The translations under genes were made by a program, and so were the position numbers. A stretch of DNA of 63,839 nt, the filler included. It is 4 parts of 4 records of this genome, joined end to end, with 100 filler letters (N's around TTAATTAATTAA, not from the genome) between each part and the next. Parts side by side here need not be neighbours in the genome. Positions count along the whole stretch, not along the records: positions 1 to 27,884 come from SRR20825019_2845; 3 more parts are not named here. One strand, given 5' to 3'. Positions 1-63,839 of this stretch are shown in pieces. The notes beneath the pieces are model-generated. The model was given only the letters and a program-made list of their open reading frames with translations, did not search any database and was not told the DNA's origin. Each line of letters opens with the position of its first letter. Within the stretch, counting starts at the first letter, position 1.

Positions 1-3
1 CAA

Positions 4-29
4 GGCGGGGAGCGGAATCCCCGCCCTAC
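4..29 (-). repeat. GTAG-type REP-like palindrome
   Basis: Minus strand reads GTAG-GGCGGGGA-TTCCGC-TCCCCGCC: a GTAG tetranucleotide followed by a perfect 8-bp GC stem, at the window start. Confidence 0.7.
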
Positions 30-72
30 AAATCAGTCCCACTAATTTCCCTAACCCCCAACCCAAAAACCC

Positions 73-1302
73 ATGACATCCCCTACCCCAGAAGTTAACG
101 CCACGCGTTTGTTTCAGGCGAGTTGCCTCGCCCTGATTGTTACCGCGATGACCTTTGCGATCCGCGCCGGCATTCTCGGCGAACTAAGCGCAAGTTTCGC
201 CCTCTCCGACACCCAACTCGGCTGGATCAACTCGATGGCCTTTCTCGGTTTCCCTGTCGCGACGATGGTGGGAGGCCTGCTCTATAATTATCTCGGTGCG
301 AAGAAACTGATGCACATCGCCTTCTTCGGCCATGTGATCGGATTGCTGCTGACGATCTGGTCCGGCGGATTCTGGGGTCTGATTATTTCTTCATTCTGCA
401 TCGGTTTCGCCAACGGCTCGGTCGAAGCGGCCTGCAATCCGCTCATCGCCGACATGTATCCCAAAAACCAAACCACGATGCTCAACCGCTTCCACGTGTG
501 GTTCCCCGGCGGCATCGTGATCGGCGCGCTCGTCTCGCAGTTCATGACCGGCGCCAATCTTGGTTGGCAGTCGCAAATCGCGATCATGCTCATCCCCACC
601 GCCCTCTACGGTTGGATGGTCTTCACCCAAACGTTCCCTAAATCGGAGAATATCGAAACCTCCACTTCGACCAACATTCGCAGCCTCTTCTCGCCGCTCT
701 ACATTTTCATGCTGCTCTGCATGACACTTACCGCGACCTCCGAACTCGGCACCCAGCAATGGGTGGGCCGGATCCTCAGCAACACCGGCGCTTCGCCGAT
801 GATCATCCTCGCACTCGGCACCGGTCTGATGGCCGTGGGTCGCCAATTCGCCGGCCCGATCGTGCATCGTCTGCATGCCGTCGGCGTGCTCCTGTTCTCC
901 GCCATCGTCACAGCCCTCGGTCTCTATATGCTGAGCGTGGCCACCGGCGGAATGGTTTACGTCGCCACGATCGTCTTCGCCCTCGGCGTCTGTTATTTCT
1001 GGCCGACCATGATTGGGTTCACCGGTGAATATCTGCCAAAGACCGGTGCCCTCGGCATGTCGCTGATGGGTGGTATGGGGATGTTCGCCGTTTCCATCTG
1101 GAATCCGATCATCGGCAACTGGATCGATTCCGCCCGCTCCGAAGCGATCACGAATGGTCTGGCCGGTGAGGCCGTCGAGCTCGCGGCCGGACAGTCCACC
1201 CTCGCCCACATGACGATGTTTCCCGTCATCCTGATCGTCGCCTTCGGTCTCCTCTTCGCACTTCGCGGTCGCTTGAAAAAAGGCGCCCACACGCAGGAAT
1301 AG
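73..1302 (+). CDS. MFS transporter (probable sugar permease)
   Basis: 409 aa with about 12 hydrophobic segments and MFS-like motifs (GGLLYNYLGAKK, GSVEAACNPLIADMYP). Confidence 0.85.
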   Translation: MTSPTPEVNATRLFQASCLALIVTAMTFAIRAGILGELSASFALSDTQLGWINSMAFLGFPVATMVGGLLYNYLGAKKLMHIAFFGHVIGLLLTIWSGGFWGLIISSFCIGFANGSVEAACNPLIADMYPKNQTTMLNRFHVWFPGGIVIGALVSQFMTGANLGWQSQIAIMLIPTALYGWMVFTQTFPKSENIETSTSTNIRSLFSPLYIFMLLCMTLTATSELGTQQWVGRILSNTGASPMIILALGTGLMAVGRQFAGPIVHRLHAVGVLLFSAIVTALGLYMLSVATGGMVYVATIVFALGVCYFWPTMIGFTGEYLPKTGALGMSLMGGMGMFAVSIWNPIIGNWIDSARSEAITNGLAGEAVELAAGQSTLAHMTMFPVILIVAFGLLFALRGRLKKGAHTQE

Positions 1303-1309
1303 TCCATCA

Positions 1310-2179
1310 ATGACCGACGATGAAAAAGCCGATGCCGTGATGCGGCGCACAGAAGTCTGGCCCGATAACTTCCACTTACCTGATGGGGTTGAAACCCAAG
1401 CATACCGTGAAACCACGACCGACGGAACACTTCTCGATCTCGCGTGGTTTTCACGCAAAAACACCACAGAGATTAGGCCAGCCATGGTTTTTGTGCACGG
1501 CGGATCTTGGAAATTCGGTGATAAGCTCCAGTTCTTCCGCCAAGCCGCCTGGCTCGCCGAGAAATATAATATCTTCGGTGTCTGTATCGAATACCGGCTG
1601 AGCCATGTCGCTCCATACCCGGCGGCATTGCACGACTGCAAATGCGCGGTTCGGTGGACGCGAGCCATGGCCGATAACTTTCAGATCGATCCCCGGCGAA
1701 TCGGGGTTTGCGGAGGGTCCGCCGGAGCTCATCTCGCCGCACTGGTCGCCACGACCAACGGAATCGAATCCCTTGAAGGGAACGGTCCATATCAAGATCA
1801 TACCAGCGATGTTTCCCTCGCCGTCCTTTTCAACGGACATTTCGATATGAGTGACCAGCTTAAGGATCACATTCAGGATGAGGACATGAATCGATTCTTC
1901 GGCGGTCATCCTTGGGAGATACCCGGCATTTATGGTGAGGCCTCACCATTTCTGCGCGTCAACGAACAATCGCCCCCAATGCTCCTGCTCCATGGCGATC
2001 AGGATCATTATCCTCATCGTCAATCCGTTGCCATGGCTGAACGCCTCCAGCACTTCGGGGTCGATGCCGAGGTGGAGATCTACGAAGGAAAAGAACACGC
2101 CTGGTTCAACAAAGGGGAGGACAACAAAATCACCACCGTCAGAATGGGAAAGTTCCTCGCGAAGCATTTCCATCTCTGA
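1310..2179 (+). CDS. Alpha/beta-hydrolase (carbohydrate esterase/acetyl esterase-like)
   Basis: HGGSW oxyanion motif, GGSAGAHL nucleophile elbow, LLLHGDQD and a C-terminal His (EHAW). Confidence 0.85.
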   Translation: MTDDEKADAVMRRTEVWPDNFHLPDGVETQAYRETTTDGTLLDLAWFSRKNTTEIRPAMVFVHGGSWKFGDKLQFFRQAAWLAEKYNIFGVCIEYRLSHVAPYPAALHDCKCAVRWTRAMADNFQIDPRRIGVCGGSAGAHLAALVATTNGIESLEGNGPYQDHTSDVSLAVLFNGHFDMSDQLKDHIQDEDMNRFFGGHPWEIPGIYGEASPFLRVNEQSPPMLLLHGDQDHYPHRQSVAMAERLQHFGVDAEVEIYEGKEHAWFNKGEDNKITTVRMGKFLAKHFHL

Positions 2180-2233
2180 ACCGTCAACCTAAAGCCCGCA
2201 GAAAATCGCCGCTGAAAATCCCAATCAGATTTC

Positions 2234-4648
2234 ATGAAAGAATCCCGCCATCCTCATCCGCATACTGATCCCCGGCAGCCCCGCCACGAAAGCACCCCGG
2301 GCACGAACCCGCCGGTCTTTGCCTGGAAACCACCCGCCGGGAATGCGGATATCCTGATCCCGGGCAGTCAGCCCCCCGCCTACCTAAAAGGTGCCGAGCT
2401 GACCGGCGACTATACGCTGCTCGTCGCTCGAGATGCGGACTTCACCGACCGGGTCATCGAAGTCTCCGACCTCCATGATTCGGTTTTCCTCCCGGAGCAG
2501 GCATTGCCATCCGGTTCGTATTGGTGGAAATGGATGGTCGGCGAAGCCGTCTCGGAAATCTTCACCTTTACGATCAGCGAAACTGCCGTCTCGCTGGCGG
2601 TCCCGGGCGTCGAAGCCTGGTTGCAACGGTTCCCTTCATCGCATCCGCGGATGCTGATTCTCGCCGACGAAGTTACTGCATGGCGGCAGGCGTTGCCCAA
2701 GGACGAACCGGAAAAACTTAAACTCCTTATCGAAGACGCCGATGACGAGCTCGCCCAATCGCAGCACATGGACGAGCCGGAATTTCTCCCGGATCGTAAA
2801 GTGGATTTCGCCGCCTATCGAAAAATCCATTATCCAACGATGTGGAACTCACGCCGCTTCGTTAAAGGTGCCGAAAAGCTCGCCCTCGCCTGGCTCGCCA
2901 CCGGTGACCGGAGCTACGGGCGCGCTGCCTGCGAACGTATTCTCAGTCTGTGTAAATGGGATCCGGAAGGCTCCTCTTTCTTGGGGCACAACGACGAGGC
3001 TCACATGTCCGTCATCACACTGGGGCCAATCGCCTGTGATTGGGTTTGGGATCTGTTTACCGAGGAAGAACGCGCACGGGTGGTGAAACAATACCGTCAC
3101 CGCGGTATGCTCACCTTCACTCACATGCACGATCAGGGCTGCTACGGGATCACGCGTTTCGATTCCCACGCCGGGCGTGAGATCGTCTTTCTGGCGCAGC
3201 TCGCGCTGGTCTTCCATGAAGAGATCCCCGAGGCCCGCACGTGGCTGGAGTGGCTGCGACCAGTGCTCTGTGGCATTTGGCCAATCTGGGCCGGCGATGA
3301 TGGTGCCTGGGCGGAAGGCATTTCCTATAGTAATGCCTATGTAAACATCATGAGCCGGTTCGCTTCGATTCTGAAGAAAGGCACCGGCACCGACCTTTAC
3401 ACACGACCCTTCTGGAAGAACTACGTCAAATGGAAGAAGGCCGTCTTTCCGGCCTACGCGGAGTGGGCAGGCTTCGGCGATCATACCGAACGTTGGGAAG
3501 CTTCGATGACGAACCATGCCAACATAGCCGAATTGATTGCCCGCGAAACCCAGAGCCCGGAGTTACTCCCTCTGGTAGAGGAACTCCGTCAGGAAGCCCT
3601 CCTCTGCGAACCGACTCCACCCGAACGCGTGATGGGCAGGGTCAACCCCGACCTCTTGCTCGCACCAACCTTGGAACCGGTTTCCGAAACGATCACCTCA
3701 GATAAGGCGGCGCACTTGAGCACGGTTTTCCCCGATGCTGGCTGGGCGTCCCTCCGCACCGGAGTCGATCGCGGACATGACGATATCGCCTTTATCTTCC
3801 GCTCGTCACCCTTCGGTTCGATCAGCCATTCCCATGCCAATAACAACGACTTCATCCTCCACGTCGGCGGCAAGGCGATGGTTATGCCCAGCGGCTACTA
3901 CTGCGGTTATGACTCGCCCCATCACGTGCACTGGGTCTGGCACACCAAGGCCAACAACTGCATCACGCTCTCCGACGCCTCCCAACTGATCCGCTCCAAG
4001 GAATCCCGCGGCTATGTCGAAGCTCATTTCGAAAACGACGACCTCGCCTACTTTCAGGGCAACGCCGATCTCAGTTACCAATTACAGGCACAGCGCTGCC
4101 GTCGCCATGTGGTTTACCTGAAGGCCTCGGGAGCATTCCTGCTCGTGGACGAATTCATCGCCAAGCCCGACATCGTTACCTCCCTTCAATGGAACATCCA
4201 TTCGTGGAATCCCTTCGACGTCAGCGACGACGGCAAGGCCTTCACGCTCACCCGCGAGAAAAGCACGCTCACCGGCCATTTCCTCTTCCATCATCAATCG
4301 TTTATCACGCAGAGCGAAGGATGGGAACCGCCACTCTCGATGGGGCAACCGAATGAACAATGGCATAACCAATATCATCTTCGTTTCACGCCCAACACTA
4401 TGACCGCTCAACGCAATCTCGGCGTGGTGCTCTGCCCGGACTATCCCGGCCACCCCGCCGCCAATGTCTCCAGTCAGCGTGAAGGTGACGCCGAAGTGGC
4501 GACGATCGGTCCGGATTGGGTCGCGGTCAACCAAGCCGACACCATCGACATCGACGGACAAACCACTGACGCCATCGCGGTGGTAAAATCCGGCGGCAAC
4601 CGATACGAAATTACCGTCCAAGGCATCGCGGACAAAACCGGCTCATAA
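2234..4648 (+). CDS. DUF4962/heparinase II/III-like protein (putative oligosaccharide lyase)
   Basis: N-terminal TNPPVFAW, HPRML, WAEGISY, GFGD, and C-terminal FRSSPFGSISHSHANNNDF typical of heparinase II/III-like lyases; no obvious signal peptide. Confidence 0.75.
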   Translation: MKESRHPHPHTDPRQPRHESTPGTNPPVFAWKPPAGNADILIPGSQPPAYLKGAELTGDYTLLVARDADFTDRVIEVSDLHDSVFLPEQALPSGSYWWKWMVGEAVSEIFTFTISETAVSLAVPGVEAWLQRFPSSHPRMLILADEVTAWRQALPKDEPEKLKLLIEDADDELAQSQHMDEPEFLPDRKVDFAAYRKIHYPTMWNSRRFVKGAEKLALAWLATGDRSYGRAACERILSLCKWDPEGSSFLGHNDEAHMSVITLGPIACDWVWDLFTEEERARVVKQYRHRGMLTFTHMHDQGCYGITRFDSHAGREIVFLAQLALVFHEEIPEARTWLEWLRPVLCGIWPIWAGDDGAWAEGISYSNAYVNIMSRFASILKKGTGTDLYTRPFWKNYVKWKKAVFPAYAEWAGFGDHTERWEASMTNHANIAELIARETQSPELLPLVEELRQEALLCEPTPPERVMGRVNPDLLLAPTLEPVSETITSDKAAHLSTVFPDAGWASLRTGVDRGHDDIAFIFRSSPFGSISHSHANNNDFILHVGGKAMVMPSGYYCGYDSPHHVHWVWHTKANNCITLSDASQLIRSKESRGYVEAHFENDDLAYFQGNADLSYQLQAQRCRRHVVYLKASGAFLLVDEFIAKPDIVTSLQWNIHSWNPFDVSDDGKAFTLTREKSTLTGHFLFHHQSFITQSEGWEPPLSMGQPNEQWHNQYHLRFTPNTMTAQRNLGVVLCPDYPGHPAANVSSQREGDAEVATIGPDWVAVNQADTIDIDGQTTDAIAVVKSGGNRYEITVQGIADKTGS

Positions 4649-4651
4649 TCC

Positions 4652-6931
4652 ATGGCGGCTTCACCCGCGCTTCATTGGTCATTTAGTTACGGGCCACATC
4701 ATTCACCCAATTCCAATTTTCGCGCCGAGCTTTCGGAGCATTTGGATTCGTGGGTGCAGGGTGACACCGCCGTTCGCAACGATCGGTCCATGGAGCTGGG
4801 CTACCGCATCCTGCCGAATTTTTGGGACGGTTACGCTGCCGGAAGCGAATTACCGACGAACCAATCCCGGTTGGATTTGGCCTGCGGCAGTCTGCACATC
4901 AGACGCTCCAAGTCAGACGCCAATCAATACGCCTATGCTGTCAGCTATCAGCATGAGACTTCCGGCGAGGACACTCTCGCCCATTATCTCACCTCGACAG
5001 ATCCGATTCGAAACTTGGTAAAAGAGTGGTCGCTCCAAACGACCAACCAAGGACGCGATCTCTACCGCTCAATCCGCATCGACGGAAACATCGAAGAGTC
5101 CGCCATCATGCTATCCGTCAACGGCGGCCCGAGTTTTCAAAATGCTGATTTTCCAGCGGGTGAAACCGTCACTTGTAACTGGTCGCTGTTTGAGTGTTTC
5201 GCCGAACTGGCGCGTCACGCCCCCACCCGGCTGAACCTGTTGGAAAATTTGGAGAAACTCAAACGAGGTTGCCGGATCGCGTTTCTCGAAGAATACGAAC
5301 TCGCGCTGCCCGGCGGTCCCCTCCGCTTGCGCGGCTATGTCCTTCACGGCCCCGGCGCGCCCCCAAGCTACTGGTGGCTGCGCGAGGATGGCCAAGTGGC
5401 CATCATGTCGAACATCTTCAATACGTTTGTGCGCTCAGCACTCGTCGACGCGCGCACCGATACTGCGCCGCGCCAATCCATCTCCACGCCGACAGTTTCT
5501 CCGCATATCCGCTCAACTGATCGTCCCAACATTCTTTTCATCAATACTGATCAGCAAACTTGGGATGCCCTCGGGGCGCACGGCAATCCGCAGCTGCACA
5601 CCCCGAACATGGATCGTCTGGTCCGCCACGGCTGCAGTTTCATGCGCAACTATTCCACCGATCCGGTCTGCGCTCCTGCGCGTTCCTGCTGGGCGACCGG
5701 CCGTTATTCCTCTGAAACCGGCATACCGTTCAATGGAGGCACGCTGCACGATGACATCCCGGATCTCGGCCAGATTCTCAACGCGAACGGCTACCACGCC
5801 TGCCACGCGGGCAAGTGGCATGTGGATGGACGCGATGTCCGCGAATCGTTTCACACTCTCTATTACGGCAACCGCGACATCGGCGCCGGCGGCGGCGAAT
5901 ACTACGATCCCGCTAGCACGCACGCCGCTCTCGATTTCCTCTCATCCTATGAAGACCCCAAGCCCTTCTACCTTCAGATCGGCTATCTCAACCCCCACGA
6001 CATTTGCGAGTATGAGCACAGTCACGAATACCAGACCATTCCCGGACCGCTCCAACAGGGATTTCTAGCCGACGCCGATCTTCCTCCCCTGCCCGCCAAT
6101 CACGACTACGATCCGCGAGAAACCATCACCCAGCAAGTCATGCGGCGCGGCGAAGAACCGCTCATCCATCCGCGCATCGCGAAAGCCGTGAAAACATGGA
6201 GTCCCGATCAATGGCGCTATCTGCGCTGGCAGCTCGATCGTTACACCGAGCAGGTCGATCTGGAAATCGGCTTACTCCTCAACGCTCTCAAGGCCTCTCC
6301 CTTCGCCGACAACACCCTGATCATTTTCTCCGTCGATCACGGCGAAGCCGCCGGTTGCCACCGGATGTTCCAGAAATTCACCCTCTACGAAGAAAGCGTG
6401 CGCACGCCCCTCATCGTTTCCTCGTTCTCGGATCGATTCGGCATCTCACCCAATCATCGCGACACCGAGCATCTCATTTCCGGAGTCGATCTCCTCCCCA
6501 CCGTGCTGGATTATGCGGGGGTTGATTCGCCGCCCCAATCTCACGGACGCAGCCTCCGCCCTCTCATCGAAGGACACGCCGCCGACTGGCGCGACTCCGC
6601 TTATATCGAAAGCAACGTCTGGGGCCGGGCCCTCGTCACCCAGCGCTACAAATACATCACCGAATACCTGCCCGCCACCGGCGAAACCCAAGTCCCCGGT
6701 CCAGATCAATCCCGCCTGGGCCGCGAGGAATTGTATGATCTCAAAACCGATCCCGGCGAGACCCGCAATCTCGCCTACGATTCGGCCATGCAGGACACTC
6801 TGACCAGTTTCCGCGACCAACTTCTCGCACACGAATCAACCCTCCAACGCCGCCCGCTCAACAACCCGCAAGCCGAACAAACGATGCACACCTGGGCTGA
6901 ACGATTATACGATCACCGAAGCAAGCTCTAA
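4652..6931 (+). CDS. S1 (formylglycine) sulfatase fused to an unknown N-terminal domain
   Basis: From about aa 290: RPNILFINTDQQ, CAPAR (CxPxR), GKWH, DHG, LYEESVRTPLI, EELYDLKTDPGE. The first ~280 aa are not recognisable. Confidence 0.85.
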   Translation: MAASPALHWSFSYGPHHSPNSNFRAELSEHLDSWVQGDTAVRNDRSMELGYRILPNFWDGYAAGSELPTNQSRLDLACGSLHIRRSKSDANQYAYAVSYQHETSGEDTLAHYLTSTDPIRNLVKEWSLQTTNQGRDLYRSIRIDGNIEESAIMLSVNGGPSFQNADFPAGETVTCNWSLFECFAELARHAPTRLNLLENLEKLKRGCRIAFLEEYELALPGGPLRLRGYVLHGPGAPPSYWWLREDGQVAIMSNIFNTFVRSALVDARTDTAPRQSISTPTVSPHIRSTDRPNILFINTDQQTWDALGAHGNPQLHTPNMDRLVRHGCSFMRNYSTDPVCAPARSCWATGRYSSETGIPFNGGTLHDDIPDLGQILNANGYHACHAGKWHVDGRDVRESFHTLYYGNRDIGAGGGEYYDPASTHAALDFLSSYEDPKPFYLQIGYLNPHDICEYEHSHEYQTIPGPLQQGFLADADLPPLPANHDYDPRETITQQVMRRGEEPLIHPRIAKAVKTWSPDQWRYLRWQLDRYTEQVDLEIGLLLNALKASPFADNTLIIFSVDHGEAAGCHRMFQKFTLYEESVRTPLIVSSFSDRFGISPNHRDTEHLISGVDLLPTVLDYAGVDSPPQSHGRSLRPLIEGHAADWRDSAYIESNVWGRALVTQRYKYITEYLPATGETQVPGPDQSRLGREELYDLKTDPGETRNLAYDSAMQDTLTSFRDQLLAHESTLQRRPLNNPQAEQTMHTWAERLYDHRSKL

Positions 6932-7046
6932 GCCGCGGAGCCGTTTCCCTCCGCTAGGAAGTTTCCCCGCCACAGAAACTCTCCTCCTGCCGAAATTATA
7001 CCGGCTAAGCACCGTCCGTGTCCGGCCCCGAACACGACGGAACGGG

Positions 7047-8174
7047 TTATGTCAGCGGTGGAAAAGTCAGATCATGGAGAACATCACCGGCCAGATTATG
7101 CGTGCGCACGCGTAATTCGGTGCCGCTCGCGTTGCCCTCAATCCAAGTGGCCCGTTCCGGTTCACGGTCACCGCCGATGAGCTGACCATAGGGCCACTCA
7201 CTGGTAGGTGGCATCCAGGTCGGCACATGGTTGTGCCCGGAAATGATCACTTGGGTGCCCCATGCGACAAGTGAATCGTGCCATGCCTCGCGGCTGCGGC
7301 CACTGTGCCGATCATAACCCTCCTGATCATAATCTTGCGGCCCCTCATCGATCCAACGGAGCGGAATATGGCAGAACACCACGCGGTAAGGTGCGTCACG
7401 CATTTCGGGACGTTGAATCACTTCGGCCAGCCACGCGGCTTGCTCCGCGCGTAATTTCTCGAAGGCCACGCGACCGTGGAAGGTGGGATGCGCATCGGGT
7501 TTATCCTCACCCGTGTGTAAGCAAATGACGCCGACCGGACCGCTGCGGAACGCATAGAACGGTCGCCCCCCGGGTGTGGCCACGATACCGGGCATCCGAA
7601 ACGCATGCGGCCCACGCACATCGTGATTGCCCCATACCTGAAAAACCGGTCGCCCCTGAGAAATGTCGCATCCTCCGGGGTGAAGCAACGTTGGCACCAG
7701 CTCCGCTTCGTCTTTCCAATCGTTGCAGGTATCTCCATTCCAAACGAGAAAATCGGCCGCCGGCGTGGCGGCATGCAGCTGTTGGATTCCAGCAATATTT
7801 TGATGGGTATCATTCCACACCACAAAGTGCGTGGACAACGCTTCCGGATCGAGCGTGCGAAACGTTTTCCAGTCACTCGTAACCGTTTCCCCATCGTCGA
7901 TCGCCGTGGTGATGGAGCGCACCCGATACTCGCTCCCCGCCGCAAGGTCATCGAGGCGCACGCGAATCACCGCATCGTTCTGGGGCACAAAGCCATAAGC
8001 ATCGCAGCCAATCGTGCGACGGATTCCATCGGCTGTTTCCAGCTCTACCTGAGCCCGACTGGGACGACTCACGGCCCAAACCGCCTCAATACCATCGGTC
8101 CGCGGTGCCATCAGCACGAGCGGTGATCGAAGAAGATTCGGCTGAACCATCGGATTATTGAGCTGAGAATCCAT
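7047..8174 (-). CDS. Purple acid phosphatase-like metallophosphoesterase with FN3-like N-terminus
   Basis: WNDTH, WNGD, WGNHD and ISGHNH metallophosphoesterase motifs. Start placed at the ATG at 8174 (MDSQL); the ORF track extends it to 8237. Confidence 0.8.
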   Translation of the reverse strand: MDSQLNNPMVQPNLLRSPLVLMAPRTDGIEAVWAVSRPSRAQVELETADGIRRTIGCDAYGFVPQNDAVIRVRLDDLAAGSEYRVRSITTAIDDGETVTSDWKTFRTLDPEALSTHFVVWNDTHQNIAGIQQLHAATPAADFLVWNGDTCNDWKDEAELVPTLLHPGGCDISQGRPVFQVWGNHDVRGPHAFRMPGIVATPGGRPFYAFRSGPVGVICLHTGEDKPDAHPTFHGRVAFEKLRAEQAAWLAEVIQRPEMRDAPYRVVFCHIPLRWIDEGPQDYDQEGYDRHSGRSREAWHDSLVAWGTQVIISGHNHVPTWMPPTSEWPYGQLIGGDREPERATWIEGNASGTELRVRTHNLAGDVLHDLTFPPLT

Positions 8175-8383
8175 GAGAAATGATGAACGAGCGGCGACGC
8201 GGAAGGAGCAAAGCAAAAGGGCAGACAACCCATTCACCAGCGTCAGGATGGGGCAATCCCCATGAGGCGTTTCGCGATTTATATAGCAAAGCGATCTGTT
8301 CTCGGGGGCTGGGACGTGGCGATCATGAGCTGAGCCAATTCAGGAAACAGCCTGAGCCTTTAACACGACCTGCTGTCTGAAAT

Positions 8384-8590
8384 TCAAATGTCGTCCTCCT
8401 GCAACCCCGCGATCTTCATCTGCGCACGGAGCAGACCCACTTTCAGAGGACTGCTGCCATGCATCGGGATTACAATTCTTTCGCGGTGCCCCGCTTTCAG
8501 ATAGACGTGGTGACTTCCCTTGATCCGCTTGAGTTCCCAACCGCGCATTTCGATCGCCTTTGCCAGTTGCGATCCGGTGACCTGCTTCAC
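8384..8590 (-). CDS. hicA: HicA-family mRNA interferase toxin
   Basis: 68 aa from a GTG at 8590; GWELKRIKGSHHVY and IVIPMHG motifs; GTGA overlap with the upstream hicB stop. Confidence 0.9.
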   Translation of the reverse strand: MKQVTGSQLAKAIEMRGWELKRIKGSHHVYLKAGHRERIVIPMHGSSPLKVGLLRAQMKIAGLQEDDI

Positions 8591-8784
8591 AGCGCGACTT
8601 CCAATATCTGTTCTGTTTCGAATGAATCGGGCTCTCCCGCTTCCAGCCAAGCACTAATCGCCTCCTGAAGATTCGCCTTAAGCTCATCCATCGTCTCACC
8701 TTGGGAAACACAACCGGGCAGGGAAGGAACCTCGGCCCAATAGCCGCCTTCCGCTTCTGTGTGGACAATCGCCTTTAGGTTCAT
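8587..8784 (-). CDS. hicB: Short HicB-family antitoxin (no DNA-binding domain)
   Basis: 65 aa with GGYWAEVPSLPGCVSQGETMDELKANLQEAI, the HicB partial RNase H fold signature. Confidence 0.9.
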   Translation of the reverse strand: MNLKAIVHTEAEGGYWAEVPSLPGCVSQGETMDELKANLQEAISAWLEAGEPDSFETEQILEVAL

Positions 8785-8790
8785 GCTCCC

Positions 8791-8818
8791 AGACTAGGTG
8801 GAGAATAGAATAGGTCAA
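8791..8818 (-). promoter_or_regulatory. Putative sigma70 promoter for hicBA, possibly giving a leaderless mRNA
   Basis: Minus strand TTGACC-16 bp-TAGTCT, then 6 nt to the hicB ATG. Confidence 0.5.
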
Positions 8819-8963
8819 TTTCCCTGTGAAATTCTCACAATGCCAAATTTAAGTCGAAAAGCAGCCCGAAGAAGTGCCCCGAACATAGGCACGACCTTTA
8901 ATACTCAGTCAGCGCGACTGAACACAATCCGTCGTATTCGTCGCGAGACATCCTTCAATCCAC

Positions 8964-9800
8964 TCACCCCTTCACGCCGCCCAGCTGGATGCCGCTGATG
9001 AGGAATTTCTGCATGAACATGAAAAGGATAATCATCGGCAGGACGGACATCGTAACAGCGGCCATCAGCAGGTGGGTGGATTGCCCGACTTCGGAATCGA
9101 AGAAGAGCAGACCGACCGGCAGGGTGTATTTCTCCTGATCGCGCAACATGACCAGCGGCCAGAAGAAGCTCTGGTAGTTGCCGATGAACGTGAAGATAGT
9201 CAGCGCGATCAATCCGGGCCGGCTCAGCGGCAGGATCACATCGATATACACACGCCACTTGCTCGCGCCGTCCATCTCCGCGGCTTCATCAAATGAGGCC
9301 GGAATCGAAAGCATGAATTGGCGCAGGAGGAATGTGCCGAATGCCGTAAACGCCGAGGGCAAAATCAATCCGGTGAGGGTGTCGACCAGCCCAAGCTGAA
9401 TCATGATCTGGTAGTTGGTGATCACTACCACGAGGCCGGGCAGCATCAGCGTGGAGAGATAGAGCAGGAAGACCTTGTCGCGGCCAGGCCACTGCAGACG
9501 CGAAAAGGAAAACGCCGCCAGCGAACTGGTGATGACCTGTAGAAACGTCACCCATGCGGCGACGAACAGACTGTTCCAATAGAATCGGGCGAAGGGGATT
9601 GTTGAAAAGACTTCGCGGTAATTTTCCCAACGAAAGACGCTGGGAACCCAATCTTCGGAGGCGACTTCGGAAAGAGGTTTCAGCCCTGTGAGCACCATCC
9701 ACACGAAGGGCAGGATCATAATCAGACCCAACGTGGCGAGGAGCACGTGATAGCGCATGCCGCTTTTGCGCGTGGCGGATAAGGTGGGATTAGCGGACAT
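8964..9800 (-). CDS. Carbohydrate ABC transporter permease (MalG-like)
   Basis: EAA loop (SFDEAAEMDGAS), FLLRQFM, and C-terminal FMQKFLISGI. Confidence 0.92.
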   Translation of the reverse strand: MSANPTLSATRKSGMRYHVLLATLGLIMILPFVWMVLTGLKPLSEVASEDWVPSVFRWENYREVFSTIPFARFYWNSLFVAAWVTFLQVITSSLAAFSFSRLQWPGRDKVFLLYLSTLMLPGLVVVITNYQIMIQLGLVDTLTGLILPSAFTAFGTFLLRQFMLSIPASFDEAAEMDGASKWRVYIDVILPLSRPGLIALTIFTFIGNYQSFFWPLVMLRDQEKYTLPVGLLFFDSEVGQSTHLLMAAVTMSVLPMIILFMFMQKFLISGIQLGGVKG

Positions 9801-9820
9801 GATTAGAGTCTCCCTGTTGC

Positions 9821-11308
9821 TCAGTCATTAACATTGCGGTTGCCAAATTTGAAATTGAGGAGGGTCACAAACATGACCATCGCGAAGAGAGCCCAAACCA
9901 CGGCTGACGCATAGCCGAGACGGCCGGATTCAAACCCTTCGATAAAGACGAAATAACTCAGCGTGGTGGTCGCCCCGGCCGGCCCCCCCTGGGTCATCGC
10001 CCGGGCCATTTCGAAGCCGCCCTGCAGACCATTGATCACACTCATCACGACGATGAAGAATGTGACCGGAGCGAGTTGCGGCCAGGTGACGTTCCAGAAT
10101 TTCTGCCAGCCGTTCGCACCATCAATCTCCGAGGCTTCGTAGAGCTCCTGCGGGATGTTGGTAATGCCCGCGATGTAGAGAATCATGTTGTTGGAGCCCA
10201 CAGCCGCCCAGAAGGCCATGATCATAATCGCGGGTTTCGCCCAGTAATAATCGGCGAGCCAATCCGGAGGCGCCATTTCACCGGTTGCCGCCATCGCCGG
10301 TAATCGGACCGCCACCATGGCCAAGCCGATGAAGATCAGCTGGCCCACAATCGCACCGGAAAGCGGGAGCACCAATTTGGCAAACCCTTCACCTGAGGCG
10401 ACGCGCCGAAACGGCTCCTGCAATGCGCGCCTCATGACGAAAAACAACAATAGGCCAAGATTTCCGAGGAGGAGGAGAATCGCGAGCCAGGAACCCTCCA
10501 TCCAACGCCAACCCAAATAGATTGGCAGAAGTGAGACCACGGTAAGGCCCATGAGCGCACCCCGGCCCAACTCGCCATCAGACCATGCCTGGCCGATGCG
10601 ACGATAAAGGAAGGCGATGATCGTGAGGCCGATGGCCGCGCTGAGTATGCCCAACGCCGGACCCACCGCCGGGGGAAGTGATTGAAACAGGTCCTGAATT
10701 CCGGAGACCACCGGACGCAATGCCGCGTTCACCGGACCGGTATGCGGGTTATACATTTTTTTCCAGAGGAGGAAAGTCGCCACACCCGCCGTGAAGTGAG
10801 GCGCGTAAAACATCGTGCGGTAAACCGTCGCCTTGCCGAATAGGCCGGCCAGCAAAATCCCTGCAAAGAGGATGGCGATTAGCAGCAGCATATTGCCGAA
10901 CTCAAATCCGGTAAACAGGAGCACCGCCAGCGAGATCATCAACACGCCCATCGCGATGAAGTGGATCCGGCGTAACCCCGAGGGCCCGTTGAGTTCCTTG
11001 GTCAGCAGAATGGCCGCGAGCAGACTTCCGATAATCGCCACCGGAATCCCCAACATGAAAAACAACGTGTTGCTCAGATACTGCCAGAAGGCCGGATGCG
11101 AAAACATCCGCTCAAAGTTATCCCAACCGATAAACTCGATGGACTCGGAGCGAAACATATTGTGCCGGCGCACATCCCAATTCGTAAACGCGAGGATGAA
11201 GCTGAGCACCAACGGGATCACCGTGAAGGCCAGGAAGCCTGCGATGCTCGGGCCGAGAAACGTCAGACCGGTGACGAGACGTCGAAATGTAGGACGATTA
11301 AAGGTCAT
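9821..11308 (-). CDS. Carbohydrate ABC transporter permease (MalF-like) with large hydrophobic insertions
   Basis: FIGWDNF, YRTMFYAP, ELYEASEIDGA and GYASA motifs; 495 aa with extra transmembrane blocks. Confidence 0.9.
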   Translation of the reverse strand: MTFNRPTFRRLVTGLTFLGPSIAGFLAFTVIPLVLSFILAFTNWDVRRHNMFRSESIEFIGWDNFERMFSHPAFWQYLSNTLFFMLGIPVAIIGSLLAAILLTKELNGPSGLRRIHFIAMGVLMISLAVLLFTGFEFGNMLLLIAILFAGILLAGLFGKATVYRTMFYAPHFTAGVATFLLWKKMYNPHTGPVNAALRPVVSGIQDLFQSLPPAVGPALGILSAAIGLTIIAFLYRRIGQAWSDGELGRGALMGLTVVSLLPIYLGWRWMEGSWLAILLLLGNLGLLLFFVMRRALQEPFRRVASGEGFAKLVLPLSGAIVGQLIFIGLAMVAVRLPAMAATGEMAPPDWLADYYWAKPAIMIMAFWAAVGSNNMILYIAGITNIPQELYEASEIDGANGWQKFWNVTWPQLAPVTFFIVVMSVINGLQGGFEMARAMTQGGPAGATTTLSYFVFIEGFESGRLGYASAVVWALFAMVMFVTLLNFKFGNRNVND

Positions 11309-12765
11309 GAGTCAGTGCTCCACCCGCGCTCACGGTAGTATACTTGGTAAAAGGGATTCGTAATCAAATGGGCCGGCACCAGCTCACCGGCGGCGCGGAG
11401 TCTTTCAATGGTGGCCTGATCTTTCATTAATTTCTCGTGCAGGGCTTTCATTTGCGGATCCGCCGAGATGTTCTGCTCTATCTCGCGATTCACGGCCGCT
11501 TCCGCGCGCGCCATCGCTTCCTCCGGCGTGTAGACCCCGGCCAGAGCCGCGAGCCGATATTCGGATTCGAGCCGGTTAAAGGACGTGGGCAGAATAAACG
11601 GACTCGCCTCCGGCGTGACCGCATACTCCATCAGATCCACCGTTTCTTGATGGATCTGCCATTCCTGGGGAAAATCCTTCGGATGCCTATATTCCTCAAG
11701 CGTCGTATAGTAGGGGATCGGTGGAATCGCATCCGCCGTTTCGACAACATTCAGATTGTAGACCTCACTGGTCAGAAATTCGAGCAGGTAGGCCGCGAGT
11801 TCCTTGTGCTTCGAATTCTTATAAATCCCCACACTCCCCGTCCCCATCAAGGTAACCGGAAACGATTCGTAAGGAGTCATTCGCACCTCCATCTTCATCT
11901 CGGGATGATCCCGTAACTGAACCAGAGAGTAACGAGCACCCGTCAACAGCGCGTAACGATCCCGGAGAAACAGTTGGATTCTCGAAGTGTTGGTATCGGA
12001 ACCCGCAAAGAAATCCAGATCCGCTTGGGTGGGAATGATCCGGTCCTCATTGGTCCACTTGTCGATGAGTTTGATCACCCGAATCGTTTCGGGATTATCC
12101 AACGTCGCCCTGGTCATAGTCTCGTTCAGGACCGTGCGCCCCATGCCCCGCCGCAAGGTAGCGACATTGATCGAGTCGCAGAAAAAGATGCGCTCACGCG
12201 GGTCTTTCCCCTGATTCGCCGCAGCGACAAAAGCCTTCGCCGTGCGCTCGAATTCGTCCAGCGTCCAGCGCAGAGAAGGCAACGGGATGCCGTATTTCTC
12301 AAACATACTCACATTGAGAAAGTAGGTTTGGAGCGACGTTGACCGGGGAAACCCGACTTGCTCGCCATCGATCATGAAAGAAGGCGCCGAAGCCTCCCAG
12401 GTTTTATCCAGGGTGAAACCGTGTTTCTCCGCCAGCGGACGAAGATCTTCCATCATGCCGGTGGCGTGAAACAACCAGGCCTCGTCCCGGGCCATCGAGA
12501 TAATATCCGCCCCGACACCCGAGACGCCCTGAATCAGTTTCTTGGAGGCGTCGGAATTGGTGCTGTCCAATCGCAACTCAAACTGAGGATAGCCCTTTTC
12601 CTTCAGCCATGCATGAAACAGCTCCACCTGCTCGACGCGGGCGCTGTTAATATTCGTCACCCAATAGAGAATCGGCACCTCGCTCTGCACGGACGAACGC
12701 GTGGAACGATCGATCGCGGTCGCGATGCAAAGAGCGAAGAAGATACTGAGGAGAATATATTTCAT
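11305..12765 (-). CDS. ABC transporter extracellular sugar-binding protein
   Basis: N-terminal hydrophobic signal/anchor; NVSMFEKYGIPLP, WTLDEF and SKHKELAAYLLEFL motifs; ATGA overlap with the permease. Confidence 0.85.
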   Translation of the reverse strand: MKYILLSIFFALCIATAIDRSTRSSVQSEVPILYWVTNINSARVEQVELFHAWLKEKGYPQFELRLDSTNSDASKKLIQGVSGVGADIISMARDEAWLFHATGMMEDLRPLAEKHGFTLDKTWEASAPSFMIDGEQVGFPRSTSLQTYFLNVSMFEKYGIPLPSLRWTLDEFERTAKAFVAAANQGKDPRERIFFCDSINVATLRRGMGRTVLNETMTRATLDNPETIRVIKLIDKWTNEDRIIPTQADLDFFAGSDTNTSRIQLFLRDRYALLTGARYSLVQLRDHPEMKMEVRMTPYESFPVTLMGTGSVGIYKNSKHKELAAYLLEFLTSEVYNLNVVETADAIPPIPYYTTLEEYRHPKDFPQEWQIHQETVDLMEYAVTPEASPFILPTSFNRLESEYRLAALAGVYTPEEAMARAEAAVNREIEQNISADPQMKALHEKLMKDQATIERLRAAGELVPAHLITNPFYQVYYRERGWSTDS

Positions 12766-12790
12766 GCCGCGGGCGGGAAACTATACGCGA

Positions 12791-13180
12791 TTACTTGGCG
12801 GGCATCCGCGCGATGGCGTCAATTTCCACTTTGATGCCTTTCATCAAGCCGGCCTGCACCGTGGTGCGGGCGGGACGGATACCGGTGAAGAATTCACCGT
12901 AGGTATTATTAAAACCTTCGAAATACTTCATGTCCGAAAGGTAGCAAGTGCAGCGCACCACGTGATGACGGTCGATGCCGGCATTCTTCAAAATCAGGTC
13001 GAGATTTTTCAGCGTCAGGGCGGTCTCTTCCTCAATCGTGCTGGCCAGTCCCACCCCCGTTTTCATATCAAGAGGTCCCTGCCCACTGATGTAGAGCCAG
13101 CCGTCGATTTCCACCGCTGCAGAGAACAGTCCGTAGGTAAATTCCTTCTCAGGATGTTTGATTTCTTTTTTGTCTATCAT
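12791..13180 (-). CDS. RidA/YjgF/UK114 family protein
   Basis: LYISGQGP, NNTYGEFF, RPARTTVQA and VEIDAIA motifs. Confidence 0.92.
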   Translation of the reverse strand: MIDKKEIKHPEKEFTYGLFSAAVEIDGWLYISGQGPLDMKTGVGLASTIEEETALTLKNLDLILKNAGIDRHHVVRCTCYLSDMKYFEGFNNTYGEFFTGIRPARTTVQAGLMKGIKVEIDAIARMPAK

Positions 13181-13225
13181 GGGAATGGGTTCGTTTTTTT
13201 GATTAAAACTATGTAATTCGATTTA

Positions 13226-13251
13226 ACCACAGAGTGCACGGATTACACGGA
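13226..13251 (+). repeat. Left inverted repeat of the GxxExxY cassette
   Basis: ACCACAGAGTGCACGGATTACACGGA; three CAC(A/G)GA cores at 9-bp period. Confidence 0.85.
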
Positions 13252-13267
13252 TTTGAGGATAGGGTTT

Positions 13268-13630
13268 TCAGTTTGAGACACGTTTTATCCCAAGCTTGGA
13301 ATGTTTGAAATTTAGAAGCAGAGCGGTTTTTAAACCTGTGATATTTAAATAACCGAGCATCTGAGCGAGATGGGTATCGTTGAAGGCAGTGCAAACTTTG
13401 GAATCCACAACAACCAGGTCTTCCACCACTAGGTCAGGGACCAGTGTGCCGATTGATTCGCCTTCGTATTGGACAGGAAACTGTTTCTGACTTTCACAGC
13501 GTAGACCTAGCTTGGTCAACTCGATCACCAGTGCGCGTTCATAGAGTTTCTCATCAAGACCCGGTTTCAGGGTGAAGAGAACCTTATGGGCCGCACCAAT
13601 GATCTTTTCTGTGAGGTCATTGATTTTCAT
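13268..13630 (-). CDS. GxxExxY protein (PD-(D/E)xK nuclease superfamily)
   Basis: 120 aa; PGLDEKLY (GxxExxY), PDLVVEDLVVVDSK and AQMLGYL (QxxxY) motifs. Confidence 0.92.
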   Translation of the reverse strand: MKINDLTEKIIGAAHKVLFTLKPGLDEKLYERALVIELTKLGLRCESQKQFPVQYEGESIGTLVPDLVVEDLVVVDSKVCTAFNDTHLAQMLGYLNITGLKTALLLNFKHSKLGIKRVSN

Positions 13631-13695
13631 AGGGCTATTTAGTCACTGGTTCTGATCATTGAAGAGGGAGTGGTTTATGATAGGTAGAATCGGAT

Positions 13696-13721
13696 TCCGT
13701 GCATTCTGTGCTCTCTGTGGT
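13696..13721 (-). repeat. Right inverted repeat of the GxxExxY cassette
   Basis: Reverse complement is ACCACAGAGAGCACAGAATGCACGGA, 22/26 identical to the left repeat. Confidence 0.85.
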
Positions 13722-13771
13722 AAAAGCTCGGGGTCAGATATTTGGCATTCGGTTCATCGGGTAAAAATCGC

Positions 13772-14773
13772 TCAGGTCATCCGGACAAAAGTGGAAAGAT
13801 CTACCTGGTTTTCCAATTCCTCTCCAGCCAGATAACGCTCCACATTTTTGAGAGCACGTTGGCCGCAATCACGTCCGCGATCAATCGTGGCTCCTCCCAT
13901 GTGCGGCAGGAGAAAAACATTCGGCATCGTGCGCAACGGCGAATCCTGAGGGAGCGGTTCCTGAGCATAAACATCGAGGGCAACTTCGATGTTACCTTCG
14001 CTCGCCACTTTAATCAGCGCCTCTTCGTCCACCGTTTTTCCCCGGCCATTATTTGTGAAACAGGCTCCTTTCGGTAAGAGACGCAGTAGTTTCTCGTCCA
14101 CGCAACGCTCTGTTTCCAGCGTCAAGGGCAAGAGATTCACCAACACATCCGATTCCGCATAAAGGGCTTCAACCGAAACGGCGCGGGATACGCCATATTC
14201 GGCGAGAACCTCGTCGCTCACAAAGGGATCCCAAGTCGAGATCACCGGATTAAACGGCTGCATTAATTGACTCAGTGCTCGGGGAATGCCGCCAAAGCCG
14301 TGAATCCCCACCCGCTTGCCGTAAAGGCTGCGATTGTGCGTGGTGCGCTCCCGCCACTGTCCATTCTCGCGTAATTGGTAGCCCCATTTGGCCACCCGAC
14401 GCAGCGCGTTTAAAACCAGCAACAAGGCGCACTCGGCCACATAAGGTCCAACCCAGGGCCCCCAATTTGTGAGAATCAGACCGGCTTTCAAATGCTCTTC
14501 GTTAATCTGCTTTTTCGACGAGCCACACAGGAAACAAAAATACTCCAGACTGCCCCCATTCGACTGCAGGGCCGTCAAAGGTATCGGAGGCATATCCCAA
14601 CCGCCGATGATTATTTCAGGGGCGAAATCGTCGAGAGCTTGATGGAAACCATCCACATCCGCCGCCTCCAAACAGCGGCATTCATTCGGCATCGAATCGA
14701 TCCACAAATCAAGCCCGTCGGGGAACAGGTGGTCCCGCTCAAAAGCACTGGTGATCAGGAGAATCTTTTTCAT
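13772..14773 (-). CDS. D-isomer-specific 2-hydroxyacid dehydrogenase
   Basis: VGIHGFGGI Rossmann motif, LPLTLET, NNGRG, ALDVYAQEPLP and LPHMGG. Confidence 0.9.
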   Translation of the reverse strand: MKKILLITSAFERDHLFPDGLDLWIDSMPNECRCLEAADVDGFHQALDDFAPEIIIGGWDMPPIPLTALQSNGGSLEYFCFLCGSSKKQINEEHLKAGLILTNWGPWVGPYVAECALLLVLNALRRVAKWGYQLRENGQWRERTTHNRSLYGKRVGIHGFGGIPRALSQLMQPFNPVISTWDPFVSDEVLAEYGVSRAVSVEALYAESDVLVNLLPLTLETERCVDEKLLRLLPKGACFTNNGRGKTVDEEALIKVASEGNIEVALDVYAQEPLPQDSPLRTMPNVFLLPHMGGATIDRGRDCGQRALKNVERYLAGEELENQVDLSTFVRMT

Positions 14774-15690
14774 AAGGCGTGTGGGTTAATGATGACACTG
14801 ATGCCACCCTGCGCAGCACTTTTGGCAGCGGCTTCCATAAAGGCGATGGTCTCCAAAGTTTCGGACAGAGACACCGGTGATGGTCCGCCGTTAAAAAATC
14901 CGAGAGCAGCTCTCAGGAAAGCCTGATATCGATCATATTTCGTATCCTGAACTTCAATCAACGCGTTCTTCTCCGGGCCGAGTAACCATCCGGAAAATGG
15001 GCGACGTTCATCGTGATTCGCAGCAACCGTGCCCACCCGACCATTCGCCCAAAATCCCGTGATGACCTCCGATGATCCTTGCCGTGCGCAGGCTACGTGC
15101 TGGCAGCCCGGTCCCATGGCCGCGTAGAGCATTTCTACTTGGTGAATGCCATAATATAACCAGCCGTGCAGACCTTCTTCCAGCGGCCACTGACCCTGTA
15201 AATGCGCATGAGAACAGGATCCCGCCAACTCCGCCAAGCCCTCATTGAGTCCGCGCGAAAAGCGCCAAACCGATGATGAAAATAAGCGCGATCCGCTACT
15301 CTGGGCGATTGCTTGCATCTGTTCCGCATCAGCGGTGGAAACGCTCAGTGGTTTGTCGATGTAAACCGGCAGCCCCGACTTCGCCACCGCATCAAACTGA
15401 TCACGGTGCACCCGTCCATCCACGGACAGGATCATCATCGCATCGGCCTTCGCGATCACTTCTTCGATTGAATCGAACGTGGGCACCCCAAACTCCTTTT
15501 CCATTCGTTCTCGAAATCCCGACACACGGGAATGACTCAGCACCCAATCCGGAGACCCGCCCGCAAACGACGCCGTGATCCGAGCTCCCGGCACGTGATG
15601 GGAATGCGAGTCGTCATGCAACAGCTTCGCATACTCCACGCAGTGACTGGAGTCCAAACCGACGATGCCAACTTTCAGAGGATCACTCAT
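14770..15690 (-). CDS. Gfo/Idh/MocA family oxidoreductase
   Basis: KVGIVGLDSSH, VYIDKPL and YGIH motifs; ATGA overlaps on both sides. Confidence 0.88.
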   Translation of the reverse strand: MSDPLKVGIVGLDSSHCVEYAKLLHDDSHSHHVPGARITASFAGGSPDWVLSHSRVSGFRERMEKEFGVPTFDSIEEVIAKADAMMILSVDGRVHRDQFDAVAKSGLPVYIDKPLSVSTADAEQMQAIAQSSGSRLFSSSVWRFSRGLNEGLAELAGSCSHAHLQGQWPLEEGLHGWLYYGIHQVEMLYAAMGPGCQHVACARQGSSEVITGFWANGRVGTVAANHDERRPFSGWLLGPEKNALIEVQDTKYDRYQAFLRAALGFFNGGPSPVSLSETLETIAFMEAAAKSAAQGGISVIINPHAL

Positions 15691-16850
15691 GAAAAGACAT
15701 GCGGCGCGACCTTCTCCATATTCGGCTCTACGCCCAATCCGGGGAGGTCACTCAAATGATAGGCTCCCTCGCGCGGACGAATCGACGGCGTGAAATACTC
15801 ATCGGAGACATCGATCTGGGTCGGTTGAAATTCGAGGAGGAACAAACGTTCCGTGGCCGCCGCGACCTGCAAGGCCGAAGCCGTATAGGGTGCTAAACCC
15901 GATCCAATATGGGGAGCGCAGGGAATACCCGCCGCACCACAGAGGGTCGTCACGCGCATGCCTTCGGTGATGCCCAATCGACCGATGTCCGGCTGAGCGA
16001 TATCAAAACCGCCCGCGTCGATCCGCTCTTTGAAACGGAACCGCGTGCGGAACTCTTCACCCAAGGCGATGGGCAAATCGAGCGCCGCGCAGAGTTTTCC
16101 ATATTGCGCAAAGATCTCCGCATCCATCGGACATTCCATAAAGCTAATGTCGAGCTGCTCAAACGCCCGGCCGATCTTGATCGAATCATTCAAATTATAT
16201 ACCCAGTGCTGATCGATCAGGAAAACCGGATCGTCGCCGAGCTCCTTACGCATGCCTTCCATGTGCGCGATATCCTGCTTCACACCGTAACCAAGGGAGA
16301 TTTTGAAACGATTAAATCCCTTCTCCTGCCAACCACGAATATGATCGGCCTGTTCCGCCACACTCACCGCCGGCACACCGGAAACATAACAGGGAATCTC
16401 CGTGCGATAGGCTCCGCCCAAAAGTTTATGCACGGGCTTGCCCTGCGCTTTGCCGATCAGATCGTAGAGCGCGATATCGCAGGCCGAAATCGCATCGATG
16501 ATTTGCCCGCCATCATGACCGCGATCACGCATCCGATCATAGCACCGGTCGCGCAACACCGCGACATCGCAGGGATCTTCCCCCAGCAAACCGGGCGCGA
16601 CCAATTCATCGACGATTTTCGCCACGATGTGCGGGGTGATCGCGGCCTGGGTTTCACCCCACCCCACCACACCGTCGTCGGATGTGATTTTTACGAGGAG
16701 CGTTTCCGCGTTCATCGTGTAGATCGAACGATACACTCCGTGCGTCGTATAACTCCCGTATTCACCCACATTCTTGCGAGTGTCGTGCCCTCCGCAATAC
16801 GGGTGACCGGGAATTCGGATGGGGAAGCATTCAATGGATTCGATGCGCAT
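15687..16850 (-). CDS. Mandelate racemase/muconate lactonizing enzyme family (probable acid-sugar dehydratase or cycloisomerase)
   Basis: GVVGWGE, DIALYDLIGK, metal ligands D-x25-E-x25-E (LIDQH, FMECP, LGEE), QPDIGRLG and PGLGVE. Confidence 0.88.
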   Translation of the reverse strand: MRIESIECFPIRIPGHPYCGGHDTRKNVGEYGSYTTHGVYRSIYTMNAETLLVKITSDDGVVGWGETQAAITPHIVAKIVDELVAPGLLGEDPCDVAVLRDRCYDRMRDRGHDGGQIIDAISACDIALYDLIGKAQGKPVHKLLGGAYRTEIPCYVSGVPAVSVAEQADHIRGWQEKGFNRFKISLGYGVKQDIAHMEGMRKELGDDPVFLIDQHWVYNLNDSIKIGRAFEQLDISFMECPMDAEIFAQYGKLCAALDLPIALGEEFRTRFRFKERIDAGGFDIAQPDIGRLGITEGMRVTTLCGAAGIPCAPHIGSGLAPYTASALQVAAATERLFLLEFQPTQIDVSDEYFTPSIRPREGAYHLSDLPGLGVEPNMEKVAPHVFS

Positions 16851-16857
16851 AAAAAGA

Positions 16858-18975
16858 TTAGTTTTCGGTATAAGTTATGAGATAAGGAAATTCGACCGGA
16901 TGCTCTTCGGTCCAGTCCCGCGATTGGCCCCGACGCAGATCCCACAGCGTGCTGAGAGACCACGAGTCCGGAATGGAAGCACGCCCTTCAGAATCCACCA
17001 CCAAAGCAAATTTCCGGTCCCCGGCGGCTATCGCATAAAGCGTGCCGGACAGGCGAGTCACTTGGGTTTCTGGAGAGACGACCTCCGTGTCGTCCGGTTT
17101 GATCGCGAGAACCTCACGACTGTCTGCGGACCGGGCGGAGCCGGCCCCTCCAATATTACTAGCTGTTTTATTATCACGCTGTTCCGGAAACATGATTCCA
17201 TTGAGCGCGCGATAAACTGCAAACACCGGGCGGGGGTTATGCATCGTATCCGTCAACCCATTGACCGCATCCATCGTGCGATCATGGTCGGTCAAAGGAT
17301 CCACGAACAAACGCGATCCGGGGATCGCCAGACATAGCGCAAAGGCCTCCGCTAAAACCGCGCAATTGAGATCATCATTGGATGAGCCAAATTCCAGTTT
17401 CAGATCCCAAGCCGGATCCGACGCGGTCCGTTTCGCCGCCAGAGTCGTCCACACTTCCCAAGGGCTCTCATCAAAGCCCAGGTCGATAACCACCCGATCA
17501 ACACCGTGATCGCGCGCGCGCAGCCACTCGTTCACCATCGCTACACTCTCCGCCGAATAACCGATTCGCGTGCGTGGATGTTGTTTACCTGCCTGGGCAG
17601 CACCGGGGATCACCGGAGCCAGAATCGTTTGGAAATTCTTTTCCCGACAAACGTTGGCCCACTTTTTGAAATCAATTTCCGGTGGTGTCACCTGACCCGG
17701 CAACTGCCACTCCAGCGCATCCGGGGCACGGGCGCCGGATCGAACGAACGGCAATTCGGGCGCGTGATCACTCAGTGAAAACAAGGTCAACGACACACCC
17801 TCGCGGGTCAGCTGTCCCAAGCGACTGCTTTGCCGCTCATCGGCCCAATCATGAGCCGGAGCTCGGAGATGAGCCGCGCCAATTTCCCGCAGATTATAAA
17901 ACGGATAGTCATTCCGCACCCGTTGACGCACCACGGAGGGAAAGGCGATCGGCACTTCCACTTCGCGTAAAATCGGTTCGCGCAACGTCACGCCCATCGT
18001 CGAACCACGACCGCCGCCATCCGCTGGGAAAAGCACCACGCGAGAACCCTCGGGCACCAACGCCTCGAGTTGGCGCGCACCCGACGTGCGGATGAAATGC
18101 AGTTTGATCGCGTCGGGGAATACCCGCACCAGATAGAATCCGAGTTTCTCCTGATCGTTACGGCCACGCTCCGCAGGCGCGGGCGACGAGAAAAGATGGG
18201 AAAAACCCGGGCGCGTGAAACAGGGAGACGCGAACTGATGGTATTCCGTTTTCCCGATGGTATCGAAGAACGCGAAGTGCACATGTGCCCCGCCCACGAA
18301 AGTCACCTCATGTTGCGCGATCAAATCGAGTAACCAGCGTCGCGATTCATTCCCCACCACATCATAGTTGCCCGTTGCGGGCTCATCCGGCGTGCCCAAA
18401 TACAGGGGTAAATGGAGGAAAAGGAGCACGCGTTTGTTCTGCGTGGCTTTGAGTTCGGTTTCCAACCAAGTTCGCTGTGCTTGCTCCTCCGGCATCCCCG
18501 TATCGAGAATCTGACTGTTGATCACCAGCAGCACACAGTCTTCCCGATCCAGACGATACCAGGATTGGCCGCAGGCTTCGTGATAACCTGCGAGTGATTC
18601 CGCATTGGCCGGATGAGTCGGCATCGTGCGGTCCGGCTTGTCACCCACATCGTGATTTCCCGCGACATGGTGCACCGGCATCGGCAACTCCTGAAACGCT
18701 TTGACTGCGGCGGAAAAAGTTTCGGGAAACGACTTCGTCTCAGGATATTCCTGCACGAGATCTCCCATGTGGATCAAAAAGTCGGCCGGTAGTTTGCAGA
18801 TCAACTCCAACAAGGTGGTGACGCGATCATGTTGCCACTGCCGTGAAGGAAACTCCGGATCCACCGCCGCCGTCGGCAACTTGTCATGCGAATCCGCCAC
18901 AACCGCGAATTGGAAGAGCGGTTTGGCCAACAGGCTGAAATCAAATCCGTCTTTGTTGCTCATACGTGTCGACAT
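16858..18975 (-). CDS. Calcineurin-like metallophosphoesterase with a large unknown C-terminal region
   Basis: ADSH, HMGD, AGNHD, FLHLP and GAHVH motifs in the N-terminal ~300 aa. Start uncertain (ATGs at 18996, 18975, 18963). Confidence 0.75.
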   Translation of the reverse strand: MSTRMSNKDGFDFSLLAKPLFQFAVVADSHDKLPTAAVDPEFPSRQWQHDRVTTLLELICKLPADFLIHMGDLVQEYPETKSFPETFSAAVKAFQELPMPVHHVAGNHDVGDKPDRTMPTHPANAESLAGYHEACGQSWYRLDREDCVLLVINSQILDTGMPEEQAQRTWLETELKATQNKRVLLFLHLPLYLGTPDEPATGNYDVVGNESRRWLLDLIAQHEVTFVGGAHVHFAFFDTIGKTEYHQFASPCFTRPGFSHLFSSPAPAERGRNDQEKLGFYLVRVFPDAIKLHFIRTSGARQLEALVPEGSRVVLFPADGGGRGSTMGVTLREPILREVEVPIAFPSVVRQRVRNDYPFYNLREIGAAHLRAPAHDWADERQSSRLGQLTREGVSLTLFSLSDHAPELPFVRSGARAPDALEWQLPGQVTPPEIDFKKWANVCREKNFQTILAPVIPGAAQAGKQHPRTRIGYSAESVAMVNEWLRARDHGVDRVVIDLGFDESPWEVWTTLAAKRTASDPAWDLKLEFGSSNDDLNCAVLAEAFALCLAIPGSRLFVDPLTDHDRTMDAVNGLTDTMHNPRPVFAVYRALNGIMFPEQRDNKTASNIGGAGSARSADSREVLAIKPDDTEVVSPETQVTRLSGTLYAIAAGDRKFALVVDSEGRASIPDSWSLSTLWDLRRGQSRDWTEEHPVEFPYLITYTEN

Positions 18976-18985
18976 CCTGCTATCA

Positions 18986-21900
18986 CTATTCGGCATTCTC
19001 CAAAGACTCCCAAGACAAAGATTCCCTCTGCGGCAGCAATAACCCATTCCCGTGCGGAACGACCTTGGACCAATCCCCCGACCCGTTCCAAACGAATGAC
19101 GACCCGATCACCCCGGAATCCTTGATGCTGACCCAATGGGCACGACCGTTGGCGAGACCGATTACAAAGCCGGAGCCCATCCGCAGGATCACCGCCACTT
19201 CTCCGTCGAATGCCATTCGGCTGATCAGCGTTCCGTCAAAGTCGAAGCAATAAAACAATCCCAGTGAATTGCCCACGAGGAGATGTTTTTTAGGTGCATC
19301 AATCAGCAGCGCAGTCGTTCCTCCCGGCAAATATTTAAGCCAGCGTTTGTGCATGGGTTGCACCGCCCCAGGCTTCATTTCAACAAAATGGAGATTGCGG
19401 CCCCAGTTCGCCCCGAAGGCTGCCCATCGTCCGTTCTCTTCAGAACGTGCCTGTGCGGTCATCCGGCTGGTCCACCACTCGACTTCCATTTCCTGAAGCA
19501 AAGCTCCACCGGCTTTGAGCAGACGGCATTCCGCGCGGTTGCTCATAATCTCACCACCGACGAGAATTTCATCCACGCCATCTCCATTCACGTCCATGAG
19601 ACCAATCGTGCCCGGGATTCCGTTCATATAACGGAACGTCCACCGATGTTCGCCTTCCCGCGTATAAGCCCGCACATGCATATCACCACAGCCGACCACC
19701 ACGCCGGTAAAACCTGATTGCGGTCGCGCCGCCACCACGCGCAGCGCGGCCGTGGAAAACCACTCCCACCACGGACAGGATGAGGGAATGCGTTCGAGCG
19801 CGATCGTCCACCGCACTTCACCATCACGCAATGACAGAGCGGTCAGCGAGTCAGCGGCATGCCCCACGTAAATTTGTTCTCCATCGGCATCCGCGTCATG
19901 CACCGGACCCTCGACGGACGTTTCCCAAATCCGGTTCCATTCAGAATCGAATCGAATGCATCTTCCGTCCATCAAAACGATAAGCACATTCCCAGTATTC
20001 AGAGGAACAATTTTCTTAATTTCCGCGCCAAGTTCGCACAGGACCGGTTTGCTTCGCCCGACAATCTCGGACTGTTCCGCTGGCAAAGCAGAAGAGCCCG
20101 AGTTGAGCCCAAGATCGAAATGGCTCTGTAACTCTATCGATTTTGGAAAACCCTCGATAACAAGTCCCCGGCTTCCGGCGACTCGCAGAGAAGGCGCGTT
20201 CTCCGTTGCGAGCCGGGCATGCGCATAGTGCACGAAGGAAACGCCCTCGCCTTTTTTCAAATGGGTATGAAGGCGGGACCGCACGATGCTGATCTGAATA
20301 TCCTTCGTGCCATAGCGTCGCGACCAAGCTTCCACCACATCATCCTCCGGGGGCGTGTTCTCATGATCACGCACATGGCGGATCTGTCCCCGCTTATCAT
20401 CTTCAACGACCCGCAATGAAGCCGTTTCATGGATCGTGGACTGCAACGAAAAGACCACCTCCCCACCCTCAGCCCCCGGGCGGTGCGCCACGGTTTGCCC
20501 CGACTCATGTTCCACCTTACCGGGAATCCTCAAATTGCACTGAATGCTAAAGTCACCCTCCCTCTCCGCTTCAATATAATCGTGAATCACCAAACCTTGC
20601 TGTCCGAGGAAGAACAGCTCGCGCGTCCAAGTGCTGCCGTTGTTGCCCCGCAGAGCAAGTCGCGCATATCCCCGCCCTTTGGTCCGGTCCCAGGTGGCCT
20701 CGTGACATTCACCGAAACAAGGAACCAGATCGCAGACGCCGTCACAGCCCACGGTGACAATCGAATGGCTGTCCGGTTCGGGCGATTGCAAACCGGAATC
20801 GGAAACGAGGAAACTATAGCCCAACCGACTGTATTCAATTAGATCCATCGCGTCGTCATAGGCATGCGAGCCTCCGCCGATCCCATCGATCAGGAGGTAG
20901 GCATCCTCCCGATTCCAACCTTCCCGCATCGTCACTTTATCAAAGCACTCCTCGACCGGAGCGGACGGCGGCACCTTAAACATCCATGGCGCGGCGTCGG
21001 GCGCTTTATCATGTGCACCATGCACCAATGGATCCAGTGGCACCACCGTAAGACCGGCCGGCGGTGTTTGCCCTTTCACTCCAATATCAAAAGCCCGTGG
21101 CAAAAACACATGTGAACGGAGCCGACGGTAGTCCGGAGCTGTCAGATCGGCAAAACGATATTCTTCATTTCGATACCAAGCCGCCGCAGTGCGCAGGGAA
21201 TCACTGGGAAAGGATCGCAGCAAATGCGCATCACCCGAAGCCGGCATCCAGCCAAAATTATTAACCACCGCCATGGCACAATCGGCCGCCCGTCGCGCGC
21301 CGTCGTTTTTAAAGAAACGGTGTTTTGGATCGAGCAATCCGTATTCCAGTAGAACCGGCTGTTCCAGATACCAGCCGTGGCACAATCCTTCCGAAGCCGG
21401 TTTCCAACTCCCGTCCCAATAAACGGAGAACACCTTGTCGGAAATTTCCTCCCACAATTTCGGTTCAGCTGTAATCTCCGGATAAAAATCACGCAAATAC
21501 GAGGCGAAGTAAGACAGCGCCAACGCCGGAATCGTGCCGTGGTTCTGCCGCTGAATCCCGGGCACCACCGTGCCCTCAAAGCTCAAGTGGGCAACCCCCT
21601 GATCGCTGTTAATCCATTTGATAAAAAACTCCAGAATCGGAGCACGCAGTTCCTCGTCAATCAATCCCGCCGTCTCCAGCATCCGAAAGGAGCAGATCAA
21701 AAGGGACATCCGTAAATGGAGATCCTTGATGTTGTGATCTCCCGCGGGAATCCCATAAGCGAGAATCCGACGCCAGACTTCTTGAGAATGAGCAATCAGA
21801 CCTCCATCGCCTTCGAGATATCCCAGATAGCCTTTGAACGTGTTATTGACGTTAGCTGCGAGCATCCAGTCCAGCGGAGGAAAATCGGCGGCGCGAATCG

Positions 21901-22384
21901 CCTCCGCCATAAAGTCGGCCATCGGTAATGCGGTGGCTTTGACCTCTGCCAAACGCGGGGTCACTGGTGCGAGTTGCGCCAACAATTTCTCCCAACCTAA
22001 CCGCAATCCCTCATCATCGGAGTAGCCGAGATGGAGAATGTTATCTCCCGTGCCAAACGGATTCATCAAAGTCCGCAGTTCGTAGCCTGCCGGGCCGGGA
22101 TAACGGCAATCGGTCACGAGCAAAAATTTAAAATAGAGTTCCCGCACCGCGTTGTTATTGGCGAGGTTGCCCCAGACGATCACCGGACCGGAGATTGCTT
22201 TCAGAGAATCTCCTTCGGAGAAATCCATCACCACCACCCGGGAGCCCAGTGCCTTCAACTTGGCTACCAATTCCCGAGTCGCTTGATCTTCACCCGTGCA
22301 CGGAGGTATCACTGTCACTGAGCGATCTTTCAGAATCGTCTCGGAGAGCAATCTTCGGGGAGTCAGGGAAAGTGATGTGGTCAT
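18986..22384 (-). CDS. Large hypothetical protein: putative lyase-like core plus C-terminal beta-propeller
   Basis: 1132 aa. RQNHG and EG..GWY helical region, GGGSHAYDDAMDL (heparinase II/III-like), and C-terminal PQQ/FG-GAP-like repeats (GEVRW, GEHRW, DVNGDGVDEILVG). Confidence 0.6.
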   Translation of the reverse strand: MTTSLSLTPRRLLSETILKDRSVTVIPPCTGEDQATRELVAKLKALGSRVVVMDFSEGDSLKAISGPVIVWGNLANNNAVRELYFKFLLVTDCRYPGPAGYELRTLMNPFGTGDNILHLGYSDDEGLRLGWEKLLAQLAPVTPRLAEVKATALPMADFMAEAIRAADFPPLDWMLAANVNNTFKGYLGYLEGDGGLIAHSQEVWRRILAYGIPAGDHNIKDLHLRMSLLICSFRMLETAGLIDEELRAPILEFFIKWINSDQGVAHLSFEGTVVPGIQRQNHGTIPALALSYFASYLRDFYPEITAEPKLWEEISDKVFSVYWDGSWKPASEGLCHGWYLEQPVLLEYGLLDPKHRFFKNDGARRAADCAMAVVNNFGWMPASGDAHLLRSFPSDSLRTAAAWYRNEEYRFADLTAPDYRRLRSHVFLPRAFDIGVKGQTPPAGLTVVPLDPLVHGAHDKAPDAAPWMFKVPPSAPVEECFDKVTMREGWNREDAYLLIDGIGGGSHAYDDAMDLIEYSRLGYSFLVSDSGLQSPEPDSHSIVTVGCDGVCDLVPCFGECHEATWDRTKGRGYARLALRGNNGSTWTRELFFLGQQGLVIHDYIEAEREGDFSIQCNLRIPGKVEHESGQTVAHRPGAEGGEVVFSLQSTIHETASLRVVEDDKRGQIRHVRDHENTPPEDDVVEAWSRRYGTKDIQISIVRSRLHTHLKKGEGVSFVHYAHARLATENAPSLRVAGSRGLVIEGFPKSIELQSHFDLGLNSGSSALPAEQSEIVGRSKPVLCELGAEIKKIVPLNTGNVLIVLMDGRCIRFDSEWNRIWETSVEGPVHDADADGEQIYVGHAADSLTALSLRDGEVRWTIALERIPSSCPWWEWFSTAALRVVAARPQSGFTGVVVGCGDMHVRAYTREGEHRWTFRYMNGIPGTIGLMDVNGDGVDEILVGGEIMSNRAECRLLKAGGALLQEMEVEWWTSRMTAQARSEENGRWAAFGANWGRNLHFVEMKPGAVQPMHKRWLKYLPGGTTALLIDAPKKHLLVGNSLGLFYCFDFDGTLISRMAFDGEVAVILRMGSGFVIGLANGRAHWVSIKDSGVIGSSFVWNGSGDWSKVVPHGNGLLLPQRESLSWESLENAE

Positions 22385-22593
22385 GAGAGAAGAAATCCTA
22401 TCCTACCATAGTTGTCGGAAACTGAGATTAAATCCAACCGAGTTGGTTCGCTGGAAACATATGCTCTTCGCATTGCAAAGCGTGGTCTCCAAACGCGCCA
22501 GACCTCATGTTGACGGCATTCGGAATGCGATGCGGAGACCACGCCTTGTAAAATCCAATCGCTCACATCCGAAGCCTGATTGGAACCGGGCAT

Positions 22594-22628
22594 AAAATGG
22601 GGGAAAGGGATCACTCCCCTTCCCCCAT
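22594..22628 (-). terminator. Rho-independent terminator after the TonB receptor gene
   Basis: 14-bp stem ATGGGGGAAGGGGA/TCCCTTTCCCCCAT (one G-U), 4-nt loop and short T tail on the minus strand, 19 bp past the stop. Confidence 0.75.
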
Positions 22629-22647
22629 GAAAGAAACACCGCAATGA

Positions 22648-24849
22648 TTAGAACATGCGGGTCATCGTCAGCGCCCAACGGGCCGCTGCGCCAACCTTCA
22701 CGTTACCAATCTGGATATTGCTAGGAGAATAGTTCTCATCCAGAACATTGCTACCGTTCAGCTGGGCTTTCCATTTGTCCCAGCGATAGCTGACGAAAAC
22801 GTCCACTGTCTTGTAAGGATCAATGCGGCGGGAACCGTTGAAGGTGAAATCTTCACCGACCCAGTTACCACCGGCACCAAAGGCGAGACCTTCCATCGAG
22901 CTGCCTTCGGGAAACTTGTAGCGAGCCACGAAGTTGGCGGTCTCATTGGGGGCGCGGTCAGGACGCAGACCAGTGTCCGTATCCACGATGTTACCTTTGT
23001 AGTAACCGACAATCAGAGTCAGGCCCTTGTAATCCCAAGCGAGGGAGCCTTCCCAACCTTCATTGTGGAGGGGAGGACGAACCTCTTTATAGCCAGGGTT
23101 AAGCGGGTCATCGCTCAAACGATTGGTCACATCCATCGTGAAGAAGCTGACCGTGCCGGTGAAGTTATACACGGAGTCAAACTTCACACCCCATTCTTCA
23201 CCGATACTGATTTCAGGGTCGGCACCAATACCACCGACGAGGAGAGCCGTGCCATTGCCTCGGAAAGCATCGCTGCTACCCCAGAAGACACTCATGTTGG
23301 GAAGAGGTTTCACGACCACACCGTAACGTTCGCTCATATAGCTATCCTCAACTGCTTCACCTTGATAGGGTTGCAGGTTAACAAAAGGGATAAATTCACC
23401 CGTGACCGGATCAACTGCCGCTGGGGCGTTGGCCCGCAGACGCTGGCTGGTCACGTAATTGTAGCGCAGACCCGCCGTGAGAATGAGGCGATCCTGCAAC
23501 ACGCTCAGCTCGTTCTGGGCGAAGAAACCGGCGGCCAATTCACTTGAAAGCGTGCGGTCAGTAACCGGGAGAACGAGAGTCGGTTGGTTATAGAAAGCAT
23601 CCAGATTATTGAAATCAATCGGATTGGCCTTCACGGCGCCCGGAGCCGTGTCGAAGGCGCGAACGTTCATATTGTCGCGATAGTTCATATCAGCGCCGGC
23701 CGTGATCCGATTCTCAAAAAATTCAGTGCGCTTCTTCCACGTGATATCCGTCTGCACATTGTGGTGATAGACCTCACCATCAATCGTATTGGCAGCGAGC
23801 GGGATTATTCCGTTGGCCGGCACCCTGATGCCACCACTGCGGATGAAGCGACCGCCCGAGGAATTGTATTCCATGGAATAGTAGGCCTGGAAACCGATAT
23901 CTTCGGTGGGGTTAGCCGTGAAACGGGCATCCACAAAGGTCATCTGAGTCTGCCATTCTCCATCATCAAACGGAGCATTGATTTCAAAACCACGCAGAGG
24001 CACACCGGCGTTGCCGGGATTATCCCGGGTGCCATCGGTCACTGTCCGCAAATCGATGATGGTTGTGGCATCCATATTGTTGCGATCCTGATAGAAGGCA
24101 CCCAGATCAAGGGTGTTCGTTGGGCTCAGCTTAAAGGTCAGACGACCATAGGCCAAGGTGGACTTGTCATACGCATCGGACCAACCCGGTGTGGGGTTGT
24201 CTTTGCCTTCCACAATCACCCGGTAGAGAATATTAGGATGATCCGCACTGATCGGACCAGACACATCACCCACCACACGGTAGAGACTGTCCGTCCCCAC
24301 GGTCGCTGAGAGACTCCCCTGAAAATCCTCAGTGGGCTTCTTGGAAACGCGGTTCACATAACCACCAGCGGCCGCAAAAGAACCATAGGTCAGGGATGCG
24401 GGGCCTTTGATGACCTCCATGCGCTCAATTATGGCGGAAGGGATGGCATTGACCGAGCGAACCACTGCGCCGTCCATCGAACCCACAATCGCACGCAGAC
24501 CACGGATTCGCGTGTCCATCGCATTCTGGGTGCTCAGCACCAGACCGGGCGTGGTGTTTCTCAGGATTTCCATATCCGACAGCGCGCCGGAATCTTGAAT
24601 ATATTCCTGGGTGATCACATTGATCGGTTGAGGAATATTAACGATTTCGGTCGTCGCGCGGTTCAGGGACACGCTTTGCGAAGCCAAGTATCCTTTGATC
24701 GAATCGTCGCTCACTTTGAAGGCGTCCAGTTGGACGACTTCATCATTGTTTTGGGACGTTTGCGCCTCCACGAAGGGGGTCAGCAAAAATCCGGCCAGCA
24801 TCACGCCGGCGAATCTGCGTATTGTATTAGACATAACCATGGTAAGCAC
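22648..24849 (-). CDS. TonB-dependent receptor
   Basis: Signal peptide, EVVQLDAFKV TonB-box region, plug motif IERMEVIKGPASLTYG, beta-barrel with NVLDENY, and a terminal Phe. Confidence 0.92.
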   Translation of the reverse strand: MLTMVMSNTIRRFAGVMLAGFLLTPFVEAQTSQNNDEVVQLDAFKVSDDSIKGYLASQSVSLNRATTEIVNIPQPINVITQEYIQDSGALSDMEILRNTTPGLVLSTQNAMDTRIRGLRAIVGSMDGAVVRSVNAIPSAIIERMEVIKGPASLTYGSFAAAGGYVNRVSKKPTEDFQGSLSATVGTDSLYRVVGDVSGPISADHPNILYRVIVEGKDNPTPGWSDAYDKSTLAYGRLTFKLSPTNTLDLGAFYQDRNNMDATTIIDLRTVTDGTRDNPGNAGVPLRGFEINAPFDDGEWQTQMTFVDARFTANPTEDIGFQAYYSMEYNSSGGRFIRSGGIRVPANGIIPLAANTIDGEVYHHNVQTDITWKKRTEFFENRITAGADMNYRDNMNVRAFDTAPGAVKANPIDFNNLDAFYNQPTLVLPVTDRTLSSELAAGFFAQNELSVLQDRLILTAGLRYNYVTSQRLRANAPAAVDPVTGEFIPFVNLQPYQGEAVEDSYMSERYGVVVKPLPNMSVFWGSSDAFRGNGTALLVGGIGADPEISIGEEWGVKFDSVYNFTGTVSFFTMDVTNRLSDDPLNPGYKEVRPPLHNEGWEGSLAWDYKGLTLIVGYYKGNIVDTDTGLRPDRAPNETANFVARYKFPEGSSMEGLAFGAGGNWVGEDFTFNGSRRIDPYKTVDVFVSYRWDKWKAQLNGSNVLDENYSPSNIQIGNVKVGAAARWALTMTRMF

Positions 24850-24895
24850 TCCTAGGCTTTCGGGGTTTATTGGATTGTTGGTGGTAGATCAGATC

Positions 24896-24938
24896 GTAAC
24901 CGGACGGTTACCTTTTTAGGTTGTAACCACTCGGTTAC
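24896..24938. promoter_or_regulatory. Tandem palindromic operator GTAACC-N4-GGTTAC (two copies) in the divergent promoter region
   Basis: GTAACC-GGAC-GGTTAC at 24896-24911 and GTAACC-ACTC-GGTTAC at 24923-24938, between the divergent TonB and aldo/keto reductase genes. Confidence 0.75.
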
Positions 24939-25013
24939 TCTCGTCAAGTGAATATACAGACTATTCCACGCAGATCTCGAATTTACGCATACCCCAGCTT
25001 CAGTATCACATCT

Positions 25014-25961
25014 ATGACCCTCAAACAGTTTGGTAACAGCAACCTACACGTTTCCCCCTTGGGATTCGGTGCTTGGCCGATCGGTGGCACCATGTATGGC
25101 GACATCCCGCGGGCTGAAGGATACGCGGCCCTGGAACGCTATCTTGAATTGGGAGGCCGCCTGATCGATACAGCCCGGGCCTACCGCACCAGCGAGGGTA
25201 TTGTCGGCGAAGTTCTGCGTTCCCTCGACCTTCGCTCGCAGGTCATCCTTACCAGTAAAACCAAGGGGAATACACCCAAAGTCATGCGGCTCGACCTCGA
25301 ATCCTCCCTCCGAGAGTTGGATACCGATTATCTCGACATCTACTTCCTTCATCAACCTCCCTCCGACGCCGCCGAAAGGGAAATCGCCCTCACCGCCATG
25401 CAGCAGTTCCAGGAGGAGGGCAAAATCCGCGTGATCGGGGCATCGATCAACGGCCCAAACGTTACCACCGAAACCGAACAAATGTGCCGTGACTACATCG
25501 CGACAGGCCAGATCGGGGCGATTCAACTGATCTTCAGCATTTTTCGCCAACGCCTGCGCTCCATCCTGCAGCTTGCCCGGGAAAACGGCGTGGGAATCGT
25601 CGGCCGCACCGCGTTGGAAAGCGGTTTTCTGACCGGAAAATACAACCCCGGCACCGTTTTTCCGTCAGGTGATCATCGCAACCGCTGGCCCGCCAATCAA
25701 CGCGACCGCATTTTCGAATCAGTCGAACAGGTGCGACAACTTCTCGGGACAGCTCCAACAAACACCAATCTCATTTCGGCGTCGATTCGGTTTGCGATGG
25801 ATGAGCCCGGTATTGATACCGTGATCCTTGGCGCAAAGAATGCTCACCAATCCGCACAAACCTTTCGCATTGATCAGCACCCCCCCATCCCCGAGTCACT
25901 TCGTCAACAGCTCATCGAGACCTTTGCCGGCCAGGATTCCCTCTGTAACCTTTCCGTATAA
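25014..25961 (+). CDS. Aldo/keto reductase
   Basis: LGFGAWPIGG, IDTARAY, SLRELDTDYLDIYFLH and EGKIRVIGAS motifs; ATG at 25014. Confidence 0.9.
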   Translation: MTLKQFGNSNLHVSPLGFGAWPIGGTMYGDIPRAEGYAALERYLELGGRLIDTARAYRTSEGIVGEVLRSLDLRSQVILTSKTKGNTPKVMRLDLESSLRELDTDYLDIYFLHQPPSDAAEREIALTAMQQFQEEGKIRVIGASINGPNVTTETEQMCRDYIATGQIGAIQLIFSIFRQRLRSILQLARENGVGIVGRTALESGFLTGKYNPGTVFPSGDHRNRWPANQRDRIFESVEQVRQLLGTAPTNTNLISASIRFAMDEPGIDTVILGAKNAHQSAQTFRIDQHPPIPESLRQQLIETFAGQDSLCNLSV

Positions 25962-25990
25962 TCAAAACCTCAACCTCACAACCTGAGACC

Positions 25991-26965
25991 ATGCCCGCAC
26001 CCACCCGCATCATCGACTGCCATAACCACATCGGAGCCGAACTGCTCTTTTATCTCCATGGTGATCATCCCTATTGTCAGGACATCTCCGCGATGGTCGA
26101 AAATATCGGAGCCCAGCGGATCACCGATTGGGTTGTCTTTCCGTTCGTAACCAACGTTTCTTTCGAGTTCGCCGGTTTTCAGGACGGAGAAGTGGTTTTC
26201 AACCCCAAGGGCGCCGTGCCCTATGCCTACGAAAACGAACGCCTCCTCCGCGAAATCTATGACTACTTCCCGGAACACGCGAAGCGGATCATGCCCCTCG
26301 TCATCCTCGACCCATCGCGCCGCGTAGCCGAACAAGTGACCGCACTCCGCGCCCTGCGTGAAAAATACACATTCTCGGGCTTTAAGATCCAGCCGACCAT
26401 CATCAAATCTCCCGTCCGTGCCCTCCTCAACGAAGGCCGCGCCTTTCTCGAACTCGCCGAAGAGTGGAACTGCCCGATTTTGATCCACTCCAGTATCGCC
26501 GAGAACGACATCTGGTCGCAGTGCAGTGACATCCTCGACATCGCCGAACAAACTCCCGACGTGCGATTCTGTCTCGCCCACTCCTGCCGCTACGATCGGC
26601 CTTCACTCGACCGTATGGCCACCCTGCCCAACGCCTGGTTCGACTGTTCCGCCCACATCATTCACTGCCAAAGCGTCGAACGCGATCTGCCCAATGTTGC
26701 GCTCAAGGAGCGGCGTTTCGCCACCGACTACGCCAATCCCACCCAGGTCCTCCACGACCTCAATGCCGCTTATCCTAACAAACTGATGTGGGGCAGCGAT
26801 TCTCCTTTCTACAGTTGGATCACGTCAAAGGGTCGCCTCCCCTTCGCACTCAAAAGTTCCTATCAGGAGGAAACCGACTGCCTCTTCGGTCTCGAAGAAA
26901 AAATCATCTCCGACATCGCCTGCGACAACATCCTAAACTTCCTCGGCAATCAAGAAGACTCCTGA
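25991..26965 (+). CDS. Amidohydrolase family protein (possible lactonase/decarboxylase)
   Basis: IIDCHNH (HxH), GFKIQP, PILIHS, CLAH and LMWGSDSP motifs. Confidence 0.8.
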   Translation: MPAPTRIIDCHNHIGAELLFYLHGDHPYCQDISAMVENIGAQRITDWVVFPFVTNVSFEFAGFQDGEVVFNPKGAVPYAYENERLLREIYDYFPEHAKRIMPLVILDPSRRVAEQVTALRALREKYTFSGFKIQPTIIKSPVRALLNEGRAFLELAEEWNCPILIHSSIAENDIWSQCSDILDIAEQTPDVRFCLAHSCRYDRPSLDRMATLPNAWFDCSAHIIHCQSVERDLPNVALKERRFATDYANPTQVLHDLNAAYPNKLMWGSDSPFYSWITSKGRLPFALKSSYQEETDCLFGLEEKIISDIACDNILNFLGNQEDS

Positions 26966-26980
26966 AATTGAATTCAAACC

Positions 26981-27039
26981 GGGCGCGGACCAGCCGCGCT
27001 CCTACCAGCGAACATAGGGGCGAGCCTGATCTGCGCCCG
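26981..27039. repeat. Pair of REP-like palindromes in opposite orientation
   Basis: Minus strand GTAG-GAGCGCGG-CTGGT-CCGCGCCC (26981-27005) and a degenerate plus-strand ATAG-GGGCG...CGCCC (27014-27039). Confidence 0.6.
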
Positions 27040-27058
27040 ATTCGCCTCTCCACCATTT

Positions 27059-27823
27059 ATGACTCCTAATCCGTTTTCTCTCCAAGGTCGCACTGCCCTC
27101 GTCACCGGCTCCAGCAGTGGCATTGGCCAGGCCACTGCCGCCGCGATTCACGCCGCCGGGGCCAAGGTTATCCGCCATGGCATCGAAGCGGAAGATCCTG
27201 ATCCGACCGCCGGCACGCCCTACCTCGCCGGTGATCTCCTCAGCGAAACCGGACCCGAGGATCTGCTCGGAGCCGCCTTTGCTCACAGCCCCGACCTCGA
27301 TCTGCTCGTCTGCAATGCCGGCAATTGCCACAACGCGCCCTTTCTCGAGATGACGCGCGAGCGTTGGGATCGCACCATCGATCTCAATCTCAAGGCGAAC
27401 TACTTCGCCATTCAGGCCTTCGCCCGGAATCTCGCCACGGAGAACCGTTCCGGATCCGTTGTCATCACCGGATCGGTCAACGGTTTTCAGGCCGAGATCA
27501 ACTCCTCCGCCTACGACACCTCCAAAGGTGGCGTCGCCATGATGGTGCGCGGACTCGCGATGGAACTCGCCGACTTCAACATCCGCGTCAATGGCATCGC
27601 CCCCGGTCTGATTTTCACGCCGAAGACCCGCATCGGATTCGGCCGCAATCCCCAGCGTCAGGCCCATTACGAAAAGAAGGTGCTCCAGGGCCGCCTCGGC
27701 GAACCGGAGGATTGCACGGGAACCATCGTCTTTCTGCTCTCTCCAGCCTCTGAATATATCACCGGAGAAATGATCGTCGTCGATGGAGGTCTCACAGTCG
27801 GTCAAGTCGGCAAGATGGAATGA
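27059..27823 (+). CDS. SDR family oxidoreductase
   Basis: TGSSSGIG, CNAG, YDTSK (YxxxK), IRVNGIAPG and VVDGG motifs. Confidence 0.93.
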   Translation: MTPNPFSLQGRTALVTGSSSGIGQATAAAIHAAGAKVIRHGIEAEDPDPTAGTPYLAGDLLSETGPEDLLGAAFAHSPDLDLLVCNAGNCHNAPFLEMTRERWDRTIDLNLKANYFAIQAFARNLATENRSGSVVITGSVNGFQAEINSSAYDTSKGGVAMMVRGLAMELADFNIRVNGIAPGLIFTPKTRIGFGRNPQRQAHYEKKVLQGRLGEPEDCTGTIVFLLSPASEYITGEMIVVDGGLTVGQVGKME

Positions 27824-27884
27824 GCGTCGGTGTAGAGCGGGGATTGGCCCGAGATAGGGCGAACCGTCCCGGTGAGCCGCGGCT

Positions 27885-27984
27885 NNNNNNNNNNNNNNNN
27901 NNNNNNNNNNNNNNNNNNNNNNNNNNNNTTAATTAATTAANNNNNNNNNNNNNNNNNNNNNNNNNNNNNNNNNNNNNNNNNNNN
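27885..27984. other. Artificial contig spacer 1
   Basis: 44 N + TTAATTAATTAA (stops in all six frames) + 44 N. Confidence 0.98.
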
Positions 27985-29069
27985 GGGGGGGGGGGGGGGG
28001 GGGGGGGCAGGGAGGCACGGTCTGTCAAAGGCCCCCTGCTGGTCTCATCGCAGTGACCGACCAGTTGAGTGGCGGTGCCAAGTGCCCCGGCAGCAAGGGC
28101 CGCGCGCACGAGGAGCCGGGGGCGCCCCCGCGGCGGCCATGCCGGGGGCCGCCCCGCTGACGGCCCGCGCCGCGGGGGGGGCCGGGGGCGGGCGGCGGGC
28201 TCGCACCCGCCGGGGGGCGCCGGGCGGCATCAGCCCCGCCCGGCATGATCTGGGCCGGGGGTGAGGGCACTGCTGGTTAGGGGTCTGCTTCATTTAGACT
28301 CCAAATTGAAGTTTGTATTCAGCATCACTATAACTTCCCATTTGGGGGAAATAGGCACTCTTCAACGGTCATCTCACACTCATGACCGGACAGGCGGACC
28401 CCCGACGGTGCGAGCCGGGCGCGCCCGGCCGCGGGCCGGGCCGCCGCGCCGGGCGCCGGGGGCCGGCCGGGCCGGCCTGCCGTGCTCAGGCGGACGCGTC
28501 CCGCGCCGGCCCCGGCGGGCCGCGCGGCGAGTGGCCGGGCGGGGGCCGGGCGCCGGCGCCCCGGCGACTGGCAGGGACGCCGCGACGACTGAGCGCACCC
28601 AGGCGGTGCGGCACGGCACGCAGCGGCCGGCGGCCCCGCCGCCGGGCGGACTGGACGGGCCGGGCAGCCGGCTTGTGAGTCCCCAGCCGCGTGGCGCTCC
28701 ATGGATCGAAGCGGCAGCGCGGCGGCCCGGCTCCCCGGCCCCCTTAGTTGGGCCTCACTCAGTGCCGCGTAGCCAGGCGGGTCAGCAGTCCGATCGGGTG
28801 TGGCCGGGCGGCCGCGGCTGCCGCGGCGCAGTGGGGTCCCCGGGTGCTGGGGCGCGCCCGCAGTGCCGGAGCAGACTCGCTGGGATGCGTCTAAGACTCT
28901 CACAGAACAAACCGCCATGTATACTTATACTAGTGAACCCACGCACACATCTATCCCTAAGCACCACACAGCTATCCACGAGCACCAGTCCAGTGTCGAA
29001 TACACAAGCAACCGAGGTTAACAGTCGAGGGTGGCTCGTGTGGAGCAAGACAGACGGCCTGCCGGAAGG

Positions 29070-32000
29070 ATGGAGTACCTACCATCTTACCTCCAGGGTA
29101 TGTACGCCCGGACGCGTGTCCTGATGCCGTGCTAACTGGGACTCGTCCGCAGACACCGTGTCGCAACTGTTTGCCTTCTACTCGGACCGGCGTGCGGGGC
29201 TGAGTCATGCAGGAGTAGAGACTTTTGTAGAGGACTGCTCCTTGCTAAGACACGGCCTTCGCCCTCGCGACGTCGAGGATGTCTTTAATTTCCTTACTGC
29301 AGCCAAGGTAAGGCACTCGCGCCACCACCTCCACTCTCCTGCCGCCTCTCCCCGCCGTTGGGGTTCACTCTGCAGTTGCTTTCAGTGATGCAGGCATTGC
29401 GTTGTTCCAGTGGTCTTCATGATTGCGTCTGGATCGCGGTGCAGTACTGACGTTTCATGGTTATAGGACGGCGCTGACCGGTGCATTGAGACGAGCGACA
29501 CATTCTGCCGCCTGCTACTGGGATTCACTGCGGTGCTGTACCAGTGCGATGGACAGGTGACCGAGGAAGATATACTCGATGTGAGTCGGCCCCGCCCTTC
29601 TTCACCCTTGGAAGCTAACAACCTCTGCTCGCCCGCAGTTTCTGACCACTATTGTCCTTGTGCCCCGGATGGCTGGTGTGAAGTGGTCCCGGAGGGAAGA
29701 GATTGCCAGCATTGGGGCCGCGTCACCTGGCATCCTCATCGACGTGGTCGTCAACACAGACGCCATGCTGGCCGCCATGTCCGAGCGGGAGGAGGAAATT
29801 CTGAAAGTTTTCGCCCGGTTAGCATGGCGCGAAACCGTCGGGACGGACGGGACTCTTGCGAAAGAGATCATGATGGGTAAGTGACACGGATCAAATGGTT
29901 TACGGACGGCATGGCTGTATTGCCGTTTCTTGAGTCGACTCCCGTCGCGACATTGGCGGGTCCCGCAGGGCACCGTGCCTCATTGGTGTTGTGTGTTGTC
30001 GGGGACTCGTCACGGTGCTGTTTCATGAGAGTGCTGACTGGGACTTCGTGGGCAGATGACCAGCAGAACGTGGTCCTTGCGCTGGACCTGCTCCTGATGT
30101 TTGCGATGGAGTGTGAGCTCTGCCCGACGCCTCTGAGCAGCACCGATGTGTACAAGGTGGGTGGACATCATGACTTCTGCTCGTGGATGCGGTGACGTCT
30201 CTCTGAAATTCATCGGCCAGATTGCGTTGGGGGTGTGCCTAGAGGAGATACGCCACTCGTTCTCTCACGAAGTTGGCTACAAGCAGCGCGTGGATGGGGT
30301 CACCGACAGTCAATTCCTCACCGTGTGTGCACTCATGGCGACATACAATGCGGCGGCGAAGGGTTCCGATGGTAGGCGGGGTGGGGCCGAGTCGCTGGTT
30401 GTGGACCAGTGCGCAGGGGCGCTTCATGACCTTGTTGACCGCATGAACATCGCCTACGGGATCTTGGCGGACGAGGTTGGAGCCGTGACAGACGATCGTG
30501 ATGACGACGAGGACGGGGAAGCGTACCCAGTGGACGTCCTAGAGCGGGTGTTTGAGTACTATTGTGGGCTCGAGAGCCGGGACTCAGTGGATGAGATGTG
30601 CAACAGAGCATTGCACCTGCTTTTCAGGGACAGTGGCCTCTTCGAGGAGGGAACGCTCACCCCGGCCGAGTTGGACATCATATGGTCGAGGCAGCTGGGC
30701 AACCCTGGTGGTGGCAGTCGGTACCTTGGCCTCAAGCTTACTTTCAGCCAGTTTAGAGAGCTGTTGAAGGAGGTGATGTGGAAGTGACTTGATGATTTGA
30801 ATTCATGGAGCTCATGCGGAGTGTAGGTGGCGTACCGAGTGATGAACGGGGAGCGAAAGAACAACGTCAAACCCACATGCATGCTCAAGACCACCAAGGT
30901 GTTCCAATCATATCCCTACAATGACGTCGACACGAATACATTGGTCAATCGCTATCTCGTCCAGCTAATCCACCGTGTCCCCGCCGCGCCCCCAGGTCTA
31001 TTGGAGAGCCCTGAAGTAGGTTCCCACAGTCTTAGTCACACATGCATTGCTGACCGGCCGTTTGCAGGTGAAGGTGGTTATGGCCGAGTATGAGCCACAG
31101 CTACGCCGGATATTCAAGCACTACAGCAACATGACCCAGCAGCACAAGGCCGCCGTGGCCAACCCGGAGTATAATGCCCATCTACACGAGGCCCTCTCTC
31201 TGGACGGGCTGCTGCGAATGTGCGAGGAGTTTGAGATCGTGCCGCTGCTGGCCTCAAAGAAGCGAGTGGTGGATATATTCAAGGACGTACTGCGGAGGTG
31301 TGGGGTAGGCGGCCAGGGCGCGCGGCGGCACGTCACCTACGAGGGATTCGTAGATGAGCTGATGTCGCTGGCCATGACCGTGATCCTGCCCCCCACCGAT
31401 GAGGGCACGTCCCGGAACGAGGGCCTCTCCAAGACCGAATGCGTGCGGGCATTCTTGGTGCGGATTTGCAGCTGTAAGAGATACCTCGAACTTAAGCGGA
31501 GCGCATTCCTCGATCCCAACGGCTGTGTGCATGGCGATACTGCCGATGTAATCTGCTCGTGCTTCACCAAGCGCCCCCATGTCGGCGACAGCGAGATGCC
31601 TGCCGGGTTGCCGTCCTCCCGAACAGACTCCGATCATCCTAATCATGATTCGTGTGAACCGAGCGTGCCCCCGAGTCAGGGCCCAAGCCGGCCATTCCAG
31701 CGGCCTCCACAAGTGGCAACGTCTGCACACGAGGCCAACACGAGCACCATAATGAATGAGGTATGACTGTTCTTCGCTTGGTGAAGTACGACTCACTAAC
31801 TCGCGGCGGGCCAGACCACCCGGACATGGACAACGAACGACGACAGCGTGTCTGAGATATGCACCGACATTGAGACCACCACTACCTCGATCCACGGTGA
31901 TGGGACATCCACCGCTCGTAGGAGCAGGGAGAAGGTAAGGCTCTGGGGCGAATGCGGCGACAAATTACACTGAGGCCTCTGATGTAGCGGTTGCAACGAT

Positions 32001-32640
32001 ATGAGAAGATGTCGGAGGTATTCAGCATGAAGTTGCAGAGCGTGGACGTCTCCCGCCAGACTCGCTTTGACCGGACTGAGGCCCCCGCGAACGAGAAAGA
32101 AAATTGCAATGGCGAGACCGACGACAATGTCGAGGAGAGACGGGGCCGTGGGGTGCCGATGAGTGAAATATTCACGGTGACACGAACACAGAAACATGTT
32201 GAGGAGATTCCGATGGGTGGGTTGCCATACAGCCGCCCCGGCGAAATTATCTGACTGGACTGCTCCAGATTTCCTACACAAGGCCGGTTTGAACGCTCTG
32301 GTGTGCCCGCAAACTCAGCGCGAGATCAGAGACGACAGGATCCAGCGGTTCAACCGTCGCCTGGAACTGAAGGTCCAGGGTGTTATGAACGGAGAGGTGG
32401 TACAGCGAGTGCGCGGCATGCCGAAGCCCCACGCTCGCAAGGGCACTCTCAACATGGCCAATGTAGGTGGCGGATGGACCGTGAGTGGGCCGCTCGAGTT
32501 GGATTGTGGGCTGACGTTTAATATTGCAGCCGCTAGGGGCGTCCAAGAACGACCCGAAGCTGCGCGACACAGTGACGCTTGCGCTGTGGACCATTGAGAA
32601 GGCCCGCGCTGCACAGACGAGGAAGTTCAATGGCAAGTAA
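29070..32640 (+). CDS. Eukaryotic multi-exon gene, uncharacterised protein with EF-hand-like helical repeats
   Basis: ATG at 29070; first intron 29098-29152 (GTATGT...GCTAAC...CGCAG) restores the frame (MEYLPSYLQDTVSQLFAFY). Repeated motifs such as LRRIFKHYS, LSLDGLLRMCEEFEI and VTYEGFVDEL. Last exon ends ...TRKFNGK-TAA at 32640. Internal exon boundaries only partly traced. Confidence 0.6.
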
Positions 32641-32816
32641 CACACTCTTGCGCCACGATCGGCGACCAAGCGCAGCACCCACGGACGCAGACCGTGGGAG
32701 GTGACATTCGCAGACACCCGCCCTCGGGGTGCACTAGTCGATTAAATGCAATCACAACCTGCGCACGGGGCGGGAACAGTCGGGGGGGGGGCGGGGTGCT
32801 GTGGTCTTAGTACAGT

Positions 32817-35800
32817 TTATTCGACGCCAGGGAGGGCGTCGGGGCTCATGGCCTTCTCGAGGCGATGGATCTGGTCCTCTTCCGCAATGTCGGGCGGATC
32901 GAACCCGGTCAGCTTGAACACGTTCACGCATCCGCTGTTATCTCCAGTCACCACGACAGGGGAGTTGGATGAGAAGAGCACGCACGTCATCTTCTGTGGC
33001 AGTGTCTTCTTGACAACGGGATCAATCGGCGACACCTGGAGATCCCAGATCTCCACGCGACCATCCGCCGTGACCGATCCGAAAACGGTCGAGTTCGAGG
33101 GTGACCAGGCAATGTCGGTAACGTAATCGTTGCCAGACTGGAAGGTCAGGCGCGGCTGGTCGTCCTCATGGTGCCACAACTTCATTGCCCAATCCGCAGA
33201 GCATGACAAGAACGCGTCCTGTACGTACGGCGACCACTTCACACGGTACACAGGGCCGGAGTGCGAAAAGTAATTCTCCAGGTATTGCTCGGAATACGAA
33301 CACGAGCACTTGTGGATGTTGCCGTCCTCGGTACCCGCGAGGTAGATGTTAGGGTCTTTTGCGCTGAAGTCGAAGCACAGGCCGGAGCCACGGCGGGAGA
33401 TGAACGCCTCGCTCTTGCCGTCCTTGGCCTTGGACGATGACGCCACCCGCTTGAGCTTCATCAGGTCCATAAACTCCAGGCCCTTCTTCATCGACCACTG
33501 TGTGATGCGTCCATCCGTCGAGATGGACACCAGCTGCTCGCCAATCTCCGCGCCCTTGTTCACCCACTGCAACTGCCACACGGGGTCGCTGTGCTTGCCC
33601 GAGGCGTGGCCGGACTCCAGTGCGGGCTGTAGTAACCACTCGTCAGACACAACGGCCACTCACGGCACTGAGACAGACCCACCTTATCATCGGACTTGCG
33701 GAGATCATAGATGGCCACGGTGCCGTCGTACATACCCGCAGCAAGTAGATTGGGGTGCTGGTATGAGAAAGACAGCGCGGTGACACCGCTGTGGGTCTTG
33801 TACACCCGCTCCGGGTACTGTGATCATATAAAGGTCAGGCGCGGATACAAGAACTACGACTGGATACCGCCCTTCCCCCTTCCCCCTCTACGCTTGCGCC
33901 AAAATAGCGCCCGAAAGAGCCCTGCCTCGGTTGCTCGAAAACCCACGACATCCCACATATTGATCATGAACGGAATCCACTTCTCCGACCCAGCCCTTGG
34001 GGGATACCCCGGATAGACAGAGAAGGGACGGGACTTACGTTGGGGTTCTTGAGGGACCAGAAGAGGATCAGGCCCTCCTTGGAGTGCGTGACAAAGTCGA
34101 ACGAACCATATGACACCGCCAGCAAGTCCTGGTTGTAGCGGTTCCACGCCATGGAGCTCACGTTGTGGCCGTGGGTCAGCGTCGAGTATTCGTTGTTGGC
34201 CTCGAAGCTCCACAGGTACTCCAACGAGTGCTTCTCGTCCATCGTGTACTCTGCACGCGCCACGCCGTCAGCACCATTTCCAACGTCGCCTATAGCGGGC
34301 GGCCTACCGTCGAGTTTCTGCAGATCCTCGTGGTCATCGGCGTCCTCGGGCTGCTCCTCCGGCTTCTCGTCGGTGAGGTCCGCAATATTGGTCTCGTTTG
34401 TCTCATCCGGCTGCACAGCCCCCGTTAGCACCCGGCACCCGTCCCGCTGCGATACCGCTGCACACCTGCACGGCGAAGGTAGACTTGTAGTTCCGGTATG
34501 ATAAATGCTTGTCGTGATAGTGATTCTGGGCCACCGCCCTCTCCACAATGTGCAGCGAGTGGAGCAGCGACTCATTCTGCGGGCCGCAGCATCAGCCTCG
34601 CCACACACCACAACGCACACACAAGGCCGTACATTAGCGAGGCTTTCCATAGCCTTCATTGCCTCTTCTCCCTGCAGCACCTGGTCCTCGCGAAGCTGTG
34701 TGACGGGCTTATGGCGGCCACTGCGTGCCGCCAGCTCCGCTGCCTTTTTCTTCTTCTTCTGTGCCTCGGATGGGAGCTCGCCCAGCTTGCTGCATCACAG
34801 GAACAAAACCCCGTCAGTCAGGGCCCGGCCCGCGCGCGCAAGGACTCACAACTCGTCTGTCTCGTCCTCCTGCATGGACGCGATGGTATCGAAGATGTCC
34901 CAGCTGGTGGCACTGACCTCGGCGTTCCGTACCGCGGGCGGGTTGCACTGCACGTCCTTGTTCTTCAGCGCGTTGTTGAAGGTCTGCATTGCCCGCTCCA
35001 CGAACAGATCGCTGCCCTGTTTCGCCTTCTTGATCTCCTCGTACTCCTCTGCCGCAGTGGTTAGTGCCGTGCGTTCTACAATACTGGGCGCCGAGTGTAG
35101 CGCCAAAACTCACCATTGCGCTTCGTCACGGCGGCAGCACCGGACTGGTCGTTGTTGATGTCGACACAGGTCCCGGTCAGCTCCAGGAGCCAAACCGTGT
35201 CCGTCTCTGACAGGGTCACCAGAATGTCCTGACTCGGCTCATCAGCATCGGCCACTCCTACCACCACACACCACACCAACCTTCTCAAGGTCTTCCTCCG
35301 TCAGCTCCACCTTCACCTCCTCCTCCACGTGCTTCACAATCTCCTTTTTCTCGCTCGCACCGTCCTCATCGTCCATGCCCGCATCGAAGCTCATATCGCC
35401 CGTCGGGGTGTCACTGCCCCGCGAGGTCAGGCCGCTCCGTGTGAAGTCTCCGAACGACATGCGGTCAAAGTTGTCGGCGGATCCTTCCGTCTCACTCTGA
35501 ATACACGACAACACACGTCAGCGCCTCGCTTCACGCCACTCATTCCTGGTGCCTACTGTGGGTGTGGTCTGGCCCGAGCTAATCATGGTGGAGGCCGTGG
35601 CGTCCGTTCCCTCCAGGTCGCCCTTCTTCCCATGCTTCTTCAGCACCGTGGGGTTCATCGACACCAGCGACAGCGGCGTCACATCGTTCCCGTTCTTGTC
35701 TCGCACAATAATTCTCTGTCCCTTATCGTGGCCATCCCCACCGGCCCCCATACGACTCGCCTTATCGCCCAGCCGGGACGACCGCACCGACGAGGCGCGT

Positions 35801-35900
35801 GTGTTTGAGTTGGAGGCTCTGGGCAAAGTCACCTGTCAGCTCCCGCCCGGCCCTGTGCACAGAAAGCCTACCCTTTATCCTTCCTCCGGCTGCCGCCCAT
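32817..35900 (-). CDS. DNAI4: Axonemal dynein intermediate chain WDR78/DNAI4 (IC138-like), multi-exon
   Basis: WD40 repeats with HSDPVWQLQW, GTEDGNIHKCSCSYSEQYL and FLSCSADW; N-terminal DVTPLSL and VTLSETDTVWLL. Inferred ATG at 35900 with GT-AG introns. Confidence 0.8.
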
Positions 35901-36884
35901 TCTAGACGGCCTCTCTGACATGGTTCCCTGTTACTTGAAAAATACACAAGGACACGACTGCACTAATACCTGCAGAACAGATGTTTATATGCTGAAGCAC
36001 GCCGCGGGGCGGGAAGGGTGTGAACGGAGAAACAGCGCTCATGGAACGGTCCGGGCGGGCGGACGGCGGGAGTGGGTGGCCGTAAGGGGGTCACATGGTA
36101 CCTGGCGGACGCGACCTAACCCACCTAAGGACTCTCCAGCGAGCCACGCCCCGGGCGGGCCGGCGCGGCGCGGCGGTGACCCGGTGCCGCGGCTCCTGAG
36201 GAGCCGGAGTGGAACAACGCATCACCCACTGCTCGGCCGAGCGAGGCTGGGCGAGTGGCCGGTGGCAGCAGCGACATCCGTTTCAAATTTCCACGATCGT
36301 TGGGTGACGAAAAACGCCGCGCTCGCCCATGACGGTGGTCCGCATAGGCAGCAGGATAGTCGTTGAATCATGAATGTAAAAGAAACACCCGCTATTATAT
36401 GTACATATTCACATAATACGAGATGTTGACATATGTATACAGGTTGTGCCGGCAGTACTATTTCGGGCGGATGTTGCACAACAGCCGCAGAGTGGTCCTG
36501 AGTCATCAGTCCGGCCTCCGGTGGGGAAGGTTCCCACCCCGGGGCCCCAGGCATGCGGTGACTGTCGGTACCGTACCGGTGTGCCGGTCACCAGGGTTGT
36601 GTTTGGAAACTCTCCGAATGATCACTGGCAAGGTCGGCCACCCCTCGAAAAGGCATGGACTTGTCAGGTTCTTCCCGTCACCTTTCCAAAACTGATCAGC
36701 GTCGGCCTCTAGCCGTCAGTCTGGCCGTAGCATCGCCCCACTCGTCCACCGCACTGCCTCTCCGCCTCCGTCGAAGACACACAGCGACCCCGCCTGGTAA
36801 CTCTCGCGTCACTGCGCCAGTAACAACTACACTTCACATATCTCCGTCGTCGCACTGAGTTGGGAATAGTATACCAAGAAAGAA

Positions 36885-39800
36885 ATGTCAAAGAACAAGT
36901 CTTCGCTGTTGAATATTTCGCCATGGCTGTTGATGGAGGAGGCACACTTCGACGGCAGCATGCGCGTCTTCCTGTTCCCGTATGCCGGTGCGGCCCCGAA
37001 AGTATACGAGGGTTTCCAGAAAGGCCTCCCGGAAATCTGTGAGGTTGTCATTGTGAACCTAGACGATCCTAGCTACAACGAGGGTGAGTGGGGCCGGGTG
37101 CCCAGCGATCCGAAGGCGGTGCAGTACTGACGCGAAGGCATCCAGGGGATCCACTTCCGACCATGACAGACTTCTGCAACCGGCTCGCAGACCACATGGC
37201 GCCATACTTCGATAAGCCGTTCGCGTTCTTCGGTCACAGTGCAGGAGGAATGGTAGCGTACGAGCTCGCTCGAACACTGGCGATGCGGTGAGTTATAAAC
37301 GGCGGCGCGATGGTGCTGGCGTTACAGTGTGCTGACGCCATTGACGCAGTGACATGGCGGTCCCCCTCCGACTGATCATATCCGGTTGTGAGCCGCCCCC
37401 TTTCTTGGAGCCGCTGCCTGCCGGCTGGGACACGAGCGAGGATGTGATGACTGGCATCCTGCGGGATTGGGGTGGTGTGCCGGAGGAGCTGCTTGATGAC
37501 CCCGAGGTGATGGCCCCAATCAATGCGACGATGAGGAGGCACCTGTCGCTCATAGAGACACTGGAGAAACACGAGGGTAGCCAGAATGTGCTGGAGTGCT
37601 CTGTGACTCTCTTGGGAGGAGAGGACGACCCCCTCGTGCCCCCAAGCAAGCTGGAGGCGTGGCGGCCATTCTTTGAGGATGCAGAGAGTGTGATGGTGGA
37701 TTCGAAGCTCTTCCCGGGCAACCACTTTTATTTTGGTGGCGGCGAGGCGGGCCGTGACGGGCTGATGTCGCACCTTTCGGAGCTGATGACGACGGATTTG
37801 GATCGCGCGGTGCAGCAGTCACAGAAGCAGATTATCAAGTGGCTGGATCGCACCATGGAATGGCCGGAGGACGATCTCCTCCACCTTATGTTCATGCGGC
37901 AGGCCAAAGCCACCCCTGACCGCGTCGCCCTGTACTACGAGGGCCGTACGATCACGTATCGGGAGCTCGACGAGCAGAGCGACCGTCTGGCAAACTGGCT
38001 CTACCAGCAGGGCGTGCGCCCAGACTCCGTCGTGGCCATCTTTATGGAGCGTCGGATCGAGTATGTCGTCGCCTACATCGCCGCGCTCAAGGCGGGCGGC
38101 GCGTACATGCCCTTGGAAATCGTGTATCCGATCGAGCTGATCACCCGCGTGCTGGAGGAGACCAAGTGCCCTGCCGTCGTCACTGTGGGGCGCTTTGCAA
38201 ACCGCCTCCCACCCGATACGGCCAGCGTGCGCCTGGATGAGGATTCTGACCTGGCCATGCTGCAGTCGTGCCCGACCATCCCCGCAGACGCCCCAAAGCC
38301 GACGCCGGACTCCCTCGCGTACGTGGTCATGTCCTCCGGCACCACGGGCGTACCCAAGGGTATCTGCTGCCCCCACCGCGGCGCCGTGCACAGCTACCAT
38401 TGGCGGTTCGAGAATTTCCCTTACGAGGAGGTGAGTGCTGACTCGGGATTGATGGGATTGGAAGTGTGCTGATGACTGTGCAGGATGAGAGGGACGCGGT
38501 GAACGTTTTCTTTGTATGGGAGGTTCTGCGCCCGCTCCTCCGTGGGGCATCCGCCTACATCATTCCCGACGACATCATCTATGACCCAGGTGAGCCCGCC
38601 CTACCTCAATACCATAATTGCACGCTCACTGTGATTCTGTTCCAGAGAATATGGTTGCCTTCCTGGAGAAGCATGACATCACCCGCATCCTCGTCACGCC
38701 GTCATTGCTCCAGCTGGTGTTGGACACCCTCGAGGACGAGATGGATCTGTCCATCGCCCTCGGCAAGCTCAAAATTGTGTGGCTGTGCGGCGAGGTCGTC
38801 ACCATGGAGCTCGCCCAACGCTTCATTCGCATCGCACCCAACTGCCAGCTGCTGAACCTCTACTCCATTTCCGAATGCCACGATGTGTCCCTGGCCAACC
38901 TGTCGGTGGTGGACGACAAGCTCACGCGCAAGTTTGCGACCTGCGGCCATGTCTTTGAGAACGTGCAGTGCTACATCCTCGATGACAACATGCAGCCCGT
39001 CCCCAACGGAGTCTACGGCGAGCTGTTCGTGGGTGGGCCCTGCCTGGCCCGGGGGTACCTCAATCGCCCTGACCTCACCGACGCCCGATTCGTGCCGAGC
39101 CCCTTCATGACACGAGGGCCGGAGACTCGCCTGTACAAGACTGGCGACCGTGGCCGGTACCTTCCCAACGGAATGCTGGAGCTGGCCGGCCGATGTGACT
39201 TCATGGTGAAGATCCGCGGGTACAGCGTGGTGCTGGGCGCGGTGGAGGCGGCGCTGGCCAAGCACCCGGACATCTCGACGGCGGTGGTCATTGCGCATGG
39301 CAACGAGGGCGAGGATAAGAAGCTCCTCGCATACATCGTTCCGGAGAAGTGGGACGTCCAGCCCAAGCCGCGTGATATCCAGGAGTTTCTCAAGGACCAT
39401 CTCCCGCCCTACGCGATTCCGCCGCTCTACATGCACATGTACGAGATACCCATCTCGACCATGGGCAAGGTTGATCGCAAGAAGCTGCCCCCCCTCGAGC
39501 TCGCCGGCCGTGACCGCGCGCCGTCTATCTCCCGCTCGGAGCGCACCATGTCCATCGATACCGATACGGACATTGGCCTAACCGCGCCCTCGACCGAGTA
39601 TGAGAAGCGCCTGGTCAAGGGCTGGAGCGAGGTCCTGGGTCTGCCCCAGGACATTGTATATGTTGAGGATAACTTCTTTGATGCCGGTGGCCACTCTCTC
39701 CTCATCACACGACTCCAAAAGGCGATCAACGAGGAGTTTGGCGTCAAGATTCCTCTCGGCCGCTTGCTTGCAGACCCCGAGTTCGGTGCGATAGCGTCCC

Positions 39801-41297
39801 TCATCCACAAGACCCTGGAGGGCTCTCCGGCCGGGGGTCCCGCGGGGCCTAAGATGGTTGACCTTGGAGTCGAGGCCACATTCGACCCCTCCATCTACCC
39901 CGCCCCCACTCGTAAGACCGGCTACTCGCGGTTTCGTGTCAGTGAGACGGCGCGGCTTCCCAAGCGTGTCTTCCTTACCGGTGCGACCGGCTATCTCGGC
40001 GCGTTCCTCCTTAAGGAGCTCTTGGATTCCACCCACGTAAGTACCGGTGTTGGTTGATGGCGGCATGCGTAGATGCTCGTGCGGTGTGGTCTGGAAGGAG
40101 GGGTTGGTACCCATTGGTTTGTCATGTACTCACTCCGTCTCACAGTGCGACGTGTACTGCATGGTGCGTGCAGCGGACGAGGACGCGGGCTTCGACAGGT
40201 TGAGGTCCACCCTCGAGAGCTATGATCTTTGGACCCCAACACTCGATGCCGACCGCATCAGCGTGGTGCCCGGCGATCTTGGCAAGCCGCTGTTGGGGAT
40301 GGACGATGAGACCTTCAAGGCGCTGGCAGGAGAAATCGACTGTATCCTTCACTGCGGTGCGGAAGTGAACCTGGTCAAGCCTTATAGCGCCCTCCGGCCG
40401 GCGAATGTCCTCGGCACTCAGGAGATCATGCGTCTGTCCGTCACTAATGGCCGCTTTGGTACCAAGGTGAAACCAATCCACTTCATCTCGACCAACGGTG
40501 TATTCCCGACGGGTCAGCCCAAGTGCCTCGAGCATGACCCGGTCATGGAGTGGGAGAAGCTCAGTGATGGCTATGCACAGACCAAGTGGGTGGCCGAGCG
40601 AATGTGTATCAACGCGAGGTCGACCTCGCAGTTCCCCATCGCCATCTACCGTCCCGGCAACATGGCCGGCGACTCTACGAGTGGCGTGTGGAACGATCAC
40701 GACTTTGTGAAGCTCCTGGTGCAGGGCTGCCTGGCATCGGGGTGAGTGGCGACGGGGTGTCCATGCGGCGGCACGTTCCTAATCCGTTCCTTTTTGCAGT
40801 GCCTTCCCATCTGATGTGGACTGGAAGATAGACCTGACGCCGGTCGACTGGGCCGCCCGCACCATCGTCTCTCTCACCACCAAGCAGCCTCATCTCTCAC
40901 TCGGGCAGACTTACCACGTCCAGAACGGACAGGCCCACATCGCGTGCGCCGAGGTGTTCGAATGGATACAGAGGTACAATGCCAAATATGGTCTCGCGCC
41001 CCTCCGCGCCATGCCTTACAAGGAGTGGTTGGAAGAGGTCTCCGCCGCCGCCCAGCGGGAATCAAGTGAGTGCATTATGCATGTGCGCCGTGCGATATTC
41101 TGACCTTGTGCTCTGCAGATGCCAGCGGTCCCGTGCACCAGCTGGAGGCCGGAATCGACGGGTTCAAGTCGTATCTGGAGTCTCCGAGCCACTTCGACAG
41201 CAGCATGCTGTACAGTATCCTCGATGAGAGCGCACGCTGCCCCCCCGTGGACGAGGCCCTGATGCACACCTTCCTTCAGCGCATGCATGACAAGTAG
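36885..41297 (+). CDS. NRPS-like enzyme with thioesterase-adenylation-thiolation-reductase (TE-A-T-R) architecture, multi-exon
   Basis: TE: FPYAG, GHSAG, GGEDDP, FPGNHFY. A: YVVMSSGTTGVPKG, NLYSISE, GELFVGG, YKTGD, VKIRG, MGKVDRKKLP. T: DNFFDAGGHS. R: FLTGATGYLG, GYAQTKWVAE. Short GT-AG introns; the exact 3' end is uncertain. Confidence 0.88.
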
Positions 41298-41438
41298 GTG
41301 GCCAGGCGACTCTGTCGGTGACAGCATGGTCACGCCCAGCGCCGCGGCAGCTGTCGTGGTGCCCTACTCCTAGGGCTGTAATGAATCCAAGATAAAGTAC
41401 GGTCAATACCAGTGTTTATGGACACGATCGGTAGGCTC

Positions 41439-44400
41439 CTACGACACGATGCACTTCTGGGTCGAGCAACCGCCCATCTCATTGGAGGTGCAATTGATGC
41501 CCTCGGTCAAGCAGCCACTGTCACCAGTACCTTCGTCCATCTGCAACTTATGTCAACACAGCTCGGATAAAACAGACACAACCGCACAAAAATACAATAA
41601 TTCACACGCGGAGTCTCACCTCGTGGCACCAGGCGCGCGCGTTTTGGAAGAGGCGCATCCAGGGGGATGTGGTGAGACCGTTCCAGTCCTGTGGCTTCCA
41701 CGGCCAGTTGAAGGGAAGGAAGGTGCGCTCGGGGTGTGGCATCATTGCGAGGTGGCGACCATCCGGGCTGCACAGAGCCGCGATGGCGCGCTGGGAGCCG
41801 TTGGGGTTGTGTGGGTAGACCTGGGTGGGCTTGTTGTCGTCGTCAACGTACACGATGGGGGCGAGGCGGTCGCTCACGACAGTCTCGAGGACCTGCTCGC
41901 TAGGGAAGTACGCCTTGCCCTCACCGTGCTGTATCCACACACCGAGGGTGGACCCCTCCATTCCCCTCAGCAGGACCGCGTCCGAGGCCACGATCTTGAC
42001 GGTCGTGAATCGGGACTCGTAGCGGCCCGAGTCGTTGTGGATGAAGCGCGGCTGCTTGTTCATCTCGATGCCCTGATACGGCACCCACCCCAGCAGGGCC
42101 ATCAGCTGGCATCCATTGCACACTCCCAGGCTGAAGGTGTTGGGCCGGTGGTAGAAGTCCTGGAACTGCGCAAACACGCTGGGGTGGAACCGGATCGCAC
42201 CGGCCCAGCCCTTGGCCGAGTCAAGCACATCAGCGTATGAGAATCCGCCCACGAACGCGAGGCCGCGGAAGGGGGAGAGGTTTGCGGAACCGTTCAGGAG
42301 GTCCTGCAGAGACACGTCGAACGCGTCGAAGCCGGCCATGTGGAACGCCGCGGCCATCTCACGGTCGGAGTTCGACCCCTCGGCACGGAGGATTGCGACG
42401 GCGGGCTTGCTCTTGATATGCATGAGGCCAAGCGGGGTCGCTGCGGGCTCGAACGACAACTGGAAGGGCGGAGCGGAGCGGCCCTTGAGCCCGCGCTGCT
42501 CCTGGTCCACGCAGTCGGGGTTGGCCTGACGGCGCTCGATCTGGAAGCTGGTCTCCTCCCAAACGTCCCGCAGGGTCACCATCTTCTCATCCAGGCAGCG
42601 GTTGCCATTGTGAGTGGCCACAATGTCCCGCTCGCGAGTGGTCAGACCGATCTTGGCACAGGGAACGTTGTTGCTCTTGAACGCAGCCAGGACGCTTTCC
42701 TCCGAGTAAGTTGCCACCTCCAGGACAAGTCCGAGCTCCTCGGCGAAGAAGAGATCGATGGAGGACACCTCGGAAGCAGAGGTGATGTTGACGCCTACAC
42801 CACAGTCGCCCGCAAATGCCATCTCCAGCAGTGTCGTGATCAGGCCACCGTCGGAGCGGTCGTGGCCGGCGAGGATCTGGCCTTTCTCGATGAGCTCCTG
42901 GAGCGTGTTGAATGCGCGCGCAAACATGTCAGGGTCGTCCATGTCGGGGGACTCGTTGCCCAGCTGGTCGTAGCACTGGGCAAGGGCGCTGCCGCCCATG
43001 CGAGCCCTGCCCTGCCCGAGGTCCACTAGAAGCAGAACGCTACTGCCGGGGGCCTTGATATCCGGCGTGACGGTCTTGGTGACGTCCGGGCACGCGCAGT
43101 ATGATGACACCACAAGGGTGCCCGGCGCCTTGACCGTCTCGCCTGCCGCGCCCTTTTTGGATTTCTTCCCGGGTGCTGGGGGAACCTTGGCAGCCATGGA
43201 CAGCGAGTCCTTTCCACCATCGATGGCCACACCCAGCTGCACCATCACATCGCTCATCGCCACACACGCGTCATAGAGCGCGGCGCCCTCGTGTGGGAGC
43301 TTGGCCGCCCACATCCAGTTGCCGCTGCACTTGACGTCGCGGAGGGCTGAGACCCGAGCCCATACAAGATTGGTGAGCGACTCGCCCACGGTCATCCGGC
43401 CCATGGCGGCAGGAGACACCAGTCCCTGAGAGATTCATCAGTACACCGATCCTGTTCCGTATCATCAATGCAATTACCTTGATCGGCTGCTCACCAATGG
43501 CCGTGGCGGAGCCCTCCACCCCAAAGTAGGAGAGGGCGGTCACGGCGACGTTGGCCAGGGGCGTGTGAAGAGGGCCGACGCACTGCTGCTGCGCGATCAG
43601 GGCAGTCACGGCACGGTCAACCTTATTTGTGAGGAAGCGCTTGGACCCGACGGTCATGAGCCGAAGGACGCGGTCGAGCGCGCCGCGGATCGACAGATCG
43701 GAGGGAAGGGCGAGGGGTGCCAGCTCGCGGGAGGCGCGGTTGGACTTGAATGTCTTGTCGGGCAGGTCGCCGAGGACCTTGGACAGGTCCAGGTCGACCG
43801 GGGTGGTCCCTGTCTCCCGATCGTGGACGACGATGCGGCCGTCGTTGGTCACCTCGCCGATGAAGGCCACGGGGACACACTCGCGGTCACACATGGACTG
43901 GAACAGGCCGCGGTGGTTGGGACGCAGAAGGAGGGCCGACTGCTCCTGGTACTCCGCTCCCCACAGCTCGAGGACCGACATGGACTGCACCGCGGCACAT
44001 TGTCAGCCCAACATGGAGCGCACGGCGGGAGCACTCACCTTATCACCACACACAACGTCACGGATCTCGATGCGTCCGCCGGCGGGGTCAACGATCTCCT
44101 TGACAACGTTGCAGTTACCGCCCGCACCCTGGTCGTGGATACTGATAATGGGGTTCTCGCTCGCCATCTCCACGCAGGAGCGGATCACCCTGTTGAGTTT
44201 CTGTTCCATCTCCGCGTCGCCCCGCTGCACGGCGTTGAAGTCAAGGTCCGCCTTGTTGTCGCCTTGCACCATCGACGAGGCCGCGCCTCCGCCCATCCCG
44301 ATCCGGTACGCAGGCCCGCCCACCTTTACCACCAGCATGCCCAGCTGCCAAACGAGTCAGCCCCGCACACCCTCACCGAGCCCGCCCTCCACCTCTCACC

Positions 44401-46067
44401 TCTGGGGCACCCTTCTTGGTGTGCTTGTCGTCCACCTGGCCGAGGCCTCCAGTGAACATGATCGGCTTGACATACTCGTACCGCTCGCTGTCCGGAAGCC
44501 GCATCCCGAAGGAGCGGACGTACCCTTGGATGATCGGCTCGCCAAACTTGTTGCCATAATCGGAGGCGCCGTTGCTGGCATCGATAACGATGCGAAGGGG
44601 AGAGGCCAGGTTGGTCGGATACTGGAAGTCCTTGCTCTCCCAGGGAAGTTCATACCTGAGGGGAAACAAAAGGTCATTACACAACGTACGGCACTGTGAG
44701 GACGCCCGTTAGACTCACCCTGGGATGTTAAGGTTGCCGACACAGTACGCGGCGGTCCCGGCAATGGGAATAGAACCCCGACCTGTGGCGTGGGAATCAC
44801 GGATCCGACCACCCGTACCGGTCTCGGCGCCGGGGAATGGCGCCACCCCCGTGGGGAAATTGTGTGTTTCCGCGGTGAACTGAATGTGGCGGAGAGAATT
44901 CTTGGTCGTAAACTGCAGTGACAAGAAAGACTGGTCAACAAGGCCTCTGGCGGCGGCGGGGACGGGGCGTACCTTGCTGTGTGAGGTGGCGCTGGAGGGG
45001 GTCAGGACCTCGCACTCATAGCCACGGATGGCGGAGCAGTTGTCGGACATGGCGATGATGCTGTTGTTGTTGGAGGACGCGAGAGGCTTCTTCACGATCT
45101 TCATGAGTGAGTTCGGCACCTGTCGCACACAGTCAGGGCCTTCGTCGTACACTTGTCAACACCACCGCTACCTCCTCTCCATCAATCACAAGCTTGCCGC
45201 GGAAGAACCAGTGGCGTGAGTGCTCGGAATTGGACTGCGCCAGGTCAAAGCACTCCACGTCCGTCGGGTTGCGCTTCATGTCGTCTTTGAACATGGCGGT
45301 ATAATAGTCCAGGTCCCAGTCATCCATGCCAAGGCCGAGCTCCTTGTTCAGGTCCGCCAGGGCGGCCCGGCCCTTCTCAAGGATGGGCACGGTCCGGACA
45401 GGCTGCACGCAGACACACCATCAGAAGCGGAAATACCCCAAGTGGGAAGGGTGCCACTACCTCCGCCGTGACCGCCGCCGTGAACCGACGAAGCGGGACG
45501 GAGTACTCGCACTCGGTCATACGGTCGTGCACAAGGGCGAGAAATGCGTCCTTGTCGAAGGCGGACGCCGCCGACTCGGACTCGAACACGACGAGGTAGT
45601 TCCGAGAGCGCTCCATGCGCACTATTTCTGAAAGGCCGCACGCATGGCACACAGTCACGGCGTTGGTGGACCACGCCGTCGTGAAGCTCATCCGCGGGCC
45701 AACCTGCGAGACCCATGCGTAAGTATTCCACCAGCCTCTCCCCGGGGGGGCCTATGACAAATATAATTAAGCGGCAGCTCACCTCAACGAGAACAGTATT
45801 GGCGCCCTGCTTGTCGAAGTCATCCTTCTTGTTCACAAGGAAGGAATGCTCGCCGTAGCCGGCTTCGTCAAAGGTTTCTCTCAAGAGCCAGTCCAGAACC
45901 TGGGCCTCCTCGCCTTCTAGGACTGTGCTCTTGTCCTTCTTCTCGATGTAGATGCGATACTCAGTCTCTATCGTCGACAGACCCGACACGCCGGCCTCCT
46001 CGAGGCTCGCCAGGAGTGCCTTCACACCGGAGGGCGTCAACACCGGGCGTCGGTGGCGGACGGCAAG
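41439..46067 (-). CDS. PFAS: Phosphoribosylformylglycinamidine synthase (large type), multi-exon, 5'-truncated
   Basis: [67 protein letters not shown] and MMPHPER motifs. Predicted terminal intron 41541-41619 and terminal exon 41439-41540. Confidence 0.93.
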
Positions 46068-46132
46068 CTGCAACAAAATACAAAATTAAAATTAAAACTG
46101 ACCGGCGGGGGGGTGGGGGGGGGGGGGGGGGG

Positions 46133-46232
46133 NNNNNNNNNNNNNNNNNNNNNNNNNNNNNNNNNNNNNNNNNNNNTTAATTAATTAANNNNNNNNNNNN
46201 NNNNNNNNNNNNNNNNNNNNNNNNNNNNNNNN
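46133..46232. other. Artificial contig spacer 2
   Basis: N run + TTAATTAATTAA + N run, 100 bp. Confidence 0.98.
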
Positions 46233-47230
46233 GCTTCACATTGTGTAGGATTTACTTTTCCTGGCATGATTGAAGAACCTGGCTCATTTGCAGGAATATT
46301 AAGCTCACCAATACCACTACGTGGTCCTGAAGCTAACATTCTTATATCATTTCCTATTTTATTTAAAGAAACGGCCAATTGTTTTAATGCACCGTGAGTT
46401 TCAACTAAAGCATCGTGAGCAGCAAGTGCCTCAAACTTATTCTCTGCAGAAACAAAAGGAAGTTTTGTAAAAGAAGCTATATATTCTGCAACGCGAGTAG
46501 AGTAACCTTTTGGGGTATTTAATCCTGTACCAACAGCTGTTCCTCCTAAAGCTAGTTCAGCTAAATGTGGAAGTGTATTGTGTAACGCTTTAAGACCGTG
46601 ATCTAATTGAGAAACGTAACCTCCAAATTCTTGCCCTAAAGTTAAAGGCGTAGCATCCATAAAATGCGTGCGGCCTATCTTTACAACATTCTTAAATTCT
46701 TCAGATTTACGTTTTAGCGTATCTCTTAGTTGTTTTATACCAGGAATAGTAACCTCTACAACCTTCTTATATGCAGCAATGTGCATTCCTGTTGGAAAGG
46801 TATCGTTTGAAGATTGACTTTTATTTACATCATCATTTGGTAAAAGTGTTTTCTCACCTTCACCAATAGTTTTACCTGCTAGTTGGTGTGCTCTGTTTGC
46901 AACAACTTCATTAACATTCATGTTACTTTGAGTACCACTACCAGTTTGCCATATAACTAATGGAAATTGGTCGTCGTGCTTTCCTTCTAAAATCTCATCA
47001 CACACTTGTGCAATAAGATCTCTTTTATCTACAGGAAGTACGCCAAGCTCACAATTGGTATAAGCAGCAGCTTTTTTTAGGTATGCAAAACCATAAATTA
47101 CCTCTAAAGGCATAGAAGCTGGTTTACCTATTTTAAAATTATTTCTCGAACGTTCGGTTTGTGCGCCCCAAAGCTTGTCTGCCGGCACTTTAACCTCACC
47201 CATTGTATCTTTTTCTATTCTAAAAGCCAT
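46233..47230 (-). CDS. fumC: Class II fumarate hydratase (3'-truncated at contig end)
   Basis: [20 protein letters not shown] and the signature [14 protein letters not shown] at 47230. Confidence 0.96.
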
Positions 47231-47247
47231 AATAAAAATTTGTTGTG

Positions 47248-47255
47248 CAAATGTA
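47248..47255 (-). promoter_or_regulatory. Bacteroidota -7 promoter element for fumC
   Basis: TACATTTG matches TAnnTTTG, 17 bp upstream of the ATG. Confidence 0.65.
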
Positions 47256-47342
47256 AGTATTGTGATTGAAAAGCTATTGCAAAAAATAACTCCCATAATT
47301 AAAAAATTATAGGAGTCTTAAATGTATTATGAGATAGTGAGA

Positions 47343-47861
47343 TTACTTATTGTCATCATTACTATCATCCATCATTTGCTTTTCTTTTTCCATTTTTAAT
47401 TTTCTTTTTGCTTGCTGTATAGCATTGGCATCAGATTTTTGAAATGCATTGTCAGCATCAAAAGTACCGTAAGATACTGTATCACCTATTTTTAATTTAT
47501 AAGTACCTTCAATTTTTGTTGGGTAAATACGACCAATGTTAACTTTCTTTCCGTCATTCATTTCAAAAACTACATAACCTACAGAAGCTTCTTCAAAACG
47601 AATTGGCTTACTATCATAAAAGTAATCTGCGTTCGTTTCTACATCCATTGGTAACTTAACAGCACGTTGATTGGTACCATCACCAGCAACTGCAATTTTT
47701 TGCTTAGCAGTAGTGGTCATTTTTTTAGTCTTAACTTCTTCTCCAGAAGAGGTTTTAACTTTAGTTTTTACTGTTGTAGTTTCTTCTGTTTTATTTTCGT
47801 TCTCTTGCGCTATACCTGTTGCAAATGCACCAAGCGCTAAAAGTAAAAGGATCTTTTTCAT
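47343..47861 (-). CDS. Hypothetical secreted protein
   Basis: 172 aa with a Sec signal (MKKILLLLALGAFATGIAQ) and a Lys/Thr-rich N-terminal region. Confidence 0.75.
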   Translation of the reverse strand: MKKILLLLALGAFATGIAQENENKTEETTTVKTKVKTSSGEEVKTKKMTTTAKQKIAVAGDGTNQRAVKLPMDVETNADYFYDSKPIRFEEASVGYVVFEMNDGKKVNIGRIYPTKIEGTYKLKIGDTVSYGTFDADNAFQKSDANAIQQAKRKLKMEKEKQMMDDSNDDNK

Positions 47862-48096
47862 CTTGTGAAATTTTAAATTATAGAGTAAATGTAACTAGCT
47901 ACCGTGTTAATTTTAATTAATGGAGTGCTAATCTTTTACTAATCTTTAATTCAAAAAACATAAATATAACGAGTTAAATTAAAGAGCTTCAGTGAGTTGC
48001 AAAAATTATAATTAGGTAATTTTAGATTGAAACTTGTGTGTTTATGCAGTTAACTATCTAATAAAAATGTACGCTTTAAAATTTAGAGTAATACCT

Positions 48097-48104
48097 TATC
48101 TTTG
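48097..48104 (+). promoter_or_regulatory. Bacteroidota -7 promoter element for ychF
   Basis: TATCTTTG matches TAnnTTTG, 24 bp upstream of the ATG. Confidence 0.7.
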
Positions 48105-48128
48105 CGCCCTAAATTTAATGACTACCAT

Positions 48129-49223
48129 ATGAAAGCCGGAATTGTAGGATTACCAAACGTAGGAAAATCGACATTATTTAATTGTTTGTCTAATGCAAAA
48201 GCACAAAGTGCTAATTTCCCGTTTTGTACCATAGAACCAAATATTGGAGTGGTAAATGTTCCAGATCCTAGACTAAGAAAACTTGAGGAGTTAGTTAATC
48301 CTGAGCGTGTAATGCCTGCAACTGTTGATATTGTAGATATTGCTGGTCTTGTAAAAGGCGCAAGTAAAGGTGAAGGCTTAGGAAACCAGTTTTTAGGTAA
48401 TATACGTGAGACAGATGCTATTTTACATGTGTTGCGTTGTTTTGATGATAGTAACGTTGTACACGTAGATGGTAGTGTAGACCCAATTAGAGATAAGGAA
48501 ACAATTGATATTGAGCTACAACTTAAAGATCTTGAAACTGCAGAAAAGAAACTTGAGAAAGTTAAAAGAGCTGCACGTACAGGTAATAAGGAAGCCCAAA
48601 AAGAAGACAGTATTTTAAATACCATAAAATCTAATTTAGAGCAAGGCATCTCTGTTCGAGCTATAGAGTTTTCTGAAGAGGACTATGAGGAATTTGTAAA
48701 GCCATTACAATTTATTACAGACAAACCAGTAATGTATGTTTGTAATGTAGATGAGGCTTCAGCAAACTCTGGAAATGCTTATGTAGACAAAGTAAAGGAA
48801 GCAGTTAAAGATGAAAATGCAGAAGTGTTAGTTCTTGCCGTAGGTATTGAAGCAGATATAGCAGAGCTTGATGATTTTGAAGAACGCGAAATGTTTTTAG
48901 CAGATATAGGTTTAGAAGAACCAGGTTCTGCGAAATTAATTCGTGCAGCATATAAGCTCTTAAATCAACAAACGTATTTTACTGCTGGTAAAAAAGAGGT
49001 AAGAGCTTGGACAGTTAAAGTTGGAGCATCTGCACCACAAGCGGCAGGTGTTATACATACAGATTTTGAGAAAGGTTTTATTAGAGCTGAAGTTATAAAG
49101 TATGAAGACTTTGTAAGTTATGGTAGTGAAGCCAAAGTAAAAGAAGCAGGTAAATTAGGTGTTGAAGGTAAAAACTATATTGTACAAGATGGTGATGTCA
49201 TGCACTTCTTGTTTAATGTATAA
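48129..49223 (+). CDS. ychF: Redox-regulated ATPase YchF
   Basis: GLPNVGKST, ANFPFCTIEPN, DIAGLVKGASKGEGLGNQFL and a TGS domain; ATG at 48129. Confidence 0.97.
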   Translation: MKAGIVGLPNVGKSTLFNCLSNAKAQSANFPFCTIEPNIGVVNVPDPRLRKLEELVNPERVMPATVDIVDIAGLVKGASKGEGLGNQFLGNIRETDAILHVLRCFDDSNVVHVDGSVDPIRDKETIDIELQLKDLETAEKKLEKVKRAARTGNKEAQKEDSILNTIKSNLEQGISVRAIEFSEEDYEEFVKPLQFITDKPVMYVCNVDEASANSGNAYVDKVKEAVKDENAEVLVLAVGIEADIAELDDFEEREMFLADIGLEEPGSAKLIRAAYKLLNQQTYFTAGKKEVRAWTVKVGASAPQAAGVIHTDFEKGFIRAEVIKYEDFVSYGSEAKVKEAGKLGVEGKNYIVQDGDVMHFLFNV

Positions 49224-49243
49224 ATCTGAAGACTTTTAATTAT

Positions 49244-49279
49244 AAAAAAATCCCCAAGCTATAAAGCTTGGGGATTTTT
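49244..49279. terminator. Bidirectional intrinsic terminator
   Basis: AAAAATCCCCAAGCT-ATAA-AGCTTGGGGATTTTT between convergent ychF and helicase genes. Confidence 0.9.
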
Positions 49280-49290
49280 GTTTTAAGTAT

Positions 49291-50628
49291 TTATTTACCT
49301 TTTCTCTTTTGACCTCGAGTTTTTGGCTTTTTATATTTCTTCTCAATCTTACGTTTGTAAGAACCACCTTCATTACGCTTTCTGTTTTTGTCCTTTTTTT
49401 CGTGAAATGCTTTACCTTTTGAAGGTTCCTTCTTTAGAGGATTATATATTTCTACAGGTTTTTGTTGTTCTTCTGGAGCAAGCTCTTTAGAAATTTCAAC
49501 ATCATTAGGCATTTCTAAAGTGTCTACTTTAGTTTCCATAAGTTCCTCTATGGTTTCAAGCCATTCTACCTCACTTTCTGAAGTAAGAACTAATGCAGTA
49601 CCTTTTTTCTCAGCTCTACCAGTACGACCTATCCTATGCAGATAATTTTCTGGATAGCTTGGTGTATCCATATTAATAACGTGAGAGATATCATCTATAT
49701 CTAAACCACGTGCCATAACATCTGTAGCAATCATGATACGATGTTCACCTGTTTCAAAAGCTTCAATACTATTAAGTCTATAATTTTGAGTCTTATTAGA
49801 GTGAATAACACTAGCTTGATCTGGGAATGTCTTGTCCACAACAGCAAATAAACGGTCTGCTATACGTTTATTAGGAACAAATATTAATGTCTTTTCGTAT
49901 GTTTCAACATCTTCTAAAAGATGAATAATTAGATTTTGTTTTGTGTAGTAATTAGGAACATTATAACGATATTGTTGTATTTTAACTAATGGTGTTCCAC
50001 TTTTTGCAACAGATATTTTTATAGGGTTATTAAAGAATTCAGAAATCATAGAAGAGACTTCATCTGTCATAGTTGCAGAAAACAATATGTTTTGATGCTT
50101 TTTAGGAAGTATATCTAAAATGTTAACTAGCTGAAACCTAAATCCGAGGTCTAACATAACATCAACCTCATCAATCACAAGCTTCTGTATGTTTTTTAGT
50201 TGTAGTACGTGGCTAACAGCAAGGTCATACAATCTACCTGGCGTAGCTACAAGAACATCACACCCTTCAACTACAGCTTTTTTCTGTGTATTAATATTTG
50301 TACCACCATAAACACCTAAAATACGCATATCATTAAGTGTACAAAGTTTTTCAATTTCTGAAACAACTTGTACAACAAGTTCACGCGTAGGAACAATTAT
50401 TAAAGCTCTAGGATTTACTTGTCTAGAATAGGGTAGTAGTCTTAGGACAGGTAATGCATAAGCATAAGTTTTACCAGTTCCTGTTTGGGCAATACCAACA
50501 ACATCTCTACCAGACATGATTACAGGAAATGAATCTTCCTGTATTGGAGTAGGATGTACGATACCTAATTCATCTAAAGCTTTCTGTAAAGAAGGAGATA
50601 GGTTTAAGTCTTTAAAAGTAGTGGACAC
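49291..50628 (-). CDS. DEAD-box RNA helicase (DEVD variant)
   Basis: Q motif (PTPIQ), AQTGTGKT, PTREL, TPGRL, DEVD, SAT, ARGLD and HRIGRTGR; GTG start; TACCTTTG promoter element at 50649-50656. Confidence 0.95.
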   Translation of the reverse strand: MSTTFKDLNLSPSLQKALDELGIVHPTPIQEDSFPVIMSGRDVVGIAQTGTGKTYAYALPVLRLLPYSRQVNPRALIIVPTRELVVQVVSEIEKLCTLNDMRILGVYGGTNINTQKKAVVEGCDVLVATPGRLYDLAVSHVLQLKNIQKLVIDEVDVMLDLGFRFQLVNILDILPKKHQNILFSATMTDEVSSMISEFFNNPIKISVAKSGTPLVKIQQYRYNVPNYYTKQNLIIHLLEDVETYEKTLIFVPNKRIADRLFAVVDKTFPDQASVIHSNKTQNYRLNSIEAFETGEHRIMIATDVMARGLDIDDISHVINMDTPSYPENYLHRIGRTGRAEKKGTALVLTSESEVEWLETIEELMETKVDTLEMPNDVEISKELAPEEQQKPVEIYNPLKKEPSKGKAFHEKKDKNRKRNEGGSYKRKIEKKYKKPKTRGQKRKGK

Positions 50629-50667
50629 AGTTATATAATTTTACGGTGCAAAGGTACTATAAAGCAA

Positions 50668-52059
50668 TTAGTTTATCTTTTTAATCTTTAGGTAACTTGA
50701 ATCACCAAAATTATTGAAGTTTGAATTATTGTTGCCGTCTGCAACAACATTAAAATCTATATATCCAGTTGTAGCAGTTATCTCAAAAACAGCTATTTGT
50801 GGTATGCTACCTTGAGATGTGTTGGAGTTTGGACTCGTTAATGCAGCAGTAGTGCCTTCATTAGTGTTGTTTAAACGCATTATATAACTTAAAGTAGATG
50901 TTTCATTATTCGGTCTAATATTAGATTCAACTTCGTATACACCTCGTGGTAAGGTTAATCTGCTATTAGATGTATTATAAGATGAACCAGTAATATTATT
51001 AAAAGATTCTTGACTAAAATTAAATGCAGTATTTACATTACCTATGGTTGTAGGATTTGTTCTCAACATTATTTGTGTAGTATTCTCAGTAAGCAACTGT
51101 TTCCATGAAGAGGCGTTATTATCCCAATACAGGAAACCTTCACTATAATTATTAACCTCTTGTGTAAGATAAATGAGCATACTATGCTGTGAAGCACCAG
51201 GATTTGTATTAGGTAGTGCATTTAAACGAGGTATAAGAATACCATCTGTTTCTTTTGGAGTATTTGCATTTACTGGGTTAACATCTAAAATAGCATCTGG
51301 CTCTAACTTGTTGAGACCTAAATCTCCATCTTCTCTAATAGACATTCTTACTTGTTGAGAAATGCTTCCAATAGGTGTTGTATTAACCACAAATCTTGAA
51401 GGTGTGCTATTGTCTGATGCAGCACCATTTAAATACAGTCTAAAACCACCTACTTCTGTAATTTGGTCACCATCGTGAGTTTTAAAGATTACAGAACCAA
51501 TCTCACCATTTGCAGCTAAGGTATTTGGCGCATCTAAACTACCACCAGTATTATAAAAAATTAAATTTGGCGGATTTGTATTTGCACTTGTAATTTGAAA
51601 ATCATTATCGCCTGGACCTTTAAATTCAAATCGTTCAACTGGTGTATCCGTGCCTATTCCTATACGGCCATCATCTGTAAACACCATTCGAGTACCATTA
51701 GTATCTGCTTGTTTAGCATAAATTAATTGTTGCCCTAATGCATTCTCTCCATCTAACCACTCACCACCAAAAGGAATCCAGTCTGGAATATCATTATCCC
51801 AAAAATAGAATCCTTTAGTATCATTACCATCTGTCTGTGATAAAAAGACAATCATACCATCTTGCGAAATACCTGGATTTACATCAGGAAACTTTTCAAG
51901 TCTCGGTATTAGTAAACCATCTGTTTCAGTTGGGTTAGCTGAACTAGATGCTGAAATATCTAATATACTTTGAGGGTTTATATTACCAATTCCTACTTGA
52001 CTAAAGCTATTGTCTGCTATAAAGCATAACAAAACAATATAAATATAATTTTTAATCAT
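50668..52059 (-). CDS. Secreted repeat protein (flavobacterial QVGIG...DGLLIPR type)
   Basis: Signal peptide; two copies of a module (P.(S/A)ILD(I/V)...TDG(L/I)LIPRL...P..NPG...G F(Y/L)(F/Y)WDN); IGIGTDTP repeat. Confidence 0.7.
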   Translation of the reverse strand: MIKNYIYIVLLCFIADNSFSQVGIGNINPQSILDISASSSANPTETDGLLIPRLEKFPDVNPGISQDGMIVFLSQTDGNDTKGFYFWDNDIPDWIPFGGEWLDGENALGQQLIYAKQADTNGTRMVFTDDGRIGIGTDTPVERFEFKGPGDNDFQITSANTNPPNLIFYNTGGSLDAPNTLAANGEIGSVIFKTHDGDQITEVGGFRLYLNGAASDNSTPSRFVVNTTPIGSISQQVRMSIREDGDLGLNKLEPDAILDVNPVNANTPKETDGILIPRLNALPNTNPGASQHSMLIYLTQEVNNYSEGFLYWDNNASSWKQLLTENTTQIMLRTNPTTIGNVNTAFNFSQESFNNITGSSYNTSNSRLTLPRGVYEVESNIRPNNETSTLSYIMRLNNTNEGTTAALTSPNSNTSQGSIPQIAVFEITATTGYIDFNVVADGNNNSNFNNFGDSSYLKIKKIN

Positions 52060-52249
52060 AAAGCAACTTGGTATTTGGTTGATAGTAAGTTGATTAACTA
52101 AGATTTAAAGATACCAATAAGATGTTAATATAGTGTTAAAAATTAAGATTTTATTAAGATTTTCAGATAGCTCATTTAGTTTACTGTTATTACATAATTC
52201 ATATTTAATTTATTTTGCTTAACAATTAATAATGCCATTTCTTTTTATA

Positions 52250-52792
52250 ATGAAAAAGATTCTTTGCTTTGCAGGCTCAAATAGCCGTCATTCTATTAAT
52301 ACCATATTAGTAAATTATGTAGCTAATAAAATTATAGATCACGAGGTTAAAATTATCTCATTATTAGATTATGAATTACCTATGTATAGTCTGGACTTAG
52401 AGAATGAGCGTAGTTTCTCAGCAGATTTACAAGTATTACGTAATATAATAAAAGATCATGATGCTCTTATTATTTCTGTTAATGAGCATAACGGAAGTAT
52501 ATCTGCTTTTTTTAAAAATCATTTAGATTGGCTATCTAGACTAGATCGTAATTTTCTGGAAGGTAAAAAGGTGTTATTAATGAGTACATCACCAGGCGCA
52601 AGAGGAGCAAAGTCTGCTTTGGAGTTTTGCAAATTGGTACTTCCTAGGTTTGGGGCAGAAATTGTTGAGAGCTTTAGCTTCCCATCTTTTCAAGATAACT
52701 TCTCAATTGAGGAAAATAAAATTACAAATGATGTCCTTGAGATGGGACTTAATGATATGTTGAGTACCTTTGAGCATCACATTAATTTATGA
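52250..52792 (+). CDS. NADPH-dependent FMN reductase
   Basis: FAGSNSRHSIN, EHNGSISAFFKN..DW and STSPGARG motifs; ATG at 52250. Confidence 0.9.
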   Translation: MKKILCFAGSNSRHSINTILVNYVANKIIDHEVKIISLLDYELPMYSLDLENERSFSADLQVLRNIIKDHDALIISVNEHNGSISAFFKNHLDWLSRLDRNFLEGKKVLLMSTSPGARGAKSALEFCKLVLPRFGAEIVESFSFPSFQDNFSIEENKITNDVLEMGLNDMLSTFEHHINL

Positions 52793-52795
52793 TCC

Positions 52796-54088
52796 TTGCG
52801 TGTAAATAAAACCTTTACTCTTAAGAACACTTCTCATTTTAAACAACAACTTCTTCAATGGTCTCAAGAGTTTAATGAGGTTGTTTGGTTAGACTCTAAT
52901 CTGCATACTCAAGCATACTCAGAATATGATGCTATTTTAGCTGTAGATGGTTTTACAGTATTAAAAACAGATGCACAAAATGCTTTCGAAGACCTTAAGA
53001 CATATCAATCTACTACTAAAGATTGGCTCTTTGGCTATTTATCTTATGACTTAAAAAATGACACAGAGCTTCTTACCTCTAATAATTTTGATGGCTTAAA
53101 TTTTCCGGATCTTTATTTTTTTCAACCTAAAAAATTATGGTTGTTAAAGGATAATATTTTAGAAGCACACTATCTAGCAATGGTAGATGATGAGATAGAT
53201 GAAGATTTTAATACTATTAATACGCTTCAGCTATTTGAGGAAGTATCATCTAACACATTAAAAATTAAATTAAGAACCTCAAAAGATGATTACTTTAAAA
53301 AGCTAAATAACATTTTAGAGCATATTCATAGAGGAGATATTTATGAAGCTAATTTTTGCCAAGAGTTTTACACGTCTGGACATATAACACCATTAGCAAC
53401 CTATAAACGTTTAAACGCTATTTCAAAACCGCCATTTGCAAGCTTTGTAAGGTTGTTTAATAATTATGCTTTATGTGCGTCTCCAGAGCGATATTTAAAA
53501 AAATCAAAAACTACAGTTGTAAGTCAGCCAATAAAAGGAACTTCTAAACGGTCTAAGGATAAGAATAAGGATAATGCTCTAAAAAAAGCATTAGAAAACG
53601 ATCCCAAAGAGCGTTCTGAAAATATTATGATTGTAGATTTGGTTAGAAATGATCTATCTAAAACTGCAAGTAAAGGATCTGTGACAGTACAAGAACTTTG
53701 CAAAGTCTATACGTTTGAGCAGGTACATCAACTAATTTCTACAGTTACATCTCAAGTAAGTGACAGTTTATCTCCAATTGATGTTTTACAAAGTACATTT
53801 CCTATGGGAAGTATGACAGGAGCACCAAAGGTAAGTGCCATGAAAATTATTGAAGAGTATGAAGACACTAAACGTGGTTTATACAGTGGTTCTATAGGTT
53901 TCATAACTCCTAACGGTGATTTTGATTTTAACGTAGTCATTAGAAGTATACTATACAATGCAGAAAAAGCTTACATTTCTTATTCTGTTGGTGGTGCCAT
54001 TACTGCCAACTCAATACCAGAAAAAGAATATGAAGAATGTCTTATAAAAGCAAAAGCTATGCGAGAAGCCTTACTAAACAACGCATAA
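52796..54088 (+). CDS. pabB: Aminodeoxychorismate synthase component I (chorismate-binding)
   Basis: GDIYEANF, ASPERY, PIKGT, KERSENIMIVDLVRNDL and FPMGSMTGAPK motifs; TTG start. Confidence 0.85.
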   Translation: MRVNKTFTLKNTSHFKQQLLQWSQEFNEVVWLDSNLHTQAYSEYDAILAVDGFTVLKTDAQNAFEDLKTYQSTTKDWLFGYLSYDLKNDTELLTSNNFDGLNFPDLYFFQPKKLWLLKDNILEAHYLAMVDDEIDEDFNTINTLQLFEEVSSNTLKIKLRTSKDDYFKKLNNILEHIHRGDIYEANFCQEFYTSGHITPLATYKRLNAISKPPFASFVRLFNNYALCASPERYLKKSKTTVVSQPIKGTSKRSKDKNKDNALKKALENDPKERSENIMIVDLVRNDLSKTASKGSVTVQELCKVYTFEQVHQLISTVTSQVSDSLSPIDVLQSTFPMGSMTGAPKVSAMKIIEEYEDTKRGLYSGSIGFITPNGDFDFNVVIRSILYNAEKAYISYSVGGAITANSIPEKEYEECLIKAKAMREALLNNA

Positions 54089-54117
54089 ATTGTATTTTTG
54101 CACTTTAATTTTCAAAC

Positions 54118-55428
54118 GTGTTACAAGCCTTTAAATCTCATATAAATACTACGTTTCCCAAACTTAACTCCAATAAATTACTTTTGGCTGTAAGCGGTGG
54201 TTTAGATAGTATGGTGTTATTACATCTCTGTAAAGCTTCAGGTTTAAATATAGCTATCGCACACTGTAATTTTAATTTGCGAGGTAAAGAAAGTGATGCC
54301 GATACACTATTGGTTAAGCAAGTGGCAGACCGATTGCAAATTACTTGTCACGTAGAGCATTTTAATACAGAATCATACGCTGCGGATAATAAGATATCCA
54401 TTCAAATTGCTGCAAGAGAACTACGTTACCATTGGTTTGACGAAGTAATTAAAGAATTTGATTATAATTATGTTTTAACAGCGCATCATTTAAATGATGA
54501 TGTAGAAACATTTATTATTAACCTTACAAGAGGCACTGGTTTAGACGGTCTTTCTGGAATACCAAAGGTTAACAACACTATAATTAGACCCTTACTACCG
54601 TTTTCAAGAGAAGAGATACATAACTACGCTTTAGCTGAAAAAATTATTTGGAGAGAAGATGCTAGCAATGCATCAGATAAATACCTGAGAAACTCGATAA
54701 GACATCATATAATTCCAAAACTTGAAGGTTTAAATCCTGTATTTCTAGACAATTTTAAGCGTACACAACATCATTTACAGCAGTCCTCAAAACTGATAGA
54801 AGATTATACCAATGTGTTATTCAAAACTCTGGTAACACATACAGATAAAGGTTTTTCTATTTCTTTGACTAAGCTTAATGATTTTGAAAACCACGATGCA
54901 ATTCTATACCAACTTTTAAAAGCCTTTAAATTTAAAGATTGGAGTAGTGTATATGCACTTAAAGATGCACAGTCTGGAAAGCAAATCTTTTCTGAAACAC
55001 ATAGGTTAATTAAACACCAAAATGCGTTATTGCTTTCTGTGAATGAAGCATTACATTCAGAAACTGTTACCGTTGAAGCTGAAGCTAAAACGGTGTCATT
55101 TCCATTAGGTACTTTAGAGTTTAATAAGGTTGAAGCCTTAGCTAAACTTAAAAAACATATTGCCTATGTTGATGCAGATGCGTTGCAATATCCGTTAACC
55201 ATTAGGCGTTGGCAAGCAGGAGATAATTTTCAGCCATTTGGTATGAAAGGAAAAAAGAAGCTTAGCGACTTCTTTAAAGACGAAAAGTTATCTTTGCCAC
55301 AAAAGGAAAATTCCTACGTATTAACTAGTAACAATCGTATTGTTTGGGTGATTGGTCACCGTATAGATCACCGCTTCAGAATAACAAAACTAACAAAACA
55401 CATAACTCAAATTGTATGGCATTTTTAA
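54118..55428 (+). CDS. tilS: tRNA(Ile)-lysidine synthetase
   Basis: [11 protein letters not shown]-loop, AARELRY, TAHHLND, IIRPLL and a C-terminal TilS_C domain; TATTTTTG promoter element at 54093-54100. Confidence 0.95.
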
Positions 55429-57407
55429 AGAACGGCCTTCTATTTTTATTTTTCTTAGTATCTGTGTCTACTCAGGCACAATTTGGAAACACAGAAATTT
55501 TTGAACCTGTAGAGTGGAGTACCTCTATTTCTAAAAAAGGAGATATTTATGAGGTAAGTATAAAAGCTATCATAGATGAAGGTTGGCATTTGTATTCACA
55601 AAACGAGGTAGAAGCTGGCGGACCAATCCCTACTGAATTTAGTTTTCCCAACGCAGACGGAAACTTTGAAGTTCTAGGTTCAACTAAAGAACCTGAAGGA
55701 AAAGAATTATTTGATCCAGTCTTCGAAATGGATATTAAATATTTTGAAGATGAGGTGACATTTACTCAAGATATTAAATTCATCAATTCACCTATTACTG
55801 TTGAGGCTGAGGTGTTTTTTATGGTTTGTGATGACGAGCGTTGCCTTGCGCCACAATCTGTGCCTTTTGTTATAACCTTAGATGGCAGTAAAGCTAATAC
55901 ACCAATAGGCAATGTTTCTCCAGAAGATATCGCCAAGTCTGAAGCATTAGATATAGATGTAAAAGGATTTGAAAACTATGAAGCAGAAGACACAGAAGAA
56001 AGTAGTAACCTTACCATTTTCTTTTTAGGCTTTATAGGTGGTTTAATAGCATTGTTAACACCTTGTGTATTTCCTATGATACCATTAACCGTATCATTCT
56101 TCACAAAAGGTGCAAAAAATAGAAAACAAGGTTTAACTAACGCAATACTTTATGGCTTATTTATTTTTGTCATCTACTTATTGCTAAGTATACCATTTCA
56201 CTTATTAGATTCATTAGATCCAGAGATACTCAACAATATTTCAACCAATGTAACGCTCAACGTTATATTCTTTATCATATTTATAGTGTTTGCACTATCA
56301 TTCTTTGGGTATTTTGAATTAACACTGCCGCAGTCTTGGAGTGCAAAAATGGATGATAAGGCTAATAGTGTTGGTGGTATCATAGGTATTTTCTTTATGG
56401 CCTTAACCTTAGCTATAGTATCATTCTCCTGTACAGGACCAATATTAGGATCTCTCTTAGGCGGTTCTTTAACAAGTGATGGTGGAGCAATGCAACTTAC
56501 ATTTGGAATGGGCGGCTTTGGTTTAGCTTTAGCGTTACCGTTTGCGCTTTTTGCATTATTCCCAAATTGGCTAAACTCATTACCTAAAAGTGGTGGATGG
56601 CTTAATACCGTAAAAGTTGTACTGGGTTTTATTGAGGTGGCATTGGCATTTAAATTCTTGTCTAACGCAGATCTTGTACAACATTGGGGTATCTTAAAAC
56701 GAGAAATATTTATAGGAATCTGGATAATAGTTGCTATTGGTTTAGCATTGTATTTATTTGGTATTATTCGCTTTCCTCACGATGGTCCTAAGAAAAGGCC
56801 TCATAAAACAAGAATAGGATTAGGAATACTTACATTGCTTTTTGCAATGTACTTATTGCCTGGATTAACCAATACGGCATATGCTAATCTTAAACTGTTA
56901 AGTGGTTTTCCACCACCATTGTTTTATAGTATTTATGATAAAGAAACAGAAGGTCCTTTAGGTTTAGAAGCTTTTAAAGATTTTGAAGAAGGCCTTGCTC
57001 AGGCACGCATTATTAACAAACCAATATTGTTAGATTTTACAGGTTGGGCTTGTGTAAACTGTCGAAAGATGGAAGAGCAAGTTTGGAGTATTCCTCAAGT
57101 ATATGATCATATTAAAAATGATTATATCTTAATTTCCTTATATGTTGATGATGATAAAGAATTGGAAGCTTCAGAGCAGTTTAAATACATTAAACCAAAT
57201 GGAAGCTTAAAGACAATTAAAACTATCGGAAATAAATGGGCTACCTTTCAAACACTTAACTTCAAAAACAACTCACAACCTTACTATGTGTTGTTAGATG
57301 GTGATTTAAATTTACTTAATAAACCAGTAGGATATACACCAAATGGGACAGAATTTGAAGCTTGGTTGGCAGAAGGACTTAAAACCTTTAATGAGAATTC
57401 TAAATAA
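55416..57407 (+). CDS. dsbD: DsbD-family protein-disulfide reductase
   Basis: N-domain GWHLYS and CDDERC; transmembrane domain TPCVFPMIP and SFSCTGP; thioredoxin [13 protein letters not shown] at 55416 overlaps the tilS end. Confidence 0.9.
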
Positions 57408-57443
57408 TTTAGTTGAAGCTTAATAGTTAAAAAAGAAGTGTTT

Positions 57444-57566
57444 ATGACTGATAAAAAGAACCCTAATAAAGATCACGACAAACAACGTGATATGGATGAA
57501 AAGCGTAAGAACTTAGATCATCAAGATAAGCAAGAACAAAAAGACCGTGAGCAAAAGAAAAAGTAA
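57444..57566 (+). CDS. Putative 40-aa highly charged microprotein
   Basis: MTDKKNPNKDHDKQRDMDEKRKNLDHQDKQEQKDREQKKK; fills the gap between dsbD and the terminator. Confidence 0.55.
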   Translation: MTDKKNPNKDHDKQRDMDEKRKNLDHQDKQEQKDREQKKK

Positions 57567-57580
57567 TTGGTCTTAGATAT

Positions 57581-57619
57581 AAAAAAAAAGCCTTTCAGAA
57601 TTTCTCTGAAAGGCTTTTT
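57581..57619. terminator. Bidirectional intrinsic terminator
   Basis: AAAAAGCCTTTCAGA-ATTTC-TCTGAAAGGCTTTTT between convergent genes. Confidence 0.9.
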
Positions 57620-57638
57620 AAATTTAATTGATACAATC

Positions 57639-58430
57639 TTATAGATCTTCAACCAGATCACTTTGGTTTCTAAATACTAGTTCATCATCAAACGCATCTA
57701 TAAGAATAATACTATCTGTAGTTACCTTTCCAGATAAGATTTGTTTAGACAACTCGTTGAGCACCTCTTTTTGAATTGTACGCTTAACTGGTCTTGCACC
57801 AAATTGAGGATCAAATCCTTGTTTTGCTAAAAGGCTTATTGCTTCTTCTGTAGCATCTAGCGTAATATTCTGTTTACCTAGCATTTTTGTAACCTGTCGC
57901 AACTGCAAGCTTACAATCTCTTTAATGTTATCCTGATTTAAAGGCGTAAACATTACGATATCGTCTATACGGTTAATAAACTCTGGTCTTACGGTTTGTT
58001 TAAGTAAACCTAAAACTTCAGTTCTTGCAGCTTCAATAGCAGTAGGAATATCTTTAACCGCATTAAACTTCTCTTCAATAATACCACTTCCCATATTACT
58101 TGTCATAATGATAATGGTGTTTTTAAAGTCTGCAATTCGACCTTTATTATCTGTAAGCCTACCTTCATCTAAAACCTGTAATAAGATATTAAAAGTATCT
58201 GGGTGCGCTTTTTCAATTTCATCTAACAGGACAACAGAGTACGGCTTACGTCTTACAGCTTCTGTAAGCTGTCCACCTTCGTCATAACCCACATATCCTG
58301 GAGGCGCACCAACAAGTCTACTTACTGCGTGACGTTCTTGGTACTCACTCATATCTATACGTGTCATCGCGCTTTCATCATCAAAAAGGTATTCGGCTAG
58401 AGCTTTAGCAAGCTCAGTTTTACCAACACC
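57639..58430 (-). CDS. clpB: ClpB chaperone, C-terminal part (5'-truncated)
   Basis: [12 protein letters not shown] at the contig edge, [31 protein letters not shown] and FGARPVKR. Confidence 0.92.
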
Positions 58431-58530
58431 NNNNNNNNNNNNNNNNNNNNNNNNNNNNNNNNNNNNNNNNNNNNTTAATTAATTAANNNNNNNNNNNNNN
58501 NNNNNNNNNNNNNNNNNNNNNNNNNNNNNN
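58431..58530. other. Artificial contig spacer 3
   Basis: N run + TTAATTAATTAA + N run, 100 bp. Confidence 0.98.
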
Positions 58531-59409
58531 GATCTCCAGAATGAACGCGCCGCAGATCGTGCCCCAGATGCGGCCGACGCCGCCCCGAAGCGCGGTGCCG
58601 CCGACGACCACGGCCGTGATCGCCTGCAGTTCCCACAATATGCCGGTGGTCGCCGATGTCGAGCCGAGGCGCGGCACGTAGAACAGCACGGCGACGGCGA
58701 CGCAGAGCCCCTGGATCAGATAGGTGATGATCCGGACATTGCGCACCGAAATGCCGGAATAGCGCGCCACTTCCTCGTTCGACCCGACGGCGGTGACATG
58801 GCGGCCGAAGCGGGTGCGGTAGAGCACGAACGCGCCGATCAACGCGGTCACGATGATCGCGATCACGGGAACCGGGATGCCGAACACGGTGCCGAAATAG
58901 GCCGGGCGATAGGCCGACTGGACGTCGAAATCCTTCAGCGTGATCGCGCCGCCCTGCGACAGCCACGTGGTCAGCCCCCGGAATATCCCCATCGTGCCGA
59001 GCGTGACGATGAAGGGTTCTATCCGCCCGACCGTGGTGATCACTCCGTTCAAAAGCCCGCAGGCCATGCCGATCAGGATCGCAAGCACCATCGCGGCCGC
59101 GATCAGCAGATACGGGTTCGAAATCGCCGCCGCGTTGATGAACATGATCATCAGACTGGCGACGAAGGCGACCATCGCGCCCACCGAAAGGTCAAGCCCG
59201 CCGGCCGAGATCACGAAGGTCGCGCCGACGGCGATGATGGCGATGAAGGCCGACCGGGTCGCGACGTTCATCAAATTGGTGACCGTCAGGAAATTCGGGT
59301 TCGAGAAGGTTCCGAGCACCAGCAGCAGCGCCAGCGCCAGGAACGGTGCCATCACCCGGAGGTCGAGCCTGCCCATCAGGCCTGCTTTGGTATGCTGTTC
59401 GCCACTCAT
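58531..59409 (-). CDS. Monosaccharide ABC transporter permease (RbsC-like), 3'-truncated
   Basis: GGLDLSVG, PFIVTLG, TRFGRHVTAVGSNEEVARYSGI and ELQAITAVVVGG motifs; ATG at 59409 overlaps the ATPase stop. Confidence 0.92.
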
Positions 59410-60929
59410 GATGCCATGTCCTCGCTGGAGACGCCGGTTGCCAGCACCACGATCTCGTTCTCGTTCATGTGTTCTCCCGTAACCTCGCCCGCGATTTCGC
59501 CCGACCGCATCACCACGATCCGGTCGCAAAGGCCGATGAGTTCCGGCATTTCCGAGGAGACCACGATGATCGAGTGCCCCTTGCGGGCGAGTTCTGCGAT
59601 GAATTTGTAGATCTGTTCCTTGTTGCCGATGTCGATGCCGCGCGTCGGCTCATCGATGATCACGATCTCGGGCTCGAGCAGCATCATCTTGGCAAGCAGC
59701 AGCTTCTGCTGGTTGCCGCCGGAGAGTTCGCCGGCGGCGAGCTCCTTCGAGCCGGTGCGGATGTCGAATTCGCGGATCGCATCGTCAAGCGCCTTGTCCT
59801 CGGCCTTGCGGTCCACCTGAAGGTTGCGGGTGAAGCGGCTGAGTGCCGAAAGCGTCAGATTGGTGCGAAGGTCCTTGGTCAGCAGCAGGCCCTTGCCCTT
59901 GCGGTCCTCGGAAAGGTAGACGATGCCGGCCTGAAGCGCTGCGATCGGCGCGCTGAAATTGACCTTCTGGCCGTTCAGGCGCACCGCGCCCTTGCCCGGC
60001 CTGAGCCCCAGCAGACCTTCCATCAGTTCGGTGCGGCCGGCGCCGATCAGCCCGGCAAAACCGAGGATCTCGCCCTTCTTCAGGTTGAAGGAACAGCGTT
60101 CCGCATAACCCGGCACGGAAAAATCCGCGACCTCCAGCACGGGCGCGCCGCCGGCGTCATGGGCGCGGTCGGGATAAAGCTTGGAGACATCGCGGCCGAC
60201 CATCAGCCGCGCCATGTCGGCGGGCTGCAGCATGGCGGCATCGCGGCTGGCAATCAGGTGGCCGTCGCGCAACACGGTCACGGTGTCGGCGATCGCCTTC
60301 ACCTCGTTGAGGCGGTGGGAGATGAACAGCACGGCGACGCCGCGATCGCGGATATCGCGGATGACCTTCAGCAGCGCCTCGGTCTCGAACGGCGTCAGCG
60401 AGGCGGTCGGCTCGTCGAAGATCACCACACGGTGCGGGGTGAGCAGCACGCGGGCGATCTGGACAAGCTGGCGCTTGGCGATCGACAGCCTCGAGACGAG
60501 GGTATCGGGGGCGATTTCGGTGCCGAGTTCCAGCAGCGCCTTGTGGGCTTCAGCGTTCATCACGCGGTCGTTGACGGCAAGACCGCGCCGAACTTCGCGG
60601 CCAAGGAAGATGTTCTGCGCCACCGTGAGATCGGGCGCGAGCAGGATTTCCTGATGCACCAGCACGATGCCAGCGGCTTCCGCTTCCACCGGGGATTGGA
60701 AGGCGACCGGCGCGCCGTCGACCTTCACAGAACCGGCAGACGGCTTCAGATTGCCGGCCAGAAGCCGCATCAGGGTGGACTTGCCGGCGCCATTTTCCCC
60801 GATGACAGCGTGAATCTCGCCGGCGCGAACGGAAACATCGATGCCGTGCAGCACCTCGATCGGGCCGAAGGATTTTTTAAGGCCCTCGGTTTGCAGTATC
60901 GGGGCGCTCCCGCCCGCTTCCTGTATCAT
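59406..60929 (-). CDS. Monosaccharide ABC transporter ATP-binding protein (RbsA-like)
   Basis: GENGAGKST, DEPT, EDRKGKGL and LSGGNQQK motifs; GGAGGAG RBS upstream of the ATG at 60929. Confidence 0.94.
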   Translation of the reverse strand: MIQEAGGSAPILQTEGLKKSFGPIEVLHGIDVSVRAGEIHAVIGENGAGKSTLMRLLAGNLKPSAGSVKVDGAPVAFQSPVEAEAAGIVLVHQEILLAPDLTVAQNIFLGREVRRGLAVNDRVMNAEAHKALLELGTEIAPDTLVSRLSIAKRQLVQIARVLLTPHRVVIFDEPTASLTPFETEALLKVIRDIRDRGVAVLFISHRLNEVKAIADTVTVLRDGHLIASRDAAMLQPADMARLMVGRDVSKLYPDRAHDAGGAPVLEVADFSVPGYAERCSFNLKKGEILGFAGLIGAGRTELMEGLLGLRPGKGAVRLNGQKVNFSAPIAALQAGIVYLSEDRKGKGLLLTKDLRTNLTLSALSRFTRNLQVDRKAEDKALDDAIREFDIRTGSKELAAGELSGGNQQKLLLAKMMLLEPEIVIIDEPTRGIDIGNKEQIYKFIAELARKGHSIIVVSSEMPELIGLCDRIVVMRSGEIAGEVTGEHMNENEIVVLATGVSSEDMAS

Positions 60930-61148
60930 GCTCCTCCCCAGGCGCTGTTGCCGAAGCGCTCTTACCCTTCCGGCGGTTCCGCCGGGGGCTCCCTCGCGCC
61001 GCACTCCCGGGCGGCGTCTGACGGGCGTTGCATCGCCGCTGCGACGAAATCCTGCCCGTTCAACCGAGAGCCTAGCGGGAATGATGATGTACGTAAAGCA
61101 TTTTCCCGCTCTCAATCCCCTCGCGATCCGCTCCCGGAGCGTGGCGGT

Positions 61149-62336
61149 TCAGTCGTGTTCGAAAGCCTTGTCCCTGTCCTTAGCGGGGGCGGGGACGGGG
61201 GCGGCATCGGAAGGTTTTTCGGCGGCGGCGATGTTTGCCTCCAGCACCCATTCGCGCCAGATCGCGACGATCAGCGCCATCAGCACCGGGCCGACGAACA
61301 GGCCGATCAGCCCCATGGTCTTGACCCCGCCGACAAGACCGAAAAACGTCGGCAGGAAGGGCAGCTTGATCGGCCCGCCGACGAGGCGCGGCCGGAGCGT
61401 CTTGTCGACAATGAAAAGCTCGATCGTGCCCCAGGCCATCAGCGCGAAACCGTGGATCGGCGTACCGCGCGCGACCAGATAGGCCGAAATCAGCGTGAAG
61501 GTCAGCGGCGCGCCGCCCGGCACCATCGCCATAACCGCCGTCAACAGGCCGAAGGAGACGAAATTCGGCACCCCGGCAAGGTAATAGGCGATGCCGAGCA
61601 CGATGCCCTCGCCCATGGCGATCAGGGTCATGCCGGTCACGGTGGAGGAGATCGTCGCCGGCACCACGCGCGAGATCCGGTACCAGCGGTCGGGAAACAG
61701 CCGCTCGCCGATCATGTCGAGCTGGGCGGCGAACTTGTCGCCGTCCTTGTAGAGGAAGAACAGCGCGATCAGCATGAACAGCGCCGCAAGCGTCAACCCG
61801 AACAACCGGCCGCCGACAAACAGCGCGGTGCGATAGATGCTGCCGATATTCTCACCGCTGACCGCCTGGATCAATTGACCGATATCGCCGGGCTGACCGA
61901 GATAATCCCGCCATTTCCCCGACACCCAGTCGCCGATGACCGGCAGGTTGTGGATCCAGTCCGGCACCGGCGCGCCGATCCGGTTGGCCTCCGCCGCCCA
62001 TGTGATCCAGGCTTCGAGTTCGTGCGACATGTAGATCACCGCAAACACGATCGGCAGGACCAGAAACAGCAGGATCAGGAAGATTGCGATCGCTGCGGAA
62101 ACCTTGCGCCGCCCGCCGAGCCTGCGGTTGAGGTCGCGATAGACCGGTTGCGAGGCAAAGGCGATGATCAGGGCCGCCAGCACCGGCACCAGAAAGCCGT
62201 GAAAGAAATAGACCGCGGCAAGCGCCACGCCGAGCAGCAGCCAGCGCGCTGCGGTGACGGACGGGATCAATGGCGCGCGGGCGGACGCTGCCGTGCCCAT
62301 CCAGCTTTGCGTCCTTTGATGCGGTTTCTGGTCCAT
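61149..62336 (-). CDS. AI-2E family transporter
   Basis: Hydrophobic protein with FFLYKDG, DKTLRPRLVG and GLIGLFVGP motifs; start uncertain (62336 or 62354). Confidence 0.88.
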   Translation of the reverse strand: MDQKPHQRTQSWMGTAASARAPLIPSVTAARWLLLGVALAAVYFFHGFLVPVLAALIIAFASQPVYRDLNRRLGGRRKVSAAIAIFLILLFLVLPIVFAVIYMSHELEAWITWAAEANRIGAPVPDWIHNLPVIGDWVSGKWRDYLGQPGDIGQLIQAVSGENIGSIYRTALFVGGRLFGLTLAALFMLIALFFLYKDGDKFAAQLDMIGERLFPDRWYRISRVVPATISSTVTGMTLIAMGEGIVLGIAYYLAGVPNFVSFGLLTAVMAMVPGGAPLTFTLISAYLVARGTPIHGFALMAWGTIELFIVDKTLRPRLVGGPIKLPFLPTFFGLVGGVKTMGLIGLFVGPVLMALIVAIWREWVLEANIAAAEKPSDAAPVPAPAKDRDKAFEHD

Positions 62337-62396
62337 CGCCTGTTTCTTTCCCATCGGGCCGCTCGGCACTATTTATGCTGTCCCCAATATCGCCTT

Positions 62397-62960
62397 TCAA
62401 GGTCGATAGCCAGCAAAAGCCCCGTAGTCGCCGGCATCGGTAAACCCCGCGCAGGCCAGAACCTCCCTGGCCTCCAGCGCGGTCGGACGAAATCTGTCGG
62501 GATCGGCGCGGCGCGGGGCGGCGGCGAGCCGGGCGACATAATCCTCCGGCAGGCCGTGCTGGCGCGCGCCCGCCATCACCAGGGCGTGATACCAGTCGAA
62601 GGGTATCAGCGCCGGATCGCAGAAAGCGGGCGGGGCCTTGTAGGTGCAGGCCGAAACCGGCGCGCCATCATTGACGAGGCGCAACTCGCAGTCATCGATC
62701 CGGTCATAGCCCTTGCCTCTGCCCTCGAAGGTATCGAGCAGGCCGAGTTCGCGCGGATCGAGCGTGAAGACCACGCCGAATACCCGGCTTGCTGCCCGTT
62801 CGACGATGGTCGCCTTGCCGGATCCCTCGCGGCCGATCTTGGAAAAGGCAAGCCCATGGCCCTCAAGCACGGCCGGGCCGACCGGCCTTGCCGACGGGCA
62901 GCGGCGCACCAGCCGCTCGGTCAGCATGTTGGAGCCAAAGGCGAAGTAGGTGAGTGCCAT
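62397..62960 (-). CDS. Gamma-glutamylcyclotransferase family protein
   Basis: YFAFGSNM, LDTFEG and GARQHGLPEDY motifs; ATG overlaps the upstream TGA. Confidence 0.88.
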   Translation of the reverse strand: MALTYFAFGSNMLTERLVRRCPSARPVGPAVLEGHGLAFSKIGREGSGKATIVERAASRVFGVVFTLDPRELGLLDTFEGRGKGYDRIDDCELRLVNDGAPVSACTYKAPPAFCDPALIPFDWYHALVMAGARQHGLPEDYVARLAAAPRRADPDRFRPTALEAREVLACAGFTDAGDYGAFAGYRP

Positions 62961-63839
62961 CAGCCTTCCAGTTCCTCGCGCAGCATTTCGAGCTCCAGCC
63001 ATGCCTCTTCCTTGGCGGCCAGCGTCTCGCGCTCGCGCTCAAGCACTTTCGCGGCCTTGGAGAAACCATCCGGATCGCGGGCGAAGAATTGCGGATCGGC
63101 CATGCGCTCTTCGAGCTTTGCGATGTCGGCCTCGATCTTCGCCATTTCCTTCGGCAGGTTTTCGAGCGCGAATTTCTGCTTGTAGGACAGTTTTCCTTTC
63201 GCCTTTGCCGGTTCTTCCGCCGCCTTTTGCCGGGCGGCCTGCTTTTCCCTCTTTTCCGCCGCCTTGGCCTCGGCGGCCGCGCCCTTGCGCTGCGCCATCA
63301 TGTCGGAATAGCCGCCGGCATATTCCAGCCACGCGCCATCGGGCAAAAGCGGATTGGCCGGCGCGATCGTCGAGGTCACGGTGCGGTCGAGAAAATCACG
63401 GTCGTGCGAAACCAGGATGACGCTGCCGGCAAATCCCGCGACGATCTCCTGCAGGAGATCGAGCGTCTCGATGTCGAGGTCGTTGGTCGGCTCGTCGAGG
63501 ACCAGCAGGTTGGAAGGCCGCGCCAGTATGCGCGCCAGCATCAGCCGCGCGCGCTCCCCGCCGGAAAGCTTGCGAATCGGCGTTCGCGCCTGTTCGGGCT
63601 GGAACAGGAAGTCCTTCATATAGCCGGTGACGTGGCGCTGCTCGCCATTGACCAGCAGCGTGTCGCCGCGCCCGTCGGTGAGATAATGGGCGAGCGTGTC
63701 TTCCGGATCGAGTTCCTCGCGCTTCTGGTCGATGACGGCGATCTCGAGATTGACGCCGAGGCGCACCCAGCCGCTGTCGGGCGCAAGCTCGCCGGTCAGC
63801 ATCTTCAGGAGCGTGGTCTTGCCCGCCCCGTTCGGGCCG
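62960..63839 (-). CDS. uup: ABC-F family ATPase (Uup-like), 5'-truncated
   Basis: GPNGAGKTTL, LSGGERARL, DEPTNDLD, VSHDRDFLD and the C-terminal coiled coil KLSYKQKFALE...WLELE. Confidence 0.82.
   Translation of the reverse strand, partial: GPNGAGKTTLLKMLTGELAPDSGWVRLGVNLEIAVIDQKREELDPEDTLAHYLTDGRGDTLLVNGEQRHVTGYMKDFLFQPEQARTPIRKLSGGERARLMLARILARPSNLLVLDEPTNDLDIETLDLLQEIVAGFAGSVILVSHDRDFLDRTVTSTIAPANPLLPDGAWLEYAGGYSDMMAQRKGAAAEAKAAEKREKQAARQKAAEEPAKAKGKLSYKQKFALENLPKEMAKIEADIAKLEERMADPQFFARDPDGFSKAAKVLERERETLAAKEEAWLELEMLREELEG

What the first reader, a model, noticed from the sequence alone, without database searches (positions are those of the whole stretch)
13222..13725. GxxExxY nuclease gene bracketed by inverted repeats with 9-bp subunits: candidate minimal mobile or RNA-processing element
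Seen in sequence: ACCACAGAGTGCACGGATTACACGGA (13226-13251) and the reverse complement of 13696-13721 (ACCACAGAGAGCACAGAATGCACGGA) match at 22/26. Both have their ACCAC end pointing outward, preceded by a T/A run. Each is built from three CAC(A/G)GA cores at 9-bp period. Between them lies only a 120-aa GxxExxY gene, and the unit sits inside a sugar-catabolic operon, between the 2-hydroxyacid dehydrogenase and RidA genes. Established: GxxExxY proteins belong to the PD-(D/E)xK superfamily and I know of no defined function for them. Inference: this is either a transposase-free, TIR-bounded mobile unit whose nuclease binds the iterated 9-mers, or the two repeats pair in the mRNA and loop out the gene, much like an intervening sequence. 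No target-site duplication is visible.
Basis: partly seen in the sequence, partly recalled or inferred. Interest (0 to 1): 0.85.

Follow-up and report, generated by a model that had tools for sequence, protein, structure and literature searches.

The report
Repeat-bracketed GxxExxY nuclease gene cassette
A small nuclease gene enclosed by two mirror-image sets of short repeats has been inserted between two genes of a sugar-use operon; it belongs to a large family of such cassettes and their gene-less hairpin copies that looks like an undescribed kind of selfish DNA.

Summary
A 504-bp unit (13222-13725) holds one 120-aa GxxExxY/PDDEXK_3 gene between 30-nt inverted arms, each with three CACRGA cores 9 nt apart.

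It is an insertion-type polymorphism. The two nearest relatives have a 40-42-nt empty spacer between the same dehydrogenase and RidA genes. A more distant relative has the cassette at the same junction.

The layout is a family trait:
- Such arms flank 38 of 47 Opitutaceae and 17 of 30 Bacteroidota homologues, against 0 of 100 other control genes.
- Gene-less hairpins with the same cores far outnumber the genes. Across 151 genomes they are scarce where no GxxExxY gene was found (median 3 against 53.5 hits).
- Arm mismatches fall in the linkers rather than the cores, show no G·U bias, and the core type follows the protein clade in both phyla.

My reading: a REPIN/RAYT-like repeat-and-enzyme system in which the nuclease reads the phased cores. 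Binding, cleavage and movement are inferred, not shown.

This scan has noted the same theme before on other DNA (558 notes). I found no description in print.

The parts
13696..13725 (-). Upstream arm (gene orientation): outer T run, then ACCACAGAG-AGCACAGAA-TGCACGGA. Three CACRGA cores 9 nt apart.
   Evidence: The core part is 25 of 26 identical to the upstream arm of the orthologous cassette in G132 (L054), while the adjacent leader has diverged.
13631..13695 (-). 65-nt leader between the upstream arm and the ATG of the GxxExxY gene. No sigma-70-like promoter was found.
   Evidence: Its first ~50 nt resemble the inner sequence of a gene-less hairpin in G001.
13268..13630 (-). GxxExxY / PDDEXK_3 gene, 120 aa. 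Motif G24-x-x-E27-x-x-Y30; nuclease residues D66, D76-x-K78.
   Evidence: Pfam 2e-34. NCBIfam 3.6e-36. Invariant G24 E27 Y30 D66 K78 N107 R117 in 44 sequences. AlphaFold2 pLDDT 96.8. Weak Foldseek hits, all but two of the listed rows PD-(D/E)xK nucleases.
13252..13267 (-). 16-nt spacer between the stop codon and the downstream arm.
13222..13251 (+). Downstream arm, read outer to inner on the + strand: TTTA, then ACCACAGAG-TGCACGGAT-TACACGGA.
13726..13771 (.). 46 nt between the dehydrogenase stop codon and the upstream arm. Either host spacer or extra element sequence; this could not be resolved.
   Evidence: not alignable with the 42/40-nt empty spacers.
13181..13221 (.). 41 nt between the downstream arm and the RidA start codon. 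The first bases (TAAATC after GTGGT) are shared with G132 and nearly so with a G001 hairpin, so they probably belong to the element.
13772..14773 (-). Upstream host gene: D-isomer 2-hydroxyacid dehydrogenase.
   Evidence: 87% identical in G001 and 80% in G002, both with empty sites.
12791..13180 (-). Downstream host gene: RidA/L-PSP family.

Best explanation
The 504-bp unit is one copy of a widespread family of insertion cassettes. Each is a small PD-(D/E)xK (GxxExxY) nuclease gene enclosed by two inverted arrays of about three 6-bp cores spaced 9-10 bp apart, with a T-run/AAC outer end.

This copy was inserted, or has been cleanly lost elsewhere, in the ~40-nt spacer between the dehydrogenase and RidA genes. 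It points the same way as the operon and is probably transcribed with it.

I think the nuclease recognises the phased cores of its own arms, each protein lineage reading its own core variant. I think it acts both on its own cassette and in trans on the much more numerous gene-less hairpin derivatives, spreading or maintaining them. Functionally this would be a repeat-plus-cognate-enzyme system like REPIN/RAYT, but built on a different enzyme fold.

Shown here: the anatomy; the insertion-type polymorphism; the family-wide association in two phyla; gene-less derivatives; genome-level co-occurrence; constraint on cores rather than on pairing; and the match between protein clade and core type.

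Inferred: DNA binding, cleavage at the outer ends, action in trans, and the mode of movement. One possibility is cutting of duplex or hairpin/cruciform ends followed by host repair, leaving no target duplication.
For: 1. Discrete DNA unit. The dehydrogenase-to-RidA spacer is 591 nt here, against 42 nt in G001 and 40 nt in G002, with no arm remnant in either. The cassette is present at the same junction in G132. G132 is the most distant of the four: concatenated identity of four flanking proteins is WIN-G001 87.8%, WIN-G002 79.2%, WIN-G132 76.3%. The distribution therefore needs at least two gain or loss events.

2. The cassette gene is less diverged than its flanks between the window and G132. 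It is 88-89% identical in protein. Third-codon-position identity is 76 of 121, against 195 of 459 for RidA plus dehydrogenase, Fisher p 9e-5.

3. Close relatives of the gene lie elsewhere. Of 30 loci with 61-89% identical proteins in other Opitutaceae, only L054 shares flanking homology with the window.

4. Family trait. An inverted repeat scoring at least 14 lies between the 250-nt flanks in:
- 38 of 47 Opitutaceae genes;
- 14 of 14 further genes;
- 17 of 30 Bacteroidota genes;
- 1 of 101 control proxy genes, that one being this gene.
The maximum over 190 shuffles was 13.

5. Phasing. Arm self-match at shifts of 9 and 10 nt is 0.467 and 0.361, against 0.256 when shuffled. 72 of 78 arms peak at 9-10.

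6. The constraint is on the cores. Between-arm mismatches are 36 of 564 core positions against 62 of 195 linker positions (p 2e-17). In G090, 288 arms have three perfect cores and 98 have exactly one core mismatch, which is about 2% per core site, while the 3-nt linkers take 8 variants each in 20 arms.

7. Specificity. In a 77-protein tree, the base after the core is T-majority in 29 and G-majority in 0 cassettes of the window's superclade. It is G-majority in 15 and T-majority in 0 of the other large clade. This holds in both phyla.

8. Gene-less copies. In G001 there are 64 pattern hits (control 3), 56 of them more than 1 kb from any of its 14 PF13366 genes. One G001 hairpin aligns in one polarity with both ends of the window's cassette, beyond the arms.

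9. Co-occurrence. Across 151 Opitutaceae genomes there are 9,939 hits and 576 genes. The 19 genomes with no gene found have a median of 3 hits (maximum 23). The 132 with a gene have a median of 53.5. Mann-Whitney p 1e-10, rho 0.47.

10. The enzyme looks intact. G24 E27 Y30 D66 K78 N107 R117 are invariant. Codon positions 1+2 are 93% identical against 63% at position 3 between the window and G132.
Against: - No biochemical or population evidence of binding, cutting or movement. Contigs of the runs that hold this DNA show only the filled form and no joints.
- No target duplication, and the exact ends could not be mapped because the intergenic spacers are not alignable at this divergence.
- The window itself has no second copy, and its whole genome is not held.
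- Same-site presence in a distant relative could be ancestral, followed by two clean losses, rather than targeted insertion.
- In G090 the abundant CACGGAA hairpins have no gene with exactly that core in the assembly. Its two genes carry CACGAA and CGCAAAG/CGCAGAA arms.
- 31 of the 132 gene-bearing genomes have 23 hits or fewer of this particular pattern.
- The co-occurrence test is not corrected for phylogeny or for incomplete assemblies.
- Hundreds of dispersed copies with conserved cores and free linkers fit in-place selection (a host function) at least as well as recent copying.
- The core/linker contrast partly follows from defining cores by a motif match in either arm.
- An unrelated protein family (PF05635) has cassettes with the same layout, so the layout does not by itself require a nuclease.
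Confidence: 0.5

Rival explanations
1. RNA-level device, like an intervening sequence. The arms matter mainly in the polycistronic transcript. There they pair, are cut by RNase III or a similar enzyme, and so loop the cassette out, which makes insertion into an operon harmless. The nuclease's role is separate, for example homing or defence.
For: - The minimum-energy RNA fold of 13205-13745(-) pairs the two arms around the gene (z -3.85).
- No sigma-70-like promoter and no minus-strand terminator lie in the unit.
- Where both neighbours point one way, the cassette gene points the same way in 49 of 56 cases (p 7e-9).
- PF05635 genes, the family of the ORF found in 23S rRNA intervening sequences, carry analogous inverted phased arms in the same genomes (7 of 12 score at least 14).
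- The Coxiella intervening sequence is excised by RNase III (abstract of PMC4990558).
Against: - Arm mismatches show no sense-strand wobble excess: 33 G·U-type, 47 A·C-type and 97 transversions.
- Mismatches concentrate in the linkers.
- In 10 G090 hairpins the linkers of the two arms are no more alike than those of different elements: 3.4 against 3.4 of 6, with 1,080 of 2,000 permutations as high.
- Pairing alone explains neither the 9-10-nt phasing, nor the link between protein clade and core type, nor the genome-level dependence on the gene.
- It can coexist with the main reading as a tolerance feature.
Confidence: 0.15
2. A domesticated repeat system. The hairpins now serve the host in place, for example as transcript insulators or stabilisers or as nucleoid or replication sites bound by the GxxExxY protein. 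They are kept by selection at each site and are no longer mobile.
For: - In G090, cores are conserved at about 2% divergence per site while linkers vary freely among about 150 dispersed elements.
- The elements sit between genes.
- Their ends have a T run before and an A run after the stem on either strand, the reverse of a terminator.
- The gene is under purifying selection.
Against: - Presence or absence of the whole unit among near relatives at one junction.
- Close homologues lie in unrelated contexts.
- There are up to 14 diversified gene copies per genome, each with its own arms.
- Broken gene copies with internal stops occur.
- Copy number ranges from 0 to 672 hits among genomes of one family.
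Confidence: 0.2
3. Passenger gene. The arms are substrates of another recombinase, such as a Y1/HUH RAYT-type transposase or an integron-type integrase acting on attC-like palindromes. The GxxExxY gene is only frequent cargo.
For: - PF01797 Y1 transposase-like genes exist in all 5 relatives tested.
- PF05635 genes occupy the same kind of bracket.
- The outer ends (T-run-AAC ... GTT-A-run) recall, from my memory of integron biology, the AAC/GTT core sites of attC.
Against: - The 6 Y1 loci examined are flanked by a different inverted repeat (4 of them by GGGGTCAGG...). 5 of 6 hold no phased CRC-type units within 1.5 kb, and the sixth has a single match.
- Core type tracks the GxxExxY clade across two phyla.
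- Repeat abundance tracks GxxExxY presence.
- The arms lie on both sides of the gene, not as one site after it.
Confidence: 0.1

Closest known systems
REP/REPIN elements with their RAYT genes (Pseudomonas, Enterobacteria; PMC3116915, abstract read; PMC3337134, listing only)
   Same: A protein gene flanked by its own short repeats in inverted orientation. Many gene-less inverted doublets that can form hairpins between genes. Repeat family and gene co-occur in genomes. Different gene lineages go with different repeat sequences.
   Different: - The enzyme is a PD-(D/E)xK nuclease, not an HUH Y1 transposase.
- The arms are arrays of 6-bp cores phased at 9-10 bp, not a single REP palindrome.
- There are up to 14 genes per genome, not one.
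- Whole gene-bearing units are present or absent at one junction among relatives.
- Y1 genes in the same genomes carry other repeats.
ORF-bearing intervening sequences of 23S rRNA (Coxiella burnetii IVS with S23p; PMC4990558, abstract read)
   Same: A small ORF of about 120 aa enclosed by complementary ends, about 0.4-0.5 kb long, inserted in a transcribed region and regarded as selfish. The IVS ORF family (PF05635) has the same bracket layout in these genomes.
   Different: - This unit lies in an mRNA operon, not in rRNA, and no Rfam family matches.
- The ORF is PF13366, not PF05635.
- Arm constraint is on phased cores, not on pairing.
- RNase III processing was not tested.
Terminal-inverted-repeat transposons and their miniature derivatives (MITEs), including those with iterated subterminal binding sites (recalled)
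   Same: Inverted ends, internal-deletion derivatives that outnumber the gene-bearing form, and insertion between genes.
   Different: No known transposase family, no visible target duplication, and copies within a genome share cores but not linkers.
Integron gene cassettes with attC sites (recalled)
   Same: Small promoterless genes co-oriented with their surroundings, and imperfect palindromes with AAC/GTT-like outer ends.
   Different: The repeats bracket the gene rather than follow it. Single cassettes sit inside ordinary operons. Core type follows the cassette's own protein. I did not search for an integrase.

Membership tests
GxxExxY / PDDEXK_3 (PF13366, TIGR04256) | Profile match above the curated cut-off | tested here: met
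   PF13366 118.9 bits (cut-off 22). TIGR04256 124 bits (cut-off 35).
GxxExxY / PDDEXK_3 (PF13366, TIGR04256) | GxxExxY motif and PD-(D/E)xK catalytic residues | tested here: met
   G24, E27, Y30, D66 and K78 are invariant in 44 sequences. D76-S-K78 in the window protein.
GxxExxY / PDDEXK_3 (PF13366, TIGR04256) | Restriction-endonuclease-like alpha/beta fold | tested here: met
   AlphaFold2 pLDDT 96.8. All but two of the listed Foldseek rows are PD-(D/E)xK nucleases (lambda-exonuclease-like, Cas4 SSO0001, Hjc, EndA), but only at E of 1.4e-3 or weaker and TM 0.4-0.6.
REPIN/RAYT system | Associated gene is an HUH Y1 transposase (PF01797) | tested here: not met
   The gene is PF13366. Y1 genes of relatives have other flanking repeats.
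REPIN/RAYT system | Gene flanked by its own repeats in inverted orientation | tested here: met
REPIN/RAYT system | Excess of gene-less inverted doublets forming hairpins between genes | tested here: met
   Met in relatives: G001 64 hits against 3 in the control, G090 288 three-core arms against 0. Not seen in the window's own 64 kb.
REPIN/RAYT system | Repeat family present only where the gene is present | tested here: met
   Median 3 against 53.5 hits across 151 genomes, without phylogenetic correction.
REPIN/RAYT system | Single-copy, vertically inherited gene | tested here: not met
   1-14 genes per genome where found. Presence or absence at one junction.
ORF-bearing 23S rRNA intervening sequence | Located in a 23S rRNA helix | tested here: not met
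   It lies between protein-coding genes. No Rfam match in 12700-14200.
ORF-bearing 23S rRNA intervening sequence | Complementary ends enclosing a small ORF | tested here: met
ORF-bearing 23S rRNA intervening sequence | Excision from the transcript by RNase III | not testable with these tools
   No RNA run is listed that holds this DNA.
TIR transposon / MITE | Target-site duplication | tested here: inconclusive
   None visible. The spacers are not alignable with the empty sites. In 9 hairpins the nearest 6 nt match 21 of 54 as direct and 28 of 54 as inverted repeats.
TIR transposon / MITE | Element-encoded transposase of a known family | tested here: not met
   The only ORF is PF13366.
Integron cassette | Single attC palindrome after the ORF, in an array next to intI | tested here: not met
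   The arms bracket the gene, and it is a single unit inside an operon. Presence of intI in the genome was not tested.

The most novel reading that the evidence does not exclude
GxxExxY cassettes and their gene-less hairpins are a new class of prokaryotic mobile element. A 120-aa PD-(D/E)xK nuclease would be the only element-encoded protein. It would read arrays of 6-bp cores phased at 9-10 bp on both ends and cut at the T-run/AAC boundary. The unit would move without a target duplication, for instance by resolving the hairpin or cruciform form of the ends.

The four-helix-bundle 'IVS protein' cassettes would be a sister family on the same chassis. The ORF-bearing intervening sequences of 23S rRNA would then be such elements that happened to land in rRNA genes.
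Probability: 0.3. Interest if true: 0.9.

Novelty: new variant of a known kind. Interest (0 to 1): 0.72.

Why it matters
GxxExxY/PDDEXK_3 is a large protein family found in many phyla, and no function is assigned to it. The 2012 superfamily survey lists it as 'Unknown' (PMC3424549, passage seen).

If the nuclease and the phased repeats form one system, this gives the family a testable function. It would explain thousands of intergenic hairpins in Verrucomicrobiota and Bacteroidota genomes. It would add a second, mechanistically different example of the REPIN/RAYT type of long-lived intragenomic replicator. It would also offer a source for the puzzling ORF-bearing intervening sequences of rRNA.

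A short protein that reads a programmable 6-bp core in phased arrays would also be of practical interest.

Tried and rejected
- Whole genome of the window: not held. Solo and paired copies in the source genome could therefore not be counted; relatives were used instead.
- Metagenome scan with the dehydrogenase: no relative found.
- Sequencing runs: no RNA holder listed. Contigs of four runs show only the filled form, with no joints and no empty allele. Two runs hold fragments only.
- Self-association of the protein (complex prediction, two copies): no verdict.
- PDB by sequence: nothing relevant.
- Rfam at E of 1 or less: no match.
- Promoter and terminator scan: nothing on the gene's strand.
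- Mapping the exact insertion point and a target duplication from filled and empty sites: the spacers are not significantly alike, and even the two empty sites are not alignable with each other.
- Flank logo of 9 hairpins: the T-run/AA belongs to the inverted repeat; the sample is too small to find a target motif.
- Sense-strand G·U test for an RNA stem: no bias.
- Linker covariation between arms in G090: none.
- RAYT as mobiliser: Y1 genes have other repeats.
- Vectors: this protein finds 2 of 72,556 plasmid records and no phage record.
- Other dehydrogenase homologues in 151 Opitutaceae genomes: only G001 and G132 have the dehydrogenase-RidA junction, so the site history rests on four genomes.
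- Three genomes of other phyla reached through weak dehydrogenase hits have no PF13366 gene.
- Supplementary files of papers were not consulted.
Full report
**Observation.**
- The window has a 30-nt imperfect inverted repeat at 13222-13251 and 13696-13725. It is 83% complementary and the arms are 444 nt apart.
- Each arm carries three CACRGA cores 9 nt apart. The two-core pattern occurs four times in the window, all here, against 0.03 expected; 0 of 100 shuffles reach 4. A looser scan found no other 9-nt-phased copy.
- Both arms have their ACCAC end outward, next to a T/A run.
- Between them lies one gene, 13268-13630(-), 120 aa: PF13366 PDDEXK_3 (2e-34) and TIGR04256 GxxExxY (3.6e-36).
- The unit sits in a minus-strand run of genes: an MR/MLE enolase-type gene, a GFO/IDH/MocA oxidoreductase, a 2-hydroxyacid dehydrogenase, the cassette, RidA, a solute-binding protein and two ABC permeases.

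**It is a discrete piece of DNA.** No whole genome is held for the window, so I used relatives.
- The dehydrogenase has close homologues in a Cephaloticoccus MAG (G001, 87%) and an Opitutaceae MAG (G002, 80%).
- In both, RidA follows the dehydrogenase after 42 and 40 nt, with no trace of arms. The window has 591 nt there.
- A third genome, G132, has the cassette at the same junction, with an 88-89% identical protein and an upstream arm identical at 25 of 26.
- G132 is nevertheless the most distant of the four. Concatenated RidA, dehydrogenase, GFO and MR/MLE identity is WIN-G001 87.8%, WIN-G002 79.2% and WIN-G132 76.3%. The pattern (+,-,-,+) therefore needs at least two gains or clean losses.
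- Between the window and G132, the cassette gene is less diverged at third codon positions (76 of 121 identical) than RidA plus dehydrogenase (195 of 459; p 9e-5). This hints at later spread into the same site, but strong constraint is an alternative.
- The leader between arm and ATG has diverged while the arm has not.
- The spacers outside the arms are not alignable, even between the two empty sites. The exact insertion point and a target duplication could therefore not be determined.
- Of 30 loci with 61-89% identical proteins in other Opitutaceae, only G132's shares flanks with the window.

**The bracket is a property of the gene family.** I scored the best ungapped inverted repeat between the 250-nt flanks.
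- 38 of 47 GxxExxY genes from Opitutaceae reach 14 or more.
- 14 of 14 further genes from three repeat-rich genomes do so.
- 17 of 30 genes from Bacteroidota do so.
- Among 101 proxy genes of the window and five other loci, only the window's GxxExxY gene does. The best of 190 shuffles was 13.
- The arms are arrays of short units. Self-match at shifts of 9 and 10 nt is 0.467 and 0.361 against 0.256 shuffled, and 72 of 78 arms peak there.
- Units differ between genes (CACGGAT, CGCGGAT, CACAGAG, CGCAGAG, CGCGAAG, CACGAAA and others). The outer end is usually a T run followed by (A)AC(C).

**What constrains the arms.**
- Mismatches between the two arms fall at 62 of 195 linker positions but only 36 of 564 core positions (p 2e-17). 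Within the core they fall mostly at the fourth, variable base. There is some circularity here, because cores were defined by a motif match in either arm.
- Mismatch types show no preference for sense-strand G·U: 33 against 47 A·C-type and 97 transversions.
- In G090, a genome with 288 three-core arms (control 0), 98 more arms have exactly one core mismatch. That is about 2% divergence per core site. In contrast, the two 3-nt linkers take 8 variants each in 20 arms.
- In the same 10 G090 elements, linkers are no more alike between the arms of one element than between elements: 3.4 against 3.4 of 6, with 1,080 of 2,000 permutations as high.
- The inverted symmetry thus looks like two mirror-image arrays of binding sites rather than a stem kept for pairing.
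- The arms can still pair: the RNA minimum-energy fold of the unit closes them around the gene.

**Gene-less copies and dependence on the gene.**
- The two-core pattern occurs 64 times in G001 (control 3) and 20 times in G002 (control 0). In G001, 56 of the 64 lie more than 1 kb from any of its 14 PF13366 genes.
- These are 57-120-nt hairpins between genes, with the same T-run/AAC ends.
- One of them, G001:C3:222226-222345, aligns in one polarity with both ends of the window's cassette beyond the arms. It looks like an internal-deletion derivative.
- Across 151 Opitutaceae genomes there are 9,939 pattern hits and 576 PF13366 genes.
- The 19 genomes where no gene was found have a median of 3 hits (maximum 23). 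The 132 with a gene have a median of 53.5 (interquartile range 26.5-96, maximum 672). Mann-Whitney p 1e-10, rho 0.47.
- This test is uncorrected for phylogeny and assembly completeness. Also, 31 gene-bearing genomes have 23 hits or fewer of this particular core type.

**Specificity.** A 77-protein tree has few columns and many open forks, but the three large clades are starred.
- In the window's superclade (42 rows), the base after the core is T-majority in 29 cassettes and G-majority in none.
- In the other large clade (28 rows), it is G-majority in 15 and T-majority in none.
- Both statements hold separately in Verrucomicrobiota and Bacteroidota.
- The remaining rows are mixed (8, among them the window), A-majority (1) or have too few units (17).
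- Gene and arms are therefore inherited, or co-evolve, as one unit across phyla.

**The protein.**
- G24, E27, Y30, D66, K78, N107 and R117 are invariant in 44 sequences.
- The AlphaFold2 model is confident (pLDDT 96.8).
- Foldseek gives only weak hits, nearly all PD-(D/E)xK nucleases: a lambda-exonuclease-like protein at 1.4e-3, Cas4 SSO0001, Hjc and EndA.
- No solved relative was found by sequence.

**Rivals tested.**
- Y1/HUH transposase-like genes exist in all five relatives tested. The 6 loci examined are flanked by other inverted repeats, and 5 of 6 hold no phased CRC-type units.
- PF05635 four-helix-bundle genes, the family of the ORF in 23S rRNA intervening sequences, carry their own inverted arrays of 6-8-nt units in these genomes (7 of 12 score at least 14). 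So the bracket layout is shared by two unrelated small proteins.
- Where both neighbours point one way, the GxxExxY gene points the same way in 49 of 56 cases. Neighbour calls were crude, using the longest open frame in 1.5 kb.
- No promoter-like or minus-strand terminator-like site lies in the unit, and no Rfam family matches.

**Mechanism I commit to (about 0.5).** This is a selfish repeat-and-enzyme system.
- The nuclease reads the phased cores on both ends of its own cassette and of the gene-less derivatives, and spreads or maintains them.
- The cassette rides in operons in the sense orientation and is expressed by read-through.
- Shown: the anatomy, the polymorphism, the family-wide association, the co-occurrence and the specificity.
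- Inferred: binding, cutting, trans action and the way of moving.
- An in-place host role for the hairpins (0.2), an RNA-level IVS-like role of the arms (0.15) and a passenger-gene model (0.1) remain open. The first two could coexist with the main reading.

**Comparison and novelty.**
- The system works like REPIN/RAYT (abstract of PMC3116915) but fails its defining feature, the Y1 transposase.
- It is built like an ORF-bearing 23S rRNA intervening sequence (abstract of PMC4990558) but lies in an mRNA operon.
- Full-text searches found no description of the pairing. 'GxxExxY' gave 3 papers: the passage I read in one is an unrelated mention, and the other listed paper I judged by its title alone. 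'PDDEXK_3' gave 1 paper and 'PF13366' gave 2; the 2012 survey lists the function as unknown. 'TIGR04256' gave 0.
- Subscription journals and supplements were not searched.
- This scan has 558 earlier notes on the same theme in other genomes. They agree with what I found, and I treated them as leads only.

Noticed in passing
window 2183-7056: A 4.9-kb stretch is absent from the syntenic place in G001. It holds two large genes: DUF4962 plus heparinase II/III C-terminal (2234-4648) and a sulfatase (4652-6931).
   Followed up: partly
window 26943-27060: About 110 nt of extra intergenic sequence where G001's two paralogous copies and G132 have a spacer of a few bases. It contains a GC-rich stem (GGGCGCGG...CCGCGCTCC). 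It is not of the CACRGA family.
   Followed up: no
L094 (G001:C3) about 201057-201202, between the two ABC permease genes: G001 has 145 nt where the window has 8 nt (9813-9821). The insert has a hairpin and phased CTTGAGGG-like units, so it may be another repeat family.
   Followed up: no
L132-L143 (G001, G002, G024, G090, G132): PF05635 '23S rRNA IVS protein' genes are also bracketed by inverted arrays of short phased units with a period of 6-8 nt and different sequences. 7 of 12 score at least 14.
   Followed up: partly
L145-L148: Y1 transposase-like genes of about 320 aa are flanked by 25-33-nt inverted repeats that begin GGGGTCAGG. This is a separate repeat-plus-gene system in the same genomes.
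   Followed up: no
L054:1498-1500 (G132): The orthologous cassette gene has ATA where the window has its ATG start, so the G132 copy may have lost its start codon.
   Followed up: no
L015 (G001:C2:253781-254128) and several rows: Some GxxExxY genes carry in-frame stop codons, so decaying copies exist alongside intact ones.
   Followed up: no
G081:C1:1292315, 1292515, 1292715: Identical two-core hits lie at exact 200-nt intervals, which suggests a tandem array of hairpin units.
   Followed up: no
G090, 10 elements in L150-L179: A fairly uniform population of 85-88-nt hairpins (6 of 10 elements) with TTTTCC...GGAAAA ends and CACGGAA units. The genome's two GxxExxY genes carry other cores, CACGAA and CGCAAAG/CGCAGAA.
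   Followed up: partly
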